Shown piece by piece: positions 1 through 45,039 of a stretch of DNA of 45,039 bases. Source of the DNA: Octopus sinensis (taxonomy: Eukaryota); contig NW_021834807.1 in assembly GCF_006345805.1 (NCBI RefSeq), positions 1 to 45,039 of the forward strand. Direction: 5' to 3'. The first letter of the stretch is position 1; each line of letters begins with the position of its first letter. The translations under genes and the position numbers were made by a program. Under the pieces are notes generated by a model. It was not told the origin of the DNA. It saw only the letters and a list, made by a program, of their open reading frames with translations, and did not search any database.

Positions 1-70
1 ATCGACTTAATCCGTGTCTGTCCTTGTTTGTCCCCTCTATGTTTAGCCCCTTGTGGGCAGTAAAGAAATA
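1..70 (+). mobile_element. 3' tail of SINE family B (truncated by window edge)
   Basis: atcgacttaatcc...gtttagccccttgtggg...aaagaaata is the reverse complement of the family B tails at 6.8-7.4, 13.5, 17.6, 18.9 and 33.2 kb. Confidence 0.75.
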
Positions 71-96
71 TATACATAATATGTGGTATGTCTACA

Positions 97-1021
97 TCAT
101 CATCATCATCATTATCGTTTAACATCCACTTTCCATGCTAATATAGGTTGGACGATTTGACTGAGGACTGGCGAACCAGATGGCTGCACCAAACTCCAAT
201 TTTAATCTGGCAGATTTTCTACAGCTGGATGCCCTTCCTAACACCAACCACTCTGAGAGTGTAGTGGGTGCTTTTACGTACCAACTGCATGATGACCAGT
301 CAGGCGGTACTGGCAACGGCCACGCTCAAATAGTATTTTTTTACATGCCACCTGCACAGGAGCCAGTCCAGTGGCACTGGCAACGACCTCCATCAAATGT
401 TTTTCACGTGCCACCGGCATAAGTGCCAGTAAGGTGACGCTGGTAATGATCATGCTTGGATGGTGCTCTTAGCACTCCACTAGCACGGTGCCAGTCATCG
501 AATTTGATTTCAATTTCACTTGCCTCAACAGGTCTTCGCAAGCAGAGTTTAGTGTCCAATGAAGGAAAGGTACGCATAAGTGGGCTGGTTACACCCCTGG
601 CATAGGCCATGAGGTTATGGTCTCATTTGGCTTGCCGGGTCTTCTCAAGCACAGCATATTTCCAAAGGTCTCGGTCTTTAGTCATTACCTCGGTGAGGCC
701 TAATGTTCGAAGGTCGTGCTTCACCAGTTCATCCCAGGTCTTCCTGGGTCTACCTCTTCCACAGGTTCCCTCAACCGCTAGGGTGTGACACTTTTTCGCA
801 CAGCTATCCTCATCCATTCTTGCTACATGACCTTTCCAGCGCAGTTGTCTCTCATGCACACTACATCTGATGCTTCTCAGGTCCAACTTTTCTCTCAAGG
901 TACTTACACTCTGTTGAGTATGCACACTGACATTACACATCCATCGGATCATACTGGCTTCATTCATTGCAAGCTTACGCATGTCCTCAGCAGTCACGGC
1001 CCATGTTTCACTGCCATGCAT
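97..1021 (-). mobile_element. RTE-clade LINE 3' fragment (ORF2 C-terminus, 3' UTR, (GAT)n tail)
   Basis: ORF 623-1021 (HGSETWAVT...[10 protein letters not shown]...GRGRPRKTW...DRDLW) is a typical RTE post-RT region; trinucleotide tail at 97-115. Confidence 0.88.
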
Positions 1022-1044
1022 CCTCTTCCAAATAAATTTTATCT

Positions 1045-1182
1045 AGCTATCCATCCATCCATCCATCCTTCCATCCATCCGTCCGTCCGTCCGTCCGTCC
1101 GTCCGTCCGTCCGTCCGTCCGTCCGTCCGTCCCTCCGTCCATCCATCCATCCATCCATCCATCCATCCATCCATCCTATCCA

Positions 1183-1269
<87 letters not shown>

Positions 1270-1290
1270 TATGTATACACACATATATAG
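1045..1290. repeat. Compound microsatellite (CCAT)n(CCGT)n(CCAT)n(CTAT)n(AT)n
   Basis: Seen directly. Confidence 0.95.
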
Positions 1291-1590
1291 TGGAGGTAAA
1301 TGGCCTAGGGGTTAGAACGGCGGACTCACGGTCGAGGGGTCGCGGGTTCGAATCTCAGACCGGGCGATGTGTGTGTTTATGAGCGAAACACTTAATCTCC
1401 ACGCGGCTCCGGCAGAAGGTAATGGCAAACTTCTGCTGACTCTTTTGCCACAACTTTCTCTCACTCTTTCCTCCTGCATCTTGCAGCTCACCTGCAAAGG
1501 ACCAGCATCCTATCCAGGTGGGGAACCTATACACCAAGGAAACCAGGAAACCAGCCCTTATGAGCCAAGCATGGCTCGAGAAGGAACAAA
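1291..1590 (+). mobile_element. tRNA-headed SINE family D, copy 1
   Basis: A-box-like TGGCCTAGGGG, B-box GGTTCGAATC; homologous copy at 5445-5775. Confidence 0.8.
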
Positions 1591-1656
1591 CATATACATA
1601 TATATATATATACATATACATATACATATATTATATATATATATATATATATGTAT

Positions 1657-3930
1657 AGTACCACTGATGCTATTTTCCTGGTAAGGCAGCTGCAGGAGAA
1701 ATACCTAGCCAAAGATAGCCCCTGTACCTGGCTTTCGTTGACATGGAGAAAGCTTTGATAGGGTCCCCCGATCCCTTATCTGGTGGTCATGAGGAAACTA
1801 GGGATAGATGAATGGCTGGTGAGGACTGTGCAAGCCATGTACACAGATGCCGTAAGTAAGGTTAGGGTTGGCAACATGTACACAGAAGAATTCAAAGTAG
1901 AGGTTGGGGTCCACCAGGGTTCAGTACTCAGCCCCCTCCTATTTATCATAGTACTCCCAGGCAATTACGGAGGAATTCAAGACAGGCTGTCCCTGGGAGC
2001 TCCTCTACCACTGACGACCTTGCTCTTATTGCTGAGTCACTATCAGAACTGGAGGAGAAGTTCCAGGTGTGGAAGGAGGGTTTAGAATCAAGGACCTTAG
2101 AGTCAACCTAGCTAAAACCAAAGTACTAATAAGTAGAAAGGTAGACAATCCACAAATATCTTCAGGAAGATGGCCCTGCTCGATCTGTAGAAAGGTGTAG
2201 GTAGAAACTCTATAAGATGTACCCAGTGTAAGCTATGGACACATAAGAGGTGCAGCAATGTCAAAGGTAGGCTAACTGGGAAGATAGTTTTTGTATGTGG
2301 CAGATGCTTGGGAGCATTGACCTCCGAAAATCTGCAGAAAACAACTTCCGTCACTTTCCAGGGGGAAAACTAGAAGTAGTTGATAGCTTCCGTTATCTAG
2401 GTGACCAAGTCAGTAGTGGGGGTGGGTGCGCTGAAAGTGTAACTGCTAGAATAAGAATAGCCTGGGCAAAGTTTAGGGAGCTCTTACCTCTGCTGGTGAC
2501 TAAAGGCCTCTCGCTCAGAGTAAAAGGCAGACTGTATGATGCGTGTGTACGAACAGCCATGCTACATGGCAGCGAAACATGGGCCGTGACTGCTGAGGAC
2601 ATGCGTAAGCTCGTGAGGAATGAAGCCAGTATGCTCCGATGGATGTGTAATTTCAGTGTACATACTCGACAGAGTGTTAGCACCTTGAGAGAAATGTTGT
2701 ACCTAAGAAGCATCAGTTGTGGTGTGCAAGAGAGACGATTGCGCTGGTATGGTCATGTGGCGAGAATGGATGAAGTTAGGTGTGTGAGAAAGTGCCAATC
2801 CCTAGCAGTTGAGGGAACCCGTGGAAGGTAGACCCAGGAAAACCTGGGATGAGGTGGTGAAGCACGACCTTCGAACTTTAGGCCTCACTGAGGAAATGAC
2901 CAGCGACCGAGACCTTTGGAAATATTCTGTACGTGAGAAGACCAGGCAGGACAAGTGAGCCCAGCCCACTTATGAATGCCTTTCCTCCCTTGGACACAAA
3001 GACCTGTTGAGGCAAGCGAAGTCGATATAGAACCTCATCCGACGACAGACACCCATGCCAACCTCCCATGCTTGCGAAGACATGTTGGGGCAAGCGAAAT
3101 CGAAATCGAAACTGAATTGAACCAGCCAGGATCCCTGGCCTGGTGGTACGTAAAAAGCACTATCCGACTCGTGGCCGTGGCACGTAAAATACTCCAATGC
3201 GACCGTACGACAGGCACCCATGCCAACCCCCTTTGCTTGTGAAGACATGTTGGGGCAAGCGAAATCGAAATCGAATTGAACCAGCCAGGATCCCTGGTCT
3301 GGTGGTACGTAAAAAGCACTGTCCGACTCGTGGCCGTGGCACGTAAAATACTCCAATGCGACCGTACGACAGGCACCCATGCCAACCCCCTTTGCTTGTG
3401 AAGACATGTTGGGGCAAGCGAAATCGAAATCGAATTGAACCAGCCAGGATCCCTGGTCTGGTGGTACGTAAAAAGCACTGTCCGACTCGTGGCCGTGGCA
3501 CGTAAAATACTCCAATGCGACCGTACGACAGGCACCCATGCCAACCCCCTTTGCTGTGAAGACATGTTGGGGCAAGCGAATCGAAATCGAATTGAACCAG
3601 CCAGGATCCCTGGTCTGGTGGTACGTAAAAAGCCTATCCGACTCGTGGCCGATGCCAGCACCGCCTCGACTGGCTTCCTGCCGTGGGCACATAAAATACA
3701 CCAATCTGACCTGGCCGTTGCCAGCCCCGCCTGGCACCTTGCAGGTGGCACATAAAAAGCACCCACTACACTCACGGAGTGGTTGGGCGTTAGGAAGGGC
3801 ATCCAGCTGTAGAAACATTGCCAGATTAGACGGAGCCTGGTGCAGCCTTCTGGCTTCCCAGAACCCCGGTCGAACCGTCCAACCCATGCTAGCATGGAGA
3901 ATGGACGTAAACGACGATGATGATGATGAG
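1657..3930 (+). mobile_element. 5'-truncated, frameshifted RTE-clade LINE (RT domain through 3' UTR and (GAT)n tail)
   Basis: RT motifs FVDMEKAFDRVP, GVHQGSVLSPLLF, degraded YADD, FRYLG, then LHGSETW and LRWYGHVARM, split across frames by indels; tail gatgatgatg near 3915-3930. Confidence 0.92.
3076..3620 (+). repeat. 159-bp tandem repeat (about 3.4 copies) inside the RTE 3' UTR
   Basis: gaagacatgttggggcaagcg recurs at 3076, 3241, 3400 and 3558. Confidence 0.9.
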
Positions 3931-3999
3931 ATGATATATATCATCATCATCCCTCTCTCTCTCTTTCGGGGACGCACAAGCACCTACATGCACACATAC

Positions 4000-4160
4000 A
4001 CACACGCCAGTAACTCCCCCGCCTACCGAATCAATCACAAAGCTCCGTCCGGCTCGGGGCTATAGCGGAAGACACCTACCCAAAGTGCCACGCAGTGGGA
4101 CTGAACCGAAACCATGTAGCTAGGAAGCAAGCTCCCTAACCACACAGCCTGCCCGCGCCT
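4000..4160 (-). mobile_element. SINE family A 5' fragment (diverged)
   Basis: Reverse complement of the family A head and central domain. Confidence 0.7.
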
Positions 4161-4178
4161 ACAATATAATATTATATA

Positions 4179-4221
<43 letters not shown>

Positions 4222-4689
4222 CAATAATATACAATATATATATATATATATATACAATATATATACAATATATATATATATAATCATCATCAGACATTAA
4301 ACGATGATGATGATGATATGTATATCATCAGTAAACCATAAATGAAAAAGAGAAGCACACTCTTATAGAGCAGTAGAGTATTTAAATGTGTAAATATATA
4401 TATATAAATATATAGATGTGTGTGTGTGTGTTTGGCCCTCTGCCCCACTCACCATTTGAAATCTGATGTTGATTTATTTGCATCTCCGTGGTTCAATGGT
4501 TTGGTAAAAGAGAATGATAGAATAAGTTCTGGGCCCTGGAAAAAGTAAGTTCTGGGGTTGACTCATTTGACTAAAACCCTTCCAGGTGGTGCCTCAGCCT
4601 GGCTGCAGTCCAATGATTGAAGCAAGCAAAAGATAAAAGAATGGTAACTACTTCTTTAGTAAAGCACCCCCCCCCCCCCCAGCAGTAGC

Positions 4690-5115
4690 AGCACCACCAC
4701 CACCTCCACCACCATTACCACAACCCCTACCCCACCATTACAACCACCACCACTACCACAATCACCACCACCACCACAACTACCACCAACACTACAATCA
4801 CCACTACCAACACCACAACTACCACTACTATCACAATCACCACCACCACAACTACCACCACCACCACCACCACCACAGCAACTATCACCACTACCACCAC
4901 CACCATCACAATCACCACAACCACTACCACCAACACTGCAACCACAACCACAACTACTAATGCCACCGCAACCACCACCATCACCACCTCCATCCCCATC
5001 ACCACCACCATAACCACCACCACAACCACTACCACCACCACCACCAACACTATTACCACCATCATCATCCCCACACTACTACCTTCACCACCACCACCAC
5101 CATCATCACCACTAC
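4690..5115. repeat. (ACC)n-based low-complexity tract
   Basis: Seen directly; see the finding on a possible exon here. Confidence 0.9.
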
Positions 5116-5444
5116 CCTCCCCCCATACAAATCCCCTCGCCTCTCATCTTCACTATGGCAACTATGATTCCTCCACAAATAGCTGCAGCTCCAATTATCT
5201 CACCAAGGTAACAGAACCTATATAGACTCACATTTATGGATCTGTCGGTAAATAAATTCACACCCTGCACGTATGGACGACGCGAGGGAGGAGACGGGAG
5301 TGGTAGGTGTGTGTTGAATTAAAAATATAATTACAGGTAAACGCTGTCAGGTGTTTGCCTGGTAGGTCGGAATGATGACTGACGACTGTTGGGAAGGACA
5401 AAATGGCAATCACAATGATGTTTAATAGGTGGCGGGGGTGGGTG

Positions 5445-5775
5445 GGGAACATGACATAGTGGTTAGAGCAGCGGACTCGTAGTCGAGGGATCGCGGGTTC
5501 GAATCTCAGACCGGGCAGTGTGTATGTGTGTTTATTTATGAGTGAAATGCCTAAGCTCCACGTGGATCTGGTAGAAGGTGATGGCGAAACTTCTGCTGAC
5601 TCTTTCGCCACAGATTTCTCTCACTTTCTCCTCCTGTATCTCTAGCAGCTCACCTGAGATGGACTGGTGTCCCATCCAGGTGAGGAACCTACACGCCAAT
5701 GAACCCGGGAAACCGCCCCTTATGAGCCAAGCATGGCTTGAGCAGGAACAAACAAACAACAACAACAACAACAAT
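5445..5775 (+). mobile_element. tRNA-headed SINE family D, copy 2, with (AAC)n tail
   Basis: Aligns by eye over about 300 bp with 1291-1590. Confidence 0.8.
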
Positions 5776-5809
5776 GTTAAATAGATATTATAAGAAGAAA
5801 CATTATCAT

Positions 5810-6325
5810 ATTATTTACATTATTTACATTTGACGGATATTTTTCTTCATCTTGTTTTTGTTAACACGTTTCAGCTGATATACGCTCCAGCCCTCATCAG
5901 GTGTCTTGGGGGAAATTTTGAACTTGGGTTCTCATTCCTAAGGTACTTTTTGATGTTGTTGTCGTCGTTGTCGTCATTATTATTATTATTATTCAGGTCA
6001 CTGCTTGGAATCGAACTTGGAATCTTGTAGTAGCCTACGCTCTTAACCACCATGCCATATGCTCATGGTCATAATAATAATAATAATAATAATAATAGTA
6101 ATAATAATAATAGTAATAATAATAATAACGACAACAACAATAATAACATCGAAAAAATACCTTAACAATGAGAACCCAGGTTCAAAATTTCCCCAAGACA
6201 CCTGATGAAGGCTGGAGGGTATATCAGCCGAAATGTGTTAAAAACAAACAAGATGAGGACAAATATCTGTCGAATGTAAATAATGTAAATAATTCCTCGT
6301 CTCTTAAATATAGAACTGTATTAGG
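5810..6325. mobile_element. Penelope-like (PLE) hammerhead-bearing foldback: inverted arms around a tRNA-like head
   Basis: Minus arm about 5810-5950, (ATT)n, tRNA-like head on minus strand 5995-6070, (AAT)n, plus arm about 6150-6325. Each arm has CTGATGA-A-GGCTG..CAGCC-GAAA. Confidence 0.7.
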
Positions 6326-6804
6326 AACATTATCAGTTGAATATTGCTGAAGGTAAAATAACCCTATCTTGTAAATGTCGAGGTTATTGCCATTTGCAGC
6401 GGTGGTGGCACCCACTCGTGCCTCAGCTTGGTTCATCTGGTGCCTCCATGATGCTTAAACCTGACATGGCTCAGAAAGCCAACTCAGGAAAGGAATGGTC
6501 TTAGGCATTGATCGCATGGTAGTGTGGGTCGTGGTCTTGGCTGGAAATTCCGGGCCTTGTGTTGCCTTCTTTTTGCTTTTTCATCTGTCTTTCTCCTCTC
6601 CTCAGGCGTCATATATGGCACATAAAACTGGCACACTATCGGTTATGACAATGAGCATTCCAGTTGATCCAATCAACAGAACAGTCTACTAGTGAAATTA
6701 ACATGCAAATGGCTGAGTACTCCGCAGACAAGCACACCTTTTACCCTTAACATAATTCTCAGGGAGATTCAGCGTGACATAGAATATGACAGGGCTGGTC
6801 TATT

Positions 6805-7425
6805 CTATTCTATTCTTATTTCTTTACTACCCACAAGGTGCTAAACATAGAGGGGACAAACAAGGATAAACAAAAGGATTAAGTCGATTACATCGACCCC
6901 AGTGCGTAACTGGTACATAATTTATTGACCCCGAAAGGATGAAAGGCAAAGTCGACCTCGGCGAAATTTGAACTCAGAACGTAACGGCAGATGAAATACC
7001 TATTTCTTTACTACCCACAAGGGGCTAAACATAGAGGGGACAAACAAGGACAGACAAAGGGATTAACTCGATTACATTGACACCAGTGTGTAACTGGTAT
7101 ATAATTTATCGACCCCAAGAGGATGAAAGGCAAAGTCGACCTCAGCGGAATTTGAACTCAGGACGTAAAGACAGACGAAACACCTATTTATTTACTACCT
7201 ACAAGGGGCTAAACACAAAGGAAACAAACAAGGACAGACAAAGGGATTAAGTTGATTACATCGACATCGACCCCAGTGCATAACTGGTCCTTAATTTATC
7301 GACTCCGAAAGGGATGAAAGGCAAAGTCAACCTCGGCGAAATTTGAACTCAGAACGTAGTGACAGACGAAATACCACTAAGCATTACACCCGGCATGCTA
7401 ACATTTCTGCCAGCTCGCCGCCTTT
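6805..7425 (-). mobile_element. SINE family B, head-to-tail trimer (about 184-bp units)
   Basis: On the minus strand: tRNA-like head with B-box GAGTTCAAAT and central gcctttcatcctttcggggtcgataaa..aagtaccag, which resembles the MetaSINE domain as I recall it; junctions at 6999/7000 and 7183/7184. Confidence 0.8.
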
Positions 7426-7619
7426 GTCTATTCTATTCTGTCTCATCTCTGCCTTGTACCTGGACCTCATATCTCTTTCTCTTTGTCTGTCTGTCTCTCT
7501 TTTTTCAGGTGAGCAAGCGATGTGTTCACCTCTTCAGCAAGGCTCCTGCTCGTGTCCCTCCATCTTGGGTTCTTATCCCTCCATTCTAAACCCCAATCAG
7601 TTGAGGGGTCTTATCTTGC

Positions 7620-7830
7620 AGGTACTTGGTGGCCTCAGTTGTGCTGGTGTCATGTAAGAAGCACCCACTACACTATGTTGAGTGGTTGGTGTAAGGAAGG
7701 GCATCCAGGTGTAGAAACGGTGACAAAACAGGCATAGCACCTGGTACGGCTCTGTAGTTCATCTGTTCTTGTTGAACTGTCCAACCCATGCCAGCATGGA
7801 GAAGGGGACAATAACTGATGATGATGATGA
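7620..7830 (+). mobile_element. RTE 3'-end fragment (diverged)
   Basis: gagtggttggtgtaaggaagggcatccag...aacccatgccagcatgga followed by (GAT)n. Confidence 0.7.
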
Positions 7831-8110
7831 TTATGATATGATGATGATATGATGATAATGATGATGATGATATGATGATGATTATGATGATGATGATGAT
7901 TGTTATGATGGTTATGCTGACGACGATGATGATGATTATGATATGGATGATTTTGATGATGATGATATGATGATGATGATGATGATGGTGATGGTTATGA
8001 TGATGGTTATGCTGATGATGATGATGATTATGATATGATGATATGATGATGATGAAGATGAGGATGATGATGATGATGAGGATGATGATATGATGATGAT
8101 GATGATGCAT
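7815..8110. repeat. (GAT)n low-complexity tract
   Basis: Seen directly. Confidence 0.95.
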
Positions 8111-8739
8111 ATGTGCCTTTATGTCTGTGTTTGTCCCATCCAACCCTGCTTGACAATCAAGGTCGATTTGTTTGTGTCTCTGTAACTTAGCAGTTCAACA
8201 AAAGAGACCACTAGAATAAATACCCCACTATAAAGAAAAAAAAACAGCAAAAAAACAAACCCAAAAGTACTTGGGGTGGGTGGGTGGATTCATCCCACTA
8301 ATATCTTTCAAGGTGGTGCTCCAGCATGGCTACTGACCGATGACTGAAACAAACAACAGATTAAAAAATAAAATGGCTTTTGTTGTTGTTTGATGATAAA
8401 GAGAAAATGTTTATCAATTGTTTAAGTCCTAAATACATTTGATGTCTTCATTGATTGTCTTTCTTGTTGGAGATTGTTTAGTTTCCTGATGAGCTTGGTG
8501 AAGGATGTAGGTGTTGTTTGCTAATGTTATCTCTTGTCATATATGAATGTCTTGTTTACTAATGTTTTTCTTGTCGTGTTTTGTTTCGTGTTGTGTCGTG
8601 GAGTCCATTACAATTAGAAAATTATGCGTTGCTTAATGAATTAGGGAAAAAACTTTAATTAAAAACATAGCTAAAATCTAGAAAAACAGTTATGTTTTCA
8701 ATATTTCTCTTTCTCTCTGTCTCTTGCTGTCTCTGTCTG

Positions 8740-8859
8740 TCTGTCTCTCTCTTGAATACATATTTACATATTTACACACACACACACACACTTATGCACA
8801 CACACTTACACACACATACACACACGGATTCACTCACATGCTCATGCTCACACAAACAT

Positions 8860-8890
<31 letters not shown>

Positions 8891-9115
8891 TACTTATGCA
8901 CACTCACACATGCATGCACACATACACACAAATGCACACACAAACACTTAAATATATATGCAGAAACACACACCCATAAACTCTCACACGAACACAAACA
9001 GACACTCTCACACATGCACAAAGCCACACGTACACACACACAAACTCATGCATGCTTGCACACACACAAACGCTCACAAACACACTCACAAACATGCAAG
9101 CACACACACGACATA
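8740..9115. repeat. Degenerate (CA)n tract
   Basis: Seen directly. Confidence 0.95.
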
Positions 9116-9361
9116 TATTTTCAGAATCGTATACACGTGATACAAGTTTTAATCCCATGTCGAATGGTGAAACTGAAACTATTCCACAATGGTGGAGTCA
9201 TGATTATTGGTTGTATCTCGCAGAAAATCAATCATCTTTTATTGTTTACTTGTTGTCATCATTGTTGTTGTCGTCGTCATCGCCCTCCTCCTCTTCCTCT
9301 CTCCTCCTCCTCCTCATCATCATCATCATTGCCATCATTGCCATCATTATTAACATCACTC

Positions 9362-9595
9362 TTAAGGTTGGCGATTTGGCAGAATCATTAGTATGTTGGG
9401 TGAAAGATCTAGCGGTGTTTTGTCCGTCTTTATGTTCTGCGTTTGAATTCCGTTGAAGTCGACTTTGCCTTTCATTCTTTTGGGGTTGATAAATCAAGTA
9501 CCAGTTGCATACTGGGGTCAATCTGATCAACTGACTCCCTCCCCCAAATTTTTGAGCCTTATACCTAGAGTAGAAAAGATTATTATTATTATTGG
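9362..9595 (+). mobile_element. SINE family B, diverged copy with (ATT)n tail
   Basis: gtcgactttgcctttcattcttttggggttgataaatcaagtaccag central domain. Confidence 0.7.
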
Positions 9596-10020
9596 GTGAG
9601 AGAGCAGTTCATGCCATCAAAGTGATACTGGGGTAAAATATACGAAACCCAGTATACCCATCAAGACTACCTGTCTGATAAGGGTACACTAGGCACATGC
9701 ATCACAACCATATGTGCGCGACATTATTAACCTCATATCAAAATTAACAGTGCATGACCTTGCAGGTGGGGCCCAGTTAGAATTTCCTTCAGGTTGAGTA
9801 GCCCATCACGCTCAAGATGGCCCTGAATAAGGGTTGTTTAAGGATGTTGAACAAAACACCCATGTTTCCAAAGGTGAATTCTCCAAACCCCAAAGAATTC
9901 CTCTCAACACATGGCTATGATGCTCTCCCACTACTTCTGCTCGTGATCAGAGATGCACATATCATCAGCCACTAAGGGACATGCCCAACTGGTTAAGGTC
10001 AAGCAAATGACAAGCATAAC
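9590..10020 (-). mobile_element. Unclassified interspersed repeat with (AAT)n tail
   Basis: Non-coding block ending in a trinucleotide tail; resembles a retroposon 3' end; only one copy here. Confidence 0.35.
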
Positions 10021-10189
10021 TGCCTGATTTGGCAGGGTTTCTACGGCTGAGGATCAGTTAACAATGATTTTATTCAACATATTCCCCTCTCAGATTCACA
10101 CACTTATTGCAGTGGTCTTTCAGTTTTTCTAAGCCCTGTAAAAGAACTTAGAAGTTTGGGCCACCAACCAAGCCTTTTGTGATACCCTT

Positions 10190-10192
10190 AAA

Positions 10193-10234
<42 letters not shown>

Positions 10235-10613
10235 TAATAATAATGAAATTATTGTATACAGTGCTCAGGTGCACCACAGCTTGTCAAAAGTGCAAATAAA
10301 GTATATGCAGTAATGTACAAATGTCTGGAAAGCGAACAGTGTATGAGTCAGGTACATGCTTGCGTGTGAATGGCGGGGAGAAAATCAGGTGTAGTGTTGG
10401 CGAATCTCAGGAAGCATGGAAGTTTTGAAGGATGCAGTGCTCCTACAACTAACAACTGATGCCGGCAGTTTGTTCCATGCTTCAGCAACTCTGAGTGTGA
10501 AAAAATGTTTCCGAAAGTCATGGGAGCTGTGCTGTTTTCTGACTTTGTAAACATGTCCACGGGTGTTAGACAGGTGGAGTTTGAAAAGGTGCTCAGAGTT
10601 ATTGTTTGTATGA
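10190..10613 (-). mobile_element. CR1-clade LINE 3' end
   Basis: Minus strand reads SEHLFKLHLSNTRGHVYKVRKQHSSHDFRKHFFTLRVAEAWNKLPASVVSCRSTASFKT, the CR1 C-terminal signature (TRGH..K...R..FF..RV...WN.LP..VV...FK); (ATT)n tail. Confidence 0.85.
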
Positions 10614-11583
10614 TCATCATCATCATCATCGTCGTTTAACGTCCGTTCTCCATGCTAGCATGGGTTGGACGGTTCGACCGGGGTTCTGGGAAGCCAGAAG
10701 GCTGCACCAGGCTCCAGTCTAATTTGGCAATGTTTCTACAGCTGGATGCCCTCCTAACGCCAACCACTCCGTGAGTGTAGTGGGTGCTTTTTACGTGCCA
10801 CCTGCACAGGTGCCAGGCGGGGCTGGCAACGGCCACGGTCAGATTGGTGTATTTTATGTGCCACCGGCACGGAAGCCAGTCGAGGCGGTGCTGGCATCGG
10901 CCACGAGTCGGATAGTGCTTTTTACGTACCACCAGACCAGGGATCCTGGCTGGTTCAATTCGATTTCGATTTCGCTTGCCCCAACATGTCTTCAAAGCAA
11001 AGGGGGTTGGCAAGGGTGCCTGTCGTACGGTTGCATTGGAGTATTTTACGTGCCACGGCCACGAGTCGGATAGTGCTTTTTACGTACCACCAGACCAGGG
11101 GTCCTGGCTGGTTCAATTCGATTTCGATTTCGCTTGCCCCAACATGTCTTCACAAGCAAAGGGGGTTGGCATGGGTGCCTGTCGTACGGTCGCATTGGAG
11201 TATTTTACGTGCCACGGCCCCGAGTCGGATAGTGCTTTTTACGTACCACCAGGCCAGGGATCCTGGCTGGTTCAATTCGGTTTCGATTTCGATTTCGATT
11301 CGCTTGCCCCAACATGTCTTCACAAGCATGGGGGGTTGGGATGGTGTCTGTCGTCGGATGAGGTTCTATATCGACTTCGCTTGCCTCAACCGGTCTTTGT
11401 GTCCAAGGGAGGAAAGGCATTCATAAGTGGGCTGGGCTCACTTGTCCTGCCTGGTCTTCTCACGTACAGAATATTTCCAAAGGTCTCGGTCTCTGGTCAT
11501 TTCCTCAGTGAGGCCTAAAGTTCGAAGGTCGTGCTTCACCACCTCGTCCCAGGTTTTCCTGGGTCTACCTCTTCCACGGGTTC
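10614..11583 (-). mobile_element. RTE LINE 3' fragment inserted into the CR1; near-identical to 2815-3930
   Basis: Same ORF end (RGRPRKTWDEVVKHDLRTLGLTEEMT.DRDLWKY), same 159-bp UTR repeat and (GAT)n tail, opposite strand. Confidence 0.9.
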
Positions 11584-11700
11584 TAATAATTTTATGGGTG
11601 TCTGTCAAGTCAGCTGCAAGACGTCGGAGTTTCAATGTGTCCATGCCCAGGGAAGTAAGGCATTCAGAATATGGCAAATGCCTGATGGCATTAAAGCCAG
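11584..11700 (-). mobile_element. CR1 LINE, upstream continuation of 10190-10613
   Basis: PYSECLTSLGMDTLKLRRLAADLTDTHKII matches CR1 Y.ERL..LGL.TL..RR...DL....KII. Confidence 0.8.
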
Positions 11701-11989
11701 AAACTTTTCAGTACCCCCTCGTACATGAAGACAATGTTCAAATGTGATCCTTCAAAATCAAGATAATGGTGACCTATCTGAGAAATAAGCCTCAAGAGGT
11801 GGAGTGGTTGCTGCAGTGAGTGTCACTGGCCATTCTCCATGGTAGTGCCATTGTGGTTATACTTCTTTTTAAGTCTGGTAGTTATTCCGTCAGTTTCGTT
11901 TTGCTGTACTGTTATGTTATGCTATTGGGATGTAAACAAACCAGTGCTGGTAATCTTAAGTAGTGGGGTGGAAAAAACACAAAATATGC

Positions 11990-12365
11990 ACAAAAACACA
12001 AATACAAATAAACACACAGACACATACACACATACACACACATACACACATACACACACATATACACATACACGCACAAATACACACACACACACATCTA
12101 CACATACACACACACATGCATGCACATATACACATCCACACACACAAATACACATGCACACACACATATACACACATACACACATTCATACACACACATC
12201 TACACATACACACACACATACATACACATACACATATACACATACACACATACACACACAAATACACATACACATACACACATATACACACATCCACATA
12301 CACGCGCGCACATGCACACTCACACACATACACACGCACACACACACACACACACACATGCACGC
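11990..12365. repeat. Degenerate (CA)n/(CATA)n tract
   Basis: Seen directly. Confidence 0.95.
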
Positions 12366-12954
12366 AACAAGCTTGTACACAATTTCTGACTACCGAATTC
12401 ACTCCCAAGACACTTGTTGGTCTGGGACTATTATAAAAGACACTTGCCCAAGGTGCCACACAATAGAACTGAACCCAAAACCACATGACTACAAAGCAAA
12501 CTTCTTAACCCCACAGCCATGCCTGCACCTGTAGGAATTTGTGCCCTAAGGCATTTTTCATTTATTTATTCTTATTTTTTTTTTCCGTCTGAGGAATTTC
12601 CATAGTATTCAAATAATTCTTATTTGAAATGATAATGGTCATTTTTAAAAAGCTATTTTTCATGTTTAATTGTGACGTTGGATTGTTAGAGAGACGTATG
12701 GTGAAATTATTCAAAGTAACAGGATTAAGTTTTAGTTAAAAAGAAAAATATACAAGAATAAAAAATTGCAGTATAAACCAGTTGATGAAAAGAGCCAAAA
12801 ATTTAGAGCAAAAAAAAAACCTAAAAACATTTGCAAAGAGTGAAATGTTAGAGAAAAAAAAAATAGTTAAACATCGAAGGTTGTTAAAAAACAAAGATAT
12901 ATTGTAGTAAAACCAAAAATATTGAGAAAATAAATATCTGTTAAAAAAAACATA

Positions 12955-13190
12955 TGCATAGGTGTGATTGTGTGGTTAGAAGCTTGCTTCCCAACCACAT
13001 GGTTCTGGGTTCAGTCCCACTGCATGACACCTTGGGCAAGTGTCTTCTACTATAGCCTTGGGCTGACCAAATCCGTGTGAGTGGATTTTGTAGACAGAAA
13101 CTGAAAGAAGCCCGTTGTATATTTATATGTGTGTGTGTGTGTCCCCTCCCCACCATCGCATGACAACCGATACTGGTATGTTTATGTCCA
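12955..13190 (+). mobile_element. SINE family A (tRNA head, CORE-like ccttgggcaagtg domain), 5' part
   Basis: gtgtggttagaagcttgcttcccaaccacatggttctgggttcagtccc...caccttgggcaagtgtcttc. Confidence 0.8.
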
Positions 13191-13199
13191 GATGGGGGA

Positions 13200-13745
13200 A
13201 GCTATGAACCACCATCACTTGACAAAAAGGGTGAAAGGCAAAGTTGACCTCGGTGGAATTTGAACTCATAACGTAAAGACAGACGAAATTTTCGCTAAGC
13301 ATTTCACCCGGTGTGCTAATGTTTCTGCCAGCTCACTGCCTTATATACTTTTCTACTCTTTGTACAAGCCCTGAAATTTTGGGGGAGGGGGCTAGTTGAT
13401 TAGATGACTCAGTACGCAACTGGTACTTAATTTAACGACCCTGAAAAGGGTGGAAGGTAAAGTCGACCTTGGTGGAATTTGAACTTAGAACGTAAAGACA
13501 GACGAAATACCTATTTCTTTACTACCCACAGGGGGCTAAACACAGAGAGGACAAATAAGGACAGACAAACGGATTAAGCCGATTATATCAACCCCAGTGC
13601 ATAACTGGTACTTATTTAATCAACCCTGAAAGGCTGAAAGGCAAAGTCGACCTCGGTGGAATTTGAACTCAGAACATAAAGACAGATGAAATACAGCTAA
13701 GTATTTCACCTGGCGTGCTAACGATTCTGCCAGCTTGCCACTTTA
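13200..13745 (-). mobile_element. SINE family B cluster (a truncated copy plus a head-to-tail dimer)
   Basis: Three ggcaaagtcgacc..gaatttgaact units; concatemer junction at 13510/13511. Confidence 0.8.
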
Positions 13746-14629
13746 ATGAATTGAATGTATTATGAGCAGATATTCATCATAAAAGAGAAGTCCTCATACA
13801 ATGAATCAGAACAGTGATTAGCATATTTACTTTAGAATAAAATAAGCCATCATTCAAATATATATAAGATTCCGCAAAAAAAATGTTGATAATAAACAAG
13901 GAAGCTTTGCTAATGGCAAAAATCCAAACCTGAATTAGACTCTGTGAAAGATCTTGCATAAAAGTATGAGTGATATCATGAAATCTATCAGGAGTTACTG
14001 TGATATGATTGCAAATCTGGTGTGGATTTTATTATTTATAAATATTATTCCCAAGACCGTTTGTGTCTTAACAGCAGAACGAATGGACAACACTCCATTA
14101 ACGACATTTTATGAAAATGAGGTTGTTAAAGTCTCTAAACATCAGACTAATGGATTTTGTAATGTTATTGTTACAATCCAAACATCAAGGAGAAATAAGG
14201 AAATATGGAAAAATTGTTAATAAAAAACATCAGACTTCAACTTCAAATAGACATGTTTGTTATATAATAATGTGTTTTAAAAAAGGAGATATTCTTTAGT
14301 TACACACATACACACATGCACATCATGCACACACGAAGGCTCAGTCATAGTTGAGTGGTTAAAAGTATACTTCTGAACCTTGTAGTTTCAGGTTCAGTTC
14401 CACTGCTTGGTACCTTGGGCAAGTGAGGGTTAGGGTTCTTCTGCTATGGTGCCTGGTTGGTCAAAGCCATTTTCAATGGATTTGATAGATGGGAAGTGAA
14501 AGACACCAGTTATATGTGTGGGTGTGTATTTTTATATGTATGTGTGTGTTCAAGGATTTGTGGAAACGTGGGTTTTTGTTCAGGGTTTTGTGGGTGTTTG
14601 TGTCTCCTTGTCTTGACATTATGTGACAG

Positions 14630-15015
14630 ATGGAGTGGCTGTGTGGTAAGTAGCTTGCTTAACAACCACATGGTTCCGGGTTCAGTCCCACTGTGTGACA
14701 TCTTGGGCAAGTGTCTTCTACTATAGCCTCGGGCCGACCAAAGACTTGTGAGTGGATTTGGTAGACGGAAACTGAAAGAAGCCTGTCGTATATATGTATA
14801 TATATGTGTGTATATGTTTGTGTGTCTGTGTTTGTTGCTTGACAACCGATGGTGGTGTGCTTACGTCCCCGTAACTTAGCAGTTCGGCAAAAGAGACCGA
14901 TAGAATAAGTACTAGGCTTTCAAAGAATAAGTCTTGGGGCTGATTTGCTCGACTAAAGGCGGTGCTCCAGCATGGCCGCAGTCAAATGACAGAAACAAGT
15001 AAAAGAGTAAAAGAG
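14630..15015 (+). mobile_element. SINE family A, near full length
   Basis: Head, central domain, internal (TA/TG)n and tail ...gtcaaatgacagaaacaagtaaaagagt. Confidence 0.85.
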
Positions 15016-15569
15016 ACCAAGACCATCGAAGAGCCTTGAACCATTTTGAAATTTCTTGATGCAGATTTTCTACGGCTGGATGCCTTTCCTGTTGCCAACC
15101 TTTACCTGCTTCCAAGCAAGTCATTTTTCCCTCGGCCAGACTTGGTTTCCACAGAAGAGTGGAAATGAACGATCTCACTTGAATGATAATAATGCTCATT
15201 TACAGCCCTCATGCGATATCTAGACAGAGGTGTACACACACAGACACACACACACAGATAGCTAACAAATGGAGAGGAATGGACAACGAGAGTTCAATCC
15301 ATGCACATATTAAACAGTTATTGATCATTCATTTTCGTTTATTATATTTCTTTAGCATGTGATGTGACGTGCAGCTGATGTTGCTACGGAGACTGGGGTT
15401 GTGGAATATGTGATATCGTTAAATGATTGTGATTACGTTAATTAACCTTGTGATTCGATGATAAAAATGGGAATATTAATTTATTTGTATTCATACAGCA
15501 TACACCACTAACCAATTCAATTACATGCTGCATGTTACTGAACTAATAACCAGCAAGGTCCAAACCAAT

Positions 15570-15590
15570 TGATATATATGTATATATATA

Positions 15591-15627
<37 letters not shown>

Positions 15628-15680
15628 ATATACATATGTACATATGTATGTATATATACATATGTATATAAGTATATATG

Positions 15681-15712
<32 letters not shown>

Positions 15713-15762
15713 ATAAGTATATATGTATATATATGTATATAGGTATATATGTATGTGAATAT

Positions 15763-15812
<50 letters not shown>

Positions 15813-15816
15813 ATAC

Positions 15817-15850
<34 letters not shown>

Positions 15851-15970
15851 ATAAGTATATAATATATATATATACATATGTATGTATATAAGTATATAAT
15901 ATATATATATATATACATATGTATGTATATAAGTATATATAATATATATATATATATGTATATATATATG

Positions 15971-16036
<66 letters not shown>

Positions 16037-16045
16037 AATATATTA
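15570..16045. repeat. (AT)n/(ATAC)n tract
   Basis: Seen directly. Confidence 0.95.
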
Positions 16046-16051
16046 CATACA

Positions 16052-16410
16052 TAGGCGTAGGAGTGGTTGTGTGATAAGTAGCTTGATTACCAACCACATG
16101 GTTCCAGGTTCAGTCCCACTGTGTGGCACTTTGGGCAAGTGTCTTCTACTATAATCTCAAGCCAACCAAAGCCTTGTGAGTGGATTTGGTGGATGGAAAC
16201 TGAAAGAAGCCCGTCGTATATATGTATGTGTATATGTTTGTGTGTCTGTGGTTGTCTCCCCCAACATCGCTTGATAACTGACGCTGGTGTGTTTACGTCC
16301 CCCGTAACTAGGCTTACAAAGAATAAGTCCTGGGGTCAATTTTCTCAACTAAAGGCGGTGCTCCAGCATGGTCACAGTCAAATGACTGAAACAAGTAAAA
16401 GAGTATACAT
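16052..16410 (+). mobile_element. SINE family A, near full length
   Basis: Same structure as 14630-15015. Confidence 0.85.
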
Positions 16411-16798
16411 TCACTTATATAGTTAAATGGAGACCAATAGAATAAGTATCAGGCTTAAAAAAAAAAGATACTAGCGTTGATTCATTGAACTAAAGTTGTT
16501 CAAGGTAGTGCCCCAGCATGGCCACAGTCAAATGTCTGAGACAAGTAAAAGATAGGAGATAATAGATATTGTATCAGTATAAATACAGCATGAGAAAGAA
16601 AATGTTGCAGTGAACATGAAATGAAGGAAATGTGATTATTTTTTCTTTCATCGAAAGAGACACCAGCAGTTTGTAAGTCACACCCATAATTTAGTATGAC
16701 CTTTGACTAACAATTTCATGGTAAATCATAATAAAAACGCTTGATAACCAGATTATAGTATTGTGCTGGGCAGGGTATGAATAACATGTATTTTTTAA

Positions 16799-17019
16799 CC
16801 CTTTCATTACCATATTTCTGTTGAGATGCTCTGTGTTTCTTTCAATTACTTTAAATATAACAAAGAATTTAGTAAAATAACTTAGTTATCATTCAGCTAG
16901 TGTTAGGAACATAAATTGTGACTAAGGTTTGGTGAAAGATTTGAATTCAAAACTTATGAAAACAAGACATTTGTACTACAGAGCCAGAGCTGGTTTCAGT
17001 TGGGTTGGTATCAAAAGGG
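16799..17019. mobile_element. piggyBac-like MITE, copy 1 (221 bp)
   Basis: TTAA at 16795-16798 and 17020-17023; ends CCCTTT...AAAGGG. Confidence 0.8.
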
Positions 17020-17050
17020 TTAAGAATTATTTCTCTGTTATATATTTTAA

Positions 17051-17272
17051 CCCTTTTGTGACCATATTTCTGTTGAGATGCTCTGTGTTTCTTTCATTTA
17101 ATTTTAAATATAACAAAAGAATTTAGTAATATAACTTAGTTATCATTAAGCTAGTGTTAGGAACATAACTTGTGACTAAGGTCTGGTGGAAGATTCTAAT
17201 TCAGAATTATGAAAACAAGACATTTGTATGACAAAGCCACAGCCGGTTTCAGCTGGGTTGATAATGAAAGGG
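17051..17272. mobile_element. piggyBac-like MITE, copy 2 (222 bp)
   Basis: TTAA at 17047-17050 and 17273-17276; same internal sequence and orientation as copy 1. Confidence 0.8.
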
Positions 17273-17499
17273 TTAAAGGGTTTGTTATAGTTGCAAGCAG
17301 ATGACAAAAGTTAGGTGAGTTTGTTATTCTTAGGGATAACCTCTGGAGCAAAGATCCTTGATCTGAAATATGTCTAGCATGTAACAGGGCTTGAAATAAT
17401 GAGAGCTGCTATATGGTTCTCCCTATATGATCTCCCTAACATGATTGCTGCTATATGATCTCCCTAAAATCACACCCCACTATCTTAAATAATCCTTTC

Positions 17500-17855
17500 T
17501 ACTATAAGCACAAGGCTTGAAATTTTTGGGGCAGAGGTACTTAATTTATCAACCCCGAAAAGATGAAAGGCAAAGTTGACCTTGGCGGAATTTGGACTCA
17601 GAACATAAAGCAGATGATATACCTATTTCTTTACTACCCACAAGGGGCTAAACACAGGGAGGACAAACAAAGACAGACACACGGATTAAGTCGATTATAT
17701 CGACACCAGTGCGTAACTGGTACTTATTTAATTGACCCTGAAAGGATGAAAGGCAAAGTCGACCTCGGTGGAATTTGAACTCAGAACGTAACGGCAGATG
17801 AAATACCACTAAGCATTTCACCCAGTGTGCTAATGATTTTACCAGCTCATTGTCT
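17500..17855 (-). mobile_element. SINE family B dimer
   Basis: Two gatgaaaggcaaagt.gacct units; junction near 17622. Confidence 0.75.
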
Positions 17856-18711
17856 TACAATCTTAAATAACGAGATGACTCATTAGATAATGTAGTCTTA
17901 GAAGCTGTTATAAAATAAAGCAATGGTCATAGTTGGATTGTCTTTGATTATAATCTGCTGTCAAGGCTGATCTAGTTAAACTGTTTTAGCAACTAATAAA
18001 TTGTGATGTTGTGATGTTTATACCTTTTTTTTTAGAGCAATAGCAATAAGGGCTAAATGAAATGAAAAAATGCATTCTCCTGTCATTTCTCTCCAGCTGA
18101 CATAAATCTCCCTTGTTCCGTACCAATGTCGTTCTTTGGCTCCAGGTCAGCAATGAATGAATGAATCAAAAGACATTCCAGCCATGATCATCCTGCCTTT
18201 CTGACAAACACAGTGTATCCCAGACTGTGTAAGTCAATGTGTCATATGTGTTGTATCCTCCTCTCTCTATTCATAGCTGAATGGGCGAGAATCCTAAACA
18301 ACTCCCTTAAACTAGAGGACATCCTTAACTTCAGAACAGAGATTTTCATGTGATGTTTACACTTCAGGAGGTCCCTGCTAGCCTTTTGGGGCCCACAAGA
18401 TGGCAGCACAGCTGGAAGTCAATAGGCAATAGCCAAGTGAAATAATCCCCTTTATTACCTTTGAGTAGGGAGGGCATTTCCTCCTCCATATTTTTAAGAG
18501 GTCAAAGGACAACAGGTTTTAATTATCCTACCATTTATTTACATGTTAATATTGCTGTTTGAAACGATTGTATGCATGAGTAGAAAATTATTTCAAATGT
18601 TAACATCATCTCTTCTCCATTTTAACAAATTTGTTGAGTTTCTACAGGATACATTTCCATAAATTCTCATAACACACCATATATATATATATGTATTGAT
18701 ATACGGAGAAG

Positions 18712-19120
18712 CAAGATGGTGAGATGACAGAATCTTTAGCATGCTGGGAAAAATGCTTTGCAGCATTTTGTCTTTTGTCTGTCTTCACATTCTAAGTTCA
18801 AATGCCAGTGAGGTCAGCTTTGCCTTTCATTCTTTTGGGAGTTGACAATATAAGTACCAGTTGAGCACTGGGGTTGTTCTAACCTATTTCTTTACTACCC
18901 ATAAGGGGCTAAACACAGAGGGGACAAATAAGGACAGACAAATGGATTAAGTCGATTACATCGACCCCAGTGCATAACTGGTACTTAATTTATCGACCCC
19001 GAAAGGATGAAAGGCAAAGTCTACCTCGGCGGAATTTGAACTCAGAATGTAACGGCAGACGAAATACCGCTAAGCATTTCACCCGGCGTGCTAACGTTTC
19101 TGCCAGCTCACTGCCTAAGT
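18712..19120. mobile_element. Tail-to-tail inverted pair of family B SINEs (+ about 18712-18880; - about 18882-19120)
   Basis: gctttgcctttcattcttttgg...aagtaccag on +, then ctggtactt...gaaaggatgaaaggcaaagt. Confidence 0.75.
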
Positions 19121-19599
19121 TATTCTAACTGTCTTACCTTCTGCCGTGAAATTGCTGGCCTTGTTGCCGAAATCTGAAATAAATATTCAGCAGAAAGGAC
19201 AGAGTGATTTAAGGGCTGAAAGGTTCATCCATTATCACTTGGGCAAAAACATTTTATAATTGCTAATGCATGAAACCCTTGCCCCTTGTGTCACCATGTT
19301 GCTTCTGCTGAGCTGTCCAAGCCATGGCAGCATGGAAAACAGACATTCAATGATAATGTGATATACCATATTTTAATGTGTTTAAGGAACCCTTGTGTAT
19401 AAGGAACCCCTAATTTTGGGGGCTTCAAATTTGGAAAAAGGTTTTGTAAGGGAGTATAATACTATCTATGTATAAGAAGCTCCCATATTTTGTCAGCCTA
19501 ATTTTTAACAAAAAATAGTTCCTTATACATGTTAAAATATGGTATGTAGATTAAAATAGAAAGTGAATAGAAAAACATTTGACATCACTTGAAAACATA

Positions 19600-19945
19600 G
19601 CACTAAGAGTACCATCCAAGCATGATCATTGCCAGAGCAGCTGACTGGCTTCCGTGCCAGTGGCATGTAAAAAGCACCATTCGAGCATGATTATTACCAG
19701 CATCGCCTTACTGGCACATGAAAAACATTTGAGCGAGGTCGTTGCCAGTGCCGCTGGACTGGCCCTCATGCTGGTGGCATGTAAAAGCACCCACTACAGT
19801 ATCGGAGTGGTTAGCGTTAGGAAAGGCATCCAGCTGTAGAAACCTTGCCAGATCAGATTGGAGCCTGATGCTGCCATCTGGTTTGTCAGTCCTCAGTCTA
19901 ACCCATGCTAGCATAGAAAGTGGACGTTAAACAATGATGATGATG
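19600..19945 (+). mobile_element. RTE 3' UTR fragment with (GAT)n tail
   Basis: Reverse complement of the UTR family at 97-620. Confidence 0.8.
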
Positions 19946-19964
19946 AGAATGTAAATGGATAGAG

Positions 19965-20045
19965 TCTCTTACAGCTGTTTCGCAAATAGCCAAGTATGTA
20001 GATCATAACATTGAGCTAAAGATTATGTCATCATCATCAGAGAGA
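19965..20045 (-). ncRNA. Degenerate type I hammerhead motif
   Basis: Minus strand: tctct CTGATGA (about 52 nt) GAAAC AGCT GTA agaga; stem I 5 bp, palindromic ACAGCTGT stem III; helix II closure poor. Confidence 0.45.
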
Positions 20046-20094
20046 GAGGAGTTAGAAAATATGAAAATGTTTGTCAAAAAAAACAAAGGAAGGA

Positions 20095-20410
20095 TCATCA
20101 TCATCGTTTAACGTCCGTATTCCATGCTAGCATGGGTTGGACGGTTCGACCAGGGTCTGGGATGCCAGGACGTTGCACCAGGCTCCAGTCTTATTTGGCA
20201 ATGTTTCTACTGCTGGATGCCCTTCCTAACGCCAACCACTCCGAGAGTGTAGTGGGTGCTTTTATGTGCCAGGGGAGGCTGGAAACGGCCATGATCGGTT
20301 GGTGCTTTTTACGTGCCACCGACATGGAAGCCAGTCAAGGCGGTGCTGGTATCAGCCACGTACGGATGGTGCTTTTAATGTGCCACCGGCACAGGTATCA
20401 CAACTACAAT
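20095..20410 (-). mobile_element. RTE 3' UTR fragment
   Basis: catcatcgtttaacgtccg...ggatgcccttcctaacgccaaccactccg. Confidence 0.8.
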
Positions 20411-20844
20411 TTCCATTTGATTTGATCAGAGAGAGAATTATATACATTAGGTGGTTCCCTGATTGAGTCAATAATAAGGCGAGGTCCATTAACAGTTCCA
20501 TATGTATAATCATTGGATATGAATGTTTTATCCTTGTACAAGTGAGATATAGTTTTTAATTCCATATCAAAGCCATACCTGTATGGGATAGTGGACATGA
20601 AATAACCCTTTTTACAATGGGCACAAAACCTGAAATTGTGAGGAAGGGGTCTAGTCGATTATGTTGACCCTAGTGCACAACGCTGGACCTTATTTCATTG
20701 AGCTTGAAAGCAATCCTGTCAGAGTTTACCTCAGCTGTATTTGATCTCAGTTCATAAAGCCAAGCTGGAAGAAATCCCTTCAAGCAGGTTCTCTGGTCAG
20801 CCAACAATTGAGCCAGCTCACTGCCGCCACCATGAAATAATCAT

Positions 20845-21405
20845 CACACACACATGCAATACGCGTGCATGTACATACACACATACACAACACTCAAAAC
20901 ACAACATGCACACACAAAGCACAACACACACACAAAACATAACATACACACAGACACATACATATACACACAAAACACAACAAACACACACACACACACA
21001 CAAAACACAACACAACACAACATACACACACACACACTCAACACAACACACACACACAACACACAACAAACACATACATACACACAACACAACACACACA
21101 CACAAACACACACAACACAACATACACACACACACACACAACACAAAACACACACACACACACACAAAACACAACACAACACAACATACACACACACACA
21201 CTCAACACAACACACACACACAACACAACAAACACATACACAAAACACACACTCAACACAACACACACACACCCACACACAACACACAAACACATACACA
21301 AAACACACACTCAACACAACACACACACACCCACACACAACATACAAAACACAAACACACACACACAAAACAACACACACATACACAACACACACACATA
21401 CACAT
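20845..21405. repeat. (CA)n/(ACAAC)n compound tract
   Basis: Seen directly. Confidence 0.95.
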
Positions 21406-21774
21406 TTAGAGAGAGTGAAAGACAGAAATGAAGACAAGAAGAGAGAGAGAAAAAGAGTGACATACAGGCAAAGCGAAAGAGAGTGGAATCCCGTTGTAGA
21501 AATTGATGGCTATAAATACCAAAATCATGGAATTACAAAGTTTCATTTTATATGCTGCTTCTTTCTTGTTTGTTCTCAGACCTTCAGTTATTCTTTTTTA
21601 CCATTTATTTCCAGTTTTATCAGCAGCACTGAGTTCAGTAGTTCATCGTACAAAATCTGACCCATGGGTGAGTATTATCACTGTCAGGTTTTCCTAAAAA
21701 AATATTTTTATTGCATATTTTTTTTTATAAACATTAGCATTGTTAAATATAGACTTCCAACAGGCAAATCATTC

Positions 21775-21978
21775 TCTCTTTTACTTGTTTCAGTCATTTG
21801 ACTGTGGCCATGCTGGAGCACCGCCTTTAGTCGAGCATGTCGACTCCAGGACTTATTCTTTGTAAGCCTAGTACTTATTCTATCGGTCTCTTTTGCCAAA
21901 CCACTAACTTACAGGGATGTAAACACACCAACATCGGTTGTCAAGTGATGTTGGGGGGACAAACACAGACACACAAAT

Positions 21979-22011
<33 letters not shown>

Positions 22012-22195
22012 CATTTACATATACATATATACAACGGGCTTCTTTTAGTTTCCGTGTAACAAATCCACTCACAAGGCTTTGGTCAGCCCAAGGCTATAGT
22101 AGATGGCAATTGCCCAAGGTGCCATGCAGTGGGACTGAACCCGGAACCATGTGGTTGGTAAGCAAGCTACTTACCACACAGCCACTCCTGCACCT
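21775..22195 (-). mobile_element. SINE family A, full length
   Basis: Reverse complement of the 28248-28630 type. Confidence 0.85.
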
Positions 22196-22859
22196 ATTTT
22201 CTTTTTATATTTTACATATCACAGTATCACAGTATAGACCAAACCATCAGATGCTGTTATACACCACTGGTCACAATGCGCTTCCAATTTTGTCATGATT
22301 GTGCCATTCTTTACCATCTTGGCTCATATTGCTTTCCAAGTGGCCTTTTACAATTTCTTTGATGCCACTTGGCAACTGCACAAGTCCACCTTGTTTGTGG
22401 ACCTTGCAGCATGTCCAGCCTAGAGGTACTTGTGCTTCAGGAACTCTGTAATCACATTGTTCATTCTGTGCCATTCCCGAATTATTTCATATCAAAATTA
22501 AATAATTCGTAATGAGACCATTTTACATATCATCATCATCATCATCGACATTTAAGATCTGTTTTCCATGCTGGTATGGGTCGGCTGTTTTAGCAGGGGC
22601 TGGCAAGGCCAGGGGTTGCACCATGTTTCATAATCTGTTTTGGCTGGGTTTCTATGGCTGGAGGCCCTTCCTAATACCCAAACACTTTACAGAGTATACT
22701 GGGTGCTTTTTACATGGTATCACCAATGTTTTTTACATGTCACCAGCATCAGTTCTTTTAGTGTGGCACTGTCCTTAAATCATTTCCTGTTTCTTGAAGC
22801 TTCTAAATTCCGGTGATGTAATTAACAAAAGTACATATTCAAAACAACAATTAATTAGT

Positions 22860-23432
22860 CTTTATTCTGTTGTGTCTGGGGAGAGTCATTTTCTTTTTGT
22901 GCCTTATAATGTAACACACTCACCAGTAAAATTTCCATTTATTTCTTATTTTTATTTTCCTAAAATTTTCGTTGCGTCTTGCAACCTTTTCAATAGTTTT
23001 GAGAGTCAAAACTATTGAAAAGGTTGCAAGATGCAACGAAAATTTTAGGAAAATCATCATCATCATCATCATCATCGTTTAACATCCGCTTTTCATGCTA
23101 GCATGGGTTGGACGATTTGACTGAGGTCTGGTGAACCAGATGGCTGCACCAGACTCCAATCTGATCTGGCAGAGTTTCTACGGCTGGATGCCCTTCCTAA
23201 CGCCAACCACTCTGAGAGTGTAGTGGGTGCCTTTACATGCCACTGGCACGAAGGCCAGTTGGTGGTACTGGCAACGGCAAAAATAAGGAATAAGTGGAAA
23301 TTTTACCGGTGAGTGTTTTACATTATAAGGCACAAAAAGAAAATGGCTCTCCCCAGACGCAACAGAATATGCTTCAACACACGAACTCATATAAAGAATC
23401 TTGCAAACCAAATCCAAAAACGAAATAATTTG
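22860..23432. mobile_element. Palindromic (foldback) MITE family M, interrupted by an RTE tail at 23055-23278
   Basis: Left arm about 22860-23002, hairpin centre 23003-23005, right arm 23006-23054 resuming at 23279-23432 in inverted orientation. Confidence 0.75.
23055..23278 (-). mobile_element. RTE 3' UTR fragment inserted in the MITE arm
   Basis: (CAT)n gtttaacatccgc...ggatgcccttcctaacgcc. Confidence 0.8.
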
Positions 23433-23460
23433 TCTTTAATTATCTTTTAATTTGTTGCAG

Positions 23461-23841
23461 AGGTAACGTGCCGCCATGAGCCACTCGGGTTGGGTGAGCA
23501 TTCCTTCAACACATCGTGTTCCCCTCAACTCTCATCATTAAGCTGCAACTCTACTCCGACCAGAGTCCCACCTCCGCCTTCTCCCCCACTCCACAACATG
23601 GTTCCAACAACAGAATCGGCACCGGCCAGTACGACAGTCACGGGAGCTGAAACAGCAGCGACAACAAGCCTGGCAGCACCAGTAAATCCTTCTGAATCCT
23701 CATCTTCGTCATCCGTAGAACAGACTGTCCCGAGTATTCCTACCTCGGACTACTTGGAAGAGGAGAAACCTCTCTTACCAGGGATTAGTGTCCGTGCGGC
23801 TACTTTGGAGAAACTGATTCAAATCTGTGTTGAGAGTTTCT
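23461..23841 (+). CDS. RASGRP: RasGRP-family RasGEF, exon A (P/S/T-rich N-terminus and start of REM domain: ...VRAATLEKLIQICVESF)
   Basis: Acceptor tttaatttgttgcAG ends at 23460; donor T|GTAAGT at 23842 (phase 1). The frame is open from 23463, and there is an in-frame ATG in good context (aacATGg) at 23598. ATLEKLIQICVESF resembles the RasGRP REM start (A-S/T-L-D-x-L-I-x-x-C-I-x-x-F). The true start codon is uncertain. Confidence 0.88.
23476..23541 (+). promoter_or_regulatory. Candidate 21-codon out-of-frame upstream ORF (MSHSGWVSIPSTHRVPLNSHH*)
   Basis: ATG preceded by gccgcc (vertebrate-type Kozak), 15 nt into exon A; TAA at 23539-23541, 56 nt before the in-frame ATG at 23598. Confidence 0.4.
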
Positions 23842-23918
23842 GTAAGTATACCAAACATATCATCTTCATCATCATCATCACCACCACCACCGCCACCACC
23901 ACCACCACCACCACCACC

Positions 23919-23952
<34 letters not shown>

Positions 23953-23989
23953 TCATTGTTATCATCAATGTTGTTGCCATGCAACTTAA

Positions 23990-24580
23990 GGTTTTTGTAG
24001 GTTTCTTCATCATCATTGTTCGACCGTGGTCGAGACAATGGAATTTACCATGCTACGCCAGACTTCACGGTCCATCATAGCATTACGGAGGTCCTGTTGC
24101 TGGATGCCTGTGTCCCTGGAGATTACATCAGAGTAGGAGAGTGTGCGCCCTCTGGTATCGCGAACAGATGGCTTCCAGAGGAGAAGAGGAGAAATTACCT
24201 CGTTTTCAGCTCTACAACAATGACCAGCAAACTGGACTCTTCTACCTTTCCCAAGAGATGATACAGGTGGTAATTTCCCATATATTTGCATTTTGGTTGG
24301 ATGACGCTTCCACGAGAGATTTTGAGCTCTCATAAGGAGGCGAGTGTAAGTTCCATCCAACCGCCTCTCAAGCTTCTTTGATAACTTCCAAGCTTCTGAG
24401 CCATATAGTAGAATTGGTTTGACTGTGGCTTTGAAGATTTTAAGTTTGAAATCTCTACTTAGATTTGATGACTAGATCTTATGCATATCATTACAGGCTG
24501 ACCAGGCCTTACCCTTTCTAGTTAGAAAATCTTTTTCAGATGATGATATGTATGACCCGAGATAGGCTTCTTACTGAAAC
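23990..24580 (-). mobile_element. Second RTE-clade LINE family, 3' fragment
   Basis: Minus strand YLGSYI...RKGKAWSAC...ILLYGSEAW...LDGTYTRLLMR...QFAGHC...DREVWR then (GAT)n; internal stop. Confidence 0.85.
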
Positions 24581-24827
24581 TTTAAGTCACACGGGGCTGA
24601 ACCAAACTGTTCTAGATAATAATGTGTAGTAGCTCCTACTAAACGTATTGAGTGCCTCTTTCTCTTGCTCATTCACTGAGTAATTATCTCCCTGAACTAA
24701 TTAATGCAATAAATTTGTGTCCAATAGAAAAATTACTTAATAAACATTTATTTACTATAAAAGTTATCAAATGCAAAAAGTGTGTTACTTCTGCCACACA
24801 CAATATATATATATATATATATATATA

Positions 24828-25110
24828 TCATCATCATCATTATTGTTTAACGTCCGTTTTCCATGCTGGCATGGGTTGGATGGTTTGACTGGGGTCTGGG
24901 AAACCAGGAAGCTGCACCAGGCCCCAATGTTATCTGGCAGTGTTTCTACAGTTGGATGCCCTTCCTAACGCCAACCACTCCGAAAGTGTAGTGGGTGCTT
25001 TTTATGTGCCACCGGCACAGGGGCCAGAGGAACTGGAATCGACCACAATCGGCTGGTGCTTTTTACATGCCACCGGCATGGAAGCCTGTCAAAGCGGTAC
25101 CGGCATCAGC
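24828..25110 (-). mobile_element. RTE 3' UTR fragment
   Basis: Same family as 20095-20410. Confidence 0.75.
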
Positions 25111-25649
25111 CATATATAAATATATATGTATATAGGCAATTATGAGGATAAATAAATTATATATAGCAGTTTGGATTTGATATACAAAATATATATACAT
25201 GTATGTATGCAAGCAAAAAGAAAGCAAAAACTGAAGATCTGAAGAATTTCAGACTATGAATATTTAAGTATAAATCTATAAACATTTATATCAATAGATC
25301 AAACTTACAGAGAGTACAAACGACAGAGAAAGTTAAAGGGGAAGAGGTAAGGTGTTATAAATCCAACAGCTGTTTCTAGAGGTTCAGAAATCCATCATAA
25401 TGTTGGTAGATATAGTTCACTGCAATATGTGGGCTGTAACGGAAGCAAATAAACATGGGATTAATCAAGCCTTTGTCATCAGGGCAGAAGAAGATCTTAC
25501 TTTTTAGATCATGATGCAGAGAAGTTTAAACATTCCACCTTTACTCTGTGGAATTGGTCCCTCGTAAAGACATTGGAGACTAAGTTTGAATCATTTGAGC
25601 GCTTCTAAGTGTTTTGCTATACTGAGAGTCCCTGGATCTCGTCTGTTGG

Positions 25650-26165
25650 CAATATGTATGTATATACTTGTGTGTGTGTATATCTCTGTGTGTGTGTATC
25701 TGTGTGTGTATGTGTATATATGATTACATACATGTGTGTGTGTGTGTATCTGTGTGTGTGTATATGTGTGTGTGTATATATATGATTACATACATGTGTG
25801 TGTATGTGTGTGTATACATGTATATATGTGTATATGTGTATACATATGTATATGTGTATAGATATATATATGTATATGTGTATACATATATATATATATG
25901 TATATATATGTGTGTGTGTATATATATATATATATATGACAAAGCAAAGAGCAAGCGGTTTAACAAATTTATATATTCTTACAAATGAATGTACTTTATA
26001 ACTACATGTATGTGTGTGTGTGTGTGTGTGTCTCCATATGCGTGTGTCCCCATGTGCGTGTGTCTCCATGTGTGAGTGTGTATGTCTGTGTCCGTGTCTC
26101 TGTATGGATGCCTGTAAATCGAGTGTGTGTGTATGAGTGTATGTGTGTGTGTCTGTGTGTGTTTT
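25650..26165. repeat. (GT)n/(AT)n compound tract
   Basis: Seen directly. Confidence 0.95.
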
Positions 26166-26928
26166 GCATGCGTTTATATATGCTTTTCCATACAGTTCCA
26201 CATAGTTTCATGTGGCTGAAATTTGTCGCTTTCACACTCAGGTCTACCAATATGGTCAGTTTATTAATAAAAAACTTCATCTTACACATAATAGTCTTGC
26301 AACAGATAGACATCTTTTGAAGAATGAGCCGACTGTCTCAAGAAGTATATTGTGGCATTGTTAAATATGTTTTTAACCATATTATAATATCGTTTGAACA
26401 TTAGTTGTCTGTATATAGTTCTCTGGTGAGTTATTGTTAATGAGATTACAATTTTCTGGACTATTAACCTTATTTGTGCAGTGAATATTTACATCATCAA
26501 ATTACACTATATTTTAATTGGCTTGATCTCTGATTGTAATTGAAGATCAAACCAACTGAAATATTAAATAAATATAAAACACAAGCACAAGCACACACAC
26601 ACATACACACACACACACACACGCGCGTGCGCGCAAGCATGTGTGCAAATACACACACATACACACACACACACACCAACGCAAACACGTGTGCAAATAC
26701 ACATACATACACACACACATTCACGCACACATGCACGCAACATATGCAAGCATATACATGCGGTTAATAGCTTGAAAAAAATTATTATCTCGTTAAATCA
26801 TTAAATGTGGCTTCACATAATGAAATGTTTGATAAACATAATTTACAGCAATCCATTAAATATTGATCTGAGAAAGGTTAATTTTCTCGTCTGTTTATTG
26901 TCGATGAAAATATTTATGTATCTAAGCC

Positions 26929-27140
26929 ATCATCATCATCATCTTCAAAACCTCTTAACTGATGCTGCCAGTCTTTGGGGTACCATTCTGGATGCTTTTG
27001 CAGTGAGCCGTCACCATTGTTCTCTGTCTTGCACAGAAAGGTTGCAGTACTGTGACCTGTCCACTCCTTGATGTTGTCCGACCGGGATTTTCTCTGTCCG
27101 TCTCCCTTTTGTTCCACTACCCTTAACTATCTCCCGTTTT
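26929..27140 (-). mobile_element. Third RTE-clade LINE 3' stub
   Basis: G.R..RSDNIKEWTG motif and (GAT)n tail. Confidence 0.6.
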
Positions 27141-27206
27141 GAACATGGCGTTATAGCAGGATATGTATCTGTACCAGGTGAGCTTTCATCTTTTTACCTG
27201 CACAAG

Positions 27207-27323
27207 AAGTGGTTCCTCCCCGACAGAGTGGTTCCTCCCCGAATGAGTGGTTCCTCCCTGACAAAGTGGTTCCTCCCTGACAAAGTGGTTCCTCCCTGAC
27301 AAAGTGGTCCCTTCCTGACAAAG
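27207..27323. repeat. 19-bp minisatellite (agtggttcctccctgacaa) x6
   Basis: Seen directly. Confidence 0.9.
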
Positions 27324-27655
27324 CTCTGGGATGTTCCTTCTGGAACACCTGTGCTCAACTGCTTGGGTTCTTCACTCCATGCCAGCTGTACTTCAATACT
27401 CTATGTACCAAAGTACAGCAGTACAAAAGAAAAGTAATGCCTTGTAGGTGTGTGGTATTTCATTATACAATCATTATATACTAGAAAGTATTTTAAACAT
27501 TTTTATCAATCAATACTGCGTTCTGCTGTGTTAGCAGTGTTCTTTTACATTTATTTGTTAAAGTTCCTTTTACAGATATCCTATAGAAATTACAACCAGC
27601 ACTGATTTATATTATTACATTTTGTATATGAGACGTCAGATGTAAACAAACAATG

Positions 27656-28072
27656 GAATAAAGATTGTTTGCCAACTTAACATGACAGTTCTGGTTTAGG
27701 ATGAATGTTGCTGTAATTTAGTCCCAGGAGATATCGTCTCCAGCTGGCTATACGACACGATCTATATCCTTATATTTTTGAACAAGGGAATCTAGCCGAA
27801 CAATTATTCTGTGCTGATGAAGGGAAATAACCTGGAAATCACAATACACAGATATTGTTTTGAGCTGAGTGGGGTTGCTAGATTCCCTTGTTCGAAAATA
27901 TAAGAACACAGATCATGTCATAAAGCCAGCTGGAGACGATGTCTCCTGGGGCTAAATGACAGCAACATTCGTCCTAAACCAGGACTGCCATGTTATGTTG
28001 GCAAACAATCTTTACTCCAAAGTACTGTTGCTGAATATCTCTCGTTATGAGATTTGAAAATAGTAATTTTCT
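27656..28072. mobile_element. Foldback element with central hammerhead-like motif and 15-bp flanking direct repeats
   Basis: Arms 27655-27796 and 27877-28018 are inverted copies; TGTAAACAAACAATG at 27641-27655 and 28073-28087. Confidence 0.7.
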
Positions 28073-28247
28073 TGTAAACAAACAATGATTGAAGATGAAA
28101 AGTGGGTAATGGGCAGATATGCCATATTTCGGTGGGTTTTACCTCTTCATCCTTTCTTTCTGATATTTCTTGATGTCCCTATAATTTCTATAGAATATCT
28201 GCAGAGATAACCTTACCAAACAAAAAAAAAAAAAAAGGTGTTGCTAT

Positions 28248-28630
28248 AGGCGCAGGGGTGGGTGCGTGGTAAGTAGCTTGCTAACCAACCACATGGTTCC
28301 GGGTTCAGTCCCACTGCGCGGCATCTTGGGCAAGTGTCTTCTGCTATAGCCCCGGGCCAACCAATGCCTTGTGAGTGGATTTGGTAGACGGAAACTGAAA
28401 GAAGCCTGTCATATATATGTATATATATATGTGTGTGTGTGTGTCTATGTTTGTCCCCCTAGCATTGCTTGACAATCGATGCTGGTGTGTTTACGTCCCC
28501 ATCACTTAGCGGTTTGGCAAAAGAGACCGATAGAATAAGTCCTGGGGTCGATTTGCTTGACTAAAGGCGGTGCTCAAGCATGGCCGCAGTCAAATGACTG
28601 AAACAAGTAAAAGAGTAAAAGAGTAAAAGA
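28248..28630 (+). mobile_element. SINE family A, full length, low divergence
   Basis: Retains CpGs lost in other copies; (gtaaaaga)n tail. Confidence 0.88.
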
Positions 28631-28902
28631 GTATTAAGCATGAAGAGCTCCTTGGAAACAGATTCTCTTAATTGCTCAGAAAGTTCCCTAGGAGTAGTCG
28701 ACAGTCTCTGTTACCTAGAAACAATCATGGCTAAGAGAATGCTAAAATGGTAGTGGTGGCCACTAGGATGCTCTCACTGTATTCATTGTATGCTTCTCCA
28801 TTGCCCCTAAGATGCCTCCTTTTTGTCTCTCTTTTTCTCACTGCTATCATCCCCTGCTCCCTTGCCTTGCAGCATCATTTCTCTGCCTCCTCAACACCCT
28901 AT

Positions 28903-29178
28903 CTCTCTCTCTCTCTCTCTCTCTTTATCTTTATCTCTCTCTCTCTTTTTCTCTCTCTCTTCTTTCTCTCTCTCTCTTTCTCTTTCTCTCTCTCTCTCTT
29001 TATCTCTCTCTCTTATCTTTCTCTCTTTCTCTCTCTTCTTTCCTCCTCTCTCTCTCTCTTTATCTCTCTCTCTCTTTATCTCTCTCTCTCTTTATCTCTC
29101 TCATTATCTCTCTCTCTTTATCTCTCTCTCTCTTTATCTCTCTCTCTCTTTATCTCTCTCATTATCTCTCTCTCTTTA

Positions 29179-29209
<31 letters not shown>

Positions 29210-29333
29210 TTCTCTTTATCTCTCTTTCTCTCTCTCTCTTTCTCTTTATCTCTCTCTCTTTATCTCTCACTCTCTTTATCTCTCTCTCTCTCTTTATCTC
29301 GCTCTTATCTCTCTCATTATCTCTCTCTCTTTA

Positions 29334-29364
<31 letters not shown>

Positions 29365-29397
29365 TTCTCTTTCTCTTTCTCTCTCTCTCTTTCTCTT

Positions 29398-29428
<31 letters not shown>

Positions 29429-29505
29429 TTCTCTTTATCTCTCTCTCTTTATCTCTCTCTCTCTTTATCTCGCTCTTTATCTCTCTCATTATCTCTCTCT
29501 CTTTA

Positions 29506-29536
<31 letters not shown>

Positions 29537-29660
29537 TTATCTGTCCCTCTCTTTCTCTCTCTCTCTCTTTCTCTTTATCTCTCTCTCTTTATCTCTCTTT
29601 CTCTTTCTCTCTCCTCTCTCTTTATCTCACCCTCTCTTTATCTCTCTCTCTCTCTCTTTC
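28903..29660. repeat. About 760-bp (CT)n/(CTTTAT) polypyrimidine tract
   Basis: Seen directly. Confidence 0.95.
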
Positions 29661-30359
29661 TTTCACTGTAACCCTCCACCCCCACGAAACACCCACCTCA
29701 CTTTCTTCCTCTCAGCTACTCATTATCCTCATTTCTGTCTTTCTCACACACACCTCTCTGCCCACCCGAGGTACCCATATTTACTTTTATAACAAGTGGT
29801 AGCCCTGGATCCCCCCTCCCTACTCTATCCTTCCCTCCCATCATCCCTCCTACTCTTTGTTTCTCATTTTCACTAACCCTTCACACTACGTTTTCCTTTC
29901 CTCCTCTCACTGTCCCTCCTATTACTCCCCCCTCCACTACTGCTTCCTCTGTTTCTTTCTTCACTGTCATTCTTCTGCCACAATAAATCTCTTCTTTCCA
30001 TCATACTTTAACTTCTCTTAATATCTTTGCCTAAAGTCATCACCCTCTCCTTTTTTTCTCCTTTTTAATCACGAGGGTTCTTTAGTCATGTGAGTGACAA
30101 GGTGACCTCACTAGTGCTGGTGCCATGAGAAAAGCACTCAGTGAATTCAGTAAAGTCCACCACAAAGTCCAGTTTTTGTTGCAGTGTGGTGACTTGTGTT
30201 CCTCACTGTCCCTGAGAGCTAATCCAGTGGGGCACAAACTCGTAGTAGGCTCTCCAATACTGGGCAGGGCAAAAGATAGAGGCCAAATTATCATTGACTT
30301 CTCTTAACAGAAAAACATCCCTGTCTACACATGTACACCTTGTAAATCTCTGACAGAAT

Positions 30360-30483
30360 GTTGAATTGTTGTGGACCCTTAGATGCTAGATATTTGTGGA
30401 CCCTTGGATGTTGAATAGTTGTGGACCCTTAGATTCTAGATAGTTGTGGACCCTTGAATGTTGGATAGTTGTGGACCCTTGAA
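30360..30483. repeat. 25-bp minisatellite (gttgtggacccttagatgctagata) x5, alternating variants
   Basis: Seen directly. Confidence 0.85.
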
Positions 30484-30659
30484 ACCCAAGCTGTTGTGGT
30501 ACTGAGTCCTTATTCTTGATGGAGACGATGGGGAGGGGTGAACTACTTAAGGATGAAGGTGGTTGGTTATGTTTCAGGTTATTTGTATTGGATGACTAAG
30601 GACCACAAGCGGCAGTGTGCTGCTAAACCCATTCAACCCATATCAGCATGGTTATAATA

Positions 30660-31205
30660 TGGTGATGATGGTGATGTGATGATATTGATGCTGGTGAGGA
30701 TGATGATGATTATGATGAAGGTGATGATAATATGGTGATTGTGATGGTGGTGATGTGCTGCTGCTGATGATGATGGTGGTGGAAATGATGATGATATTGG
30801 TGATGATTGTGGTGATGTGATGATGGTGGTGGTGATGAATACAGTGGTCATGGAGATGATGATGGCGATGACGACGACAATTATAATAATGATTATGATG
30901 GTGGTAATGATGATTGTGATGGTGATGATGGTCATGATGATGATGGTGATGATAATGGTGATGGTGATGATGATGGCGATAATGATGATGATGGTGGTAA
31001 TGATGATTGTGATGGTGGTCATGATGATGATGGTGTGATAATGATGATAATGATGATGATGGTGATGATGGAGATGATTGTCATGATAATTATGGCACGC
31101 GTAATGATGGTGATGGTATGATAGTGATGCTTCTGCTGCTGCTAACGATGATGCTGATGATGATGACGATGACGAATGGGATGACAACGACGATGATGAC
31201 ACCAA
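30660..31205. repeat. (GAT)n/(GGT)n tract
   Basis: Seen directly. Confidence 0.95.
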
Positions 31206-31888
31206 TGATTGCCATTCTATATTTAGATGCCTAATACCTACGACACATCTAAACAATAACAACATTTCCATTTCTTTAAAAAATTTCCCATTTTTTTTTT
31301 GTCTTCGTTTTTCCTCCGTTGACCACATTCGCTACAACATTCGTAACAAGATACGAAATTCCGTGGAGGTTTGTTGTGTTAACACCTAATTTCATCCACA
31401 TTGATTGTGTTATGTTGATAATTCTCGGTGTTGTTAGCTCCATTTCGGTTTCTAAGTGGTTCCTAAATGGCTTTGTACTTTTCCAAAAATAGTTGTTATA
31501 CAATAAATGCATAAAAATAGCAATTTATGAATGTTCTCTTTCCGTTTTATACGTTTATTCCCTTGTTAATGCTAAGGTATTTAAAAATTGTGTAAAGAGA
31601 ACTACATTGGTTAATTAGCGTATGACTTAATTACTTTTATACAATTTCGTATTAACATGACTTTTTTTTTAGATGTTATTTTTATTATTTGATAATGATT
31701 TCTCAACAAATAGTCACAAGCTTGGCTGTGTGGTAAGAAGTTTGCTTCCCAACCACATGGTACCAGGTTCAGTCCCACTGCGTGACACCTTGGGCAAGTC
31801 TTGGGCCAACCAAAGCCTTATTAGTGGATTTGGTAGTTGGAAATTGAAAGAAGCTCATCAAATATACATATTCATATATATATATATA

Positions 31889-32577
31889 TTTAAATAATGA
31901 GGGAGATAAATTAATATTAATTTTAATATCAATTTAAAACCAGTAGTCCAGCATACAAAAAATCTGAGAAATCAGAGAAAATTCTAATACATGTGTATAT
32001 TGTCAGGGCAAGACTGCTAGGTAGTCAGCCGTATGCTAGAAATAGATCATCAACATGTATTAGAATCTTCTCTGATTTTTCAGATTTTTTGTATGCTAGA
32101 CTACTGGTTTTAAATTTATATTAAAATTAATATTAATTTATCTCCCTCATTATTTAAATATTGAAATACGTTCTCTAGTAGCAAGCACTAACCGCAGTGA
32201 ATTATTTACTGCAGTTCTTCGCTTCAGGAATTTTTTAGCGTGCCGGAACTAAGACATTTGAAATTTTATCCCTAATGTTATTGGTAAAACTAAACACGCG
32301 TCTGTTTCGGCACAGAAAGCTGGGGTTAGTTTTTCAGATTGCATTTACACTGAACGATTGTACTGATGAGGCCACGGACATTTGAATTATGTAAGTAATT
32401 CTTTTGTTAAAGGCCGAAACCGAGGTATGCAATTAATTACGTTTTTTATATAAATTTTCATCTGTCCTGCCCGCCAAATTTGGTTCTGGTGTTCGCTGAA
32501 TCTTTCTTTGTAGTTTGATCGTTGATGATCTATTTCTAGCATACGGCCGACTACCTAGCAGTCTTGCCCTGACAATT
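31889..32577 (+). mobile_element. Non-autonomous PLE/retrozyme-like element with inverted 5' duplication
   Basis: A (31889-31995), B (31996-32054), inverted A (32055-32160), unique core containing a hammerhead, inverted B (32521-32577). Confidence 0.7.
32357..32433 (+). ncRNA. Canonical type I hammerhead ribozyme, predicted cleavage GUA^ after 32427
   Basis: Stem I ATTGTA/TGCAAT; CTGATGA 32363-32369; helix II GGCC (32370-73)/GGCC (32412-15); GAAAC 32416-20; loop CGAG; GTA 32425-27. All conserved core positions are intact. Confidence 0.85.
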
Positions 32578-33204
32578 TTGCTTTCACAGGAAGGAAAGTT
32601 TCTTGTCGAAGATACGTCTCGCTTTCACCTTCGAAACGTATAGAGAGATGAAACCATAGCGACTGAAGAGGGGTTTTTTCTTTGTGTTACTTGTCCTGTA
32701 CTCTATTTTTTGTTGTTTAAAAAAATGTCCAGTTCCTGGGTTTGTGTCTATGTTTTCGTTTCTCACTGTGTTCGACGTCCTTTGGGGTGTCCTGTACTCA
32801 TATATGCGTGTATATGTACATGTAGAGGTAGGTACGTACATATATGTTATATATATGCATATGTTTTATTTATTAATATATATAATATATATATATATAT
32901 AATATATAGGGGTGTAAGAGTGGATGTGTGGTAAGTAGCTTGCTTAACAACCACTGGTTCCAGGTTCAGTCCCACTGCGTGGCACCTTGGGCAAGTCTCC
33001 TACTATAGCCTCTCCAAGCACTGCTATAAACAGTGGAAATGAGCTAGAACATTAAAAACTTAGTGCACATGAACTGCAGAGTTCAAGGTCACCCTGTGCC
33101 AAGTAGCTTCACTCTGCATGCTTTAGCTTCGTTACTATGGCAACAGTCCGGATACTTATAGATCAGACCTTGTAGACACACACATGCATCAGGCTTCTTT
33201 CAGT

Positions 33205-33438
33205 TTCTTATTTCTTTACTGCCCATAAGGGGCTAAAACGCAGAGGGAACAAACAAGGACAGACAAAGGGATTAAGTCAACTACATCGACCCCAGTGCGT
33301 AACTGGTACTTTATTTATCGACCCTGAAAGGATGAAAGGCAAAGTCGACCTCGGCAGAATTTGAACTCAGAACGTAATGGCAGACGAAATACGGCTACAC
33401 ATTTCGCCCGGAGTGCTAATGTTTCTGCCAGCTCGCCG
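33205..33438 (-). mobile_element. SINE family B nested in a minus-strand family A copy (about 33180-33540)
   Basis: Family A text ggcttctttcagttt...ctgtctaccaaattc is split by the family B unit. Confidence 0.75.
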
Positions 33439-33610
33439 TTTCTGTCTACCAAATTCATTCGCAAAGCTTTGGTTGCCCTGAGGCTACAATGGAAGAGGTG
33501 CTATACAGTGAGATAGAACTCCGGACCCATGTGGTTAGGAAATGTGCTTGTACCTATATATATGTGTGTATGTGTCTGTATGTGTTTTTATATGCAAATA
33601 TGTGTGTGTA

Positions 33611-33654
<44 letters not shown>

Positions 33655-34029
33655 CGTCCGTTTTCTGTCCTTGTTTCGTATACATTCGATCCTTTTCCCA
33701 AGGAATCTAATGCTCGTAGCTTAGTTTTTCCTTGGGGCTGGCCAGATTGGAGCAATCTCAAGATTAATCAGTTGAAATTGCGAGGATGATCCGGTTCTTG
33801 ACTGAAAATAAAAGGCTTTGAATGACCCGTCTGTGTTTTTTGTATCGTCTATTTGGATGTTTTGCGTTCTTGTCCCATTTTGTATTTTTATATATAAATG
33901 TATATATGTATGTATATATATATATATATATATATATCTGGCCAATCCAATGATGGTTTGCTTCAGTTGCCAAAACTTTGAAGTCACTGTCAGAATAATG
34001 AACCTATACTATAATTGAAAAATTTACTA

Positions 34030-34135
34030 TATTTTGTTTTTGGATTTGGTTTGCAAGATTCTTTATATAAGTGTGAGTGTGTTACATTATAAGGCACAAA
34101 AAGAAAATGACTCTCCCCAGACACAACAGAATTAC
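34030..34135. mobile_element. MITE family M, internally deleted
   Basis: tttggatttggtttgcaagattcttt fused to the opposite arm cattataaggcacaaaaagaaaatgactctcccc. Confidence 0.65.
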
Positions 34136-34366
34136 TGTATTTTGTACATACGTATATACCTGCCTATGGGTGCAATAAAATGGGCTCATGGGTGCAATTG
34201 CACCTGTGGGTGGGGGTTTCCCTGCCCCTGCTCTAAGCTGTTTTCACAGCAATTCTCCTGCTTTTGAGACTTCCTTAAATTTCTAAAATACTATACATTC
34301 TGATCCAAAGAAACTGAAACATATTTAACTACAACTTATTTGATGAAATATTTTCTCTTCTTTCAG

Positions 34367-34472
34367 GTCCCAATGGTAGTTTGGTTGATGACTCTTTCTA
34401 TCCACGCGTTTTACTTCTCATGCATAAATGGTTTATACCATCTCAGGAACTGGCAGAACGTCTCGTAGAATT
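34367..34472 (+). CDS. RASGRP: RasGRP exon B: (C)PNGSLVDDSFYPRVLLLMHKWFIPSQELAERLVE(L)
   Basis: Acceptor ttttctcttctttcAG ends at 34366; 106 nt, phase 1 to phase 2. Closely matches the RASGRP3-type REM segment as I recall it (NGEL..SY.PR.VLLMHRWY.SS.ELAEKL). Confidence 0.92.
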
Positions 34473-34624
34473 GTATCCTTTGAAATCATTGCAGAAACTT
34501 TAATGCATCAACATTTAAACTTGGGCCACATCAGGCCCAAATATTCCAGCTGTTTCATGTTCAAACCAGCCAAATCCAGCCTCTCATACCTATCCTACAA
34601 TGTCATTCTAAAAAAAAAAAGAAA

Positions 34625-35215
34625 AACAGGCATGGCTGTGTGGTAAGAAGCTTGCATCTCAACGTCATGGTTCGGGGTTCAGTCCTGGCATGTGACACCT
34701 TGGTCAAGTGTCTTCTACTATAACCTTGGGGTGACCAAAACCTTGTGAGTGGATTTGGTAGATGGAAACTCAAAGAAGTCTGTTGTATATATATATATTC
34801 TCTCTTTACTCTTTTACTTGTTTCAGTCATTTTGACTGCGGCCATGCTGGAGCACCGCCTTTAATCGAGCAACTCGACCCCAGGACTTATTCTTTTGTAA
34901 GCCAGTAAGTACTATTCTATCGGTCTCTTTTGCCGAACCGCTAAGTGACGGGGACATAAACACACCAGCATCGGTTGTCAAGCAATGCTAGGGGGACAAA
35001 CACAGACACACAAACACACACATGCATATATATATATATATATACATATATACGACGGGCTTCTTTCAGTTTCCGTCTACCAAATCCACTCACAAGGCAT
35101 TGGTCGGCCCGAGGCTATAGTAGAAGACACTTGCCCAAGGTGCCATGCAGTGGGACTGAACCCGGAACCATGTGGTTGGTAAACAAGCTACTTACCACAC
35201 AGCCACCCTGCGCCT
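34625..35215. mobile_element. Inverted family A SINE pair (+ 34625-34795; - 34800-35215)
   Basis: Head and central domain present in both orientations. Confidence 0.85.
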
Positions 35216-35233
35216 ATATATATATATATAATA

Positions 35234-35265
<32 letters not shown>

Positions 35266-35348
35266 TCATGTGTGTGTGTCTGTGTTTGTCCTCCCACCAT
35301 CACCTAACAACTGATGTTGGTGGTAAATGGAAACTGAAAGAAGCCCAT

Positions 35349-35383
<35 letters not shown>

Positions 35384-35792
35384 GTGTCTGTGTTTTATAC
35401 TCCCACCATTGCTTGACGACCAATGTTGGTGTGTTTACATCCCCGTAAGTTAGCGTTTCGGCAAAAGAGACCGATAGGATAAGTATCAGGCTTGCAAAGA
35501 ATAAGTCCAGGGGTTGATTTCTTCGACTAAAAGGCAGTGCTCCAGCATGGCCATGGTCAAAATCACTGAAACAAGTATAAGAATGTCATCGACCTCTTGA
35601 AGATAGCAGAAAAGGTTAATTCAAAATAACGTGTATGAATTAATATCACACTTAACGAAGTAATCTGAATGTCAAAGGATTAAACTCTTTAAATCTCTTG
35701 GAAGTTTGCTTGTTTCATATAGGATACCTTATATTTACATTATTTACATTATTTACATTTGAGGGATATTTGTCCTCATCTTGTTTGTTGTT

Positions 35793-35838
35793 AGCACAAC
35801 GTTTCGGCTGATATACTCTCCAGCCTTCATCAGGTGTC
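35793..35838 (-). ncRNA. Minimal type I hammerhead with intact core, in PLE-type segment 35745-35910
   Basis: Minus strand: gacac CTGATGA A GGCTG gagagtatat CAGCC GAAAC GTT^GTGCT; zero-loop ACGT stem III (dimer type); stem I 3 bp plus a mismatch. Confidence 0.65.
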
Positions 35839-35947
35839 TTGGGGGAAATTTTGAACCTGGGTTCTCATTCCTAAGGTATTTCCTCATCTCTTAAATAAAG
35901 AACTGTATTACTTTATATTTTATATAGAATTTCTATATACATATGTA

Positions 35948-37812
35948 CAAGCATGGCCACCTTGTAACCATCTGGTCACCTTGTAAGCATGTAGTCACCT
36001 TGTATGCACACCTTGTATACAAGTGTTCATCTTGTAAGCATGTGGTCACTTTGTAAGCATGTGGCCACCTTGTAACCATGTGGTTACTATGTAACCATGT
36101 GGTCACCTTGTAAGCATGTGGTCACCTTATAAGCATGTGGTCACCTTGTAACCATGTGGTCAACTTGTAACCATGTGGTCACTTTGTAAGCATGTGATCA
36201 CCTTGTAACCATGTGGTCACTTTGTAAGCATGTGGCCACCTTGTAAGCATGTGGTCACTTTGTAAGCATGTGATCACCTTGTAACCATGTGGTCACTTTG
36301 TAACCATGTGGTCACATTGTAAGCATGTGGCCACCTTGTAAGCATGTGATCACCTTGTAACCATGTGGTCACTTTGTAACCATGTGGTCACCTTGTAACC
36401 ATGTGGTCACTTTGTAAGCATGTGGTCACTTTGTAACCATGTTGCCACCTTGTAAGCATGTGGCCACCTTGTAAGCATGTGATCACCTTGTAACCATGTG
36501 GTCACTTTGTAAGCATGTGGTCAACTTGTAAGCATGTGGTCACCTTGTAACCATGTGGTCACTTTGTAAGCATGTGATCACCTTGTAACCATGTGGTCAC
36601 TTTGTAAGCATGTGGTCAACTTGTAAGCATGTGATCACCTTGTAACCATGTGGTCACTTTGTAAGCATGTGGTCACTTTGTAACCATGTGGCCACCTTGT
36701 AAGCATGTGGTCACTTTGTAAGCATGTGATCACCTTGTAACCATGTGGTCACTTTGTAACCATGTGGTCACATTGTAAGCATGTGGCCACCTTGTAAGCA
36801 TGTGATCACCTTGTAACCATGTGGTCACTTTGTAACCATGTGGTCACTTTGTAAGCATGTGGTCACTTTGTAACCATGTGGTCACTTTGTAAGCATGTGG
36901 TCAACTTGTAAGCATGTGATCACCTTGTAACCAGGTGGTCACTTTGTAAGCATGTGGTCACCTTATAAGCATGTGGTCACCTTGTAACCATGTGGTCAAC
37001 TTGTAACCATGTGGTCACTTTGTAAGCATGTGATCACCTTGTAACCATGTGGTCACTTTGTAAGCATGTGGCCACCTTGTAAGCATGTGGTCACTTTGTA
37101 AGCATGTGATCACCTTGTAACCATGTGGTCACTTTGTAACCATGTGGTCACATTGTAAGCATGTGGCCACCTTGTAAGCATGTGATCACCTTGTAACCAT
37201 GTGGTCACTTTGTAACCATGTGGTCACCTTGTAACCATGTGGTCACTTTGTAAGCATGTGGTCACTTTGTAACCATGTGGCCACCTTGTAAGCATGTGGC
37301 CACCTTGTAAGCATGTGATCACCTTGTAACCATGTGGTCACTTTGTAAGCATGTGGTCAACTTGTAAGCATGTGGTCACCTTGTAACCATGTGGTCACTT
37401 TGTAAGCATGTGATCACCTTGTAACCATGTGGTCACTTTGTAAGCATGTGGTCAACTTGTAAGCATGTGATCACCTTGTAACCATGTGGTCACTTTGTAA
37501 GCATGTGGTCACTTTGTAACCATGTGGTCACCTTGTAAGCATGTGGTCACTTTGTAAGCATGTGATCACCTTGTAACCATGTGGTCACTTTGTAAGCATG
37601 TGGTCAACTTGTAAGCATGTGGTCACTTTGTAAGCATGTGGTCACTTTGTAAGCATGTGGTCACTTTGTAACCATGTGGCCACCTTGTAAGCATGTGATC
37701 ACCTTGTAAGCATGTGATCACCTTGTAAGCATGTGGTCACTTTGTAAGCATGTGGCCACCTTGTAAGCATGTGATCACCTTGTAACCATGTGGCCACCTT
37801 GTAACCATGTGG
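35948..37812. repeat. 19-bp minisatellite (gcatgtggtcaccttgtaa), about 98 units, with higher-order duplication
   Basis: Period 19; rare variants recur at 836-bp (44-unit) spacing. Confidence 0.95.
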
Positions 37813-39194
37813 TTTTGGCATCTTGGGTTAGTGCCTTCAACAGTCTTGGACTGGCCAATGCCCTGTGAGCGAATTTGGTACATGGAAACTGTGTGGAAGC
37901 CCATCATGTAATGATGTGTGTGTGTGTGCTTGTTTCCTTGATACATACACACTGCTTGATAGCCAATATTAGTTTGTTTACATCCCAGTAACTTAGCAGT
38001 ATGGCAAAAGATTAAGTGCCAGGCTTACAAAATAAGGACTAGGATTAATTTGTTTCACTAAACCCTCCAAAGCAATGCCCCAGCTTGGCCACAGTCCAAT
38101 CACTGAGACAAGTAAAACAAGAAACAAAAGCTTTATTTTCTACAACCATTACATTTAAATAGTTCGTTAATTTCTGTAAATTTATTCCTTTCATATTTTG
38201 CTTTTTCCAGTTTTTTTCTATTGTGTATGTTACACTATTTACTCTTTTGAATTTCTCATTCTATATTTTAGACTGTAGACTCTTTATATACCCTATTGTA
38301 TATTTTAGACTGTATACTCTCTGTACTTTCGCCTGTATATCATGTATACACACCAAGCTGTGTATTTTACATTACTAATATACCTCACATTTCATTATAA
38401 CATGTTGCTAAAACCCAAACAAACTCTCAAATTTGAAGTCCTACAATCTGTGAATCTTGTTTACAATGGCTAGCACACAAGTACTAGAATAAGTACTAGG
38501 CTTACAAAGAATAAGTCCTGGGGGTGATTTGCTCGACTAAAGTCAGTGCTCCAGTATGGAGAAATAAAAGACTAAAAAAATGAAAGAATTGTTTCTGGTA
38601 TAAATTAATATTACTAAGAAATATTACCGGTCCCTGGCACCCTAGAGAGAAAGAAAAAACTGCTGGTACACCACAGGAGACAGTTTAAGAAACGCTGGCA
38701 TCAGCTACAAGAATAACATCTACTACTTGAAGAATTCTTTTGCATTGGAGTTTCCTTCCATTTCTCATTTGTTTCTTTTACAGTTTCCATTTCTCTGAAT
38801 TTGCCAAGCTGCACTGAAGACCTGTTAACGCCTATCTCATATATCCAGTTCTCCACCCCTTGGTGTCTCATTTTACTCTGCCTCATCAAATTACTCCATC
38901 ATTTCCCCAATCTCTTTTCCTTGTAAACCCTCTTAGGATTCTGACTATCAAATGTAATGTTTATTTATTCCCATTGCTTTGAATTAATCATGCATTATTT
39001 TGTAGCTTTGACACTTTGATGATGTGATTTAAAAAAATTTTTAGAATGACATTGTAGAGTAGGTATAAGAGACCAGATATGGCCTGAATCAATACGAAAC
39101 TGGTAGAATATCTTAGCTAGATATGGCTGGTATATTCCTTAAGCATTCACACTACTCTGAGAGATGTAGCATTCATATTGTTTTGAATTAATCA

Positions 39195-39696
39195 TACAGG
39201 TAAAGCCCATGGAATTTGCGCACCTGTGTAATTTACGCAGGTGATTTTCAGGATAAAAATTGTTAAAAAAGTTTCTACTCATGTAAAATTTGCATCCAAA
39301 AGTTTTCAGATTTGCCAATATGGTCAGGGAATAAAGGTTTTCAGTTTAGTTGTATTTAGCATAATTTCACTTACTTTAATTACATTTTATTTAATTTTCG
39401 CTAAATAAAAATAATTTCTGTTTAACAGGTATCACATTGAAAGCTGTTAAATTACAAAGTGTTTGTGTTGTTTATAATAAACTTTATTTTACATTTCTTG
39501 CCCACAAGAGATTATGTCTGGTCACTTGTCATTGCCTCCGTGAGGCCCAACATTCGAAGGTCATACTTCACATCTCATCCCAGGCCTTCCTGGTTCTACC
39601 TAGGAAGACCTGGGATCTACTCATAATTCACGCACCCCCTAAAGTTTATTTTTGTTTTTGCGAAAAAGTGCGTAAATTACATGGGTTTTTATGGTA
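39195..39696. mobile_element. Degenerate Tc1/pogo-like MITE remnant with inserted RTE piece
   Basis: Left TACAGGTAAAGCCCATGGAATTTGCGCA versus right (reverse complement) TACCATAAAAACCCATGTAATTTACGCA; TA ends. Confidence 0.45.
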
Positions 39697-40294
39697 TTTT
39701 GTTGCTTTGAGATTTTGATGATGTTATTTTTTATTTTTAGAATTACAGAGGTTGAATCTGGCCAATTTGAACTTAAAATAGATAGAATATTTGAGCCAAA
39801 TGCAGTCAGTTGAAATACTATATGGTTGAAATAACCCCTTAGAATCATCATCATCATCATCATCATCGTTTAACGTCCGCTTTCCATGCTAGCATGGGTT
39901 GAACGATTTTGACTGAGGGCAGAACAAATATTAGTGAAAATCATATGAATTGAATTAGGTCTGTATATGTATTTTTTATTACTATCTGTGCCGGTGGCAT
40001 GTAAAAGGCACCATTTGAGCGTGATCGTTACCAGCATTGCCTTACTGGCACCTGTGTAAAAAGATTCGAGTGAGGTCATTGCCAGTACCGCCTGACTGGC
40101 CTCTGTGCTGGTGTCACGGAGTGGTTGGCGTTAGAAAGGGCATCCAGCTGTAGAAACTCTGCCAGATCAAGATTGGAGCCTGGTGCAGACATCTGTTAAA
40201 AATTTTTTTCTTATCAACATTAACTAAAACAGCAGAGAATAACTTCTGCAGGAACTCTTTTTCATGTAAACATTCCTTGACTTGAGTGTTTTAG

Positions 40295-40408
40295 ATATCT
40301 TGGTGTAGAAGATACAAAACAATGTGAAGCTGTAAAATGTTCACACACCCCACGGGAACAAGATTGTTCTCTACAGGTTTACAAGGCAAAAATATGCCAT
40401 GTTTTCAG
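40295..40408 (+). CDS. RASGRP: RasGRP exon C: (L)YLGVEDTKQCEAVKCSHTPREQDCSLQVYKAKICHVF(R)
   Basis: 114 nt, phase 2-2, donor AG|GTAAAT at 40409. KICHVFR matches the RasGRP motif KIC(Y/H)F.RYW completed by exon D. Confidence 0.9.
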
Positions 40409-40419
40409 GTAAATATTTC

Positions 40420-40790
40420 AAATTATTTCGTTTTTGGATTTGGTATGCAAGATTCTTTATGTGAGTTCGTGTGTTGAAGCATATTTTGTGAGTCTGGGGA
40501 GGGTCGTTCTGTTTTAGTACCTTATTTAACACACTCACTGGTGAAGTTTCCACTCATTTACTTATTTTTTTTTTTTTCCGAAATTTGTTTTGCAAGATTC
40601 TTTATGTGAGTTTGTGTGTTGAAGCATATTTTGTTGAGTCTAGGGAGAGTCATTCTCTTTTAGTGCCTTATTATTTAACACACTCACCGGTAAAGTTTCT
40701 ACTCATTTAAGAGGAAACTTTACCGGTGAGTGTGTTAAATGGTAAAGCACTAAAAGAGAATGACTCTCTCCAGACACAACAAAATTTCAA
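40420..40790. mobile_element. MITE family M: two tandem left arms plus an inverted right arm
   Basis: gcaagattctttatgtgag at about 40448 and 40593; hairpin aacacactcaccggtaaagtttc / gaaactttaccggtgagtgtgtt. Confidence 0.7.
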
Positions 40791-40816
40791 ATTATATTTC
40801 TGCTTAATTTTAATTC

Positions 40817-40995
40817 TTTTGTTACCATATTTCTGCTAAAATACCTCACTGCTTTTTTAATTAAATTTTAAAATAATTAAGAGTTTAGTAAAATAACTTT
40901 GTCATTATTAAACTGGTGTCTGGGACATAAATTAAAGCGAAAATTTGATGGAAGATTTGAATTTAAATCCCTTTAAGACAAAATGTTTGTATTAT
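40817..40995. mobile_element. Degenerate copy of the 16.8-17.3 kb piggyBac-like MITE
   Basis: ttaccatatttctg...gagtttagtaaaataactt...ggaagatttgaatt. Confidence 0.55.
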
Positions 40996-41606
40996 AGATC
41001 AGTGTTTTGCAACCATTTTTCACTTGCGGTACCCTTGTATTCCTTTCAAAATTTGGTAGCACACCTGAAATAAAACTATAATTAAATGTATGGGGAAAAA
41101 AAGTTATATTCAGGTTACACTGAGGCACACCTAGCATTGCCTTGTGGCACACCTGTGTGCTGTGGTATTCTGGTTTGCAGAGCACTGTTGTAGATCCAGA
41201 GGCAGTTTCAGGTGAGGTGGTATCAATAAGGTTGAACCAAAAAGGTTCCGGGTTCAGTCCCGTTGCATGGCACCTTGAGCAAGTGTCTTCTACTATAGCC
41301 TCGGGCCGACCAAAGCCTTGTGAGTGGATCTGGTAGATGGAAACTAAAAGAAGCCCATTGTATATTTATATGTGTGTGTGTGTATGTGTATGCATGAATG
41401 TTGGTGCTGTTACCTATGTGGAAAATACTATCTGCAAGTATCATAATTTTATTTCAACTGGTACAGTACCAGTTGCGTACTGTGGTCAACATAATCAATT
41501 TATTCCTCCCCCAAAATTACTGGCTTTGTACCAAAATTTGAAACTATTATCTTAATCTCATGCTTACCTGTCATTTCATTGAAGTTCTGTTTTGTCTTTT
41601 ATTTAG

Positions 41607-41738
41607 ATACTGGATCCGAACATTTCCTTTCCACTTTGACCTCGACAAACGGTTAAAAGTAATCGTGGAAAGATTTGGTCAAATTCTTGAAGCAGAAGGC
41701 AATACCAATTTTTCTGAATTAATCGATCTTTCTAAAGT
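41607..41738 (+). CDS. RASGRP: RasGRP exon D: (R)YWIRTFPFHFDLDKRLKVIVERFGQILEAEGNTNFSELIDLSK(V)
   Basis: Acceptor ttttgtcttttatttAG ends at 41606; donor GT|GTAAGT at 41739; 132 nt, phase 2-2. Matches the RasGRP pattern RYWI..FP..F.LD..L.....F........LID.S. Confidence 0.92.
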
Positions 41739-41777
41739 GTAAGTGAACAAATAATTTATCATATTTTGTGTAAATAT

Positions 41778-42192
41778 AGGCACAGGAGTGGTTGTGTGGT
41801 AAGTAGCTTGCTTACCAACCACATGGTTCCAGGTTCAGTCCCACTACATGGCACCTTGGGCAAGGGTCTTATACTATAGCCTCGGGCCAACCAAAGCCTT
41901 GTAAGTGGATTTGGTAGATGGAAACTGAAAGAAGCCCATCGTATATATGTATATATATATATATATATGTGTGTGTGTGCATATGTTTGTGTGTCTGTCT
42001 TTGTCCCCCCAACATCACTTGACAACTGATGCTGGTGTGTTTACGTCCCCATAACTTAGTGGTTCGGCAAAAGAGACTGATAGAATAAGTACAAGGCTTA
42101 CAAAGAATAAGTCCTGGGGTCAATTTGCTCGACTAAAAGGCGGTGCTCCAGCATGGCCACAATCAAATGACTGAAACAAGTAAAAGAATAAA
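41778..42192 (+). mobile_element. SINE family A, full length, about 40 nt after the exon D donor
   Basis: Same structure as 28248-28630. Confidence 0.85.
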
Positions 42193-42509
42193 AGTGTATA
42201 TATTTATATGCCCTGTCACCATTGAGTCTGTGTTGTTGGTCTCCATATTATCTGAGAGTAGCCATGCAGATCTCTCTGCAGGAATCTGATTTGCTCCCCT
42301 CTCTCATAGCAATCTCCTTGTCCCCTAGTTTGAAGCTCTCCTACCCCCTACCCTAAGGCTTGTTCTGCAAACAACATGGTAACCGCATTAGTGTGGGTAG
42401 CACAAAGAAAACATCTAGCCCATGTTGTAAAATGGTTGGTGTTAGAGACATTTTATTTCGTCTGGAATAAAATTGTTTTAGAGACATGCTGTCTTATAAA
42501 CACAATATA

Positions 42510-43075
42510 TTAGGTTGTCTGGAAAGTTTGTGCCGATTTATAGTAGCTTACCTTTCGACTTATTTTAGAACATGGTTGAGTCCATAAAATAGGATTTGAC
42601 TACACCTCCATTTAGAGCACAGTTTAAGCTATCTTTTCGTGGAAGAAGATTTATGTTCCTATAACCTGTGTTAATTCTGTAACCCTTTAAAATGGAAGAT
42701 AAGAAAGTTCATTTTTGGCACTTGATGCTTTGGGAACCAGACAAAAATTGCTGCAGCTCGGCTGGGATGTGTTACCCCACCCTCCATATTCACCAGATAT
42801 TGCTCCTTCGGATTTCCACTTATTCAGGTCTCTGCAGAATAGTCTTAATGGTAAAAATTTCAATTCCTTGGATGACGTAAAAAGATACCTTGATGAATTC
42901 TTTGCCATGAAACCCCCTCGATTCTGGGAAAAGGGTATTTTCAAGTTAAAGGAAAGATGGAGATGCATTGTGTAACAAAATGGTTCATATTTGGTTGATT
43001 AAAAATGTAATGGCAAGTATTTATTGACTTTTTTCTTTCCTTTAAAAATCGGCACAAACTTTCCGGACAACCCAA
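42510..43075 (+). mobile_element. Internally deleted mariner transposon (566 bp)
   Basis: 30-bp TIRs 42510-42539 and 43046-43075 (2 mismatches); TA at 42508-42509 and 43076-43077; N-terminus MEDKKVHFWHLML fused to C-terminus LGWDVLPHPPYSPDIAPSDFHLFRSLQN. Confidence 0.93.
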
Positions 43076-43264
43076 TACATATAGGAGGGAGACAAACAAA
43101 TGGTGCCTTGCAAGACGTATGGCAAATGTGGGACAAAGTAGACATCGTATGTCTACTGTATGTATGTATGTATGTCAAAGCAAACCAGATGTGTGTCAAA
43201 GAAGACATCCGAGCTCAAAGCAGTTCTTGAATTCATCAGTTTCTTCCCAACCATATGACCCATG

Positions 43265-43522
43265 CCATCATCATCATCATCATCATTATTACCATCATCA
43301 TCATCATCATCATTATCATCATCATCATCACCATCATTATCACATCATCCTCATCACCACCACCACCACACCACCACCACCACCACCACCACCACCACCA
43401 CCACCATCATCATCACCATCATCCATCATCATATCATCCACCACCACCACCACCACCACCATCATCATCATCATTATCATCATCATCATCACCATCATTA
43501 TCACATCATCATCACCACCACC

Positions 43523-43572
<50 letters not shown>

Positions 43573-43822
43573 CACCACCATCATTATCACATCATCATCA
43601 TCCTCATCACCACCACCACCACCACCACCACCACCACCACTACCACCACACCACCACCACCACCACCATCATCATCACCATCATCATCATCATCATCATC
43701 ATCACCATCATTATCACATCATCACCACCACCACCACCACCACCATCATCATCATTACCATCATCATCATCATCATCATTACCATCATCATCATCATCAT
43801 CATCATCAACATCATGATGCCA

Positions 43823-43855
<33 letters not shown>

Positions 43856-43860
43856 CAGCA
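43265..43860. repeat. (CAT)n/(CAC)n/(TAG)n tract
   Basis: Seen directly. Confidence 0.95.
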
Positions 43861-44144
43861 GCAGTAGTGGTAGTAAAGTATAATACACAGATGGTTTTTC
43901 TACTGTTGTTGTGTAGTTTTTATAATAGAAATTAGCCTTAGAAACGGTGATGCCATTTCATTTTGTCACCGATTGTGATATCTCACATATAGACACGGCT
44001 GCTTTTCCACAAGCTGGGTTTGTGTCTGTTAGATCAAAGATTTTGCCAAATATATGGAGATGTTTTAATCAAAGTTAAGCTTCTTGAAAATCATATCGAT
44101 TGATGTTCTTAGAAATACCATTTTCAATAACATTATGAATTATA

Positions 44145-44351
44145 CAGTTTTTATATTTAAGAGATGAGGAATTATGTACATTATTTACGTTATTTACATT
44201 ATTTACATTTGACGGATATTTGTCCTCATCTTGTTTGTTGTTAACACAACGTTTTGGCTGATATACCCTGCAGCCTTCATCAGGTGTCTTGGGGGGAAAT
44301 TTCGAACCTGGGTTCACATTCCTAAGGTATTTTTTGTTGTTGTTATTATTA

Positions 44352-44394
<43 letters not shown>

Positions 44395-44470
44395 GCAAGT
44401 TACTGCCTGGAATCAAACTCGGAATCTTGCGGTTAGTAGCCCGCACTCTTAACACTATGCTGCGGCCTGA
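44145..44470 (-). mobile_element. tRNA-like head + (AAT)n + hammerhead-bearing PLE-type tail
   Basis: Head 44395-44470 (B-box GAGTTTGATTCC), (AAT)n, arm with CTGATGA-A-GGCTG..CAGCC-AAAAC (G12A lesion); same layout as 5810-6070. Confidence 0.7.
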
Positions 44471-44479
44471 ATAATAATA

Positions 44480-44525
<46 letters not shown>

Positions 44526-44696
44526 CATCGTACCACTGGCATGGGTACCATTTTTATGATACTGGGGTGCTTTTACATGCCATTGGCACGTGTGCCACTT
44601 TGTGAGACACCAGTATCTGTCATGATTGCAATTTTGCTTGGCTTGATGGGTCTTCTTCTCAAGCATAACATAATACCAAAGGTCTCAGTCATTCCA

Positions 44697-45039
44697 CTTT
44701 GCCTCTGTGAGGCCTAACACTCAAAAGGAACTCAGCTACTTGCCTCCATGAGGCCCAAACTCAAAAGGAACTCAGCCATTTTGCCTCTGTGAGTCCCAAC
44801 ACTCAAAAGGAACTCAGTCACTTTGCCTTCATGAGGCCCAAACTCGAAAGGAACTCAGCCACTTTGCCTCTGTGAGCCCCAACACTCAAAAGGAACTCAA
44901 CCACTTTGCCTCCATGAGGCCCAACACTCAAAAGGAACTCAGCCACTTTGCTTCCGTGAGGCCCAACACTCAAAAGGAACTCAGTCACTTTGCTTCTGTG
45001 AGGCCCAACACTTGAAAGGAACTCAGTCACTTTGCCCCT
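44697..45039. repeat. About 42-bp minisatellite, at least 8 units, runs off window
   Basis: ctcaaaaggaactcag recurs at 44720, 44760, 44802, 44843, 44885, 44927, 44969 and 45011. Confidence 0.92.

What the first reader, a model, noticed from the sequence alone, without database searches (positions are those of the whole stretch)
32357..32433. Fully intact hammerhead ribozyme on the sense strand of a RasGRP intron
Seen: every conserved core nucleotide is present (CUGAUGA, G10.1-C11.1, GAAA, GUA^). Stem I is 6-7 bp. Helix II is elaborated: GGCC/GGCC, GACA/UGUU, then GAAUUAU/GUAAUUC capped by a GUAA (GNRA) tetraloop. That tetraloop region also spells a perfect GTAAGT donor at 32391. The motif lies in intron A-B, about 1.9 kb before exon B, in the transcribed orientation. 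Established: type I hammerheads with a very short helix III are typical of Penelope-like elements and retrozymes and usually cleave well only as dimers. Inference: it could cut the nascent RasGRP pre-mRNA, slowly or in trans-dimers, or belong to a recently active element.
Basis: partly seen in the sequence, partly recalled or inferred. Interest (0 to 1): 0.85.

Follow-up and report, generated by a model that had tools for sequence, protein, structure and literature searches.

The report
Hammerhead motif inside a repeated retroelement
The hammerhead ribozyme motif is really there and complete, but it is one of several hundred copies carried by a short non-coding Penelope-type retroelement that landed in a (TA)n repeat inside the RasGRP intron, so it is an ordinary mobile-element feature and probably not a RasGRP regulator.

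Summary
Observation confirmed. Window 32357-32433 (+) has every hammerhead core nucleotide, a 6-7 bp stem I, a 4-bp helix II with a long GUAA-capped extension, and a 2-bp helix III. Cleavage would fall after A32427. My descriptor hits the window once and hit none of 400 shuffles.

Interpretation partly supported. The motif is not specific to RasGRP. It lies in a ~524-545-bp non-coding unit (32053-32576, 35% GC) of a dispersed repeat. The genome holds at least 208 copies of this lineage's ribozyme 3' half and at least 265 of a sister lineage's.

The 66 mapped copies show Penelope-like-element insertion hallmarks:
- scattered 5' truncation;
- head-to-tail partial tandems of up to 3.3-5 units;
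- an inverted 3'-terminal fragment at the 5' end (window 31886-32054);
- insertion into (TA)n.

Two compensatory pair changes and an invariant core across lineages 12% apart argue the fold was selected. However, over 90% of copies have A10.1 opposite C11.1. Only the youngest subfamily, which includes this copy, is canonical. Rfam does not reach threshold. No copy starts at the cleavage site. In-context folding favours a competing hairpin by 3-8 kcal/mol.

Catalysis and any effect on RasGRP are untested. I rate it a new member of a known kind, of modest interest.

The parts
31862..31888 (.). (TA)n-rich remnant of the target microsatellite at the 5' edge of the insertion
   Evidence: Read. Nearly all of the 66 mapped copies are flanked by (TA)n or (CA)n.
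31886..31994 (-). Inverted fragment: the first 109 nt of the unit, ending in the element's alternative 3' terminus ...ATTTAAATAT
   Evidence: BLAST map, (q1-109, 96%). Arm of a 116-nt, 94% inverted repeat paired with 32053-32168.
31999..32054 (-). Inverted fragment: the last 56 nt of the unit. With the previous part it forms the inverted 5'-truncated copy typical of Penelope-like insertions.
   Evidence: 98% complementary to 32521-32576. The same arrangement occurs at other loci.
32053..32576 (+). One full unit of the non-coding repeat. It is 524 bp here and 542 bp in the subfamily majority sequence, because this copy has 4-nt and 15-nt deletions. It ends in the 3' terminus ...CCCTGACAAT.
   Evidence: GC is 34.9% and the longest ORF in a dimer of the unit is 56 aa.
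32357..32433 (+). Type-I hammerhead motif. Core CUGAUGA is 32363-69, helix II is 32370-32415, GAAA is 32416-19 and helix III is 32419-26. The predicted cleavage site is 32427/32428.
   Evidence: All 77 nt match the youngest subfamily's majority sequence.
32434..32475 (+). Downstream segment predicted to pair with 32377-32400 in a competing hairpin that excludes helix II and stem I
   Evidence: The hammerhead-constrained fold is 3-8 kcal/mol above the MFE once this segment is included.
34367..34470 (+). RasGRP-like exon (REM / RasGEF_N region), about 1.93 kb downstream. The 3' boundary is approximate.

Best explanation
The motif is the hammerhead of a roughly 545-bp non-coding retroelement. The element is a non-autonomous derivative of Penelope-like elements (PLEs), of the kind called a metazoan non-LTR retrozyme. 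This copy inserted fairly recently into a (TA)n microsatellite that happens to lie in a RasGRP intron, in the sense orientation.

Shown here:
- The family is dispersed in hundreds of copies.
- Copies are 5'-truncated at scattered positions.
- Copies end at one of two fixed 3' termini.
- Copies form head-to-tail partial tandems.
- Copies often carry an inverted 3'-terminal fragment at their 5' end.
- The hammerhead lies 143 nt upstream of the nearer 3' terminus, on the strand that serves as the RNA template.

Inferred:
- An endonuclease-positive PLE of the same genome copies the element RNA by target-primed reverse transcription at nicked (TA)n.
- The hammerhead serves the element, not the host. 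In transcripts that contain two or more units, two motifs can pair through the quasi-palindromic ACCGAGGU helix III. They would then cleave after A17 and release unit-length RNAs with 5'-OH and 2',3'-cyclic phosphate ends. A tRNA ligase could circularise these RNAs.
- The stable alternative fold then keeps monomers uncleaved.
- In this single-motif intronic copy, cleavage of the RasGRP pre-mRNA is expected to be slow or negligible and without a selected host function.
For: Repeat family:
- Copies are 95-99% identical over 201 nt.
- The ribozyme 3' half has 208 copies at up to 2 mismatches, against 0 for the control.
- The unit's 3'-terminal 28-mer has 864 copies.
- The sister lineage has 239 and 265 exact half-motifs.

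PLE-type architecture:
- Maps of 66 copies show scattered 5' ends and two fixed 3' ends.
- Inverted pieces always start with a 3' terminus.
- (TA)n lies on both flanks.
- Tandems run to 3.3 units (L031) and 5 units.
- These are the hallmarks listed in PMC8557442.

Other fits:
- The unit is non-coding with 35% GC, as described for retrozymes in PMC7229834.
- The genome holds at least 4846 GIY-YIG candidates, many with open frames of 781 aa or more.

Selection on the fold:
- 95.5% of cells are paired, against 26-42% for slid controls.
- Pair 2.5-1.5 is U-A in 28 sequences and A-U in 15. Pair 10.3-11.3 is C-G in 33 and U-A in 2. The U-A state is the consensus of the sister lineage.
- No core nucleotide differs between the lineage consensus sequences, which are 12% apart.
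- Eight random substitutions would leave the motif intact with P of about 7e-4.

Dimer option: an intermolecular ACCGAGGU duplex is predicted at -8.6 kcal/mol.
Against: - No cleavage or circular-RNA data exist.
- Over 90% of family copies have A10.1 opposite C11.1, or a 1-nt deletion in helix II. The lineages that amplified most therefore lack the canonical pair that PMC4209133 calls highly conserved.
- None of 66 copies begins at the cleavage site.
- Rfam models stay far below threshold.
- In context, the active fold is 3-8 kcal/mol less stable than a competitor.
- No autonomous partner sharing the 3' end was identified.
- Most copies have fewer than two units, unlike the long arrays of classic retrozymes.
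Confidence: 0.75

Rival explanations
1. Relic motif. The hammerhead-like sequence is inherited baggage with little or no catalytic activity. The element multiplies without it, and the canonical look of this copy's subfamily results from one fortuitous A-to-G change.
For: - A10.1 opposite C11.1 is the consensus of every lineage except the youngest.
- 10 of 88 copies also lack a helix II base.
- No 5' ends fall at the cleavage site.
- Rfam is sub-threshold.
- A competing fold is favoured in context.
- PMC8557442 notes that PLE clades without hammerheads proliferate well.
- PMC4209133 found low in vitro activity for PLE hammerheads.
Against: - Two double-sided compensatory changes and several wobble-compatible ones keep stems I and II paired across 12% divergence.
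- All core positions are invariant between the lineage consensus sequences.
- The remaining changes fall on N7, the N of the GNRA loop and internal loops.
- The latest change restores the canonical pair instead of breaking it.
Confidence: 0.18
2. Host-acting intronic ribozyme. This particular copy cuts the nascent RasGRP pre-mRNA and tunes its expression, an exaptation like the conserved intronic hammerheads of amniotes.
For: The copy is in the sense orientation in a RasGRP-like gene, with a fully canonical core. All 77 nt match the subfamily majority sequence even though the copy is 2.5% diverged overall.
Against: - Zero changes in 77 nt is unremarkable at 2.5% divergence, where about 2 are expected.
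- Dozens of equally canonical copies lie elsewhere.
- There is no second motif within 45 kb for dimer formation.
- The insertion is young.
- The competing fold is favoured in context.
- In Xenopus about 43% of retrozyme copies overlap introns (bioRxiv 10.64898/2026.07.22.740005), so an intronic location is commonplace.
Confidence: 0.04
3. The repeat is not a retroelement. It would be a foldback or MITE-type DNA transposon, or a satellite spread by recombination, and the motif would be incidental.
For: The window shows long inverted repeats of 116 and 56 nt, and tandem arrays exist.
Against: - The inverted pieces vary in length from copy to copy and always begin with the element's 3' terminus. 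Many copies have none.
- 5' ends are scattered while 3' ends are fixed.
- Copies are dispersed on all chromosomes in microsatellites.
Confidence: 0.03

Closest known systems
Metazoan non-LTR retrozymes (Cervera and de la Pena 2020, PMC7229834; Li et al. 2026 preprint 10.64898/2026.07.22.740005)
   Same: - Non-coding, AT-rich unit carrying one type-I hammerhead with a short helix III.
- Head-to-tail repeats.
- Co-occurrence with PLEs.
- The unit length of about 545 bp lies within the 51-972 bp reported in the preprint.
   Different: - Most copies here are single or partial units dispersed in microsatellites. The longest arrays seen have 5 units.
- The unit is longer than the 170-400 nt typical of invertebrates.
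- Helix II carries a 36-nt extension.
- Most copies have A10.1 opposite C11.1.
- Circular RNA was not tested.
Hammerheads in the pseudo-LTRs of Penelope-like elements, and non-autonomous PLE derivatives (PMC4209133, PMC8557442)
   Same: - Insertion anatomy: 5' truncation, partial tandems, an inverted 5' copy and a microsatellite target.
- A hammerhead near the 3' end with a quasi-palindromic helix III that allows dimers.
   Different: - No RT / GIY-YIG ORF in the unit.
- Stem I (6-7 bp) and helix III (2 bp plus tetraloop) are 'canonical metazoan' in form, not the minimal PLE form.
[quoted passage not shown]
- Similarity to an autonomous PLE 3' end was not shown.
Schistosoma Sm-alpha, newt satellite 2 and Dolichopoda pDo500 hammerhead repeats (cited in PMC4209133 and PMC2837043; otherwise my own knowledge)
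   Same: Type-I hammerheads embedded in short, repeated, transcribed, non-coding units. A weak helix III suggests action as dimers.
   Different: Those are mostly long satellite arrays or SINE-like elements in other phyla. There is no sequence relationship, and the insertion pattern differs.
Conserved intronic hammerheads of amniotes (Rfam HH9 and HH10; from my own knowledge, not tested here)
   Same: A sense-strand hammerhead inside an intron of a protein-coding gene.
   Different: Those are single-copy and ultraconserved at orthologous sites. This one is a young copy of a multi-copy repeat.

Membership tests
Hammerhead ribozyme, type I | Conserved core CUGANGA ... GAAA ... with A15.1-U16.1 and H17 at the cleavage site | tested here: met
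   The core is invariant between the lineage consensus sequences.
Hammerhead ribozyme, type I | Three helices around the core, with stem I open and helices II and III closed | tested here: met
   Stems I and II are in the MFE of the isolated motif. 95.5% of cells are paired across 49 distinct copies, with 3 pairs showing double-sided change. The 2-bp helix III is not predicted thermodynamically, as is usual for this class.
Hammerhead ribozyme, type I | G10.1-C11.1 pair at the base of helix II | tested here: met
   Met in the window copy and in 26 of 88 anchored copies. Not met in the other copies (A opposite C) or in the sister lineage.
Hammerhead ribozyme, type I | Score at or above the curated Rfam gathering threshold (RF00163 / RF00008 clan) | tested here: not met
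   No hit at gathering score. The best is 15.3 bits against 48.5, truncated, E = 0.53. The 30-nt insertion in loop II of that alignment accounts for part of the loss.
Hammerhead ribozyme, type I | Site-specific self-cleavage giving 5'-OH and 2',3'-cyclic phosphate ends | not testable with these tools
   Needs in vitro transcription or RNA end mapping.
Hammerhead ribozyme, type I | Tertiary contact between loop 1 and loop 2 | tested here: inconclusive
   Helix II has an internal loop (ACG/AAA) where loop 2 would sit. A possible 3'-side bulge (UAAUUA) follows stem I. No covariation or model was available.
Metazoan non-LTR retrozyme | Non-coding, low-GC unit of a few hundred bp carrying one type-I hammerhead, found as head-to-tail repeats | tested here: met
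   GC is 34.9% and the longest ORF is 56 aa. Tandems have a period of 541-546 bp and up to 3.3-5 units. Most copies, however, have fewer than 2 units.
Metazoan non-LTR retrozyme | Expression as unit-length linear and circular RNA | not testable with these tools
   No transcriptome was available.
Non-autonomous Penelope-like element | PLE insertion anatomy: frequent 5' truncation, partial tandems (pseudo-LTR), an adjacent inverted 5'-truncated copy and a microsatellite target bias | tested here: met
   66 copies mapped and compared with the description in PMC8557442.
Non-autonomous Penelope-like element | Autonomous PLEs (RT plus GIY-YIG) present in the same genome | tested here: met
   At least 4846 first-look candidates. 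149 of the 150 scored matched, all above the PF01541 cut-off, with open frames up to 883 aa.
Non-autonomous Penelope-like element | 3'-terminal sequence shared with a specific autonomous PLE family | not tested
   Loci could no longer be fetched.
Conserved host intronic hammerhead (HH9/HH10 type) | Single-copy locus conserved at the orthologous intron across species | tested here: not met
   The single-copy criterion fails, with hundreds of paralogous copies. Orthologous conservation could not be tested because no other cephalopod genome was available.

The most novel reading that the evidence does not exclude
The family offers a natural allelic series for the hammerhead core. Every older and larger lineage has A10.1 opposite C11.1. 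The youngest subfamily differs at 10.1 by one A-to-G change that makes the core canonical. One locus restores pairing the other way, as A10.1-U11.1.

If that single nucleotide changes cleavage rate and the balance of linear, circular and copied RNA, it would directly test what the hammerhead does for Penelope-type elements. It might be an attenuated ribozyme tuned so that templates survive. That question is still open (PMC8557442).

A weaker variant of this reading is that the canonical copy in the RasGRP intron measurably truncates the pre-mRNA.
Probability: 0.15. Interest if true: 0.55.

Novelty: new member of a known kind. Interest (0 to 1): 0.3.

Why it matters
For RasGRP it probably does not matter. 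An intronic copy of a mobile element that brings its own ribozyme is commonplace.

The finding is still useful in three ways:
- Annotation. A cephalopod repeat family of several hundred copies carries a hammerhead that Rfam thresholds miss, apparently in part because of the helix II extension, so genome-wide ribozyme counts in cephalopods are underestimates. I found no paper in the searchable library that describes such a family in cephalopods.
- Element biology. The clean succession of subfamilies, with compensatory changes and a late gain of the canonical G10.1-C11.1 pair, is a tidy system for asking whether ribozyme activity matters to Penelope-type retroelements.
- Host RNA. The insertion also places a 116-bp near-perfect hairpin in the pre-mRNA of a neuronal signalling gene, in a lineage known for heavy RNA editing.

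Tried and rejected
- Chance motif. Rejected by the descriptor test with shuffles and by the pattern of changes across the family.
- 5' ends set by ribozyme cleavage. I expected a pile-up of copy starts at unit position 376. None of 66 copies starts there. Three canonical-subfamily copies start at 365-371, upstream of the site, which fits reverse transcriptase stalling at the foot of helix II better.
- Reading the A after A9 as the unpaired nucleotide typical of PLE min-hammerheads (PMC4209133). The register then breaks the next pair, so this was rejected.
- The flanking repeat 32577-32800 as part of the element. Only one other locus (L035) has it nearby, so it was rejected.
- MITE or foldback reading of the inverted repeats. 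Rejected because the arms vary between copies and always start at a 3' terminus.
- Relationship to the Rfam-detectable hammerheads of this genome (L049-L068). There is no BLAST similarity to the unit.
- Finding the autonomous partner. The GIY-YIG search listed many PLE ORFs, none adjacent to a family copy, but no more DNA could be fetched.
- Tandem Repeats Finder cannot report the 546-bp array because its longest period is 500. BLAST maps were used instead.
- Verifying the upstream exon A. The candidate at about 23.8 kb has no PDB match.

Full report
THE OBSERVATION

- Stem I: ATTGTA with TGCAAT, plus a seventh G-U pair.
- Core CUGAUGA: 32363-69.
- Helix II: opens with GGCC/GGCC and continues through two internal loops into GACA/UGUU and GAAUUAU/GUAAUUC, capped by GUAA.
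- GAAA: 32416-19.
- Helix III: 2 bp (A-U, C-G) with loop CGAG.
- A17: 32427.

The isolated 77-mer folds with stems I and II in the minimum-energy structure (-19.5 kcal/mol, z = -2.56).

I wrote a type-I descriptor and ran it on both strands of the window. It finds this site and no other, and it found nothing in 400 dinucleotide shuffles. My rough analytic estimate is about four chance hits per 2.7-Gb genome.

Rfam does not recognise the motif. There is nothing at gathering score and nothing in an 801-nt scan at E up to 10. On 101 nt there is only a truncated 15.3-bit Hammerhead_3 alignment, against a cut-off of 48.5 bits, which shows a 30-nt insertion in loop II.

GENE CONTEXT

A + strand ORF follows a polypyrimidine tract and an AG at 34365-66. 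It aligns to RasGRP2 residues 33-64 (PDB 6axf, E = 4.5e-4; RasGEF_N 17.4 bits, below cut-off). A second + strand piece at about 41.57-41.74 kb aligns to residues 79-126 (E = 1.1e-6).

The motif is therefore on the sense strand, 1.93 kb upstream of that exon. Because the exon starts in mid-domain, an upstream coding exon must exist, so an intronic position is likely. The candidate near 23.8 kb could not be confirmed.

THE MOTIF IS NOT UNIQUE

A 201-nt query around the motif finds copies 95-99% identical all over the genome. A 3.2-kb query shows that the repeated part is window 32053-32576, which other loci match as a unit of 540-546 bp.

Whole-genome pattern counts:
- Ribozyme 3' half: 208 copies at up to 2 mismatches, control 0.
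- Full 5' half with exact anchors: 88 copies.
- The unit's first-segment 28-mer, which also forms one of the 3' termini: 864 copies.

A sister lineage is 12% diverged and has the same organisation. It contributes 239 exact 5' halves and 265 exact 3' halves.

The unit is 34.9% G+C, and its longest ORF, even in a dimer of the unit, is 56 aa.

INSERTION ANATOMY

I mapped 66 copies with flanks:
- 5' ends are scattered along the unit. There are minor clusters at positions 1-7, 178-184 and 450-459.
- 3' ends fall at two fixed places. One is ...CCCTGCCAAT(ATAC) at unit position 524. The other is ...ATTTAAATAT at position 109 of a following partial unit.
- Many copies are partial tandems. Locus L031 has 0.3 + 3 + 0.2 units. 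The sister lineage reaches five units at 541-546-bp spacing.
- About 27 of the 66 copies carry an inverted fragment at their 5' end. It always begins with one of the two 3' termini.
- Almost every copy sits in (TA)n or, less often, (CA)n, on both flanks.

The window copy follows this plan:
- (TA)n at 31862-88.
- An inverted fragment made of the last 56 nt plus the first 109 nt of the unit, at 31886-32054 on the minus strand.
- One full unit on the plus strand, ending at 32576.

Frequent 5' truncation, partial tandems that form pseudo-LTRs, an adjacent inverted 5'-truncated copy and a microsatellite target are the features Craig et al. list for Penelope-like elements. They also describe non-autonomous derivatives with multicopy head-to-tail insertions (PMC8557442).

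Type-I hammerheads in short non-coding AT-rich tandem units are the 'non-LTR retrozymes' of PMC7229834. A 2026 preprint argues that these are non-autonomous PLE sequences, reports consensus lengths of 51-972 bp, and finds about 43% of copies overlapping introns in Xenopus.

The same genome has at least 4846 GIY-YIG candidates. Of the 150 scored, 149 matched, all above the Pfam cut-off, and many have open frames of 781 aa or more. Autonomous PLEs are therefore available.

WAS THE HAMMERHEAD FOLD SELECTED?

A tree of 44 units shows a ladder of subfamilies running from the sister lineage O through M2/M3, M1 and Y2 to the youngest, Y1. The window copy belongs to Y1. It is 2.5% from the Y1 majority sequence, and its 77-nt motif is identical to that sequence.

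Along this ladder:
- Pair 2.5-1.5 of stem I switches from A-U to U-A.
- Pair 10.3-11.3 of helix II switches from U-A to C-G.
- Pair 2.2-1.2 alternates between U-G and C-G.
- The remaining differences fall on N7, on the N of the GNRA loop (GCAA to GUAA) and in internal loops.
- No core nucleotide differs between the lineage consensus sequences.

On 49 distinct copies, 95.5% of cells are paired, against 26-42% when partners are slid. Three pairs have changes on both sides. Eight random substitutions in the 77-mer would leave the core and all pairs intact with a probability of about 7e-4. With two or more compensatory doubles as well, the probability is about 6e-5. This argues that the structure mattered in the master copies.

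WHAT SPEAKS AGAINST A ROBUST RIBOZYME

- Every lineage except Y1 has A at 10.1 opposite C11.1. Of the 88 anchored copies, 26 are canonical (GGCC), 36 are AGCC, 10 have AGC with a 1-nt deletion, and 7 have broken cores. The large sister lineage is uniformly AGUC/GACC. The canonical pair is thus a late, derived A-to-G change. One sister-lineage locus instead has A10.1-U11.1.
- PMC4209133 calls G10.1-C11.1 highly conserved in PLE hammerheads. It also reports low in vitro activity for such motifs.
- No copy starts at the cleavage site. Three Y1 copies start 5-11 nt upstream of it, at the foot of helix II.
- With natural flanks the predicted minimum-energy structure pairs 32377-32400 with 32434-32475. 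The hammerhead-constrained fold is then 3-8 kcal/mol higher. Co-transcriptional folding and tertiary contacts are not modelled.
- The window holds one motif only. Such a dimer is otherwise plausible, with an ACCGAGGU self-duplex predicted at -8.6 kcal/mol.

VERDICT

The motif is the hammerhead of a Penelope-type non-autonomous (retrozyme-like) retroelement, and this copy is a fairly young insertion into an intronic microsatellite.

Its most likely role is in processing the element's own multimeric transcripts. A role in RasGRP expression is unsupported.

It is a new member of a known kind. The one feature worth following up is the subfamily series in which the core pair 10.1-11.1 goes from a mismatch to the canonical G-C.

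The Y1 majority sequence was computed only to measure divergence and is not reproduced here.

Noticed in passing
window 31879-31994 with 32053-32168, and 31999-32054 with 32521-32576: The insertion creates a 116-nt inverted repeat (94% complementary) with a 58-nt loop, and a second 56-nt repeat (98%). Over 729 nt the fold is -257 kcal/mol, z = -14.6. In the pre-mRNA this is a long double-stranded RNA and a plausible substrate for A-to-I editing. The two helices cross, so they cannot both form fully.
   Followed up: partly
window 31718-31801 and 32916-32998: Two direct copies (82-95% identical) of a short repeat whose sequence looks like a tRNA-derived SINE head (GGTTCAGTCCCACTGCG...). They bracket the region, and similar pieces occur many times elsewhere in the window.
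   Followed up: no
window 32577-32800: A different repeat directly follows the element's 3' end where (TA)n would be expected. The (TA)-rich tract resumes at about 32840-32905. The same repeat lies 240 nt from another copy of the element at G000:C6:111745319-111745654 (91% identical). It may be a later insertion into the same microsatellite.
   Followed up: partly
G000 genome-wide; L049-L068: Rfam Hammerhead_1 finds other, unrelated hammerheads in this genome: 8 over cut-off among 74 scored candidates.
- One sits in each unit of a 431-bp x 2.0 tandem next to (TA)n (L054).
- Another has roughly a 60-nt insertion in helix II (L065).
Long helix II arms are therefore not unique to the family studied here.
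   Followed up: partly
G000:C3:19290636-19291515: Three units of the sister lineage at one locus read GACT-GAAA. C11.1 has become U, which restores a Watson-Crick pair with A10.1 by the opposite route to the window's subfamily.
   Followed up: no
G000 genome-wide: There are at least 4846 GIY-YIG candidates. Dozens share an identical score of 31.4 bits, and several of these have 781-aa open frames. This looks like a young, high-copy autonomous Penelope-like family.
   Followed up: no
window 626-1042 (-) and 1762-2828 (+): ORFs with reverse-transcriptase-like text (for example ...[15 protein letters not shown]...RPRKTWDE...) on both strands suggest fragments of a LINE-type element. This was judged by eye only.
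   Followed up: no
window 41542-41739 (+): A further RasGRP-like exon aligns to RasGRP2 residues 79-126 (E = 1.1e-6). The intron between this exon and the one at 34.4 kb is about 7 kb.
   Followed up: partly
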